Shown piece by piece: positions 1 through 64,000 of a DNA stretch of 64,000 nucleotides (position 1 is the first letter of the stretch; each line of letters begins with the position of its first letter). Source of the stretch: Heptranchias perlo (taxonomy: Eukaryota); NCBI RefSeq assembly GCF_035084215.1, contig NC_090352.1, forward strand, positions 30,690,001 through 30,754,000. The letters are read 5' to 3'. The notes under the pieces are model-generated. The model searched no databases. It saw nothing but the letters and a program-made list of their open reading frames with translations, and was not told the DNA's origin. A program made the position numbers and the translations under genes.

Positions 1-3000
1 CTGATACTTGGTGGAGAGTACACCGGACGGCTTGCACCTCAACAGATCCGGGACTAATATCCTTGCAGGGGGGTTTTGCTACTGATGTTGGGGAGGGTTT
101 AAACGAGAGTGGCAGGGGGATGGGAACCTGAGTGGGGAGTCAGAAGGGAGTAAAGTTGAAAGCAGCAAGAGAGGGGAAGACCCAGGGGAAATTTACAGTA
201 CAAATAGTAGTTCAAGAACAAGTGAAAGGGAAAAGCGTAGAGCAGCAGAAAGAAAGTGTACTTTGGGCACTACAGATAAAGTGAAAACTAGAAGGCGTAA
301 GGCGATTAACCCAGCATCAAAGCTGAAGGTCAGGCTAGGGTGTGTGGCCCAACTAAGAGTTCTATATACAAATGCACGGAGTATAAGGAATAAATTAAAT
401 GAATTACAGGCACAAATTGGAGGGTATGACATGATAGCTATTACAGACACATGGCTGCAGGATGGTCAGGATTGGGAACTAATTATACCGGGTTATAAGG
501 TCTACAGGAGAGATAGGGAAAATGGAAGTGGAGGAGTAGCCTTAATGATTAGAGATGAAATCACTTCAATGATAAAGGAGGATATAACGAGAGGTAAGCA
601 GCCAACAGAGACCTTAAGGGTTGAATTGAGAAATAGGAAAGGATCTAAGACTATAGTGGGAGTCGTGTATAGGACCCCTGGCAGCAGCTCTGAAGTGCTA
701 GATTATATAAATGCTGAGATTAGACAAGCGTGTAACAAAAGCATAGTGGTCTTAATGGGGGACTTTAACCTTCACATAGATTGGGAAAAGCAGACTAGCA
801 TCTGTCAGAAAGGTAGTGAATTTCTTGAGTGTGTCCAGGATAGTTTTCTACAGCAGTATGTCCTAGAGGCAACAAGGGGGCAAGCCATACTAGATTTAGT
901 AATGAGTAATGAACCAGATTTAGTTAACGGCTTAACTGTGCGTGAACATCTATCCAATAGTGATCATAACATGATCGAGTTCAAGATAGTGTTTGAAAGG
1001 GAAAAAAGTGAATCAGCTGCTAAGATTCTAGACTTGGGTACGACTGACTTCAATGGGATAAGACAGAGACTGTCCGCAGTAAACTGGGCAAATCTGTTGA
1101 TGGGTAAAACGACTGATGATCAGTGGGAAATGTTTAAAGAAACATTTAACGTGATACAGAACCGGTTTATACCCCTGAGGGGCAAAAACTCTACTTGCCA
1201 AAAAAAACAGCCATGGACAACAAAAGAGGTAAGGGACAGTATAAGACATAAGGAAAGGACATACAAAAAGGCAAAAAATGGCACAGATCCTGGTGAATGG
1301 GAAAGATACAAAGATCAACAAAGGGTCACAAAACAGATAGTAAGAGCTACAAAAAGAGAGTATGAAAAGAAACTTGCAAGGGATATCAAAACCAATACAA
1401 AGAACTTTTATAGTTATATTAGGGAAAAGAGGGTGGTCAGGAGCAGTGTTGGCCCCTTAAAAACTGAAAGTGGGGATATTGTCATTGACAATGGGGAAAT
1501 GGCGGACATGTTGTACAATTACTCTGCGTCAGTATTTACAGTAGAAAAAGAGGATAGCATGCCAGAAATCCCAAGAAAACTAATATTGAATCGGGGACAG
1601 GGACTCCATAAAATTAACATAAGTAAAACAGTAAGGAAGAAAATAATAGCTCTAAAGAGTGACAAATCCCCAGGACCAGATGGTTTCCATCCCAGGGTTT
1701 TAAAGGAAGTAGGTGAGCACATTGCAGATGCCCTAACTATAATCTTTCAACGTTCTCTAGATTCAGGAACCATTCCTCTAGATTGGAAAATTGCACATGT
1801 CACTCTGCTTTTTAAGAAAGGAGAGAGAGGGAAACCGGGGAATTATAGACCAGTTAGCCTAACATCTGTTGTGGGGAAAATGCTGGAGTTTATAATTAAG
1901 GATAGGGTGACTGAACACCGCGAAAATTTTCAGTTAATCAGAGAGAGCCAGCATGGATTTGTGAAAGGTAGGTCGTGCCTGACAAACCTGATTGAATTTT
2001 TTGATGAGGTGACTAAAGTAGTGGACAGGGGAATGTCAATGGATGTTATTTATATGGACTTCCAGAAGGCATTTGATAAAGTCCCACATAAGAGACTGTT
2101 AGCTAAGATAGAAGCCCATGGAATCAAGGGAAAAGTACGGACTTGGTTAGGAAGTTGGCTGAGCGAAAGGCGACAGAGAGTATGGATAATGGGTAGGTAC
2201 TCACATTGGCAGGATGTGACTAGTGGAGTCCTGCAGGGATCTGTCTTGGGGCCTCAATTATTCACAATATTTATTAACGACTTAGATGAAGGCATAGAAA
2301 GTCTCATATCTAAGTTTGCCGATGACACAAAGATAGGTGGCATTATAAGCAGTGTAGATGAAAACATAAAATTACAAAGGGATATTGATAGATTAGGTGA
2401 ATGGGCAAAACTGTGGCAAATGGAATTCAATGTAGGCAAATATGAGGTCATCCACTTTGGACCAAAATAGGACAGAACCGAGTACTTTCTAAATGGTAAA
2501 AAGTTAAAAACAGTGGATGTCCAAAGGGACTTAGGGGTTCAGGTACATAGATCATTGAAGTGTCATGAACAGGTGCAGAAAATAATCAAGAAGGCTAACG
2601 GAATGCTGGCCTTTATATCTAGAGGACTGGAGTACAAGGGGGCAGAAGTTATGCTGCAGCTATACAAAACCCTGGTTAGACTGCACCTGGAGTACTGTGA
2701 GCAGTTCTGGGCACCGCACCTTCGGAAGGACATACTGGCCTTGGGGGGAGTGCAGCGTAGGTTTACTAGAATGATACCCGGACTTCAAGGGTTAAGTCAC
2801 GAGGAGAGATTATACAAATTGGGATTGTATTCTCTGGAGTTTAGAAGGTTAAGGGGTGATCTGATCGAAGTTTATAAGCTATTAAGGGGAACGGATAGGG
2901 TGGATAGAGAGAAACTATTTCCACTGGTTGGGGATTCTAGGAGTAGGGGGCACAGTCTAAAAATTAGAGACAGACTAGAAAACACTTCTACACACAAAAG

Positions 3001-3218
3001 GGTGGTAGAAGTTTGGAACTCTCTTCCGCAAACGGCAAATGATGCTAGCTCAATTGCTAATTTTAATTCTGAGGTAGATAGCTTTTTGGCAATCAAAAGG
3101 TATTAAGGGATATGGGCCAAAGGCAGGTATATGAAGTTAGATCACAGATCAGCCATGATCTCATCAAATGGCGGAGCGGGCTCGAGGGGCTGAATGGCCT
3201 ACTCCTGTTCCTATGTAC
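1..3218 (+). mobile_element. CR1 LINE, nearly intact ORF2 plus 3' end of ORF1
   Basis: From 26 the sequence reads DGLHLNRSGTNILAG (SGNH-esterase-type ORF1 tail). ORF2 has APE motifs (YTNARS, VYR, MGDFN, SDHN) and RT motifs (QHGF, GVLQGSVLGP, FADD). CR1 3' UTR ends ggcctactcctgttcctatg at about 3217. Confidence 0.96.
263..3106 (+). pseudogene. CR1 ORF2 (endonuclease-reverse transcriptase) with an in-frame stop
   Basis: ORFs 263..2470 and 2513..3106 are in the same frame, separated by TAG at 2468-2470. Small deletion near 2970. Confidence 0.93.
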
Positions 3219-4637
3219 ACAGAGCATAGTCCACCCAACTGAGTCCTAAAATGCTCTGGGGTCCTAATGACGTCTTGAGATAAAGTAGCTGCGTGCTCGT
3301 TTCAGGCAGCCAGCTGTGCTGCCTATTCCGAAGATCCCGGCAAAATGTGGACAACAAGAACAAGGTGAGAGTTTCCCATCCCCCCCATGATTTTCGTGGT
3401 GCAACCATCCAGTCTACACTGAGCAGGAGGCCTCAAGATCTCCCTCCACATTTGATCTTCCTCCAACTCCCATGTGCATTGGGAGATCAATTGTTCATAA
3501 TTCACATTTCAAAGGAGTTTCCCATTTAGTTGATACAGAACACTGGGCCATGCAGATAACGGAACATAATTAGAGGAACTAGATGTCGTTCTTTGGGCCA
3601 ATTCCCTGCAGCTCCCATGGTTCAATTCTTTCTCTGCCGCAAACCGTCGCGGAAACAGAGTCCCTAAATTCTTTTTAAAAGCAGCTAAGTGGTTGCGTGA
3701 ATAAAATGAATAGTCAAGGACGTCCTGTGGCATTGCCCACAGCCAAAGTGAACTTCCCTCAGAGTACAACTGATGCTGTAGTTATCGGGATCCTGCAGCT
3801 TATCAAGCTCCAGCTAGTGGTGGAAATGTACAGCTGCAGATGTGACCATGTGACAGGTGGCTTTACAATGGAAAAAACCTATTAAGATGCCACCTCAAGG
3901 CATGACAATGCTGATGCCAAAATAACAAATGCGTGACATACGTAGCAAATTTAATATATTATAGATGGGGAACAATCGGGAGGGTGAGATTGGACTAGGT
4001 GGCTTACATGAAGAAAAATATCCACGCAAACTTGATTGGCCAAACGGCCTGTTTCTATGTCGTAACATTCTGCGATTCTATGTAATAATGGAAGGCATCC
4101 CAAACTCAACAAAGGAGGTTCAAAACATTTGGTGGGAAGGGAGGGGGTGGGGAAAGAGAGTGAGATCCTTTCCATAACTTCAGGTTGTCTTATATAAAAA
4201 TAAGACAATTTTCTGAATTTGAGAAATTCCAGACCTTTTAATTCTTACATGATGCTGGAACAAACCTTAGTTCACATATACACACTCAAAATAATATCTA
4301 TGATGAATAACACACTTTAGTTGGTGCCAGCTTTCATTTCCATTTATAAAAAGGAAATGTTAAGTAAAAACAGATTTGTTTGAAAGAGGAGATTTTCCAC
4401 CTACAGTGAAGCCTCGAATATCCAGTAACATGAAGGGTGCAGTTTTGCTGGAGAATGAAAAGTGATGGTTAATTAAGAGTCCCAAAATTTTGATCCTACA
4501 CGCACTGTACAGCAATACCTAGGCATGTGAATGAAAACAAGTACCTCACAAATAACAAAAAAACATTTATGACCTGTTGAATGACTTGATTTTTTCCTGC
4601 AAGGCTTTGTCCTATGAAAATTCTAGTGGATAATAAT

Positions 4638-5100
4638 GTCAGCCGTGGCTCAGTGGAAACACGCTTACTTCTGAGTCAGAAGGTTGTGGGTTCAAGACTC
4701 ACTCCAGAGACTTGAGCACAAAATCTAGGCTGATATTGCAGTGCAGACTTGAGGGAGTGCTGCATTGTCAGATGTGCTGTCTTTTGGCTGGAATGTTAAA
4801 CAGAGGCCCCGCATTAAACTCTGAGGTGGATGTAAAAAAACGATGGCACTATTTCTTAGAAGATCAGGGGAGTTTTCCCCGGTGTCCTGGTCAATATTTA
4901 TCCCTCAACCAACATCACTAAAACAGATTATCTGGACATTATCACATTACTGTTCGTGGGACCTTGCTGTGCACAGATTGGCTGCCACATTTCCTGCATT
5001 ACAACAGTGACTTCACTTCAAATGTATTTCATTGGCTATAGAGGATTTGGGACATCCTGAGGTTGTGAAAGGTGCTATATAAATGCAATTCATTCTCTTC
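4638..5100 (+). mobile_element. tRNA-headed Deu-domain SINE (SacSINE1-like), full length
   Basis: A-box-like gtggctcagtgg and B-box-like gggttcaagact. Central atggcactattt...ggggagttttccccggtgtcctggtcaatattt. L2-like tail gaaaggtgctatataaatgcaa. Several copies in the window. Confidence 0.8.
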
Positions 5101-6154
5101 TTTCTTTTATAATCAGGAAGGCAGAAACTGGAGGTTGCCCTGTATTATGAAAGGTTAAGGACAACTCAGAAAAGGTGGAAGGTTGAATGATTTGCCTTTA
5201 TTTCATATTCAGTCTGAACACGCACAGTAAATGAAATCAGTGCATTCCCATTCAATCAGTGGCTGGCGTCAGCAACATACTGCAAAAAACAGATATTATT
5301 GAACTTCCTGCAAATCAAATATTGCACCACAAACACAACCTTGCTTTACCAGTCTACCTATCTTAATGTAGACTAATCTAGTCATGTCTCTTATCATTTA
5401 ATCCTTCTGCACATATAAATGCCAATGTTTAAGATGACATTATCATATAAAAATGGTGTAATTTTATGTTTAAGTAGCTAAAAATTGCCTTTTAGTGTAC
5501 AAGCCAGAGTTAATGGGCTGAACTTTCAGTATTTGTAATGTGTAATGCCTTTAACCTACTGTTTATATCTTAAGTGTCTTATAGGAAAGCTACCAAGAAG
5601 TCAATTAGGGCCAAGAGAATGAAATGCAATTAGATTCTGCCCTCAGTAATTTGGGGAACACACAGTGTACACTGGGAAAAAAGATGACCATTTGCTCAAA
5701 CCTTGGCTCCAATATCTGAGAATATCACTGGCCGTGTTGGTAATGCAAGAGTGGTTTTCATTTTTCTAACATCTCAGGTACAGCAGGCATCTAAATAGTG
5801 GATTTAAAAAAAAAAAATTTCAAGTACTAAGAAAGCTAAATGAAGGGCCAAGACCCACAGTGCATACATACACTGATGGTGTATAGAATAGGAGAGAATG
5901 AGCTTGGATTTTAGAAACCTGCAGATTATCGGAGGACGGGATGACAAAGGAAGGTGAAAAGTTCCACAGTTTTGAGGTACAAGGGAAAGAATAAGAGTAG
6001 GATATAATGAGATAGTGAAATGAGTCACGATTTCAACAGTGAGATGCGTGGAAGAGAAAGAATATGTGGGATAGTGTATCTGGAGTTCAGAAAAAACAAT
6101 GACAATAGTAATGCTGATAAAATGGAGAATGCCAGGTAACCACCACAGAGGAAT

Positions 6155-6290
6155 TTTTCTGACGAAAGGTCATCAACCTGAAACGTTAACTCTGCTTCTT
6201 TCTCCACAGATGCTGCCTGACTTGCTGAGTATTTCCAGCATTTTCTGTTTTTATTTCAGATTTCCAGCATTCGTAGCATTTTGCTTTTCA
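6155..6290 (+). mobile_element. Penelope-like terminal repeat fragment with minimal hammerhead core
   Basis: ctgacga-a-aggt-catca-acct-gaaac-gtt at 6159-6187, followed by sequence nearly identical to the right arm at 43841-43937. Confidence 0.7.
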
Positions 6291-7004
6291 CAAAGGATTT
6301 TTTTTCTCCTTGTGCTATGTGTGAAGACATCTTGATTAACAGGTTTACAATTTTGGTACACATAATACACCGAGGTAAACTTCCCCCCTTGTTAAAGATA
6401 CACAGCTCCCATATGATACAAGTACAATGCCTGTAGCAATTACAGATCTTACATAGCAGCACAATGTGTGTACACTGGTCGATCTCCCATGGAGAGGGTC
6501 ATCTTTAGGTGAAGCAAGGTTCGAGGGCAGGACATAATTCAACCAGGAGCAGAAGTCATTATTTTTATATATAATACTTAGATTTTTAAAAATTATTATT
6601 TATAATGAAATAGCAAAGCTTATAATTTGGAAAGCAGAGTTGGTTGGAGCGTAGGGGTTTCTCTGCAGTACAGGCTGAAGCACTGGGAGACACAAAACTG
6701 AGGCCCTACAGCACCAAACTGGTGGGAAGGATGTGAATAAAGTGTGACACATCTACACAGGCAGTTTCCATTGTAAATGTGGACATAGAAATTTATAATG
6801 GAAGTTCACAAAGACACAAGCTATATATGTATTTTTTTTTTAAGTGGTGCATATTGCATGCACTTCCTGTGTCACTCTTAGTTTCATTAATACTTCATAA
6901 TACTTTGTTGATAACACTCCTACTGTTATAAAATAGAGTATCTTCTGACTCCGCATGAGCAATGCCACAGGAGATCTGCTTAAAACCTTTACATTACACA
7001 CACA

Positions 7005-7006
<2 letters not shown>

Positions 7007-7039
<33 letters not shown>
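7007..7039. repeat. (GT)n microsatellite
   Basis: About 16 GT units. Confidence 0.95.
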
Positions 7040-7042
<3 letters not shown>

Positions 7043-10002
7043 ATATCATTAAGTTTCTCTACAGTTCTCCCAGTCTTTTCCAGCTGTATGAACCCCCCAC
7101 CCCCAGCTCTGTCTGGTAACAATCAAAAAACAAAATTACCTCAATTGTCCAGGACCAGTGAGTTATGTGACAGGAACACAATTGAAAGTACAGAACACTG
7201 TTCACTGTTACATATCTATATATCAGGGTAAAACTGGACATTTACACCCTTTGCACTGAACGACATATTTTTTTTATGTAACAGGTCAGTGCCCATAAGC
7301 TACAGTGCTGATTCACCCAGTGACATATTCAATGGCACAAAGTGCCATCTAGTGCCAGTCAATAAGGAGTTCCCAAATCCCATACTGTTGTGTTGAGCAA
7401 TAGGGATCACAACGGGGTGTAAGAGTACAACTGCCATACTGAATAACAGAAAACCATTTCGAACCAGCATGGAGGAATAACTTAAGATCAATCAGTGGTC
7501 AGATTTGTATATTGACCCCCAGACATAAATAACCATGCTTGTTCCCATGTGTACATCATTAATCTATGGAGAGGGTTTCCTCCTGGTGAGCAGAGAAGGT
7601 GCTCCACTAAATATTAAATAACATTTTCATGCTGCCGTCTCGGTCAGTTCACCAACGCTGCCTCTCACCCTCCTCCTCGTGGCACAACACAAACGAAAAT
7701 GAGACCAGCTTATGACCTAAAATTTGCATCATGACAATGTGCCTTTGCATTTTGTAACTTTGCCTTTGCATTCCAAGATGCAAACTACAAATAAGATTTA
7801 CTTTACGTCTTGTCCTTTGTAATAACAGAAAAGTCCAGAAAATGAAATGGGGATTATATTAACCCCAAGAGTTAAGCTCTGGTCAACCATTTAGACAACA
7901 TGGGAGAATATTTCCTAGATGTGGCAAAATTGTAAAGATATTCCTCATCAACGGGTGCATATAGCACACAGGAAATCTTCTTTCCTTGATCTACTATTTT
8001 TGACATAATCCCAGCCTTTCTTGCTTAAAACCCTCATTAATATCACCCACTCTCTTTGGTAGAGTGAAGTCTATCTCATGAGGGTCCTGTGTGGATCCAG
8101 CTCTTACATAAATTAAAACCTGCAATGCATTTGATGATGAAATATGTATTCCTTTTCTATCAGGATATTAAATACAGCAGGCAGCACTAAACCAAATGTC
8201 AGCAGTGAAAAATATATCTAGTCCAATGTAATGACTCCACAAGGAGAAATCACTGAGCTGTACCAAACCGGGCTTTAAGTCAGTACCTAATAATATGTTG
8301 ACACTTCAGTCAATATTTAATGCAATCTTAATATTAATTTAACTGTATTCAAATGTAATGAAAATTATATCAAATGTAAATTATAAATGTAATGTTATAG
8401 ACATGGTTGTGGTATCTATAGAAATGACATTTCACTTATCATAGAGTTTAACTATTTAGATGTTGGGCTCATAAACAACACAGGCAAGAGTTTCAATATA
8501 AGCAATAGACCAGAATTCATGAATCGCTCTGAAAACAATACAGTCACACTTTAGTCAGATATTGGTAGTTACTATATTATTTTGAATCAAATCAATATAT
8601 TGGGACTCATGAGAAGCATTGACCCATTTATGTAATTTAACACTGCCCCCATGTGCTGTGTTGAGCAGCTCCAGAACTTTATTTTCATGTGGATTTATAA
8701 AATGGAAAGGAAAAAAAAATCCTCTTAACTAAATGTTGGACTGATCCAAGTACAGAAACAGCTGTGGGGCTTAGAAAATAAACCCACCTTTCCCTCCAAG
8801 TCACATCTGCAAATCTGTTCATTTCATTGAACAGCCGTTAGAATCAGTAAAACCACACAGATCTACGGATCACGTCTTTCTGGTCTCGGCTTAAAGAATT
8901 AGCAATGGTTTTTTCATTTCAGCTGCTCGATATGGACAAGGGAACCACAGCCCTCAAATAGTTAAACACCTGGCCAGTGATTCCTTAAATACTTCTCTCT
9001 CTGTTTAAATAATGGACAAGTGAAATGACTCAAATTCCGTTTGCTTTTCTGTCACTTCAATAATTGACCAACATAATCAAAAGGAGGAGAACTCCCCACC
9101 ATTAGATGCAGTGCTAATGTGACCTCATTTAAAACCATAAAGAGCAGTGGCTGGAACAGTCAACACTGAAACATAACTTAACAACATGGCAGGTTATCAA
9201 TCATCCTTCATTTAATTCAACGCAGGTGCCCAGCCATCAAAAGGCAGAAAATAAATGAATAAAAAACTGAAAGCCTCACTCACCATTTAACAAGTTCCCA
9301 TTTTGTTTCTCCTGCTTGTTTTTTGCTTGCCATAATTCAGAGTAGTTTTCTCACTCGGATGGGATTGCCTACATCTGCAGAACAATGAGTCTAAACAGCC
9401 TGGTCTAAGCACCCCAGCCTGCAGCACAGGGTAAATCTCCATCAGATTAGCTAGCTGCACAAAGACTCTTGTCAGTTTCTCCTCTGGTCCTACTGGAAGA
9501 TTAGAACAGGAAACTGACTGGGTTGTACCAACGTAACTTTGTTCCTTTCCTATAGGCAACAAAAAAATAAGGACCCAAGACAAACCAAGCACTGCTGGCA
9601 TAGCTCAGAGGCTGCTGGAGGCAGTGTTCACCTTTTTAGAAACTCTTCCTGCTGCAATGCCATAATTCCGGCTTTTCAATGCTGCAAAGAAGCTAACTGT
9701 CCGGTGAAAGTGGTACGGGCCGACTTCTACCTATTGCAAAAAATGCTCAGATAATCCGAAGTTGTAATCAAAGACCATCTCTCCAGAGGCCGAGGGCAAT
9801 GAAACACTTGGACATTCTATGAAATAGCTAAACTCTACAGTCCTGATTTTAAGACAGTTTTTTTGAGAATTGCATATTAGCCAGTCAAAGATCAATTTGC
9901 TAAATTTTTTTTGGCCGAACAAAAAAAAAGCAGCAGTTTGCAGAAAACCGCAATTTAGCAATTCAGCGAAAAGCCTCAAAGGCCCATCAGGAGTCCCAAG
10001 TT

Positions 10003-10462
10003 ATAGAAGCACAGAATGATACAGCACAGAAGGAGGCCATTTGGCCCATCGTGCCTGCGCCGGCTTTTTGAAAGAGCTATCCAATTAGACCCTTTCCCCA
10101 TAGCCCTGCAAATTTTTCCCCTTTCATATATTTATCCAATTCCCCTTTGAAAGTTATTATTGAATCTGCTTCCACCATCCTTTCAGGCAGCGCATTCCAG
10201 ATCATAACAATTCGCTGCCTTAAAAAAATTTCTCCTCATCTCCGCTCTGGTTCTTTTGCCAATCACCTTAAATCTGTGTCCTCTGGTTAGCAACTCTTCT
10301 GCCACTGGAAACAGTTTCTTCTTATTTACCCCATCAAAACCATTCATGATTTTGAACACCTCTATTAAATCTCCCCATAACCTTCACTGTTCTAAGAAGA
10401 ACAACCCCAGCTTCTCTCGTCTCTCCATGTAACTGAAGTCTCACATCCCTGAGACCATTCAA
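10003..10462 (-). mobile_element. CR1 3' fragment
   Basis: Matches the 3' end of the CR1 at 57350-58545 (cagcacagaaggaggccatt...gaaagagctatccaattag). Shorter copies near 14830-15060, 24805-25085, 45240-45360 (-) and 53790-53935 (+). Confidence 0.85.
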
Positions 10463-11074
10463 GTTCTGCTTGAATTGGAGAATTTGGGCTCTACCTTTGT
10501 TTGGGATTTGGGTTCAGGATTCTAACAATTTGGATTTTCCCTATTGGCTAATCTGACCAATTGCCAGAGAACATGGCCATTTCCTTCACTGTAGCATTAG
10601 GAAAAACAGACAGGTGCTTGATACGATACCTGCATGATAGTCCCTCCTGCCTGCATGACCAATAGATCCATCAATACAGCAGGGATAACAGACACAAGGA
10701 ATCAGGCATGCCCCCATAATTGCCCAGTATTGCTGGCAGTGGGTGAGGGCCTCCACCATTTGGAAAACCAATGAGTGGATGAGAAACCACGAGGGTCCCT
10801 GAAAAGGAATGGGAATTTGTGTTGCAAGATAGTGAAATGCACTCTGTGTTTGTGAGTCTTGAAGTATTTTTTGATTGATTGCTTTGTAGTCAATGTGATA
10901 TTTGATGCAATCAGCATGTTTTGCCCCCTTTAGACACACATCAGATGTCAAACTTTTATTCGTATTGATAAAGGGACCTATGTGAGAATTTGGATCGTCA
11001 AGAATGAAACTGAAATCAATCAAATTGGGTCACTTTGGATTCAGAGTTCACTTCAGACCTCAAAGTTAGCAGGA

Positions 11075-11444
11075 TACTTGAATTAACTCATACATTAACC
11101 CTTTAAGCCCAGCACGAATATTGAATTAACTTATACGTTAACCCTTTAAGGCTATCACCAATATTGAATTAACTTATACATTAACCCTTTAAGGCTATCA
11201 CCAATATTGAATTAACTTATACATTAACCCTTTAAGGCTATCACCAATATTGAATTAACTTATACATTAACCCTTTAAGGCCATCACCAATATTGAATTA
11301 TCTCATACATTAACCCTTTAAGCCCAGCACTAATATTGAATTAACTCATATTAACCCTTTAAGCCCAGCACTAATATTGAATTAACTCATACATTAACCC
11401 TTTAAGGCCATCACCAATATTAAATTAACTCATACATTAACCCT
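11075..11444. repeat. 43-bp minisatellite, about 8.5 copies
   Basis: Unit atattgaattaacttatacattaaccctttaaggctatcacca with variants. Confidence 0.95.
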
Positions 11445-12144
11445 ACGTTTTGCAGCGAGACAAATAATTAAGGACTTTGACTTTGTCAGTGAAATCTCTT
11501 GTTTTATTTCAGTTGTTAGAATTAAAGCTTTGTAGGAAATCTTTGTGACTCCAACTCACTTACTTCACTTAGGTGAGAATTGCCTATCCTGGAAGGACAT
11601 TAGATGGAGAGCCATGCAGAATCACCTCAGGACTGGGAGAGAATAAAGAGAGGGTATACAGATGAGCTTACTTGACCATCAAAAAAAATTCTGTCATGGA
11701 AAAAGCCACAGTCCAAAGACTCCATCCTCCCAGTGGAGGATGGAACTGGTGGTGAACAGCACCATGCTGGAAAATGGGGCAGGATATTGTTATTTTAATT
11801 GATTTGGTTAATGTTACACATTAGAGAAAGGAATGAATGTAAACTGTGAAAATTAGAAGAAATAGTTCGAATTTTTAAACTCAATTTTTAAAAAATGCTC
11901 TTGAAAAGCAGACTGGGTAAAAGCTGAAGTAATTGGAACCATAATTGGGTGGCACTGAATGGAGATCAGATGGAAGGAAAACCAGAGATTTTCCTTAAAC
12001 TGCTTCCCTGCACCTCCCACAAAGTCAGTAGTAGAACAGCACTCGTAGAGGCATAGAAGCAGGCCAGACTCTCACTTGTCCGGTGTCTCAGTATGCTGCA
12101 GTAGTCACAAGCTGTAAATGATACACCTCCTGTATAAATGTTGT

Positions 12145-12211
12145 GGAGATGCCGGTGATGGACTGAGGTGGACAAATGTAAGGAATCTTACACCAGGTTA
12201 TAGTCCTTACA
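12145..12211 (+). mobile_element. Tiny Penelope-like terminal insertion with 14-bp TSD
   Basis: ggagatgccggtgatggactgaggtggacaaatgtaagg... flanked by tgtataaatgttgt at 12131-12144 and 12212-12225. Same family as 40327-40502. Confidence 0.75.
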
Positions 12212-12563
12212 TGTATAAATGTTGTCCATCTCCGATATAAATGGCCAGCAGCTTCTATATGTGTGATACACCACTCAAACTCCTACAATACCAAGAACTA
12301 AACATGCTGCACCTCAGAATGCTGAGATGCAAGTTCATGCATGTGATTACCCCATGCTCTGAATTGCTGCTGTGGAAAGGTGCTGAGGCAGATTTTTAAT
12401 GAAAAGTGGCAAGAGCTTAATTCAAAGAACCAGTGAACTGCATTACATTGGTAGAATACCTTGTTCTGTGGAATGGTTGACAATTTTCCAGAGGTCCAAG
12501 TTCCTGGCTGTGATCATACTACCAGGAAGAGGCATGAAGCAAAGACTAATATAGACCAGGAGC

Positions 12564-12945
12564 TTCCAGAGACTTGAGCACAAAATCTAGGCTGAGGGAG
12601 TACTGCACTGCCAGAGGTGCTGTCCTTCAGATGAGACGTTAAATCGAGGCCCCGTATGCCCTCTCAGGTGGACGTAAAAGATCCCACTGCACTATTTTGA
12701 AGAAGAGCAGGGGAGTTCTCCCCGGTGTCCTGGCCAATATTTATCCCTCAACCAACACCACTAAAACAGATTATCTGGTCATTATTTCATTGCTGTTGTG
12801 GGACCTTGCTGTGTGCAAATTAGCTGCCAGTTTTCCCTAAATTACAACAGTGACCACACCTCAAATATACTTCATTGGCTGAAAAGCGCTTTGGGACGTC
12901 CTGAGGTCATGAAGGGTGCAATATAAATGCAAGCTTTCTTTCTTT
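12564..12945 (+). mobile_element. Deu-domain SINE, 5'-truncated
   Basis: Colinear with 4705-5100. Confidence 0.85.
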
Positions 12946-14159
12946 ATAAAAAGGGAAGATAAATCTTATGGCCAGTCACTGCTGGCAGTCAGTAACACTT
13001 GGCCAGCATCAGAGGCCTGGAAGCAGTTATTCTGCCCTGTAGGTCAGGGAAACCAAGAGAGATTGGGAGAAATTATATAAACTAGGAGAGGTGAACATGA
13101 AAGAACATGCAGACAACAGCTGTTTGAGAGATTGGATGGAGTTATGTGAATCCATAATATTCACATTAGAAAGACTGAGGTAGAATTATGCATTCATATT
13201 CCTTTAAGCCTACGATTCCCTTATTAAATCTCAATAATCACCAGCACTAACAGACTTCCTCCTTCAGTCAGAAGATTGGAATGCACACTTCTTCATCACC
13301 GTCAATGCAAAACCATCATCAGCGACCACGAAATGTGCGTCAGTTGATTTCCTTTGATTTTGGCCTCCAAAAATAGGATGATTAGCCACTGCCAGAACCC
13401 ACACAGCACAATCTGTTGGTTCTGACCAGGCAACCCTCTTCTTTATAGCCAATACCAATTTTTTCATGGCAGTCATCAGATTCATCCTGAAATCTAACCT
13501 CTAGTCACTGCTATAAATCAACCATGTTATATTCCTTGAATTGGGACCAATCCAGACTCAACTCAGAGGTAGGTATCATGAAAAATAGGGTGAATGCCAA
13601 CATAAACTCTCAGTACAGTCACAACCAAATTCCTTTCCCCCACTTTTATGCCCAACACTCTGGTTCCCATTCCCAGTGCACCTGTCTATCACAAATCTGC
13701 CTGTGGTCCATTCTGGCCTCCATTTCACCTGAAATGTTAATGGTTTCTGCGTGATATGATAAGCAGTGTGCAAAAACAATCTTTGCAAGGGCAGTGAAGC
13801 TGTTCTGCTGAGGACAGTTTCACTCAATGTACCCAAACAAATTAATACACTGGATTATGGAACTGATATTCAGCAGGTCACTTGATAACTTTATAATGCG
13901 GCATAAATAACCAACAGAAAGTGATGCTGCTTTTCTAATTAACCGCCTCTTTAAGCTTTCTATATAAAGATAATGTATTCATACTTCCTGCCAAGAAGTG
14001 AGGCTCCCTTGATGAGATTTTCTCAGTATTCATTACCTTTCTATTTTAAGCTTATCAAGTGATGTACGGTGCTGCATAGTATTACTGTGATACACTTATT
14101 CACTAGGAGCTGAACGTTTGCAATGTACATTGGGAGGCTCGACTGAGCAGTGGGCAACA

Positions 14160-14484
14160 ATGGCACATTCAGAAAGACTCCTCCAGACCTGCCGGGTCGA
14201 GCTCATCAGCAGCCTGTCTAGGAACATTCCCACTTTACTGGATTATATGCAAGCTGAAGAACTGGTGACCAGTGAAGACAAGCAAATCGTCAATTCCAAG
14301 ATTACAGACACGGAAAAGGCACGCGAGATCCTGGACCTGGTACAGGCCAAAGGTGAAAAGACTTGCCAGCTGTTCATAGATCTGCTGCTGAAGTTACATA
14401 AAATCTGGCCTGATCAGGTCTCGCTCTTTGGTCAATTCATTGAATATTTGAGACCCAACAGTGAACTTCAGAAATACACCACAG
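14160..14484 (+). CDS. NOD-like receptor, coding exon 1: CARD domain
   Basis: Kozak acaATGG. MAHSERLLQTCRVELISSL...EKAREILDLVQAKGEKTCQLFIDLL is a CARD pattern. Donor ag|gtatgt at 14485, phase 1. Possible upstream acceptor cactag| at 14106. Confidence 0.88.
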
Positions 14485-17400
14485 GTATGTTAAGTTTAAG
14501 ACTTTGGGGACGTTTGCCTGAGGTAGTTTAATTCCTTGGAGGTAATTCTGCAACCTAGGGCCCCACATTTCTTCAGAGACTGGGTGTCCATGGCAGCGTA
14601 GATATAGCAGTCTCTCGCTGGAAAACATTTGGACATATAACCAGCTCTGTTGCAATGGACATTGGGCTGTATTTGAGACTTGGTATGAAAGTGCAAGTCG
14701 AGTTACTGATGCACGTTCAAGTCTCAAACTGGAACAAGTGAAGGTTTTGCTCCAGCGTTAGCGCCAATGGCAGCAGGAACACTGTAGAGCTAAAATCTTC
14801 ATTATATATAGTATCATAACATAGCATTATAGTATATTACAGCAAAGAAGGAGGTCATTCAGCCCATCATGCCCTTACCGGCTCTTTGAAAGAACTATCC
14901 AATTAGTCCCACTCCCCTGCTCTTTCTCCATAGCCCTGTAAATTTTTTCCCTTCAAGTATTTATCCAATTCCTTTTTGAAAGTTGTTATTGAATCTGCTT
15001 CCACCGTCCTTTCAGACAGTACACTCCAGATCAGAGCACCTCTCTGCCTCTGGTTTTTTTGTCAGAAGTCAATTGCCAGAAGGGTGGTTCATTTGGATTT
15101 CCTTGTGTTGGTGTTCTAGATACCCCCCTCTGAAAACAAGACAGAACATTTGTGCAACTACCACCAGCCAAGAGCTGGTGCCAACATGCAGCATGAATGG
15201 TGTTGAAAACTTAAGGGTGACGTTGAACAAGATCTAGGGTAGAGTAGTAGATCTAGGGTAGAGTAGTAGATCTAGCACTCAATTGCTGCAGTACAGCAAT
15301 CAACAAAGCAAGTACAATGCCAAACTAACCAGAAACAGTCGAGTACAAGTTATTTTCTTGTTGGGAATTTGTACCAAGAGAAGAAAGAATGAACATTTTG
15401 GCTGAGTAACTTTTCGCTCTGTGACTGATGCCAATTTTACAACAGCCTGACTCCAAGGCCACTCCACCAGAGCAGAGCAAGCTGCATTTCTGAGAGATCA
15501 AAAGCGTTGATTTTTCTTTTTTAAGTTGGTGCCTAATTATTTTGTGACAAAAACTTCCATTTTGCTGCCAATACTAAGGTTTTGTACTGGGGTCCATGCT
15601 AGGCCTGAATTAATGGAAAATTAATGCATGTTTGTAGCTTAACCTGCATCAGTAGTCATGCTGTTATTACAGGTTTCCAGAATTTGCAGTTATTTTTGTC
15701 ACCATATTATTTGCAGTTCCCTCACTAAGAAAGAAACCATCCAATGCTACCCACTATCAGACAATAACAGGCATTGCTTATATGATTCCTTCACTATTAC
15801 AGTAACCACATAATACACCCTCCCACAGCTTATGTAGGTGGCCTTGTAAAGAGGCTCTATTTTGCTACAAACAAGAAGTGAAGAACTGAGTAACTCATTT
15901 AGTAAGATATCAGATAAAGTGAACAGAAGTAGCAGCATGATCGCCACAGAATACTTGATTACTGATACAAGTTAAGTTATGAGCAGGCATTAAATTGGAA
16001 GAAGGAAAAAAGGGAAGAACAAACTTACATTTATATTGTGCCTTTCACAACCTCAAGACGTACTTTTGAGGTGTAGTCACTGTTGTAATGTATTTTAGGG
16101 AAAATACCCCAGTACGTGCTGATACTCAGTAAAAACAGTCAGCCTTTCAAATTTGATTGTAAAAAATATTTTAAATGTTAGTGTTACTGTATCAGAAATG
16201 TTTTTAAGATTCATTTTTATTTGTTCATAATTTTGCCCCTGCCACCTTTGCCCACTCGTCCCTGACAGATTCATTAGGGATGGTTGTCCAAGTACATACC
16301 AGCAGTGGAGAACTTTGCCAGCTGCCAACAGATATCAGAAAGTCCCAGGCCTGCTGCCCAAGATTTTCTGCCCATTGAGTGGGCACTGTGCCTGCAATTT
16401 TCCAGTATGCGCTGGTGGTGGGTGAGGTTCCCTGTTGCTGGCTTGCCCTAGGAAAATTGCCCTCACTCTATTAATGTACAACTTATATCACCAAACATGC
16501 AAGCCAAAAATTCCTCCATTTAAACAGAACTCAATATGGCGGAGATGGTGACTGAAAATGGCAAATTTCTGGAACTTTCACAACTAGGACCGAATTGTCT
16601 ACGAATAAAGGACAATTCCATTCAGGACATCTTTTTGAATACTTCCAGAGTTGTATGCTTCTTGGAAATTTCGGGATAGATTTTCCTGTTCCACTACCTT
16701 GATATTTTGGACCACCTGGATACAGTGAATACGGGAAATTGGGCAGGGTGGATAGCTCCTGTGGAAACACACCCGATTTTCAGTCTGTTCATTTAAACGG
16801 GCGGAAAATCGGGCAGGCTGTCTCTCTGGCATGTGATCCTCTCTGCCTGATTTTCCTCCACTCGCTGTACCCAATTGATCCAAAACGCCCTGGCACAGGA
16901 ACAAGAAGACCTTTCCCTATATCTTTCAAATGGTTTAGTTAAAAAAAAACAACAGATTTAAAATGGCTCTCTCAACTTTAATCAGTCTCGTTGTGTACAG
17001 ACAAGAAGCTACTCACAACATTGCCCCTTTAAAGTTCGATATTAACCTCCCCTTTGCGAAACATAATCTGTTTTTATCAACTTGAGATGGTAAAAATGGC
17101 TGCTTTATATGCTGTTAACTAGTATTCATTTTCTCAAGGTGGTGCAGGTCACTTTTCCAATGGAGTCCTCACATATAGATTCGCAAACCTGTAAGTCCCC
17201 CTCTGGTGAGATCCCGTTCCATGGTGGGGAGGTGCTGGGTGAGAGTCAGCACTTAGCACCAAGAAGGGAGGGAGAACTGGAAAGGCTGGTCAGCCTGAGC
17301 ACCTTCAATTGCCAGTTACAGAATGGCATTGGCAGAAACCTGGAAAACAGGTAACCTGTCTGTCTTCTAGAAAAATATTGGGTATGGCATCAGGGAAGGG

Positions 17401-17691
17401 GAATGAAGAAAGAGTTATTTCACCAGAAAAAAATTCTGATAATTTCATGTCATCTGACAACCAAATTTAGATAAGCTAATAAAAAGGAAGACAAATATTG
17501 CTTAACCCTGAAGTACATTTCCCTACTGTTGGTTTCACATGAAGTCAAAGGTTCCTCTCTCTTCTTTTCCCATCATAAGTAATTTTCAATGGTAAGACAC
17601 ATCAACTCCCTTCTAACTGGTTCGAGCTTGGGCTAAAAAAAAAAGGCTATTTCTACAGGACAGGGCTGTCATCAATCTTGCTCCTTTTCAG

Positions 17692-19321
17692 AAATCAGTT
17701 CAGTTGCAGAAAAGAACAGAAATCACATCAAGAAAAAACTTGTGACGGAAGAATTCATTCTACATTGCAATTACATCCCAGTGGAGCTGGTTGAACGCCA
17801 GCATCGAACCAAAGTGCCCGTGGAAAAGAAAATAAAGGTACAAGAGATGTTCACCTCAGCTTCTTCAAGGGGAGATGGGATTCCTAGACTTGTCATCTTA
17901 GAAGGACATCCAGGAACTGGAAAAACGACATTAGTAAAACACATGATCTCTGTTTGGGCATCATCTCAGCTGTACACAAATTTTAAGTTTGCATTCTATT
18001 TCTTCTTGGAGAGGGTGAGCCCCGATATTGACACCAGCCTCGTGGAATTGATCAAGACATTCTGTGACCATCTGAACTCTGAAGAGGTCCTCTGTGCTTT
18101 AGAGGACGATGCTGTTTTGCTGATATTTGATGGAGTACAAGATTTTCTCAAACCCCAAAACACAAGGGAAAGAGTTAAGAGTTGCAATCCATTACAGCCA
18201 ATGCCAATGAGCAAATTAATGGACCATTTGATTCGAGGCTCATTGCTATCAAACTGTTTCATTTTGCTTTTGACTAGACCTGAGGGGGTCTCACATATCC
18301 CAATGCCACAGGACGGCAGGTTAGTGGAAATAAAAGGGTTCTCCGATACTTTAAAACTCAAATTTTTGGGGCAGTCCATTGATGAGGCGCAGAGAAATTA
18401 CGTCGCAGGAGACCCGTTGTTGTGGGACATGTGCAGCATCCCTGCTTTCTGTGTGTTCCTACACTCCACTGTCCTCACCTACATCCATGAGTTATGCGCC
18501 ATCACCACATCGGAAATTCTGCTACACTATTTTAGATATTTCATCGCACACCATGTCAGTCCTTACAGATACCAGAATGAGGACCAAACATTTCTACAGA
18601 TGCACTGCATTTTGAAAACACTCTCAAGCGAGCTCCTCAGCATTGGCAAGGAGGCTTTACGGAGCCTGGGAGGAGAGCTGTCCCCTTCGGTGAAGAGTAT
18701 CCCTGACATCCCATTCCACGAATCCAGCATCACTGCCAATTTTGTGACAAGGCATTTAATACGAGATTCATTAACTTTTATAAGAGCAGATTATGCTTTC
18801 CCGTGCAAAGCTCTGCAAGAATTTTTTGCATCCGTTGATCTGACTCGTGAAATTGTCTCAAGGCGAGATAGTGATGATTACTCAGGCATCGTCTCAGCAG
18901 CTACAAGCAACCTCATCGCACTTATCTGTGGATTCCTCTCCACAAGCTGTGGCCACTTGCTAGAGGGGCTCTTGGACTTTGAACATAGTTCAGCAGATGA
19001 TAACTTCTGTAGCTTTTTGCTGCAGTGGATAAAGAGGAGCCACGATGAAGCATCTGATGAAAATGAAGGAGACAAACTCTTCGCCGTGATAAAGTGCCTC
19101 CATGCTAACTCTGCAGTGCAGCTGATTCCGAACTTTTTTAGTCGTGTAGGATCACTGATTGACCTCAGTCTTGTTCGCCTGTCGCCTGCAGACTGTGCTA
19201 CCATTGCTTATATCTTACAAAATACCAAAGACACGACACATTTGGATCTGTCAGAGTGCAAGATAGGTCCAGAAGGCTGTGCAGCCCTTTCATCGGGGAT
19301 AACGCACCTGCACTCACTCAG
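17692..19321 (+). CDS. NOD-like receptor, exon 2: NACHT, helical/WH domains, first LRR
   Basis: Acceptor ctccttttcag|, phase 1, in frame with ORF 17742..19325. Walker A GHPGTGKT (17904), Walker B LLIFDG, sensor-1 LLLTRP, CSIPAFC, QEFFAS, LRR LDLSECKIGPEG. Donor ag|gtaaga, phase 2. Confidence 0.95.
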
Positions 19322-20084
19322 GTAAGAAGTTTTTCAGAATTACCAACTTTGTTCTTGGTCAGTGTTGACTGACTGAGATGTGCAAATAATCCAGGGGCAT
19401 GATGGCTCCTGCAGTGGGGGAAAGGGAGAAGAGACATTGTCTGGAGACAGCAAGCCAGGGCTGAAGAGTAGCAATGTGGGGATGGATGAATGTTCTGGAG
19501 TGTTACTTTAGGGATCAGGAAGTACTTGTATAGAGATTTCCCCTCAGGCGATTAAGCGGGTACACTAGGGCCTTTAATAAGGTAGATTGATCTGTGGAAG
19601 GAGCTTACTTTGATGAGCTTAATGGCCTTGTCTTGTTCCATGCTTTCTTATGTTCTGATAGGGAACTTTGCTCCTGCAGCAGGAGTGTCTGTCTAACATT
19701 TCAAATTATGGCCTTCTATAGATGTACTGTATTGCAGAGGAGGTCATGCTGTTTACACAAACCTGATTCAAATCATGGCGATTTGCAGCCAGCGTAAGGA
19801 CAGCAATAAACAGTCACAGCCGAGTAAACAGGCTCAGGCCATCTCCACAGCACCCACAGAAATATGGATGGTTGGATACAAGCAATGTAATTTAATTAGA
19901 AATACTGTAACAGTACATCTCAAAGTGGTTTATGAATTTCATCAAAACCTCAAGTTTGAATTACAGCCTTTTACTCACCCTCTAATGATCTCAGTAAAGT
20001 GAAAACAATACCCAAGAACAGTTTAAAAATAGTGCTGCAATAACAAATATTGAAATTCATTTGCCAATTATGCGCCCATTATGC

Positions 20085-20770
20085 AAGTTTACTAATATCT
20101 TCCTATATTTTGTCGCAGTCCTCCTCGGTATTAACTATACCCCCCAATTTGGTGTCGTCCGCAAATTTTGAAATTATTCTTCCGATTCCCAAGTCCAAAT
20201 CGCATGTGTAAATGGTGAACAACAGTGATCTCAGCATCAATTCTTACCACTTCCCACCTTTTGCCAGTCTGAGTAACTACCTTTAACATCAACTCTCTGT
20301 TTTCTGTTTTGTAGCCAGTTTGCTATTCATTCTGCTACTTGTCCCCTGACTCCACACACTCTGACCTTAGTCAGGAGTCCACTATACGGTACCTTATCGA
20401 AGGCCTTCTGAAAATCCAAATATATTACATCTACTGCATTAGCGCGGATGCAACCCATCCAGACCAGGGGTTTTATCCTCTCTACGTTTGAATCGTTTAT
20501 CAATTATCTCCCCCCTTTCTATCTTAAATGTCTTTATATCTTTTTTGATCTCTTCTTCTAATGTCATGCCCACCCTGTTAGTCTCCCTGGTAAATACTGA
20601 GGCAAAGTAATTATTTAATATTTCTGCCATTTCGCTGTCATTACCTGTGAATTTATCGTGTGTATTCCTTGGTGGCCCTATCCCTATCCTGATTTTTCTT
20701 TTGTTATTTATGTGTCTGTAGAATACTTTACTGTTTCTTTTTATATTCCTTGATAATTTAATTTATTAAC
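20085..20770 (-). mobile_element. CR1 ORF2 fragment with internal deletion
   Basis: Minus strand encodes MAEILNNYFASVF...KTPGLDGLHPR, joined at about 20440 to RT segments (DFQKAFDKVP, FADDTK). Confidence 0.85.
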
Positions 20771-20838
20771 TCTACTCCCCGGGGATTTGGCACAGTTTGT
20801 GCAGTGCTGTCAAACCAATTACTTTCTTCTTTTTACAG

Positions 20839-20922
20839 ATTACGCAGCAACTCATTGGGTAACGTGGGGATCTCTTGTCTAGCCCAGATGTTATTGGAGA
20901 ACACCACAATCAGGGAGGTTGA
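20839..20922 (+). CDS. NLR exon 3: 28-aa RI-type LRR
   Basis: tttttacag| and |gtgagt, 84 nt, phase 2-2. LRSNSLGNVGISCLAQMLLENTTIREV. Confidence 0.92.
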
Positions 20923-22394
20923 GTGAGTACCAGTCTCCGCCACACACTCATCTTCATCCACCCTCCTTTAAAAGCAGTGACTGACACTGACATATGGTTT
21001 CAAGCGCACTAGAAATCCTCTTTTACGTTGACCAAGTGGCCATACTTTCATGTGTGAGTCCAGAAAGGTTATTCAACCATGGGGAGAGGGGGGCTGCATG
21101 ATAACCAAGTATGGTTCTGTCCTCACACCATTGTCCACACACGTTGTACCAGCCTTATATAGAATGCTGCAAAATGTATTCAGACTGTAAACGGTGAAAA
21201 TATAATTTGTGCCTCTTTGAAAAAAGATTAAAGTTCCTTTACGTCACTTGCCATTTGTGACACTGCCTCTAGAGAGAGAGAGAGAAAGAGAATAAGAGAT
21301 ATAGATGAAAACACAGCAGTAGGCACGTCTCCATATACAGTATAATCCAAATTTTGCTGTGTAATCTAATGTTTGTCCTCAGGAGCACAGGGGACGGAGT
21401 AGCTATGCTGAGCGATACAGTTACCTTGGGAATTTACTGCAGTGTAATAGTTTCTTTCAGAGGACCAGTAAACAATGTGCTTTAGCAAGCAATATTGGTT
21501 TATCTAATTTTTAACACGGATACCTCCTATCGCTTGCATACAAATGGTGAGGGTTTTTAAACCATCCACATTTGATTTGAAAACCTCCCAGACAGCAACG
21601 GATAATCAGTAAATTTGCCAGAATGAGCAGCAAAATGGTGATTCAAACTGAGAGGGGGGGAAAGAAAACAGGCCAAATAAAAACAGAAACCACTTGAAAT
21701 ACACAACAGGCCCGCAAGTGTCACGAAAGAAAAAAGATTGTTTATGGTTTCGGTGACTCTTAAATTGCCAATTATCTTCTAGCAACCACCAGCATAACAA
21801 CATCTGATGTGTGTTTAAACAGAGAATCATTATTGTCTCTGATTATTCTCTTTTTCTTTCTTTAACCTATTTCCCCTCCCCTCGTTCCCTTGATGTCCCT
21901 ATCGCCATGCCCGAAAGTTGTCGGCTTGTGGCCTCCAGCTGTGGAGCTGGCTGCTGGGTGGGTATACGAGAGCAGCCTAGGGTGGGGGACTCTCCCTCCG
22001 ATCTCTCTCCCCTCTCACGAGGAAGCCCCCCGACCGTCTCTCTGTTGTCTCTTCACAGGAACGTAGCCGAAGCTGGTAACTCAGTGCGTGGAAAATTGGA
22101 GGCACGCACGCGCCATTAAATTCCCCGGAGGGGGAGGTTCTCCGATCGTCTGCCGTGACTTTGGCGGAACATTCGGCGGAAACCCCCCTGGAGAAAGGCA
22201 GCGGCCAAAGTAGCTCGAAGCCATGCAAACCAGAATGCTGGAGCTTCCGTTCCTGGTGTGTGCTGAACAGTTGGAGGTGCCTCAGTGCCTCAGAGCGAAG
22301 TAGGGAGAAAATATAAAAAACAGCCAGGGTTCCTGCTCTCGATCGTGTCTGGTGACTCCTACTGGAAATTGCACATCTGACCATCACGTGAAAT

Positions 22395-22705
22395 CAACTT
22401 GCATTTATAGAGCCCCTGTAACGTGGTGAAACGTCCCAAGGCACTTCACAGGGGCATAATCAGACATAATCAGGGGCACCAAGCCAAAGAAGTAGACATT
22501 AGGACAGGCGACTAAACGCACAGCCAAAGAGGTAGGTTTTAACGAGCTTCTTAAAGGGGGCGAGAGAGGCGGAAAGGTTTGGGGAGGGAATTCCAGAGCT
22601 CGGGGCTTAGACAGCTGAAGGCACGACCGCCAATGGCGGGGCGAAGGAAGTCACGGATCCGCAAGAGGCCAGAATTGGAGGAACACAGAGTTCTCAGAGG
22701 GTTGT
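22395..22705 (-). mobile_element. L2-clade LINE 3' fragment
   Basis: Reverse complement ends ...ctataaatgcaagttg. Similar to the L2 3' region at 63330-63605. Confidence 0.65.
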
Positions 22706-22714
22706 CGGGCCCCC

Positions 22715-22888
22715 CCCCCCACAGTCGAATAGCCTGCTGACACTCTGGGGTAATTATCTGAGTTGGCGATCATGCCCCCCACAGTCGAATAGCCTGCTGA
22801 CACTCTGGGGTAATTATCTGAGTTGGCGATCATGCCACCCACAGTCGAATAGCCTGCTGACACTCTGGGGTAATTATCTGAGTTGGCA
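22715..22888. repeat. 60-bp tandem repeat x3
   Basis: acagtcgaatagcctgctgacactctggggtaattatctgagttggc recurs at 22721, 22781 and 22841. Confidence 0.95.
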
Positions 22889-23955
22889 GCCTTGCCCTCA
22901 TGCATTGCACGTTGGAAATTCAGGCACGCACTGCCCTCGATTTCCCATCCATTTTGGGTAGAGCCAAGTGTCACAAGACCAGATTTCTGTTATACACCGA
23001 TGGTGAGCAAGGCTCCCTGCCGGTAGTAAGAACGTGGAAAATGACCCCCTCGTTGTCTATGCTCGCAGGTGATATCGGAGGGGTGCCAGGTCTTGTGGAA
23101 AAGGGTGGCCCAGCAGGAGAGAAGGAAGCAACACAACAATGAATGAAAACCGGGGCTAACGGGTTAAACCAGTCCGAGCCACTTGTTTGACATCACTGGC
23201 TGCGACAGGACGGGATTAATAATGTTAAGTTGGAACAGGAGACACCATCCCTGGCACTTTACGCAGCTTCTAATCACATTAATCTGTCTATAATTGACAT
23301 TGATGCCTTTTTGTCCGTTACGATTGTGAAATGTATGCTGGGACAATATGATTAAGTCAGTAAACTGACTCGATAATTGATCGCCTAAATATGACAGTTA
23401 GAGTCCCACTTCTGCTGGGCCATTTACAAATTCCTATTAAAATGTAAAGTAAATATAGAATAATCAATGTGTAGCAGTGAGTTTCAAGGCACTTAGACAA
23501 TCAAGGTTATCTGCTGATATGGTTAGTGGCTTACATAGACCAATGCATTTCTGGGTAATGGTTTAAAAGGTGCTCGTCTCACTGAGGGTTCTCATCATCT
23601 GAACTCAAGATTGGACCACATTCAAGGCTGATTTCATTTTAAGCAGGGGCTTTATTCAGTTGTAGGTGTCCTTTTAGAGCTGGTAAATGTTCTCTGTGCC
23701 ATTTGCAACTCTCAGTGAGCTCACGTCATTTATGTGCGATGACTCCAACTGATTCTCCTTCCGTCCCGGGCGATCTTAAACCTTATTTTAGCTCAATTTA
23801 TAATTCATAACCCAACCCCGTCCATGGTAAAATGGTTGAAAATCCCAAAGCGACACAAGTGCATTAAAGCTATTGACGTTCCATTATTGTTTTGCAACAA
23901 GCTTTTCAATATATAACTGGAAACACTGCTACTTCAAAAATGACAGTGACACCGT

Positions 23956-24134
23956 GGGGGTCAATTTTAACCGAACCCACCCGTCGGGAAAGTGACGGGA
24001 TCAGGTGCAACACTGGTTTTACACCCCGCCCGATTTCACTCTCCACTGAAGTCAACGGAGGGTAATTTCAGGCGGGGGCAGAAAACTCGATCCCATCAGT
24101 TTCCCGGCGGGCGGGTTCCGTTGAAATTACCCCC
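23956..24134. mobile_element. MITE with terminal inverted repeats (PIF/Harbinger-like ends)
   Basis: ggggtcaattttaac...gttgaaattacccc, with internal inverted symmetry. Confidence 0.55.
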
Positions 24135-24544
24135 TCCTCGTGTGTCAGGAATAGAATCAGGTTTCTGCAGCAGAGCTTGTGGTCGGAATTCCATGGTTCC
24201 TGGACGGCTGACAGTGACCCCTCCACTTCTCCCTGAATTCTGGCTCTGTGATTAGCAGGAGCACAGGGACAGAGGTGATGATGTAAACACACAAACCAAT
24301 GTATTACTGAAATGGACCCAGGCTACAGGAACATTTCCATTATGGATGATGCCGGGTTTATCGATTTTAAGGCTTCTAACCCTATGTCAGCACATGACTG
24401 CAACGGTGAGAACTGCACTGGGTTTCTCATACCTTAATAATGATCCACATTGTAGCTTTAAAAATACAAGTGAGTTGATGTAGAAACTATCCTTTTAACA
24501 GTTAAGTAATCGGTAATTAAGTTTCTCTTTTTCTTTCTGGACAG

Positions 24545-24628
24545 ACTTCAGTGGAATGGCATAGGAGACAAAGGAGCGAAAGAAATAGCAGCCGTTATAG
24601 AACGGAATTGTACCCTCACTTATATTGG
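24545..24628 (+). CDS. NLR exon 4: 28-aa LRR
   Basis: ttctttctggacag| and |gtttgt, 84 nt, phase 2-2. LQWNGIGDKGAKEIAAVIERNCTLTYIG. Confidence 0.92.
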
Positions 24629-25556
24629 GTTTGTATAATACTATCACCTTTAACTAGAGCGCACAATGCTAGTGTTAACAGTGGCTGCGGAATCGCAGTG
24701 ACCTCCTGTTGGAAGCACTTTTTCTGCAGCTTGGGGCCCCGTGAAAGAAACATAGGTCACCTTGATGATCAAGTGTTCTATTGATTATTGATTGCACTGT
24801 TTAGAATCATAGAATTATAACAGCACAGAAGGAGGTCATTTGGCCCATCCAGCCGGTGCTGGCTCTTTGTAAGAGCCGTCCAATTAGTCCCACTCCCCCG
24901 CTCTTTCCCCATAGCCCTGCAATTTTTTCCCCTTCAAGTATTTATCCAATTCCTTTTTGAAAGCCACGACTGAATCTGCTTCCACCGCCCTTTCAGGCAG
25001 CACATTTCAGATCATAACTACTCGCTGCGTAAAAAAGTTTTTCCTCATGTCAACTTTGATTCTTTTGCCAATCACCTTAAATCTGCGTGCTAGGACCCAG
25101 ATCGCATGGGTATTTGCCTAAAAAGAAGGATGTCTGAGGAACATCAAATCGACTGAGGTCAGTGCAAAGATACAATGAATTACTAAAATTGACCATCTGG
25201 TCGAACATGCTCTCGGGTTCTTGCACAGTAATGCACAAGTACCTGAGTTTGTTTAAGTTGCTTTTAGTCAAAGGGCAGCGTAAACTCATTATTAGGGCCA
25301 GTGGTCTTGTTTGGCCCAATATCCTGCAACAAATCAAATTCCTTTATTTATTCCATGTAGTTTGATTTGATACCCAAGTGCTGCAATGTCCTGGAGACAG
25401 TCTATATGTCAAATTCTGAGTGGATCCGACTGATATCAAATCAACCGCTCTACTTATTATTGACTGGACCTTCTACCCAATCGTGCCTTAGTGCCAGTCT
25501 TCCATTTTCAGCATTAAAGGAGGAAGAAAACAAAAATGTTCAATAGTGTCCTATAA

Positions 25557-25898
25557 AGGGCATGGTGGCCATGATGGTCCATGATGGGCACAATGTTCAT
25601 GATGGGCACAATGGTCCATGATGGGCACAATGTTCATGATGGGCACGATGGTCCTTGATGGGCACGATGGTCCTTGATGGGCACGGTGGTCCATGATGGG
25701 CATGGCGGTCTATGATGGGCATGGTGGTCTATGATGGGCATGGTGGTCTATGATGGGCATGGCGGTCTATGATGGGCATGGTGGTCTATGATGGGACATG
25801 ATGGGCACGATAGTCCACGATGGGCATGGTGTCCTATGATGGTCTATGATGGGCATGGTGTCCACGCTGGGTATGGTGTCCACGATGGGCATGGTGGC
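25557..25898. repeat. About 20-bp degenerate minisatellite
   Basis: Repeated atgatgggca(t/c)ggtggtc(c/t). Confidence 0.9.
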
Positions 25899-25942
25899 AC
25901 AGCACAATGGAATTCCAGTAGGCGGTGCCATCGAGTATTATT

Positions 25943-26436
25943 AAAGAAAGAACTTACATTCCTATCGTGCCTTTCACAACCTCAGGACATCCCAAAGCGC
26001 TTTGCATCCAGTGATGTACCTTTGACATGTAGTCACTGTTACAATGTAAAAAAGCACAGCAGCCAAGTTCTGCAGAGCAAGATCCCAAAAACGACAATGG
26101 GATCAATGACCAGATAATCTGTTTTTGGTGGTGTTCGTTGAGGGATAAATTTTAGCCAGGACACCGGGGAGAACTCCCCTGCTCTTCTTCAAATGGTGCA
26201 ATGGAATATTTTACGTCCACCTAAGAAGCCAAATAGTGGCTCGGTTTAATGTTTCATCCAAAAGACGGCACCTCCGACAGTGCAGCCTATGGACGGTGCT
26301 GCCTTTATACATTTTAAGAAAGTTGTCAGAACAATTTGACTGCGAGGGTAACTAGATTATGTGCTCAAGTCTCTGCAGTGAGGCTTGAACCAATGACCTT
26401 CTGACTCAGAGGCGAGAGTGCAAATGCACTGAGCCA
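25943..26436 (-). mobile_element. Deu-domain SINE
   Basis: Reverse complement of the 4638-5100 family, including the tRNA head. Confidence 0.85.
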
Positions 26437-26826
26437 ATTATGTGGGTTAATAATCGAAACTAATGCTTACTTAGTCAGTAATTCCCAGCCTTGCTACCTC
26501 TACTACCAAGGAGGACAGGAGCAGCAATATCATGAGAACACCATGACCTTCAAATTCTCCTCCAAGTCACACACCATCCAGATTTGGACATATAATCGCT
26601 GTTCCTTCATTGTTGTTAGGTAGGGATTTCTAGGATTTTGACCTAATTCTGGAGTGGGTGCATCCTAACCGCAAGGACTACAGTGGTTCAAGGCGGTGAC
26701 CCATCACCTTTTCAGGGCAACTAGGGATGGGCAATAAAATGCAGTCTTGCCAGCATTGCCTGTATCATGTGATCAAAGAAAAGAAAATTCCCACACATGG
26801 TGAATTCCAAATCTTGGTCATTGGAA

Positions 26827-26956
26827 NNNNNNNNNNNNNNNNNNNNNNNNNNNNNNNNNNNNNNNNNNNNNNNNNNNNNNNNNNNNNNNNNNNNNNNNNN
26901 NNNNNNNNNNNNNNNNNNNNNNNNNNNNNNNNNNNNNNNNNNNNNNNNNNNNNNNN
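26827..26956. other. Assembly gap (130 N)
   Basis: Run of N inside NLR intron 4. Confidence 1.
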
Positions 26957-28019
26957 AGAGGAGAAGGAGAAAAAGAGAGGGAAAGAAAGAGAAAGAGGGG
27001 GAGAGAGAGAGTCAGTCCCCCAAGTCCATTTCCATGCTTTTCCTGGCCATATGTTAGAAAGGGGAGGGAAAAAATTGAAACTAAATAAATAACTTAAAAA
27101 TTGCAAAATGGGCGAACTGAGAGCACGAGATGATGAATAAAATAACACGTTCATGGAGCAAAGACTTGGGTGATTATGTTCTTCCATTCTTGGGATAAGC
27201 AGCAAACTGTCAACAAAGTGCTTGATGGCAAGAGGGTGCGATCAGCACATGTGAAGAGCCATAGTGGCGACTCCATGATCTGGACAGAATGGATTGACGG
27301 AAAACCATGGGCCCGCAGCAACGCCTCACGCCCACAGTTTTCCGAGAGGTGCTCCCTGTGAGTACCGCTCCCTGCTGGGAACGATAGCTCATGGAATCAC
27401 CTACATGTCTGAAAACACTGCAGCTCTCGGCAACAGAAGCAATGAACACCGAGCACTGTTTAAATGAGACCTACTCTGCCAGCTCACTCAAGAATTCATG
27501 GTTATTTTATTTTGTTGTCCTTGAGGCCATTCACAGCTGTCCTTTGTTTCAATTGACTAAGGCCTCAATAGTCTGCTTGACATTCCTCTGTCCATGAATT
27601 TAGCAGCGGTGCGAACCCATTTATAATAAACAGTTTATAATAAACAAAATCTGCATTAAAGCTGCGGACAGAAGGACATCACGTGAATGCATTCAGCACT
27701 TGGCTGCCAATCTCAGCAGCAGTAAATCCCAGAGCTCATGTCTCCTTCAGGCATAAAGGTGGGGAGTTCAGTGTCTTCAATTTAACCATTGGCGCTTATA
27801 CGTCCTGCTTGATATTCAGTGCCATTGAAGTTAATGGCATGGAGTATTGGACAGGATCTATTACAAGCGCCAGAAACCCGTTTTACGTCCTCGCCCAAGT
27901 CGAATTTTACTGCTTTGGTGTCGTAGTAGATTAACATATACAGCACCACATGCAGCCTCACACAATCTGAAGTAATTTAAATGATCCCTGGCTTTTAAGT
28001 TCTTCTTTGTCGTTAACAG

Positions 28020-28103
28020 GTTGGCAGAGAATATGATTGAAGATGAAGGTGCCTTTTCTTTATCCAAAGCATTAATGTCCAATATAGTTCTTAAACAACT
28101 CAA
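28020..28103 (+). CDS. NLR exon 5: 28-aa LRR
   Basis: ctttgtcgttaacag| and |gtaagt, 84 nt, phase 2-2. LAENMIEDEGAFSLSKALMSNIVLKQL. Confidence 0.92.
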
Positions 28104-28763
28104 GTAAGTGATTGATAAACCTTTCCTCCAGCCACACTCTGTGTGCAGGTTTCCTGCTCTTGATGCTGTATTTATGGGTGATGCTCAATGTGGTGGAGAG
28201 CTTTGAGAACCATAGGTCCAAGGTCACCTGTTCCTTCCAAGCTACACTCACCAGGTCATGTCTCAAATTACTCATATACTGTATCCCAAAATGCAACCCT
28301 CATCCCACCCCACCCCCCCCCCCAAGTTCCTGGTCCGTGACTGATTGGGTTCTGTCGGGTGAAGTGCTCCTATGTTGGGAATAATCTACCAAGATAAATC
28401 ATTGGAGTTGTTCAAAGTACAATTAGATGCCATAATGGCAGAGTTAATGTACTAGAAGGGTGAGCTTCAATGGCCTTGTCCCAAGCCTGATATTACACCC
28501 TCTCAGGAAGGCCGGTAAAAATCACAAGAGTGAACCACCTGAAGCTGCTCTCACTTGCCCCCTAGAGGCTGGCCACAGAAGGGCATCAACGGAGGTTTGT
28601 TGGGAATGGATCACGAGTTAAAAGGATAAAGATAAAGAAAAAAAAATAGAAAAACAAACATATGTAGATCATGGAAATGTTCAATTAGATAATTTTGCTC
28701 TGAGTAATGACATCCTTCGACAGGCTGCAATAATGAAATCTGAATGATATCTTTCTTTGTTAG

Positions 28764-28851
28764 TTTGTACAACAACCACTTTGGGCCTCTGGGGACAGAA
28801 GAAATGATGAAAGTGAAGAGAAAGAAGCTGGATATGATCATCGTGACATGA
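28764..28851 (+). CDS. NLR terminal coding exon
   Basis: ctttctttgttag|, phase 2. (N)LYNNHFGPLGTEEMMKVKRKKLDMIIVT* continues the LxLxxNx(F)GxxG pattern. TGA at 28849-28851. Confidence 0.82.
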
Positions 28852-28917
28852 AGCTGATCTCAATTTAACCGCATTCACAGCATACGCCAATGAAGACATT
28901 AAGACAAATTATTAATA

Positions 28918-29277
28918 TGTGGTTATATTACTGAACTAGTAACCCAGAGGCCTGGACTAATAACCCAGAGAATGTGAGTTCAATTTTTAAAATCTGAAAT
29001 AAAAGGCTGGTATCAATAACAGATTGTCGTAAAAACCCAACTGATTCATTAATGTGCTTTAGTGAAGGAAACCTGCCATCCTTACCCAGTCGGGCCTATA
29101 TGTGACTCCAGTCCCACACCAACGTGGTTAACTCTTAATTGCCCTCTGAAGTGGCCTAAGCAAGCCACTCGGTCGTATCAGAAGAAGGCCCACCATCATC
29201 TTCTCAAGGGCAACCAGGGATGGGAAATAAATACCAGCCTTGTCAATGAGACCCGCATCCTGAGAATGAAAAAAATA
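28918..29277 (+). mobile_element. tRNA-headed SINE whose 3' tail matches the LINE at 29815 and 51225
   Basis: Head gtggttatattactgaactagtaacccagagg...gagttcaa. Tail aagaaggcccaccatcatcttctcaagggcaaccagggatgggaaataaa. Confidence 0.7.
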
Positions 29278-29478
29278 TGAAAAGTGATACAAATACATCT
29301 TAACAGAGGTGTGCTGTATCCAGAATCAATCACTCAAAGTTCTACCTATGTACAATGCTCACTGCACCGTGGAACTCTCTCTCAACCTAGAGATTTGGTA
29401 TCTTAGTTTTTATTTTTGAATACATTTCCGAGGAATTCCTTAGGGCTTTAGTTTGATCTTTTCAAAGAAAAGGTGGTT

Positions 29479-29640
29479 GGGGGGAGGACGGGGGAGGGAG
29501 GGGAGGACGGGGGAGGGAGGGGAGGACGGGGGAGGGAGGGGAGGACGGGGGGGGGGGGGGGGGGGGAGGACGGGGGAGGGAGGGGAGGACGGGGGAGGGA
29601 GGGGAGGACGGGGGAGGGAGGGGAGGACGGGGGAGGGGGG
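29479..29640. repeat. G-rich 19-bp repeat (ggggaggacgggggaggga)
   Basis: About 8 units, purine-rich strand, G4-prone. Confidence 0.92.
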
Positions 29641-29811
29641 CGCGGAAAAGCCAAATGCTGAATGGGAAAAAAAATCTACTTACACAGTTCAAACGGGGGT
29701 TTAGTGCAGGAGCTCATTCCCAATGTGTTCCTTGTGTGTGCAAGTGTGAAAACTTTTACACTAAAGTCTAGAAATGACTGTTGGCGATATTAACAGATGA
29801 ACATTTAATGC

Positions 29812-30248
29812 CCGCTTGATTGGCACCCCATCCACCACACTAAACATTCACTCCCCTCACCACTGGCGCACTGTGGCTGCAGTGTGTACCATCCACAGGA
29901 TGCACTGCAGCAACTCGCCAAGGCTTCTTCGACAGCACCTCCCAAACCCGCGACCTCTACCACCTAGAAGGACAAGAGCAGCAGGCACATGGGAACAACA
30001 CCACCTGCACGTTCCCCTCCAAGTCACACACCATCGCGACTTGGAAATATATCGCCGTTCCTTCATCGTCGCTGGGTCAAAATCCTGGAACTCCCTTCCT
30101 AACAGCACTGTGGGAGAACCTTCACCACACGGACTGCAGCGGTTCAAGAAGGCGGCTCACCACCACCTTCTCAAGGGCAATTAGGGATGGGCAATAAATG
30201 CCGGCCTCCCAGCGACGCCCACATTCCATGAACGAATAAAAAAAATAA
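29812..30248 (+). mobile_element. Non-LTR retrotransposon 3' end (second LINE family)
   Basis: Nearly identical to the reverse complement of 51222-51655. A-rich end. Further copies at about 26490-26785 (+) and 36510-36790 (-). Confidence 0.88.
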
Positions 30249-33200
30249 GACATTCCCCTGACTGCTATTTTAATGGAGTTGTTAACCTGGTTAAAAAGAA
30301 TGCAGTCGGTGCCTGTGTTGAAATAGTGGACAGAGAAACATTGTACGAACATTGAGTGTCCGTCCCTAACATGACAGATTCCTGGGTTTAGGACTCCATA
30401 ACTTTGGAAGGCAAGGGAAGGAAGAGAAAGTGCAGATTACTGGGAAGCCAGAAAAAGCATTTGCGGTTCAAATCCCGGTAAAATAAATAGAAAATCCTGG
30501 TTTTTATTGGGGGATAATGGGAGGCCAAGAAAGGACAGAAATCAGAACCAAACAAATGGTAAGATTTACAATTCCTAATCTGAGCTTGGAGAGGTAACCT
30601 CTTACCAGATCTCTGCCACTCTTGACCTATCACCTCAGCGGGTCACACCTATAACATGCCAGGGTAACTTGGCTTTCAGTTTACCCTCTCTCTGGCCCAC
30701 CTCCGTCTTTCCTCAAACAATGACGATGAACAACTACAGATGTGGCAAAAAGAACAGTCACTAATTGTGTGGTAGATTAGAAACATGGGTACCACCGCTC
30801 TATATTCATTTTTTTTTCTGTTGCTGACCCTTGTTAACATTGATGATGAACACACACCAAGTGACATCTAAAAGATTGCGTGAGCTGCACAACATTCAGG
30901 CCTCCACCGGGATCAGGTGCCAATTTTCTCCATCAGACCCGTGTTCCTGACCTATCACTTTGATGGCTAATTTACATTGCAGCATCTTTCAAAGCATGAG
31001 GCACGAGAAAACACAATCAAAAATACCGTTCACTCTCTGCTGCTTTGCTCCCATGCTATCGTATTTGATTTGAAAAAAGATCAATTGAAATTCGGAACAA
31101 ATAGCTTTATAAAAGGGAACGGACAGGCAAACCCCATTCAACCATTCTCTGAGCATGAAGGGTTCAGGGGCTGGTTACTTTCATGGCTCGAGCTACAAAC
31201 TGCCTTATTATGTAATGGGTAGTACATTTGTAAGCTCTACAGAGTCACGGAAGTTCATTGTGTATTAGATTATTGAAACGATTAAATGGAACTCAGCAAA
31301 TACGTTCTTCAACTTCACCTTGAGGCAGTTTCTGAAATGCTGCTAGTAGGAAATTGGAATGGATGTAGGAATGTGGAGCGAACACTTTCCTCCATTATCC
31401 CTTCATTCAGTTCAAATCATTGTCACAAGGTTGATATGGATGAGGAAGAGCTTTAGGCTCATCCCGGCTCCTCCATCCAGTCCTCCCAACACAGCTTCCG
31501 GCTATCTCTTAAACCATTCCAGAGTTTTTTTCCTCCTTTATCCTACCTCATGGAGCGAGCTTTTGGCTTAATGGTAGCATTCCCGCCTCTGATCCAGAAG
31601 GTGCAGGGCTCGTACCCCGCTCCAGACAGTCCCAGCTCCAAATCCTGGGTTGCCATCCAGCAGGGATACCCGCTCCCCTCCACTTCATCGCCTGGGTGGT
31701 GGGAGCCCAGAAAAAAACCCTCCTACCATATAGGACTAACAGCCCTAACGTCTGGAATGAGGGTTACGGCCATGGAAGGAGCATTCATATCAAGGCCTGT
31801 CAGACCGTTAATCAGTCTGCGAATCCTTCCACTACTTCACACTGTTCCAATGGAAGAGCGTGAAGATAAGAAAAAACAAAAACCCTACCTCATAAGTTGA
31901 TCACTATTTCTACAGCAGTTCTAAATTTGAAATCTAATTTGAATTTTACTTGTTTGAGCCTGTGGACCCTTGTCCTACTGATACGGTTTAATTTTAAGGA
32001 GTTGTTTTGCATTTAACGTTTCGGTACCATTTACTATCTTAAATATCTCGAAAAGGTCATCACTATTCAAGGCCGAAAGACACAAGATTCTTTATCTTTC
32101 CTTCTAACTTTGTCTTCTGATGTTAAGGATCAGTTTTGTTGTGTAAGTGAAACTCATATCTTAACCTTTATCCTGCTCATTAGGCTCTAATCCTGGGCTA
32201 CACAGGACAGACAGTGACTTGGGGTTTAAACCCAAATAAACAAAACTCTACAAAGTAGGAGGATGCAGTTCATGACAACAAAGGCAAAAGTCTTGAATAC
32301 AAGAGTGATTTATTGATCATAAATTTGTACCGGAAAAATAAGTGGACAGGGAATTGGACAATGGGTCAGAATCAAACAATTCTTCTTCTTTTGAAAACTG
32401 GATTTGATTCCAGCCCGTGATGAGATGAAAGTCTTTTCTATCCAACACCCCTAAGGGTGTGAAATGTCTTTGTTTGAACCCAGATTCTAGTTGGAACAAA
32501 TCCATCGCACAAAACTGCAAGTAATTCTGTGCAAAGTGGCACTAAATTAGTAAACTGACTCAGAAAGGACACGAAGGCAACTTGTCCGGGAGCCAGAAAA
32601 ATTCATACTAGTGCAGTACGGGGCGCTGATGTTAAGATATTTTAGAATTGCTGGTAAATGTATTCGAACAGAATGCGTCCGCAATTTCACTGCACATACC
32701 GACCAGAACAAATCTCTTCCCCCTCGGCCCACTTTCATTGAGTAAAATGCATTGTTGGGGAAGTTCAGGAGGATGTCCACTCTGAACTTATCCCAATGAG
32801 GTGCTCAAAGCCGCCACAGCTTGCAGAAGTGGAGAAATGTCCTATTCCGTGGGACTGAATTCCTCTGATGAGCACAAAATTCGCCCAAAATGCTACAGAA
32901 TAAAGAGTGTTTCTGTTCTTGTTTCACTGGGTGTAAAATAAATATGTTAACTCAGTTTGCTACATTCATTTATTTTCTGCTTATGCCGACCCTTGTTAAT
33001 ATTGATGATGCATTCACATCAAGTGACATCGAGGGGATTATGTGAGCTGCACAACATTCAGTCTTTCACCAAGACCAGACACCAATTTTCTTCATTGGAC
33101 CCGTATTCCTGGCCTATCACTTTGATGGCTAATTTAACTCTTATCACCAAACGCCAGTCTACCCCAGGATAACAGTAAACTACTGAAATATCGTTTTCTG

Positions 33201-35896
33201 GCAATCGGGAGAAAGGTCAAAAACTCCACACTCCCCCTAAGTTAAATCTGGAAGTCTGACATTGAGAATTTACAGGTCCTGCAAAAAAAAGACCAAGGAG
33301 CTCTCAGTAAAGCAGAAAGTTATTTCCAGTCCTATGCAGTGAAAGGGCTGCCCATCAGAGGGCGCCATGCATTCAATTACCAATAGTGAAAATCTCCTGT
33401 CCAAGGTGCTGAAACTTTAAACTCGCAGCTTTTGCTGAAGGTTTCTTGGATTTTTACTGTTACAATTTTGTAAAATTCATTGTTTAATTACAGAGGGAAA
33501 ACCAGACAGAATTCTCATCCAAAATTGCTCCCCTGCTGGAAGTGGGCCGATGTGGATATTGGGTTGGGGCAATATTGGGCTCGGCTAAAATGATCCTCAT
33601 CCCCCACCTGCCCGCCCCTCCTCTCCAATGGATAGGCTGCCAATGTTCACTGTCCAGGCTCAGAAATGAAGAATGATCGCTGGAGGGAGCTCGAAGAACT
33701 TCACCCCACAGGAGTCAGCACCTTCAGCAGAGGAGAAAGGAGAGACAAAACTAACAGTTTGTATCGTAACGGTCGAGGCACCTTGATTGCAGGAAGGCTG
33801 CAGACCTCCTGTAAAGCACAATCAATGCCAATAAAATGGAGAGAAGAAATAAAACATTAAAAACATAAGGATTATATGGAGTTATGGACAATACAAGGAA
33901 CTGGGAAAGAAAGGAAAGACGGTTACATGTAAAAAGCAAATGATGGATTACAAAATATAAAATAACCAATAAACTAGAAATGCAAGTTGTGCTGCACATT
34001 ATGCAAAGAGAAAAAGTTATTTGTCTCTTCTGGTGAATTTCTCACTCAGTGAGGAGTGTCAGCATTAGGGAATGGAATATTTTATCTTTCAATTTTGACA
34101 CCAGGATACCCAGCCTCTGACCTGCTCTCGAGTGACCTTAATGATCAAACGGAATTGGAAATGTTGCCTTTTTATTTATGTACTTGCTGCTCTTCTGTGG
34201 CACTGTGCATAGGCAGTCTGAGGTCTGCGGGATAGTTGTGATGTTTTGCTGCTAAGATAGAGCTACGTTCAACCTGGCCTGCCCCTTTAAGGGACAGGCT
34301 ACCCCTTGTAGGAACTAATCTAAATAGACACACCCTATCTATAAGAGGCTAACCGTTGAGGGAAGGTTCTATAACTTGGCAGCTATTTGTAAACCTCTAG
34401 GCTTCTGTCCTTAGGGAGAAGCCAGGTGATCAGGGTCAGAACAACTGACAAGAATTGACTGGCTTTCCTTCTTTGCTTATACTTTTAACACTTTGACGTG
34501 CGATGCCTGAAGTGTGTTGGATGCATGCGAGATCCAACACTTTTATATATAGAAATATTTCTTATCACCCCATTGATTTTAATTCAGTTAATTTTCTCTT
34601 TCTCCCCTCATAAATTCCATCCCCTGGCATGCACCATTTGTGCAGCAATAGCGGAAGTGGGTAACCTAACCCCTGACCTTTGCCACTGACTGGAAGTGTG
34701 CGACTGCAGCACAACTTGAGATGCTCCCCTCGTTCTCTCAGAAAATGGTCCTTCCCTCCTCAGTCAGCTCTTGCTGAGATTAGGAATTCACCATTTGAGA
34801 TATTTCAGGGGAAGGGCTGGTGTCTTATCACTCAGAAGCCCAGTACGCTAATGTCCTGTCACTGTAGGCCACATTCATATATTCTTACCTTTCAATAGCA
34901 CAAATTAAAGATGTACATACAGTTCAGTTTATGCCAAACTCACTAGAAGAGGGCTTTCCATTATTCATTTACTTTGCCCTTGCCTCAGTTAAAAGGTGAA
35001 AGTTGATTTGGTGTCCGTCTACCATTTAGGGGCTGTGTAAACAAATATTGCCGTCTCTTCTCATCCTTGCTGCTCTGGAACCTGCTTACTCATTGTTCAA
35101 CCATTCCTTTAAATTCCATATATAGTCACCAAAAACAAGCTAAGGCTCCAATCCCTGGCATAAAAACACTAAAGTGCTGAGAAAAACATATCTGATATTG
35201 AGTATATTGACCTGAATAGCAATCTGCTGTGCTTATGTAAAATACACCCAAATATAGTTCATCCATGTGCAACAGCAGCCTAGGAATAGCCTATGGAAGA
35301 ATATGCCACTACAACTAATTGATGCATGGCTTTGGGTTAGTGCCATACACTCAATATTCGTTTGGCACATCACATGGAGGGAAAGGTAGCCATGAAAACT
35401 GTGTAATTACTGCCAGGGATCTCCCCTGGTGTCTCAGTGAGTAAATGCACGGCGTGCTGCAGTACTGAGAGGTTTGATCCCCGGTCATATGGACACTGGC
35501 TGGAGAGGATTGACCTTGGGTGTGATGGTGCCCGCTGTTAAATGGCTGCCGACTTTCTCTGCCAAGTCTCACACAAGAACGGGAACTTGGCAGACCCCCG
35601 AATGGCAGCACTTTCACAAGAAAAGGGGAGAAAATTGGGGGTGAGGGGGGTGGAGTATTGCTCCTGGGGATCACTCCAATTTCAAGAGGTGTATCATAGA
35701 TTTCCCCCCCCCCCAACATTGACAGTTGACTTGACCAGTAGGAAAAAAAAAATCAATTTAAACAGACTTGAGTATCTGTCACAGGAGGCTGGGGAAGGGG
35801 ATAGAAATTGAGCCAAAACTCAATTCCAGTCCTTACCACAACCCCAGTGTAAGGTCTTCTACAAAGTACACTAATGTATTTCTTCTAATGTCTTTA

Positions 35897-36273
35897 GAAG
35901 AAGGTGCATTCATATAGCGCCTTTCACAAAGTCAGGTCATCCCAAAGTGCTTCGTAATGTGGGAAATGCCAATTTGCGCACAGCAAGATCCCACAAACAG
36001 CAATGTGATAATGACCTGGCGATTTGTTTTCGTGATGTTGGTTGAGGGATAAATATTGGCCAGGATGCCGGGGGGAACTCCCCTGCTCTTGTTTGAAATG
36101 GTGCCATAGGATCTTTTACATCCACCTGAGAGGGCAGACGGGACCTCGGCTTCACGTCTCATCCGAAAGACGACACCTCCAACGGTGCAGCACTCTTGTG
36201 TCAGCCTAGATTTTTGCGCTCAAGTCCCTGGAGTGGGACTTGCACCTACAACCTGCTGACTCAGAGGCGAGAG
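35897..36273 (-). mobile_element. Deu-domain SINE
   Basis: Reverse complement of the 4638 family. Confidence 0.85.
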
Positions 36274-36929
36274 CTGAGATTCTACGATTCATAAGTGACC
36301 ACAAGCACCAAGGAGTCAAACTGTCCATTACACGTGAGGATTACAACTAAAATTGTGTATAGCATTCTACTACATTAAAAAAAACTTAGCTCACAGGAAA
36401 CATTTTTACCACATTCAAAACCCATCAACTTTGAGGCTAGAAATGACAATAGTCACCTAGAGGACTACCCTTCCATTTCCTGGTGTGAACGCAGGGGCTG
36501 CTTTTTAAAATTCATTCTCGGGGTATGGGCGTCATTAGCGAGGCCGGCATTTATTGCCCATCCCTAATTGCCCTTGAGAAGGTGGTGGTGAGCCGCCTTC
36601 TTGAACCGCTGCAGTCCGTGTGGTGAAGGTTCTCCCGCAGTGCTGTTGGGGAGGGAGTTCCAGGATTTTGACCCAGCGACCACGAAGGAAAGGCGATACA
36701 TGCCTTACTCGGGATGGGGTGTGACTTGGAGATGATGGTGTTCCCATGCACCTGCTGCCCTTGTCCTTCTAGGTGGTGGAGATCATGGGTTTGCACTAAC
36801 AAGGCTGCAGGCTGCAATCTTGTTCATGCAAACATCAAATGGAAACTGATGGCTTTTTTTTTTCAGGACAACTATGGTTCAGAGGGTGACATCAGCACTA
36901 ATGCATCCCTCCCCCTCCTTTTCAGGGAG

Positions 36930-37277
36930 CTGCCCTGATCTTCCGGTCACGTTGGACCGTGTTTACGGCGGTGGATCAGCTGTTCCGCCGAGTGACGGGC
37001 GCTCCGTCCTTCAATCCACAACTTGGCAGCGGGGGCAGGACGGGCTGGGATCGCGGTCCCCTCTCAGCGATGCTCGGGTCCGGGGGAGCTGGGCGGTGAG
37101 CGGCTGGTGTGGGAGATTTGTGCAGCGATGTTAATACATTTCTAAATCCGATATCCCCCCCACCCCCTCCTTGTGTAGCAGCCCGTCCCTGGGCTGGTGT
37201 CTTTGTTCCTGGCTCCTGAACGCCCCTAGTAATTCCCACAGTTCATAGACTGGGAGCTGCTTGTTTATCTGGTGAGT
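36930..37277 (+). promoter_or_regulatory. CpG-rich probable promoter / non-coding first exon of the CCDC92B-like gene
   Basis: Local CpG/GC enrichment ending in the strong donor ctg|gtgagt at 37272, 9.4 kb upstream of the coding exon. Linkage to that exon is inferred. Confidence 0.45.
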
Positions 37278-37819
37278 ACAGGTTGTTTATTTCAAATCAC
37301 TTTCAACTCATTTAAAAATGTTTCATTTCCAGCTCTACTTTGGTTACAGAAACTAATAGATTTTTTAAAAAAAAAATTTAAGGTTTGCATCTTTAATTGT
37401 TTAAGATCCTTTTTTTTAAAAAAAAAAGTCTGGTTACTATGCAGCCTGTGTTCTTTTGGTTTTAAGAGTAAAATAAAAGTCTGATCTGGGCCGCACTGTG
37501 ATGTTCTTATCTGCCTGTGTTTGTTTACAATGGCTCCAGCCTTCATCAAAAGAAACGCGAGAACCGTGAGTCCTGTTAGGATGTGACAGAGAGGCTCTGT
37601 TCGCACTTGCAGTTCACCGATAGGAATCGACTTGCTCTGTCGGTGGGCGGCCGGGGAGGGTCGAGTCTGTCCCCTAACCCCTGCCCCTTTCCCTCTCTCC
37701 CTCCGTCCCCTCTATTCAGTCACATTTTGCCTCTTTGGAATTGTAAACAAATCAGGTCATGTTAATGTTCATCATGCTGCATGTCCTTGTCCGGTGGGTG
37801 AAGGTGGATTCGATTATAA

Positions 37820-38557
37820 AAAAAAAATTACATTTATATAGCGCCTTTCAGCAGCTCAGGATGACTCAAAGCACCTAATAGCCAATGAAGTATTTTTGAA
37901 GTGTGGTCACTGTTGTAATATGGGCAATGGGCAGCCAATCTGCACACAGCAAGATCCCATAAACAGCAATGAGGTAATGACCCGATGATGTGTTTTTAGT
38001 GACGTTGGTTGCGGGATAAATACTGGCCAGGACCGGGGAGAACTCCCCCGCTCTTCTTCGAATCGTGCCATGGGATTTTTTACGTCCACCTGAGAGGGCA
38101 GACGGGGCCTCGGTTATATTCCTAACAAGCAGAATGTTGTAGTTTCCTCTTCGGGTGTGGTATAATCTGTGATTTCATTTACTGGGAGCCTGGCTCAGTT
38201 TGGGTCAATGCAACAAGGCTAGCAAAATATTCATCATGTCTTCCAACAAGCAACCAGTCTTGGTCCTGTCACCCACTAACATCATTTTGGAGAACATGCA
38301 CAGTGATAAATAAAACAGACTCCTGTACAGCAAGGCTAAATTAAGTGTAATCGTGGGCCTGGGGTATTCATTCACCTTTACCAACTCTTCCTCAATACCA
38401 ACTTGGCGATCCAAACTGGACCACCGCCAACAATATAACACTTCCTCAGTACTGCACTGAAGTGTTAGCCTAGATTATGTGCTCACCTCTGTAGTGGGGC
38501 TTGAACTCATAACCTTCAGACTCAGAGGCAAGAGTGCTACCAATTAAGCCAAGTTGA
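37820..38557 (-). mobile_element. Deu-domain SINE split by about 300 bp of other sequence
   Basis: 3' part at 37820-38115, 5' part at about 38420-38557. Confidence 0.7.
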
Positions 38558-40254
38558 CACTCTATGGAGACACACATGATTATTTCCTATATAGAAGTCA
38601 GTAAGAAGTTTGTCATTTTATGCAACTGTAGCATAGTTTGCTTTAGAAATGTAAATGATATTGTCTGAATCCCCTGCCCTGTGTCACCTTATGTGATGTT
38701 GTATTTTCTACCATCTTAATCCAATTCTGCCCCAGTTCTGTTGTCGGTTATCGCCTGCCTTTCTGTCAGTCCCCCCAACACTAAGAGGTAAACACAAGAC
38801 ATTTACAAATGGGAAATCATCATTATCTGTGCCTGACACTGCACCTCAGAATAAAACAAGTGGAGCCCAGCTTTACGAAAGTTCAGCCTCAGTTCTCCTG
38901 GAAAATCCGAGATATTTGTCCGCAGATCCCATGAGCAATAGCAATGGTCAGGGGCAGTTGGTTTCTGTTTGGGTGTATTACATACAATGGGATTGAGTGT
39001 ATATAGTGTATTACGAGATGGGATGACCTGTTTCAGTCATCTTATTGTTGGTGTGGTTGTCATAGAAAATGGTGCAAATGTGTGAAAGCTATGCAAGATG
39101 GGGGCTAGCAGCCTGCCTACTTCAATAACACACAACCTCTGTTTATACAGCCCTGTTATATATCACACGCTCAAATTAGAAAAGCATTACTAACCGAGAT
39201 CATGAAATTTGGGGGTAGGTTCCTGAAGTAGTTCTAAAGCCCAGCCTTAGGGGGGTGAAACTGGACATGGGCAGGAGACCAAAACAGTCAACGGAACTAA
39301 ATATCGAGCAAGGTGTGTAAGACGAGACCAGTCTGATACTGCCTGTTTTACTCAGGTCCAATTTCACCTGAAACTGTGCAGAACACTTAATATCCATAAT
39401 CATTCCTTACGGTCATGTACAACGTTTAGAATTGTAGGGGCCTTGGCTTCCAACATTTACACTTTACTACAGCTTTCCTAGGGCCTCACTAATGCATAGT
39501 GCACCATGATCGTACATACGTTTGCCGTGCTTGGTCAAAAAGGTGTGGGTGACCATCGGATCTCAATCTCTGGATTCTTTCCACAGAATGGAGAGTCTGA
39601 AAGGATTTAACTAAGTGAAGGGGGGGGGGGGGGAGGAGAAGGAAGGATGCCGAGGAACCAAAGGCCACACATATCCTCTTATAACTCGTGCGATTGGACA
39701 GTCAGGTGGACAAGGAGATCGACCTTAAATTTCCAGTCCAGCTGATACTTGTGCTGAGACTACCCAATGGGAGTCGGTCTCAGCCAGGCTATTTAAAAAG
39801 AGTCAAAACTGCTCATGGGATCCATTTCAATTTATGTTTTGTCCGCTAGCAGGTTAACCAATGAGTGACATTGATGCATCCAGTGCTCCGACAAACGAGA
39901 GAGCAGAAAACGAGCTTCGGGAAGGGGAAGAGGGTAAATAGGGGGAAAAAATGGAAGGAGAGAAATCTACCATAGTGAATATACTTGTAATAAATGCTCA
40001 CTTGGAAATGGTAGAAGCATTGCTGCCTGTCACCAGAACACTCCACACGGAACAGAAAAAGACCGGATTGTTTTAGGGGGAACTCGGTAATGGTGCACCT
40101 TTGAGAATTCTCAACAGCTCTTTATCACCTCAGTAACAAAAGCTGGCCCAAGCTATTTTTAGTTTAGGCACAAAACACTACAGGTGAAGGTACATCATGT
40201 GATCTGGTGCATTTCTCTGGTGATTTGGATTTTGCAAAGTACTGCAGGCATTTA

Positions 40255-40876
40255 GAACCTAGAATTATAACGGGGCTCAGAGGGTTAAATTATGAGGTCC
40301 TGGCTTGTATGCCCTTGAATATAGAATGTAAGGAATCTTACAACACCAGGTTATAGTCCAACAATTTTATTTTAAAATCACAAGCTTTCGGAGATAATCT
40401 CCGAAAGCTTGTGATTTTAAAATAAAATTTGTTGGACTATAACCTGGTGTTGTAAGATTCCTTACATTTGTCCACCCCAGTCCATCACCGGCATCTCCAC
40501 ATCTTGAATATAGAAGATTGAGGGATCTGATCGAGGTGTTTAATATGTTAAAAAGGATTCGATAGGGCAGAGACAGATAAACTATTTCCTCTGATGGGGG
40601 AATCAAGAAGGAGGAGACATCTTAAAAGTAGAGCTAGGCCATTTAGGAGAGAAATCAGGAAACACTTTTCCTAGGAGAAATTTTGAATTCTTCCCCCCCA
40701 CCATAGGCTGTGGATGCTGGGACAATTGGAGCTTTCAAGGCTGAGGTCGATAGATTTTTGTTCGGTAAGGGTATTAAGGGATTTGGAGCTAAGGCTGGTA
40801 AATGGAATTAAGATACAGATCAGCCATGATCTATTTGAAGGCTGGAGGGACTAAGTGGCCCACTCCTGTTCCTATG
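40255..40876 (+). mobile_element. Degraded CR1 3' fragment interrupted by a Penelope-like insertion
   Basis: gatctgatcgaggtgtttaa... through the CR1 tail ctcctgttcctatg. Confidence 0.8.
40327..40502 (-). mobile_element. Palindromic Penelope-like terminal element with 13-bp TSD
   Basis: Near-perfect inverted repeat 40325-40468. TSD cttgaatatagaa at 40314-40326 and 40503-40515. Confidence 0.8.
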
Positions 40877-41759
40877 ATCCAAAAGGGAGACAAGTTGGGG
40901 GATTCCAAATTCCCACTGAACAGCTAAAGGTGAAATCCTTGAAAGGACAGCACACAGCGTAACCACCACTGACCAAAATTTTACTCAACCTTTTCTATCT
41001 TAATCTATCAGAGCTGTCAACACTGGGGAAATGTTAGGAGTGAGATTTCTATATGGTCAGAAAGAACAAGACCAATTGTGAACCCAGTTAAACATTCGGG
41101 GCTGTGTTCATTTTAAGGAGCAAGATCGATTAAAGTAGGTTTAATTTTAAATTGAAATGAGAGAGACTGACCTCAAACGAGGGAGACTTGATGGGTCGAA
41201 ACTACGCAGAATCTGACCCTTGTTCTTCAAGTAGTTAGGCTGTAATATTTTATTCTTTCATTTAACTTTTAAATTAAGAATCATTCGGGGTCACATTTAA
41301 ATGTTAATGTTGCTAGGTATTCCTCACTAATAATTCAAACCTTTAAGGGATTCTGTGATATTTATCTGATGTGAATTTGAAAAAAAAATAATTGTCCATT
41401 TCTATTTGTCCAAAGGTTTTGTTTAAGGACTAATATCACTGTGTGGCCTGTCACTCGCTCACACACAAATCTCATGGGACTCAGTGGTTCACGGTGGTGA
41501 CATTTTAGCCTTGGATTGGAGGAAAATATTCCACTTGTGCTCTCTCCTGACAACATTTCCTCCCACCTCCTGTTAGCTCACTCAAATCTCCCCATGTAAT
41601 CAAATCCACATCTTCCTCATCAAAATCTTCACTTGCAGGTCACTGGTGATGGACTAAAAGAACCGGTTTTCACCACTGATGTACAATATCCTTGGACACC
41701 AATCCCCAGATGTTGGTGAGGAGGACTGGGCTGGGTCTATCTTTATCATCTCCTGATTC

Positions 41760-42205
41760 GTCAGCATAAAATGGTTATGTACTTAACCAATTCCATTTCC
41801 ATTTCCGCCACCAATTTTCTTCCTTCCCCTCCTCTGCTGTAAGCCCTTGCTACAGTCTAGTTCCACAGATCTTGGTCCAACTTCACCCAAGTGGCCATTA
41901 TTCATGTGCGAACCGTCACGGTGACTGTCGGCAAGTTTACTTGACTATTGGGAAGGAGGCGTCATGGCTTTACCCGATCCTGACCACCTCCAATGTTCAC
42001 CCACGCACACTTCCAGCAGGAATCACTGGATAGTGGAAATGCTGGCCGATTTTCACCCCCCAAAATTGGGGGTACTAAGGCCAGATATATCTACTGCAGC
42101 TCTAGCTGTGACCAACCAACTCAGCAGAGACTGGATTGAAGCAGAGATCTTCCTGTCCATGTAGCTCAGTTACTCATGAGATTAATGCACTGAGTCACTG
42201 AGGAA
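41760..42205 (-). mobile_element. Old tRNA-headed SINE-like repeat (family not identified)
   Basis: Shares caagtggccat...tcatgtg and downstream blocks with about 21020-21150 and 58700-58945. Confidence 0.45.
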
Positions 42206-42257
42206 TCCTAGAGTTTCAGTTTTAAATAATATACATTATAGACATTTAAATGGAGAG

Positions 42258-42470
42258 TACATAGGAACTGGATTAGCCATTCAGCCCCTCGAGCCAGCTC
42301 CGCCATTCAATCAGATCATGGCTGATCTGTACCTCAACTCCATTTACCCATCTTAGCTCCATTTCCCTGGATACCCTTACCTAACAAAAAACTGTCAATC
42401 TCAGTCTTGAAAGCTCCAATTGTCCCTGCGTACTCAGCCTTTTGGGGGAGAGAATTACAGATTTCTATTA
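42258..42470 (-). mobile_element. CR1 3' UTR fragment
   Basis: Reverse complement of the 3110-3218-type tail (ccattcagcccctcgagcc...gatcatggctgatct). Confidence 0.8.
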
Positions 42471-42837
42471 TTAGACGGCTTTGGGCTAAGGAACTAAAGC
42501 AGAAACAGCGGATACGGAGTCAATGGACTCAGTGATTGCGTCGATAAATCTATATCATGAGGACAGTTTAAATTCAGACATCAGCAAGAAGAAACATTTT
42601 CAACACGAGCAGTCGTTGCCAGTACAAGTAGCAACCTTGGGAGAGGCAAATGGCTTGGAGGAGGAGTTTGAGAAGAGGTGATGATACAGGATATCTCAAG
42701 AGAGGCAGCAGCAGGAGGGAAGTAAACAGCGCAGGATTTCATTTTGCTCTGTTCGGCTTCCACTATTATGAGCTTTAGGACGTTAAATATCGTTTACAAC
42801 CCAGACTGGTTATTAAATTCAATGCAGGAATGGCCCA

Positions 42838-43440
42838 AACAGGCTAATACTGGCAACGAAAGCCTACGACAGGCTAATATTGGCAACGATGGCCTACGAC
42901 AGGCTAATATTGGCAACGATGGCTTACGACAGGCTAATATTGGCAACGATGGCCTACGACAGGCTAATATTGGCAACGATGGCCTACGACAGGCTAATAT
43001 TGGCAACGATGGCCTACCTCAGGCTAATATTGGCAACGATGGCCTACGACAGGCTAATATTGGCAACGATGGCCTACCTCAGGCTAATATTGGCAACGAT
43101 GGCCTACCTCAGGCCAGTATTGGCAACGATGGCCTACCTCAGGCCAGTATTGGCAACGATGGCCTACGACAGGCTAATATTGGCAACGATGGCCTACGAC
43201 AGGCTAATATTGGCAACGATGGCCTACGTCAGGCTAATATTGGCAACGATGGCCTACGTCAGGCTAATATTGGCAACGATGGCCTACGACAGGCTAATAT
43301 TGGCAACGATGGCCTACCTCAGGCTAATATTGGCAACGATGGCCTACGACAGGCTAATATTGGCGACGATGGCCTACGACAGGCTAATATTGGCAACGAT
43401 GGCCTACGACAGGCTAATATTGGCAACGATGGCCTATGAC
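42838..43440. repeat. 30-bp minisatellite, about 20 copies
   Basis: Unit aggctaatattggcaacgatggcctacgac with cctc/cgtc variants. Confidence 0.97.
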
Positions 43441-43748
43441 ATAAGCCCTTCCTATACTTCGGGGGTGGCAGTAAAACTAGTGGTGGGACTTGGAGCCCCA
43501 TTACTTGATGAAGTTGCTTTATTTAACTAATGGCAGTGGGAATTGCACATTCAGACTTTTTTTCCCGCTTTTAAGCTTACCAGTGACGTATTTGCTTTGA
43601 TTTGTTCCTCAGCCTCTTTTTCCCCATTTTGCATCTTTTTAATTTTCTGCGCTCCAGAATTTATTGGCTGTGCCGTTGATTTTCTGCAGCCAGTTACTAC
43701 AATAAACCCTTGGGTAATGAAGAAACTCTTAACTAGTGCAAAATCTGT

Positions 43749-43937
43749 AATAAAAACAGAAAATGTTGGAAAGGCTCAGCAAGTGAGGCAGCATCGGTGG
43801 AGAAAGAAACAGTTAACGTCTCAGGTCGATGACCTTTCATCTGACGAAAGGTCATCAACCTGAAACGTTAACTCTGTTTCTTTCTCCACAGATGCTGCCT
43901 CACTTGCTGAGTCTTTCCAACATTTTCTGCTTTTATT
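43749..43937. mobile_element. Palindromic Penelope-derived element with hammerhead core in the right arm
   Basis: About 90-bp inverted arms. ctgacga at 43841 and gaaacgtt at 43862. Diverged direct repeats at 43727-43748 and 43938-43958. Confidence 0.75.
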
Positions 43938-44385
43938 TCTTAACTACTGCATATTTGTTGAATGTTGGTATTTATACAATACAACCTCTCTTCAGAGCTT
44001 GCTGATATTGGGTTAACAATAAATGCCATGTCACCATTACTCTAGGTTCTTTCACGATTCACTATAAATATACTTTAAGATCCATTAGAAAATTGGCAAT
44101 ACCAATTTTCCTATCGGATACAAATATTAGTTCCATCTGACTTTTAACGGTGCTGCAGTCCTTATTTTATAGCCCTAATTTATATTCTTGGTACTTAATT
44201 TATATTTCTAACCATGAGGGCCATTGATCCCACCTTCCTTCAAGGTCCAAAAAAAGACCTAAAGGTGTGGACATCAACTACATCCCATACAATGAACAGA
44301 ACCGAACCTGTGACAGGTAGGTAGCCTAACATTTATGGCCTAACTGGTGAGAATTGCCTGGACTCGATGGCGGCGCCACCTCCTC

Positions 44386-44473
44386 CCACATGCAGTCAAG
44401 ACTTGCAAGGAGGTGGAAGCGCCATCGAACACGATGGCGCTGCCACCTCCTTGCAAGTCTTGGCTGCATGTGG
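44386..44473. repeat. 42-bp-stem hairpin
   Basis: ccacatgcagtcaagacttgcaaggaggtggaagcgccatcg-aaca-cgatggcgctgccacctccttgcaagtcttggctgcatgtgg. Confidence 0.9.
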
Positions 44474-46293
44474 TTTTTAACCCCTCCGCGAGACATTTTA
44501 CTGATATTACAGTGCTGCACAGCGCCAGAAATTCAGTCCCATAGCCGTATCCCCTCACTTGATCATTTCCTTGCAAGTTTCCAGTCCATGTGGTGTTTAT
44601 CCCCCAGTGTTGCATTTTACTGGTGTCACAGTTTTATATTTGATGCTGCACTTCCTATTTCAAGTAATCGATTGTAACAGTATTTTCAATCCAGTGCTCT
44701 GGGTAGAATATCCTACCTGGGATAATTCTTTAACTGAGAAAGCTTTTTTATAATGAAGTTAGTCAGAACATAGAAATAAATCTAAGTAGCACTGCTTGCT
44801 CACTGAAAAAAAATTGTAAGCAGCATTGATTCACAACACCGCTGCGTACCATGGGATTATGCATGAATGAACTTTTCTTTTTGTGAAATCATGCCACGTT
44901 CTTCCTTCAGGATCAGGTCAACAGATCTGAAATTATGGGCATTTTATTAAAATTATAATGTGCAGAATCGGTGAGGGCAAAACTTTGCACTGACAGTCAC
45001 AAGCTGTAGCTCCCCCCTGGTGGCTCAGTTTGTAAACGCAGTGGCCAATGGAGAACTGAGCCGCATAGACCAAAAATGCACCAGTTCTGCCAGGATGGCA
45101 TTCGGAACACTACAATTGGCGATCCTAAAAAGCTCAGAGTCGGGGAGGGGGGGTTAACAGCCTCTCCTGATCATTATCAATACCTGCATGCACGGTTGAT
45201 GGGGTGAAGAAAAAAATATGCCCTTGGAATTGCCTTCATAGAATCATACAGCACAGAAGGAGGCCATTCAGCCCATTGTGCCTGTGCTGGCTCTTTGAAA
45301 GAGTTCTCCAATTAGCCTCACCCCACCTTGCTCTTTCCCCATAGCCCTGCAAATTTCTCCTTGGACGAAAAGCCTGCTATACCTGTGAAGAAAGGGCACT
45401 GGGGTAAGGGTCAGGAAGGTCGGGGGCGTTCATGGAAGCTCACAGAAGCATGGCTCAGCCCCTTTTGAAGGAGAACATTATAATGCCCATTTGTTTTCCT
45501 ATCTCACTATTGCACAGTTTTGGGAGCTCAGAAAACCAAAGAGTGCGCATTGGGTAAAAGCATTTCCAAAAACTGGTGCCCAGTTCACCACCTGAAAATA
45601 AAAATAGAACGCAGCCCTAACGTGAGCAGATAGATGGTTGGAGACATTTCACAGCGTATCAGTTATAACCCAAGTTTTGCCCGCTTTAAGGCAGCAGCCA
45701 TGTTTCCTCTGGATGGATGTGCATTGCTGAGGAAGTGCCATTCAGAGTGTGCGAGAGAATGAATGGATTCTTATTGGAATGAGAAAGGGTTAAAACTTGG
45801 CAGGCTATAGTAGGGAATTGTTGACTGGTTTCTGATAGAGAGATCCCATAGTGCATTCATTGAGATGTTGATTCGCGGCTTGGCGGCCAATTAAGCGTGA
45901 TCAATTGGTTTAAAAAAAAATGGCCAAGTATCAGAAATTCACAGCAGGCCAGTCAGCATCTGAAAAAGTGTTTTGGGAGGGACCGTCATCAGAACTGGCA
46001 CAATCTGGCCGGAGGAGGTCCTTTATGGGACTGACCAAAACAAAGAGGTAAGAGAAGGTAGAGTTTAAGAGATCAAATGTGCCAAATCCTTTCACAGGAA
46101 GGCAGAGCCTTCCGTTTTATTTCAGACAGGTAGCCTGATCGTCTTCGTGTGGTGGAAAATATAAATGGTCTTACCAGAGGCAACTGTCAGTGCAGAGAAA
46201 AGTAACACTGAACCATAATTTATCATTTTTACAATCAAAGCAAGTGATACTTATACCTGCACCGACAGTGCCTCTAGTAAGGCCATTTATATT

Positions 46294-46560
46294 TTGCTAT
46301 TCCCGTGAAATAAACAACATTTATAAAAGAACAAATTCTTAATTCAAAGGACACTGTGAATTAAACAATGTTTAACTCTGCACGTGTCTGTTCACAGAAT
46401 GTCATTTTGGAGATGCCATGATTTATAATCAGAGCATTTCCAAAATGATATTCTGTAAAGAGACACATGCACAGTTAAGCATTATTTAATTCACAGTGTC
46501 CTTTCGAATTAAAAAATAATTGTTCTTTTATAAATGTTGTTTGTTTCACGGGAACAGCAA
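46294..46560. repeat. About 270-bp imperfect palindrome (MITE-like)
   Basis: ttgctattcccgtgaaataaacaacatttataaaagaac... pairs with ...gttcttttataaatgttgtttgtttcacgggaacagcaa, centre about 46425. Confidence 0.9.
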
Positions 46561-46687
46561 TGTTGGTGCTCTATGGGTTGAAGATGCTGATTCTTTTTAT
46601 TGTGCAACAACAGAGGGGGAGGATTTATTGCAGTGTCCTCTGGGTCTCTGAATGTGTGACTATGTTCCACATCATTGTCTTTCCTGA

Positions 46688-46945
<258 letters not shown>

Positions 46946-47483
46946 TAGATGGGGCGGGCAAAATCATGGCTTGGGTTCTGAGTTTCGCTCTGCTGTTGAT
47001 GCCAATAGCAGCTTTGCTCTATCGGATGATGTCGAATTTAAAAAAGACTAGCTGATCTCCCGTGGTGTTGCTCCCATGTAGTGCAGAGCACAGGCCGGGT
47101 TATCAAGGTCAGAAATAAAACCAGGAAATAACTGGCTTTATTCAGACTGTAGACTTTGTTTTAAGAATGTTCATTTGTGATTTGCTATATATATATATAT
47201 ATATATAATCTAGCTAGATCTATATATGTGTATATAGATATATCTGTATGTGTGTATATAGATATATCTGTATATGATAAATCCAGGTGTGTCCAAGCTT
47301 TTGTCTTTGGGAGCCATGGTAGCGCTGGTATTTTCATGGAAAATATATAAATTACAATACAATGTACTGTTGGTGCCTTTTTTGGACTCTCTCTGGTGTA
47401 TCAGTGTCACTCTAGAATCATGCCCTTCCATTCACCCATCCAGTATAAGAAGGAGCTGTCTACTGACATTGAGGAAGAAACCA

Positions 47484-50400
47484 TCATAGAATCATAGAAG
47501 TTTACAACATGGAAACAGGCCCTTCGGCCCAACATGTCCATGTCGGCCAGTTTATACCACTAAGCTAGTCCCAATTGCCTGCACTTGGCCCATATCCCTC
47601 TATACCCATCTCACCCATGTAACTGTCCAAATGCTTTTTAAAAGACAAAATTGTACCCGCCTCTACTACTGCCTCTGGCAGCTCGTTCCAGACACTCACC
47701 ACCCTTTGAGTGAAAAAATTGCCCCTCTGGACCCTTTTGTATCTCTCCCCTCTCACCTTAAATCTATGCCCCCTCGTTATAGACTCCCCTACCTTTGGGA
47801 AAAGATTTTGACTATCTACCTTATCTATGCCCCTCATTATTTTATAGACTTCTATAAGATCACCCTGAACATCCTACTCTCCAGGGAAAAAAGTCTCAGT
47901 CTATCCAACCTCTCCCTATAAGTCAAACCATCAAGTCCCGGTAGCATCCTAGTAAATCTTTTCTGCACTCTTTCTAGTTTAATAATATCCTTTCTATAAT
48001 AGGGTGACCAGAACTGTACACAGTATTCCAAGTGTGGCCTTACTAATGTCTTGTACAACTTCAACAAGACATCCCAACTCCTGTATTCAATGTTCTGACC
48101 AATGAAACCAAGCATGCCAAATGCCTTCTTCACCACCCTATCCACCTGTGACTCCACTTTCAAGGAGCTATGAACCTGTACTCCGAGATCTCTTTGTTCT
48201 ATAACTCTCCCCAACGCCCTACCATTAACGGAGTAGGTCCTGGCCCGATTCAATCTACCAAAATGCATCACCTCACATTTATCTAAATTAAACTCCATCT
48301 GCCATTCATCGGCCCACTGGCCCAATTTATCAAGATCCCGTTGCAATCCTAGATAACCTTCTTCACTGTCCACAATGCCAACAATCTTGGTGTCATCTGC
48401 AAACTTACTAACCATGCCTCCTAAATTCTCATCCAAATCATTAATATAAATAACAAATAACAGCGGATCCAGCACCGATCCCTGAGGCACACCGCTGGTC
48501 ACAGGCCTCCAGTTTGAAAAACAACCCTCTACAACCACCCTCTGTCTTCTGTCGTCAAGCCAATTTTGTATCCAATTGGCTACCTCACCTTTGATCCCGT
48601 GAGATTTAACCTTATGTAACAACCTACCATACAGTACCTTGTCAAAGGCTTTGCTAAAGTCCATGTAGACCACGTCTACTGCACAGCCCTCATCTACCTT
48701 CTTGGTTACCCCTTCAAAAAACTCAATCAAATTCGTGAGACATGATTTTCCTCTCACAAAACCATGCTGACTGTTCCTAATCAGTCCCTGCCTCTTCAAA
48801 TGCCTGTAGATCCTGTCTCTCAGAATACCCTCTAACAACTTACCCACTACAGATGTCAGGCTCACCGGTCTGTAGTTCCCAGGCTTTTCCCTGCCGCCCT
48901 TCTTAAACAAAGGCACAACATTTGCTACTCTCCAATCTTCAGGCACCTCACCTGTAGCTGTCGATGATTCAAATATCTCTGCTAGGGGACCCGCAATTTC
49001 CTCCCTAACCTCCCATAACGTCCTGGGACATTCTCGGACTGGCAACCTGTAGCCAGTGGTGTTCCGCAGGGGTCGGTGCTGGGTCCCCAACTCTTCACAA
49101 TCTATATTAACGATTTGGAGGAGGGGACCGAGTGTAACATATCAAAGTTTGCAGATGATACAAAGATGGGAGGGAAAGTAGAGAGTGAGGAGGACATAAA
49201 AAACCTACAAGGGGATATAGACAGGCTGGGTGAGTGGGCGGAGATTTGGCAGATGCAATACAATATTGGAAAATGTGAGGTTATGCACTTTGGCAGGAAA
49301 AATCGGAGAGCAAGTTATTATCTTAATGGCAAGAAACTGGAAAGTACTGCAGTACAAAGGGATCTGGGGGTCCTAGTGCAAGAAAATCAAAAAGTTAGTT
49401 TGCAGGTGCAGCAGGTGATCAAGAAGGCCAACGGAATGTTGGCTTTTATTGCTAGGGGGATAGAATATAAAAACAGGGAGGTATTGCTGCAGTTATATAA
49501 GGTATTGGTGAGACCGCACCTGGAATACTGCATACAGTTTTGGTCTCCATACTTAAGAAAAGACATACTTGCTCTCGAGGCAGTACAAAGAAGGTTCACT
49601 CGGTTAATCCCGGGGATGAGGGGGCAGACATATGAGGAGAGGTTGAGTAGATTGGGACTCTACTCATTGGAGTTCAGAAGAATGAGAGGCGATCTTATTG
49701 AAACATATAAGATTGTGAAGGGGCTTGATCGGGTGGATGCGGTAAGGATGTTCCCAAGGATGGGTGAAACTAGAACTAGGGGGCATAATCTTAGAATAAG
49801 GGGCTGCTCTTTCAAAACTGAGATGAGGAGAAACTTCTTCACTCAGAGGGTAGTAGGTCTGTGGAATTTGCTGCCCCAGGAAGCTGTGGAAGCTACATCA
49901 TTAAATAAATTTAAAACAGAAATAGACAGTTTCCTAGAAGTAAAGGGAATTAGGGGTTACGGGGAGCGGGCAGGAAATTGGACATGAATTTAGATTTGAG
50001 GTTAGGATCAGATCAGCCATGATCTTATTGAATGGCGAAGCAGGCTCGAGGGGCCGATTGGCCTACTCCTGCTCCTATTTCTTATGTTCTTATGTTCTTA
50101 TGATACATTTCATCAGGTCCCGGAGATTTATCTACCTTGATGCGCGTTAAGACGTCCAGCACCTCCCTCTCTGTAATATGTACACTCCTCAAGACATCAC
50201 TATTTATTTCCCCAAGTTCCCTAACATCCATGCCTTTCCCAACCGTAAATACCGATGTGAAATATTCATTTAGGATCTCACCCATCTCTTGTGGTTCCGC
50301 ACATAGATGACCTTGCTGATCCTTAAGAGGCCCTACTCTCTCCCTAGTTACTCTTTTGCCCTTTATGTATTTGTAGAAGCTCTTTGGATTCTCCTTTGCC

Positions 50401-50768
50401 TTATCTGCCAAAGCAATCTCATGTCCCCTTTTTGCCCTCCTGATTTCTCTCTTAACTCTACTCCGGCAATCTCTATACTCTTCAAGGGATCCACTTGATC
50501 CCAGCTGTCTATGCATGTCATATGCCTCCTTCTTCTTTTTGACTCGGGCCTCAATCTCCCGAGTCATCCAAGGTTCCCTACTTCTACCAGCCTTGCCCTT
50601 CACTTTATAAGGAATGTGCTTACCCTGAACCCTGGTTAACACACTTTTGAAAGCCTCCAACTTACCAGACGTCCCTTTGCCTGCCAACCGACTCTCCCAA
50701 TCAACTTCTGAAAGTTCCTGTCTAATACCATCAAAATTGGCCTTTCCCCAATTTCGAATTTTAACTTG
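47484..50768 (-). mobile_element. 5'-truncated CR1 LINE, split by a younger CR1
   Basis: ORF 50082..50807 ends KSPGPDEMY and ORF 47852..49090 resumes PRTLWEV...GVPQGSVL...FADD. Tail (attctatg)n at about 47484-47499. Confidence 0.95.
49025..50102 (+). mobile_element. 5'-truncated CR1 nested in opposite orientation
   Basis: Open RT C-terminal half (FADD...HLEYC...WNLLP), 3' UTR and (ttcttatg)3 tail. Confidence 0.95.
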
Positions 50769-51221
50769 TGTTTTATCATGTGTGTGTTTCTCATCCCTCC
50801 CCCCCACACTTCTGTTTTAAAGGCAGATTGCTGTTCTAGACACAGTCTCTCACACACCCAGCTTTCACTGTGTTTGTGCCATTACTGTTGGCAATCGGGT
50901 CAACAGTAAAATTGCAGGAACAGATCCATTTACCCCACTGCACTGTAAAACACCGAGGCTGCTGATAACTGTGTTCCTCCTTTAGTTGCTAACCTCAGTT
51001 AGTTTTTAACCCATTACTAACTGGTGTTAGGAACTTGGGCTGAGGGTGGATGGGAAGCTCAGACAGGTGTTATGTCAAAGATCAGGGAATCACCACATGA
51101 AAATTCTCATAGATGAGATGAAACTCTCTCTTTGGGGAAACTTGACATTTCAGCCTTGAGAGGAGGTGAGTGAGAGGTGATCTTGTAGAGGTTCTAAAAG
51201 TTTGTAAAAGGTAAGTTCTTT

Positions 51222-52422
51222 TTTATTCATTCATGGGATGTGGGCGTCGCTGGCAATGCCAGCATTTATTGCCCATCCCTAATTGCCCTTGAGAAGGTGG
51301 TGGTGAGCCGCCTTCTTGAACCGCTGCAGTCCGTGTAGTGAAAGTTCTCCCACAGTGCTGTTCGGTAGGGAGTTCCAGGATTTTGACCCAGCGATGATGA
51401 AGGAACGACAATATATTTCCAAGTCGGGATGGTGTGTGACTTGGAGGGGAATGTGCAGGTGGTGTTGTTCCCATGTACCTGCTGCTCTTGTCCTTCTAGG
51501 TGGTAGAGGTCGCGGGTATGGGAGGTGCTGTCGAAAAATTCTTTGCGAGTTGCTGCAGTGCATCCTGTGGATAGTACACACTGCAGCCACAGTGTGCCGG
51601 TGGTGAAGAGTGTGAATGTTTAGGGTGGTGGATGGGGTGCCAATCAAGCGGGCTGCTTTGTCTGGATGGTGTCGAGCTTCTTGAGCGTTGTTGGAGCTGC
51701 ACTCATCCAGGCAAGTGGAGAGTATTCCATCACACTCCTGACTTGTGCCTTGTCGATGGTGGAAAGGCTTTGGGGAGTCAAGAGGTGAGTCACTCGCCAC
51801 AGAATACCCAGCCTCTGACCTGCTCTTGTAGCCACAGTATTTATATGGCTGGTCCAGTTAAGCTTCTGGTCAATGGTGACCCCCCCCCCAGGATGTTGAT
51901 GGTGGGGGATTCGGCGATGGTAATGCCGTTGAATGTCAAGGGGAGGTGGTTCGACACTCTCTTGTTGGGGATGGTCATTGCCTGGCACTTGTCTGGCGCG
52001 AATGTTACTTGCCACTTATCAGCCCAAGCCTGGATGTTGTCCAGGTCTTGCTGCATGCGGGCACGGACTGATTCATTATCTGAGGGGTTGCGAATGCAAC
52101 TGAACACTGTGCAGTCATCAGCGAACATCCCCATTTCTGACCTTATGATGGAGGGAAGGTCATTGATGAAGCAGCTGAAGATGGTTGGGCCTAGGACACT
52201 GCCCTGAGGAACTCCTGCAGCAATGTCCTGGGGCTGTGATGATTGGCCTCCAACAACCACTACCATCTTTGTGCTAGGTATGACTCCAGCCACTGGAGAG
52301 TTTTCCTCCTGATTTCCATTGACTTCAATTTTACTCAGGCCCCTTGGTGCCACACTCAGTCAAATGCTGCCTTGATGTCAAGGGCAGTCACTCTCTCCTC
52401 ACCTCTGGAATTCAGCTCTTTT
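51222..52422 (-). mobile_element. Non-LTR retrotransposon (CR1/L2-group, distinct family), frameshifted RT
   Basis: [24 protein letters not shown] and KAQVRSVMEYS spread over three frames. Inserted in an older CR1 remnant (about 51100-51215 and 52425-52680). Confidence 0.9.
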
Positions 52423-54334
52423 GTGCGGAAATGGCTTGAAATTACGAGACTCAGTGGGCACAGGTTCAAACTGGTAAAAGGCAAATTTAGAACGAACGTC
52501 AGAAATTGTTTATTCAAGAATGATCAATACATGGAATGGACTCCTGCATGGAGCAGTGGAGGAAAAAACCCTTGAGTCATTTAAGAACCAATTGGATGTT
52601 GCAATGGGGTGGGGGCGGAATGTAAGGTCATTCTGGATGAATGACCTAAGATGGGCCAAATGGCCTTCATCATCCACAATCATCCTGTGATTTTTCAGAT
52701 GCTCACTGACCTGTTACGCACTTTCAGCTGTTTTTATTCAAACTTTCATCATGTTTGATTCAGCAGTGCAGAGACTTGCGAACCATGTTTCAAGTTCGGA
52801 TGCATAGACCTAATGAAGGGCTCCCATTCAAAACATTAACCTGTCTTTCTCCTTCAGACGCTGACTAACTCACCGCGCTTTTCCTGCATTTTTATTTCAG
52901 ATTACCAGCATTGCTGTTAAATTCTCATGTTAGTTTAGCATTGCATTGGGCCACATCCAGAACAAAATCGGGTTTGGACCCGATTTACCACTTGCACTGG
53001 TGAAAACCATTCACCGTGGTTCTCTCATCTGAAAGTGAGCAATATTACACAGGCTCTGACTGTCGCCTAATAAGCACCGTATCTAACCTAGACATTAATC
53101 ATCTGATGTGGCCTTGCACTAAGAGCATTTGCAGCTGCACAGAAATTTTTTTTTTTATGATGATCTCATCCAGCTTGCTGACACTTCATCCCTGCTGAAA
53201 CTGTATCATCAGAGGGCAGGAGAAGAGGAGACTGTCTGTCTGATTGGGCTGCCATTAATCAACTGCATTGATCGCTCAGACTCTTTGCAGTGGGTCGCTG
53301 GTGAGCGCTGGAACCAAATTAACTGTGCCTGGTACGACATCCTGTGCCAGGCCTGAAATGCGGTTAGCTCACGGAAAAGTGATATCACCCACAAAAGCAA
53401 GGAAGGATCAGGCCATTTGTTTCTGGTCCAGCTGCGATACCGTGGATATCAAGGCTGAGACGTGGATGTGGATCAGTAAAGGGAAGGAAGCAGAGTGGTT
53501 GCAAGGGGAACCAGATCGCAATGGGTGAGGAGGTGGGGTACAGAAGGGCATTGAACAAGATGCAGCAGGATCCATGCTGGGACACTTCCTGTTCCTGCTA
53601 CACATAAATGACTTGGATGGAATCCTAATCAATGTAGGGTAGTTAAATCATTCAGAAGGCACCCAAGCTCGTGGGAGTTTGTAGACTGAGAGGAGTCCGC
53701 CAAGATCTCATAAGGAGTACTCAGCATCGGTTGCACCTGGGCTGACCAGTGACAAATGAAATTCGATATTTGTTCAAAATGTTCAAAAGGCAATTGGACA
53801 TGTACTTGAAGAGGGCTAATTTGCAGGGTTATGGGGAAAAAGCTGGGGTGTGGGACTGAATTGGACAGCTCTTTCAAAGAGCCAGCACAGGCACAAGGGG
53901 CTGAATGGCCTCCTTCTGTGCTGTAAGATTCTATTATAATGGACAAGTGCAAGGTACTGGATATGTGAAGTACAAATAAGAAGCACGTCTACTCCAAGCA
54001 TGGAATAGAGCATTTCCAAACAGGAAGTTGAAAGGGACATGGAATGCTTAGTGATTTCACTGGATCAATGTGAGTCAGCAATTTAAAAAAAAGGAAACTA
54101 GGATGCTGGGTTTTACTGCCTAATCAGTCGAGTTCAAATCCCCAGAGTCCTGCTGAACTGGCACCCATGTACAGGCAGAACTGGAGTACTGCATCCAGTT
54201 CTAGTCACCATGATATAAGGCAGCCATCCAGCCCCTGGAGCAACGCAGAGGACATCAATGAGGCTGATCCCCAGCCTCAGACAGAAGAACTCCTCACGTT
54301 TGAAAACATGACATTTCAAGGTGACCTCAAAGAG

Positions 54335-55282
54335 ATGATTGCTAAATTTGCTGTTGACACAAAGTTAGGTAGGAACTAAGTTGTGAAGAGGACATAAGGA
54401 GTCTGCAAAGGGATATAGATAGGTTAAGTGAGTGGGCAAAAATTTGGCAGATGGAGTATAATGTGGGAAAATGTGAACTTGTCCACTTTGGCAGGAGGAA
54501 TAGAAAAGCAGTATATTATTTAAATGGAGAGAGATTGCAGAACTCTGAGGTACAGAGGGATCTGGGTGTCCTAGTACATGGATCACAAAAAGTTAGTATG
54601 CAGGTACAGCAAGTGATTAGGAAGGCAAATGGAATGTTGTCATTTATTGCAATGGAATATAAAAGTAGAGATGTTTTGCTACAGTTGTACAGGGCATTGG
54701 TGAGACCACATCTAGAATACTGTGTGCAGTTTTGGTCTCCTTATTTAAGAAAGGACATCATTGTTTTGGAGGCGGTTCAGAGAAGGTTCACTCGACTGAT
54801 TCCTGGGATGAGGGGGTTATCTTATGAGGAAAGCTTGGACAAGTTGGGCCTGTATACACTGGAGTTTAAAAGAATGAGAGGTGATCTTATTGAAACATAT
54901 AAGATCCTGAGGGGACTAGAAGGGGTAGATGCTGTGGGGATGTTTCCCCTTGTGGGAGAGACTAGAACTAGGGGCCACGGTTTAAAAATAATGGGTCTCC
55001 CATTTAAGACAGAGATGAGGAGAAATTTTTTCTCTGAGGGTCGTGAGTCTGTGGAACTCCTTTCCCCAGAGAGCGGTGGAGGCAGGGTCACTGAATATTT
55101 TTAAGGCTGAGTCAGATAGATTCCTGATTAAAAAGGGAGTCAAAGGTTATAGTAGGTAGACGGGAAAGTGGGGTTGAGGTCACAATCAGATCAACCATGA
55201 TCTTATCAAATGGCAGAGCAGGCTGGAGGGGCCGAATGGCCTACTCCTGCTCTTAATTCGTATGTTCGTACATATGTTCGTA
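54335..55282 (+). mobile_element. CR1 3' fragment
   Basis: ORF 54451..55104 is the CR1 ORF2 C-terminus. Tail tatgttcg repeats. Confidence 0.93.
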
Positions 55283-56537
55283 CTGGAAGAGGGAAAGCAA
55301 ATGCAAAACAAAACTTGTAGCTGTGCCAGGGCAGCAGGACAAGAGGGCACAGGTTCAGGACTGTGAAAGGCAAACTGAGGGCGGATGTCAGGGACAGAGT
55401 GATCAACAGCTTGAACATGGTGCTCGGGACACTAGACTCATTTAAGAATCAAGGAGATACTGAAATGGGGAGACGGTAGACCTGGTATTCTGGAAGGATG
55501 AGGTCAAATGGGCCAAAAGGCCGCCTTCATCCAAGTCTACCTTGTGACGACAGCTCAACCAGCACCAAGTTGCATCCAAAATGTCAAGTTTCTGAGAGCC
55601 AGAATGGCTGCAAAAAAACAATTATGGTGATAGCCAGCGATCTTTTAGAAACAACTTATAAAGCTGGTTATTGGAAGTGCCCCTTAATTTTCTCCCCTAA
55701 CTCTTGCAGCATTTAGAGGATTCCTCCCATGTGTTTGACTACGTGACCAGTAAAAGCTGCAGTCCCTGACGGCCGAGAGCTTGTCTGCAACCTTCAGTTT
55801 AACTGCAGTGGGTGGAATGAGAGATTAATATTCTTCCTCACATGATGAACAAATAGACTTTCACCTTAACCTTCGTATATTGCACAGCAGTCTGAATTTC
55901 CATCCGAACGACCAAAATTATTGTCTAAGCTACACCGTACAGCAAAGGGAGACCCAGAACACTGCTGCAAGTGAAAAGATGACAGTCGGACAAGGTTCAA
56001 AGTCAAATTTAGGACCGGTGTCAGGAAATTCTTTACACAAATAATGATCAACACTAGGAATGGTTGTTTGGGTAAGATAGGCAGACAAAAATCTTTACAA
56101 ACCATTTAAGAAGTGACTGGATGCTGTGATTGGGGGTGGGTGGTGGTTGTAAAGTAAGAGCCTACCTCATCCGTATTTAGTTTTTGATCATTAAGAATTC
56201 CTGTTGTAAATAGTTGTTTAAGAGGTCAACGGTAAAAGTGTACCATAGGTTAAATGTATATCTTCTGTACAGCCCCATATCAAAGCAGTAGTGTAGAAAT
56301 AGAGGCCGGGGGTCTTCCATTTCCGCACTCAACCAGCCAGCAATTTTCTGCCCATTCACTTGAATGGGCTGGTAGGTGCAGAAGCACCTCGGTAGAGGAG
56401 ATACCTGCCAGCGTCTCGTTATTGCCTCGTTAACAGGCTGCAGTGATTTCAAAACAGGGACATGAGGGAGAACAGGCAGGATAGGTGCACCCTCCATGGG
56501 GATGCAACCAGGCATCGCCAGACTGGTATTTTTCACT

Positions 56538-56768
56538 ACAGGGGAGTTCTGGTCAATATTTATCCCTCAACCAACATCACTAAAAACAGATTATCTGGTC
56601 ACTATCACATTACTGTTCGTGAGACCTTGCAGTGGGCAAATTGGCTGCCGTGTTTCCTACATTACAACAGTGACTACACTTCAAAAGTACTTAATTGGTT
56701 GTGAAGCGCTTTGGGACGTCCTGAGGTCGTGAAAGGTGCTATAAAAATGCAAGTCTTCCTTTTCTTTT
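56538..56768 (+). mobile_element. Deu-domain SINE 3' half
   Basis: Colinear with 4865-5100. Confidence 0.82.
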
Positions 56769-57346
56769 ACATGGGCCTTACTGTCATGGTGGCACATCTG
56801 TGGGTTAGGAAGTACAGTCTCAAACAAGGAGACAATGGCCACTGTTCATAAAAATATTAGTAGCCTCATCCATTCCATACTTGATGTCCTTTTCTCTCTC
56901 AGACAGAATGGGGGTAAGGCTGGGGAGAACAAAAAAAATCATCCAAAAAAAGCACAGAATTAAGGGAAGTGGGTCACCCATGGAAAAGATTGATCGTGAT
57001 TCTGGAGCATCATTTATTTGTCCCGAGTTGCCTCCCTGCAAGCAAGAAGTAACTTCTCTCTCCGTCCAATTAAGAGGCTCAGTCTGACTTTTCCGTCCTG
57101 CATGGCGACTGCATCAGGTTTTAAAGAGCTGCTGTGATTACCTCATTGATTGAACGCCAGAATCATTTATGAAAGTAATGAAGTTGGACTTAAGCAATTT
57201 TTTTTAAAACATATACTCGAGCAAAGATAGCACAGAATTTCCGACTTTGCCCTTTTTTGTTCCCTCAAATACGACCCCAGTGTTGCGATGCAGATTGTTC
57301 CTAAAACCAAACCCATCCAACAACACTTTCCCAGGAAGAGGACAGT

Positions 57347-58545
57347 TCATAGTATCATAGTATGGTACAGCACAGGAGGAGGCTATTCAGCCCATCGTGC
57401 CTATGTTGGCTCTTTGAAAGAGCTTTCCAATTAGTCCCACTCCCCTGCTCTTTCCCCATAGCCCTGTAATTTTTTTCCATTCAAGTATTTATCTAATTCC
57501 CTATTATAAGTTACTATTGAATCTGCTTCCACCACTCTTTCAGGCAGTACATTCCAGATCATAACTCGCTGCGTAAAAAAAATGTTTCCTCGTGTCGTCT
57601 GGTTCTTTTGCCAATCACCTTAAATCTGTGTCCTCTGATTACCCATCCTTCTGCCACTGAAAATAGTTTCTCCTTATTTACTCTATCAAAACTGTTCATG
57701 ATTTTGAACACCTCTATCAAATCTCCTCTTAACCTTCTCTGCTCTAAGGTGAACAACCCCAGCTTCTCCAGTCTATCCATATAACTGAAGTCCCTCATCC
57801 CTGGTACCATTCTAGTAAATCTCATCTGTACCCTCTCTAAGGCCAAGACATCCTTCCTAAAGTGTGGTGCCCAGAATTGAACACAATACTCCAGCTGAGG
57901 CCTAACCAGTGTTTTATGAAGGATTAGCATAACTTCCTTGCTTTTGTACTCTATGCCTCTATTAATAAAGCCAAGCATCCCATATGCTTTTTTTTTTAAA
58001 CAGCCTTCTCAACTTGTCCTGCCACCTTCAAAGATTTGTGTACATACAACCCCAGGTCTCTCTGTTCCTGCACTCTCTTTAAAATGGTACCATTTAACTT
58101 ATATTGCCTCTCATTCTTCCTACCAAAATGTATCACTTCACACTTCTCTGTGTTAAATTTCGTCTGCCCATTTCACCAGTCAGTCTGTGTCCTCCTGAAG
58201 TCTGTTACTAGCCTCCACATTGTTTACTACATTTGAGTTTCTTGTTATCTGCAAACTTTGAAATTATGCCCTGTGTACCCAAGTCCAGGTCATTAATATA
58301 TATCAAAAAAAGCATTGGGCCTAATACTGACCCCTGGGGAATACCACTGTATACTTCCCTCCAGTCTGAAAAACAACCGTTCACCACTATTCTCTGCTTT
58401 CTGTCCCTTAGCCAATTTTGTATCCACACTGCCACTGTCTCTTTAATCCCATGGACTTTAATTTTGCTAACAAGTCTATTATGTGGTGCTTTATCAAATG
58501 CCTTTTCAAAGTCCATATACACAATATCAAACGCACTACCTCAAT
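57347..58545 (-). mobile_element. CR1 fragment (RT to 3' end), frameshifted
   Basis: ORFs 58208..58522 ([18 protein letters not shown]) and 57559..57978. Confidence 0.93.
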
Positions 58546-58941
58546 GTTAATCCTAGTCCATAAATATCTCTTGGCAACAATCCCAGCTATTCTATTTAGG
58601 GCCATGCAACTACTATGATGGTCTTGTTACCCAGACAACAATTATCAACACTGCTGCAGCAGTGCTAACCTAGTGGGTTTTTTAAATCTCATATTTTTCG
58701 ACCAATTTCCTCCCGTCCCGAAGGTGTTGGCTGGGTTGCTGACTCTACAGGTTTCCCACGAATACCTGGCCCAAGCGTGAGCTTAGACAGTGAGGGTCAG
58801 CAAGGTATTCAACTGCAGGGGGGCATCACGGATGAATCCAATCCAGTCCTCATCTGACGACCATTTAGTGCCCCCTATTACCGTTCTGAATGAGATCATT
58901 AATTCAGCCCAAACTGGGATTGTCTTGATCTATATCGCTCA

Positions 58942-59262
58942 GCTGCTCTTTCAGATGAGACGTTAAACCAAGGCCCCGTCTGCCTTCTCACGTGGACGTA
59001 AAAGATCCCATGGCACTCTTTGTAGAAGAGTAGGGGAGTTCACCCTGGTGTCCTGGCCAATATTTATCCCCCAATCAACATCATTAAAACAGATTATCTG
59101 GTCATTATCTCATTGTTGTTTGTGGGACCTTGCTGTGCTCAAATTGGTTCCTGCGTTTCCCTGCATTGCAAGTGACTACACTTCAAAAGTTGGTTGTAAA
59201 GTGCTTTGAGACATCCTGAGGTCTTGAAAGGCACTTTAGAATTGCTAATTCTTTCTTCCTTT
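58942..59262 (+). mobile_element. Deu-domain SINE, 5'-truncated
   Basis: gatgagacgttaaacc...aagatcccatggcact...ggtgtcctggccaatattt. Confidence 0.85.
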
Positions 59263-59514
59263 GATCGAGGCTTGTGTATTTTGTACTAGTGACCTCTAAC
59301 CTACGCTTGTTGAAGTTTGCTTGTTTCTACCTTATCTATTCCTTTAATTATTTAAGACACTTCTTGTGGCTAAAGGAGGAAGTGTGACAGCAGTAGGCAG
59401 CAGGAGGCAACCATTCCCGAGCCCACTCTTCTCTAAGTTTTTACTGGCCAAAGGGTCTCCTCCCTTCTACTTTTTAACTTCCCACCTTGCCCTTTGCTGT
59501 GTACTCTGAGCGAG

Positions 59515-60032
59515 ACTGGAAATTGTACTGATTGCGCCATATCCACTGGAAATTGTACTGATTGCGCCATATCCACTGGAAATTGTACTGACTGCGCCAT
59601 ATCCACTGGAAATTGTACTGATTGCGCCATATCCACTGGAAATTGTACTGATTGCGCCATATCCACTGGAAATTGTACTGATTGCGCCATATCCACTGGA
59701 AATTGTACTGATTGCGTCATATCCACTGGAAATTGTACTGATTGCGCCATATCCACTGGAAATTGTACTGATTGCGCCATATCCACTGGAAATTGTACTG
59801 ATTGCGCCATATCCACTGGAAATTGTACTGATTGCGCCATATCCACTGGAAATTGTACTGATTGCGCCATATCCACTGGAAATTGTACTGATTGCGCCAT
59901 ATCCACTGGAAATTGTACTGATTGCGTCATATCCACTGGAAATTGTACTGATTGCGCCATATCCACTGGAAATTGTACTGATTGCGTCATATCCACTGGA
60001 AATTGTACTGATTGCGCCATATCCACTGGAAA
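59515..60032. repeat. 30-bp minisatellite, 17 copies
   Basis: Unit aattgtactgattgcgccatatccactgga, nearly invariant. Confidence 0.98.
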
Positions 60033-60858
60033 GTGGGCTCTTAATAACTGGAGAGGCAGACAAGACACTTACACAATTCAATCCATTAGTCTAGGTTGGA
60101 AGACTGAGAGGTGAACAGATTGTATTCTAAACCACTGCAACACGCATGACTTTGACCGACTGACTGGGAACGATTCAGTCCCATGTTCCCAAGGCGAAAG
60201 AACTTGTCCTAACTGGCTGCCGTCTGTGTGAAAAATGGTTCTCTCTTTTGCAGCCGTAGAAGAATCAAGAGTAGAAGGCAGGCTGGCAATCAGTCGTCTC
60301 TCTCCAGCAAATGAGAACACCAGGCTTTCAGAGTCACTGAATTCTCGAGGTAGAATGAGGTTTAGAACTTAAATATGAAGCATAAGGTCAGCTGCCAGTA
60401 AGTTATTGACTGAAACTGAGTACATACAGGAATGCAGCTGAGGAGAGTGTGGTAATGCTGAATGCTCATAGCAAGCGACTGCACTTCTAATAAGTTCCAC
60501 ATCTCCTTCTCTCAGTGAAAGAGGGAAAGGGCACAAGGAGATACTGGATTACATGCATTATGCCCTCTCCGTAAGGCAATATTTTAATGACAAGGATCAC
60601 TGGGTTAAAATCTCTGCCCCCGTCAATCATGAATGAGTGGAAAATGTACATTTTTGAAAAACGGGGAGCCCGAATTTTCCGCTAGAACGGAATCCCATCG
60701 CGTCCTGGGAGGAGCGGGACCTCCGCCCACCCCAAGGATAGACCCCCGATATGACAGCTCTTCTGCTGTTGGGGGGATTTGTATTTTTTAAGCAAGCTGC
60801 CCTGGGAGGGGGTGGGGGTGGTGATTTGCTGCAGCAGGGCTCGGGGGCCTGCTGGGTG

Positions 60859-61253
60859 TAGGGTTGCCAATCCTGGTTGGACATATTCCTGGAGCTTTTG
60901 TCACATGACCTCCTGCCTCCAACCACCCCGCCCCCGCATTCCCGCCATTGGTCACCCATCATGTCCATCCTCACAGAACCCCCACTTCCCAAGGCAATCA
61001 GGAAGTGAATGGACTCTCAGTTACCCGTTTGGATGGCTCTTGACTGTCAGTCAAACAGGATTTCCCCCACCCCCGATGTCCAATATTTTTATCATTAATA
61101 AACAAAATTGTTCAAAGAATTTTTTTTTTAAAAAACAACAATTTTTTTAATGCCCTTATGATTTTTCTCCTGGATTTGCTCGCAGCAGTGTCCTGGAGGT
61201 TGGTCTTTAGTTCCTGGGGACTCCAGGGCAATCCTGGAGGGTTGGCAACCTTA
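60859..61253. mobile_element. Non-autonomous hAT DNA transposon
   Basis: TIRs tagggttgccaa / ttggcaacctta. Perfect 8-bp TSD gctgggtg at 60851-60858 and 61254-61261. Confidence 0.88.
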
Positions 61254-61869
61254 GCTGGGTGGTTGGCAGCCTCTTTGATGCCAGTTGAAGATTTGACATT
61301 TTTCTTTAAAAGCAACAGGCATAAGCCTTTCGGCCCTTCAAGCTTAAAACAGTCCCTCCATCTCCAATAGCAAGGTGGACACCAGAAAGGAACAGGCATC
61401 CCTTGAGTTGCGACGGCACAAATAATGGAAAATACGTTCAAGAGCATATTTCCATCACTTGTATAATATATTGCAGTCACTGCCAGTGGGAAATCCCAGA
61501 ATTAGCAGGGGGCCGGTGGACCAGTTCCCAAAATAATTTTGCCGGGTGGGGCCAGCATAACTTGAGTGGAAAATCTGGCCATGGTATTTGTGTGGTCTCC
61601 GAGGAGAATGCATGTCACAGGTTAACTCCATGGCAGGACAGCCATGGTTTACTGACCTTTGAAACTCATTCAGTCCCCACCAAATCCTCCCAGTGAGTTG
61701 GGCAGGGGGCTATGGGGCTGGAGAGGAGGAGGGGGCTGGGGGGCACCCTGCTACTTTCCTTTTTCTCAGCAGCTACTTCAGCTTTTATTCTAGCCCTTTA
61801 GCTCCTGCCACTAATGTGGGTCATTGAAATTATATGGATCTGACAGAGAGCTTCTTAAGGGGCAAGTAC

Positions 61870-62238
61870 AGAGTCAGGGAAAGGGCGGGAGGGGAGGAAA
61901 GAACAAAAGGGAAGGTCTGTGATAGGGTAGAGGGCAAGAGTGATTAAATGACAAAAGGGATGATGGCGCAAGGCAAGGAGGGTGGTAATGGGACAGGTAA
62001 AGAATCAAAAGATCGGTCTAGAGGAGCTGTAAATGGCAACAACAGAACCACAGCCAGCAGCTGCAGTCCCACAACAAAAAAAAATTAAAATGGGAGCAAG
62101 TTATTAAAATCAATGTTGAGTCCGGAAGGTTGTAAAGTGCCTAATCGAAAGATGAGGTGCTGTTCCTCGAGCTTCTGTTGAGCTTCATCGGAACAGTGTA
62201 AGAGGCCGAGGACAGAGAGGTCAGAGTGAGAGTGGGGT
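61870..62238 (-). mobile_element. Penelope-like element fragment (GIY-YIG C-terminus plus 3' UTR)
   Basis: Minus strand 62238-62101 reads PHSHSDLSVLGLLHCSDEAQQKLEEQHLIFRLGTLQPSGLNIDF, typical of the PLE ORF end. Confidence 0.8.
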
Positions 62239-62899
62239 TATTATTTGACTGTTGTATTTTCAAGAGTTTCTTCTCTCATATATATTTGATAAGGCTGCTG
62301 TATGTTTTTGGTTTCATGGTGTTTATGGAAGGACTGATACATTAAGGTTTCTTGGCATGGTCGTGCTTGTGCAATGCAGGCTTAGTGGTTGAAGTAATTT
62401 GTTTGTGCTTTGTCCCTAGGGCTCAGTTGGATGGAGGTGGGGGAGGAGATCTATCTATTAATAGTTTTAGTTTTGTATATGCATTTTGGCTGTTGCTCCA
62501 GACCCGAGTCTATTTCATTTTTTTCCCTCTTGGTCCCTTTCAGGTTCTTCTCTCCTCCCCTTCCCGCCACCCGGTTAAAGCACCTTTAATTTCTTCCCTT
62601 GAGTAATTTGCCGTACCACAATCCCGACCCCAACCCATCACTACTCCTTCACCTTCCTATACTCCTGCCACCGTTCCAGGCTTGTATCCCCCTTGGATAA
62701 GCCCACTGCTACCCTCTGTGCCTCTCTTGGAATTCTCTAAAGTGCCCATCGAAGGTACCCATCGCTGCCTCCTCACGAGCAGCAACCCATGCTGCTCCGT
62801 CCTCCTCTCTCGCCGTCTGTCCTGCCCAGCATGCCCGCAGGGTGCTAACCTCGCCAACCTTCCTGTTCTGCTCACCTTACCCACCGCCTTGGATTCTGC

Positions 62900-63606
62900 C
62901 AGCGGATCACCAAACACAATTTCCTCCAGCTAAACATTGAGAAGACTGAAGTCGTATACTCTTCATCAAAGACCGCCTACCTCCGCCTCCTTAACATTGC
63001 CTGCCTCGACCCGCCTCAGGCCAGCTGCCACTGAAATCCTCAACCATGCCATGGTCGCCTCCAGACCCGACTGTTCCAATGCCCTCCTGGCCGGCCGCCC
63101 ATCCTCCACACTCCGTAAACTTCAGCTCATCCAAAACTCTGCTGCAGTATCCTATCCCACACCAGGTCCCACTCGCTTATCATTCCTGTCCTTGCTGACC
63201 TACATTGGCTCCCAGTCCCCCAACACCTCAAATTTAAAATTCTTATCCTCCTGTTTAAATCTCTTCATGGCCTCACCCCTCCCTTTCTCTGTAACTTCTT
63301 CCAGCCCTACAACCCCCCCCCCCTCCCGTTATCTCCATTCCTATGACTCTGACCTTTGCGCATCCCCTTTCCTTTACCCCACCATTGGTTGCAGTGCCTT
63401 CAGCCTCCTAGGCCCCACACTATGCAATTCCCTCCTTAAATCTCTCCATTTCCCTCTCCTCCGATAAGACCCTTCTTAAAACCCACCTCTTTTACTGATG
63501 TTTTAATATCTCCTTCTTTATCTTGGCGTCCAATTGTGTCTTAATCGCACCTTGGTGAAGTTTTTCTATGTTAAGACGCTATACAAAACCAAGTTGTTGT
63601 AGTTGT
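62900..63606 (+). mobile_element. L2-clade LINE 3' fragment
   Basis: HAMVASRPDCSNALLAG...LRKLQLIQNSAA (the L2 SRLDYCN...LQxxQNxAA motif). Tail gctatacaaaaccaagttgttg. Confidence 0.85.
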
Positions 63607-64000
63607 TCGACGGACTAAGACAAAGGCTTGTCGTCAAAATGGGGAGGGTTTCCTAGAATGCTCCTGGGACTGTTTCCTTCATCAGTTCATTGCATGTCCA
63701 ACCATGGAGGATGGGTTATAAAGCAGGACAAATAAACAACCTGGAGGTGGGAGAACACCTGGGGAATAGTGACTGTAAACCTCATTAGATTCACATTGAA
63801 AATAGATTTTTTTTTAAATGAGTCCAAGATAAAGGTGTTTGACTGGAATTGAACCCATTTCAGTGGGACAAAAGGGGATTGAACCCAGAATAACAAGTGG
63901 CAAAAAATGGCAGATCAAACATCAGACCGTCAGTGGGAGATATTTAAATGCAACAATAGATACCAGGAATGTGATTGTAGTTCTGAATAAAGGCACGCAG

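Follow-up and report, generated by a model that had tools for sequence, protein, structure and literature searches.

The window analysed here is a 64,000-nt stretch of the Heptranchias perlo genome. Its forward strand carries a CARD-NACHT-short-LRR gene (14160–28851), in which six predicted GT-AG exons join in frame over 2295 nt to encode 764 aa. The features of the locus are:

14160..14484, + strand: exon 1 (325 nt), start codon and whole CARD in a single exon (aa 1-108), phase-1 donor; the sawshark model P0001 starts identically
17692..19321, + strand: exon 2 (1630 nt), NBD, HD1, winged helix, HD2 and LRR units 1-2 (aa 109-652); AlphaFold model of the ortholog with pLDDT 79
20839..20922, + strand: exon 3 (84 nt), LRR, missing from P0001
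24545..24628, + strand: exon 4 (84 nt), LRR, present in P0001 and P0127
28020..28103, + strand: exon 5 (84 nt), LRR, present in P0001 and P0127
28764..28851, + strand: exon 6 (88 nt), final LRR, basic cap and TGA stop; end identical in P0001 and P0127
28998..29231, + strand: two candidate AATAAA polyadenylation signals (28998 and 29226), by sequence motif
46718..46865, + strand: CCDC92-domain exon of the next gene (57 bits), a synteny marker outside the NLR

All six exon boundaries have AG acceptors and GT donors where expected, with intron phases 1, 2, 2, 2 and 2, and the sole stop codon is the terminal one. Two database models bear on this structure. P0001 matches junctions 1-2, 4-5 and 5-6 as well as the last exon, and skips exon 3. 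P0127, a RefSeq fragment of 96 aa, is identical to residues 669-764 and spans junctions 3-4, 4-5 and 5-6. Together they support four of the five junctions; junction 2-3 is placed by splice signals and frame alone. Between 19322 and 28763 there are three open AG-84nt-GT exons with the LRR Asn motif, compared with none in any of 200 shuffles. The gene span contains one short unreadable stretch, and the exons on either side of it are joined directly in both database models. The GT-AG sites, the frame and the two models thus bear out the preliminary description, which had joined six exons into 2295 nt and 764 aa with no stop. Read together, the exons give a single open frame for CARD, NACHT and short LRR, with splicing predicted to proceed as modelled. 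A promoter motif scan, run without a control, returned only common TATA, ETS and GAS words.

Among the models retrieved for the species, the C-terminal LRR fragment P0127 is the only annotated piece identical to the gene. This would fit a decaying or split gene from which H. perlo makes a short LRR transcript only, as would the lost catalytic residues described below. Such decay is nevertheless very improbable, since the 2295 nt contain no frameshift or internal stop and a full-length ortholog model with 79–86% identity has identical substitutions.

Domain layout, repeats and CARD

Pfam recognizes the CARD (E 6.6e-15, 55 bits) and the NACHT (E 2.3e-25, above cut-off). The protein has the layout of the NLR family, a NACHT with HD1-WHD-HD2 followed by LRRs, and the N-terminal CARD makes it NLRC type; no PYD was found by Pfam search in the encoded protein or in P0001. 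By sequence, the gene thus belongs to a familiar class of proteins. The LRR array consists of five regular repeats and one irregular first repeat, so that the short array noted previously stands and the count of about five is corrected. Within the window, an LRR profile derived from other proteins matches only the three internal exons. A single further match to the same profile, located roughly 50 kb upstream of the gene's start, lacks splice sites. No additional LRR exon with splice sites was found by this profile across some 0.4 Mb surrounding the gene.

The CARD carries the sequence ILDLVQAKGE, confirming the NOD1-like motif reported before, and its best PDB match is the human NOD1 CARD (38.7 bits, next family 28.7). 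In a comparison with 28 shark CARDs, two NOD1 copies scored highest (122 and 115), followed by NOD2 CARDa (110). The margin is small, the next score being 103, and a CARD tree gave no resolved placement. In sequence, the CARD is most like that of NOD1. Residues E53, D54 and R69 of NOD1 are required for RIP2 binding (PMC4132792); they align with E39, D40 and R55, all of which are kept, as is D28. Three of the four RIP2-contact residues (E53, D54, E56, R69) are therefore present, while the E56 position is occupied by Gln (Q42). The position of N43 is Tyr. In NOD1, N43 and E56 affect signalling more strongly than binding (PMC4132792). A RIPK2 CARD is encoded in the H. perlo genome.

An alignment-based AlphaFold model of the ortholog (pLDDT 79) gave NOD2 and NLRP3 as top Foldseek matches. 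The best TM score, 0.57, was to the active NLRP3 disk (other listed chains 0.28–0.38); we do not count it as evidence, because the comparison had no control and the predictor may be biased towards open forms of NLRs. A single-sequence fold of P0001 (pLDDT 36) was set aside. The ESM Atlas returned generic NOD1/NOD2/NLRP clusters and no separate cluster for the shark protein. NLRPs of the oocyte lattice are also among the sequence and fold matches. Together with the degenerate nucleotide motifs, these would be compatible with a non-immune scaffold, for example a reproductive or structural one like the maternal NLRPs. We consider this improbable: the oocyte-lattice NLRPs rank under NOD2 and NLRP3, and the CARD resembles that of NOD1 and retains its interaction residues.

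The nucleotide switch of the NACHT

We compared the NACHT in an alignment of 38 rows. The relevant sites are:

17904..17927, + strand: Walker A GHPGTGKT (K186), intact
18009..18011, + strand: E215 at the NOD2 R334 / NLRP3 R260 position (equivalence from PMC4158908); Arg in 30 of 36 other rows
18129..18143, + strand: extended Walker B DGVQD, D255 kept, Q258 and D259 in place of the usual DE
18276..18278, + strand: sensor-1 R304, kept
18804..18806, + strand: C480 replacing the ADP-binding winged-helix His (role from PMC4906405); His in 33 of 36 other rows

The preliminary description had called the NACHT divergent on account of its Walker A. This motif is canonical, fitting the GxxxxGK[T/S] consensus, and the shark NOD1 copies likewise end in GKT; it is therefore not the site of divergence. 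The NACHT does diverge at the extended Walker B, the R334 equivalent and the winged-helix His. K186, D255, R304 and P359 (the GxP proline) are kept, and E215, Q258, D259, C480 and A482 are replacements, of which D259 remains acidic. The NOD2 residues R334, D382, E383 and H603 correspond to E215, Q258, D259 and C480, with the same changes in both sharks. Of the 38 rows, only three have changes at every one of the four latch sites, namely the two shark orthologs and NLRX1.

These four sites are, by homology, likely gates of hydrolysis and of the ADP latch. In the closed form of an NLR, the winged-helix His contacts the ADP beta-phosphate (PMC4906405). Changes at NOD2 R334, E383 and T605 are hyperactive, as are NOD1 R237Q, D287E and T519N, whereas NOD1 E288K reduces signalling (PMC4158908); NOD2 H603A has no constitutive activity (PMC4906405). 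Among human NLRs, several are without the winged-helix His or show a variant extended Walker B (PMC2323615). Such variation would suit an ordinary ligand-gated sensor with rewired chemistry, whose short LRR would recognize a distinct ligand and in which other contacts substitute for the lost latch. The LRRs are indeed among the best-conserved parts of the protein (87–89% identity with the sawshark). However, the repeat count is unequal between the two gene models, since P0001 lacks exon 3, and five to six repeats compare with ten in NOD2 (PMC4906405) and 15 in shark NLRC3 (P0033). A ligand-gated sensor thus appears rather unlikely.

Placement among NLRs and distribution

In three trees, built without mammalian NLRP sequences, the NACHT fell outside NOD1/2 and NLRC3 on a long stem, within a supergroup that contains NLRC3. 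After removal of long rows, a branch with 97/96 support split it from NOD1/2, CIITA and NLRC5. AU tests rejected a grouping with NOD1 (p 6e-15). Rejection was moderate for NLRC3 (p 0.016) and borderline for NOD1+NOD2 (p 0.040), with a long branch involved in both cases. A sister position to NLRX1 was not rejected (p 0.41), but this pairing was absent from the free trees and two long branches may attract each other. With 2.2–2.4 changes per site, the stem matches those of NOD1/2, NLRC3 and NLRX1 in depth, so an old lineage is likelier than a recent duplicate.

The gene is single-copy, with a closest paralog of 28–29% identity. It lies between a Rap-GAP gene and a CCDC92-family gene; the exon at 46718..46865 confirms the latter neighbour, previously given as CCDC92B. 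Among the papers listed in literature searches, none described the gene and none linked a NACHT gene to RAP1GAP2 synteny. NOD1 (three copies, contig C2), NOD2 (C18), NLRC3 (C25) and NLRX1 (C36) occupy separate loci. Another CARD-NLR is found on contig C1.

NOD1, which in cartilaginous fishes forms three tandem copies (PMC8455134), shares with the gene the single CARD-NACHT-LRR order, the best CARD match with the E53/D54/R69 equivalents, and 84-nt phase-2 LRR exons. However, the gene lies outside the C2 cluster of three NOD1-type NACHT exons, a phase-0 intron divides the CARD of shark NOD1 while the present one sits in one exon, and the latch sites of NOD1 still carry R, DE and H. NOD2 is the best PDB sequence match and Foldseek match for the whole ortholog, and its CARDa gives the third-best CARD score, but it has two CARDs, its own locus and only about 25% identity in the NBD-HD1 region. 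NLRC3 also has a single-exon CARD immediately ahead of the NACHT exon and provides the best BLAST matches for that exon among the fetched proteins (about 24% identity). True NLRC3, in contrast, is the gene on C25, 90–95% identical to named shark NLRC3, and has canonical latch residues. NLRX1, which is not known to have a CARD, shares Glu at the R334 position, but the other three latch sites are replaced differently, and its NLRX1_C domain (PF21402) was not found in P0001 and has its single genome match at NLRX1's own locus.

The AU tests, the separate loci and the CARD intron difference agree with the earlier statement that this is not a NOD1/NOD2 ortholog; trees, AU tests and loci likewise gave no clustering or synteny with canonical NOD1 or NLRC3. 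Our best reading from these sequences is that the gene represents an unnamed NLR lineage that fits none of the named families tested. Shark NLRs of unclear orthology have already been acknowledged.

The sawshark ortholog P0001 is 79% identical overall, and 70–89% in every shared region (HD1 89%), which argues for constraint. The database labels of the two models, 'NLRC3-like' for P0001 and LRRC74B-like for P0127, are mislabelling. Among 8000 candidate proteins there were four matches, of which only P0001 was close. No ortholog occurred among 5008 shorter proteins, and a CARD-region search of 259 candidates returned only P0001 itself. Whale shark proteins were not among the matches of the homolog searches. 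The best 150 of 19,211 representative matches were mostly multi-repeat proteins and did not include P0001, so orthologs elsewhere may have been missed; the protein is found only in two sharks, in searches where even P0001 could escape notice. The term 'lineage-specific' used before agrees with the two-shark occurrence and not with a recent origin, given the old-looking stem.

Possible function and significance

The NOD1-like CARD, the five to six repeats and the four changed off-switch residues point to a partner-controlled scaffold rather than a ligand-gated sensor. We tentatively favour an unlatched RIPK2-class scaffold of a separate NLR lineage, somewhat short of an even chance. The preliminary description had already proposed RIPK2 signalling or a helper/decoy role, which stay inferences here. 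Transcribed as modelled, the protein would bind nucleotide (K186, D255 and R304 are kept), while hydrolysis and the ADP latch would be lost through E215, Q258, D259 and C480. With both lost, the threshold for assembly would be low, and oligomers could form readily. The CARD would then recruit RIPK2, as we infer from its contact residues, leading to NF-kB output, with control through expression or a partner instead of an LRR ligand. Counting against such a scaffold, the same kind of change can inactivate, as in NOD1 E288K, and NOD2 H603A is not constitutively active.

A possible, though less likely, alternative is a decoy or negative regulator, a non-cycling protein whose NOD1-like CARD sequesters RIPK2 or poisons the oligomers formed by NOD2 and by the three NOD1 copies of the shark. 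The only other row without all four latch residues is NLRX1, a non-canonical regulator, and the supergroup of the NACHT includes NLRC3, which is inhibitory. Extended Walker B changes inactivate NOD1 (PMC4158908), and the two CARD positions that differ, N43 and E56, are those that affect signalling more than binding (PMC4132792). On the other hand, Walker A, D255, sensor 1 and the GxP proline are kept in both sharks, and the conservation of HD1 and the LRRs exceeds the need of a CARD-only decoy.

The scaffold reading can be carried further. The gene might stand for one more ancient NLR lineage of jawed vertebrates, on a par with NOD1/2, NLRC3 and NLRX1 and retained only in squalomorph sharks: a naturally unlatched CARD-NLR with wild-type changes at Blau syndrome/CAPS positions that, independently of ligand, acts as a helper or rheostat in RIPK2 signalling. 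We regard this extended version as unlikely as a whole.

The core set of vertebrate NLRs is regarded as catalogued (PMC8455134). If expressed and functional, the gene would add one more lineage to the ancestral NLR repertoire. It would also amount to a natural experiment: such an NLR tolerates the loss of four residues that, when mutated, cause autoinflammatory disease in humans, and may thus offer a way to test how NLRs are restrained without the ADP latch.

Gene structure, ortholog and locus

The window is vertebrate in character and rich in LINE reverse-transcriptase fragments. All six exons proposed in the preliminary description carry AG/GT flanks, and they join (phases 1, 2, 2, 2 and 2) into a product of 764 aa with a single stop at its end, in which CARD and NACHT both score above the Pfam cut-off.

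Exons of the NLR gene (window coordinates; assigned from AG/GT flanks and frame) and its surroundings on contig C31
14160-14484, +, exon 1
17692-19321, +, exon 2
20839-20922, +, exon 3
24545-24628, +, exon 4
28020-28103, +, exon 5
28764-28851, +, exon 6
C31, 30.39 Mb, minus strand, Rap-GAP gene, upstream neighbour
C31, 30.70 Mb, the NLR gene
46718-46865 (window), +, exon of a CCDC92-family gene, downstream neighbour
C31, 31.36 Mb, CLU-domain exon, beyond the CCDC92-family gene

The intronic span contains three LRR-type exons of 84 nt, compared with none in 200 shuffles. The "about five" repeats expected are indeed five regular ones, but an irregular first repeat comes in addition. Neither tblastn nor a profile made from the LRRs of other proteins revealed an additional spliceable LRR exon or a second NLR in about 0.4 Mb.

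Two automatic gene models, which are not reads, overlap the gene. P0001, a sawshark protein (Pristiophorus japonicus, 734 aa, labelled NLRC3-like) with 79% identity in the NACHT exon, has the same first and last residues and lacks exon 3. Its identity is 86% in the CARD, 79% in the NBD, 89% in HD1, 70% in the winged helix, 74% in HD2 and 87–89% in the LRRs. P0127, a 96-aa RefSeq fragment from Heptranchias perlo labelled LRRC74B-like, equals residues 669–764 exactly. Combined, they contain all junctions but one, that between exons 2 and 3. Decay of the gene is, in our judgement, very improbable. Database searches retrieved no identical full-length annotated protein, so the existing annotation appears to miss the 5' part of the gene. 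Nor did a literature search, which mostly left out subscription papers, find an earlier description.

P0001 and P0127 were the only close relatives in protein searches, and NLRC3 from ten galeomorph shark species is present in the same database. The "lineage-specific" gene of the preliminary description may thus be confined to squalomorph sharks, as these annotated proteins suggest; this is not proof, since even in H. perlo, the source of P0127, most of the gene is missed by annotation, and P0001 is absent from the representative search. Against the 3.25-Gb genome, the NACHT exon gave its self-match and then paralogs of 28–29% identity (80 of 318 candidates scored).

The synteny proposed next to CCDC92B was recovered with the CCDC92-family gene. 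The order Rap-GAP, CCDC92-family, CLU matches what we take to be the human RAP1GAP2-CCDC92B-CLUH block; to our knowledge, the human RAP1GAP2-CCDC92B gap holds no NLR. Directly after the CCDC92-family gene, at least five tandem units (C31, 30.80–30.88 Mb, L036-L040 and L099-L102; 95–99% identical, 16–19 kb spacing) bear minus-strand zona pellucida (ZP-C) exons with Pfam scores below cut-off. A lone cadherin-like fragment (L021:6632-6961, +; Pfam Cadherin_2, 25.8 bits) lies about 107 kb upstream of the start codon, and 30-nt minisatellites of 20 and 17 copies (window 42839-43441 and 59515-60032) produce long open frames.

CARD and NACHT domains

The CARD is NOD1-like, as had been noticed before. 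Among solved structures it matched human NOD1 best (38.7 bits, followed by ICEBERG with 28.7 and RIPK2 with 26.4), and within a set of 28 shark CARDs its top local scores were with NOD1 (122, 115) and NOD2 CARDa (110), the next being 103 and 97; a CARD tree did not resolve its placement. E39, D40 and R55 align with NOD1 E53, D54 and R69, which are required for RIP2 binding (PMC4132792), and Gln and Tyr stand at the positions of NOD1 E56 and N43. The RIPK2 label in the genome rests on a PDB match. That the protein is a RIPK2/NOD decoy is quite possible, if somewhat less likely than the scaffold reading proposed below. Unlike the shark NOD1 CARD, which is split by an internal intron, this CARD has none, so its NOD1 likeness may have been kept from an ancestral CARD type or acquired by domain shuffling; either fits the data. 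In shark NLRC3 (P0033, a protein with 15 LRRs, and relatives), a CARD exon is detectable by Pfam (L158), whereas the mammalian NLRC3 CARD has been called a likely pseudodomain (bioRxiv 10.1101/087908).

The NACHT was described as divergent, which applies to four near-invariant sites but not to Walker A K186, which is kept together with Walker B D255, sensor-1 R304 and the GxP proline P359. The four changes are identical in both sharks.

Altered sites, in an alignment with 36 other rows
E215, NOD2 R334 equivalent, Arg in 30 of 36
Q258, NOD2 D382 equivalent, Asp in 33 of 36
D259, NOD2 E383 equivalent, Glu in 33 of 36
C480, NOD2 H603 equivalent, His in 33 of 36

Elsewhere in the alignment, only NLRX1 departs at all four. 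The Thr supporting the winged-helix His is also replaced, by Ala482. NOD2 R334 and D382 have been equated with NLRP3 R260 and D303, and substitutions of this kind in NOD2 and NOD1 are mostly hyperactive, while NOD1 E288K loses signalling (PMC4158908). The winged-helix His binds ADP in the closed form, H603A is not constitutively active (PMC4906405), and several human NLRs also lack this His (PMC2323615). The ADP latch is likely to be gone, which may raise or lower activity. A rewired ligand sensor seems unlikely to us, and a non-immune scaffold more unlikely still. The predicted model of P0001 (36-row alignment; mean pLDDT 79, pTM 0.73) comprises CARD, NBD, HD1, WHD and HD2, followed by LRRs in a short arc, with NOD2 and NLRP3 at the top of the Foldseek ranks.

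NACHT phylogeny and other shark NLR genes

Three NACHT trees were built: a quick one of 38 regions, a careful one of 22 of those (16 dropped) and a third of 16, from which NLRX1 and the outgroup were left out. The outgroup rows are unnamed proteins taken as invertebrate NLRs, and none of the trees included a mammalian NLRP. In all three, the two orthologs fell outside NOD1/2 and outside NLRC3 (each 100%). They grouped with NLRC3, FISNA-type and expanded shark NLRs and two other CARD-NLRs, with support of 88/88 in the 22-row tree (NLRX1 also inside) and 97/96 in the 16-row tree; the inner order was not resolved. AU tests gave p values of 6e-15 for grouping with NOD1, 0.040 with NOD1+NOD2, 0.016 with NLRC3 and 0.41 with NLRX1. 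In agreement with the preliminary description, the gene is therefore not a NOD1/NOD2 ortholog, and its locus is separate from both. Membership in NOD1, NOD2, NLRC3 or NLRX1 was tried in each case and failed; a sister position to NLRX1 was not rejected. The stem of the two orthologs measures 2.1–2.4 changes per site in all trees. Since the distance between the two sharks in this NACHT is just 0.23 changes per site, the long stem would mean that the lineage is old or that it changed in a burst and then came under constraint.

Other NLR loci in the genome
C2, three NOD1-type exons in tandem
C18, NOD2 and NLRC5
C25, CIITA and NLRC3
C8, NLRC4
C36, NLRX1 (Pfam)

The NLRC3 label is based on 90–95% identity to named shark proteins; the labels NOD1, NOD2, CIITA, NLRC5 and NLRC4 are presumed from motifs and architecture. 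The three NOD1-type copies (L076-L078, C2:18.53-18.65 Mb) are identical in NBD-HD1 over about 250 aa and divergent in HD2, which suggests gene conversion; three NOD1 copies, the same number, are described in PMC8455134. L055 and L056 (C18:36.97 and 37.00 Mb) represent a CARD-NACHT gene that was duplicated recently, belongs to no named family and sits on a long branch of its own, close to the expanded shark NLRs. Another, single-copy CARD-NACHT gene (L066, L143; C1:196.53 Mb) has motifs of canonical form, and its family is not clear from the tree. Near-identical NACHT genes are greatly expanded on C1370, C1349, C1317, C1445, C1488 and other contigs (342 candidates at first look), resembling the expansion described in the whale shark.

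Proposed function

We tentatively prefer an unlatched scaffold to the decoy, sensor, non-immune scaffold and decay. Such a protein would bind nucleotide and hydrolyse it poorly, would assemble at a low threshold and could recruit RIPK2, with its expression level or a partner presumably setting the limit. The gene itself is a real, intact and mis-annotated NLR with an unusual combination of parts.
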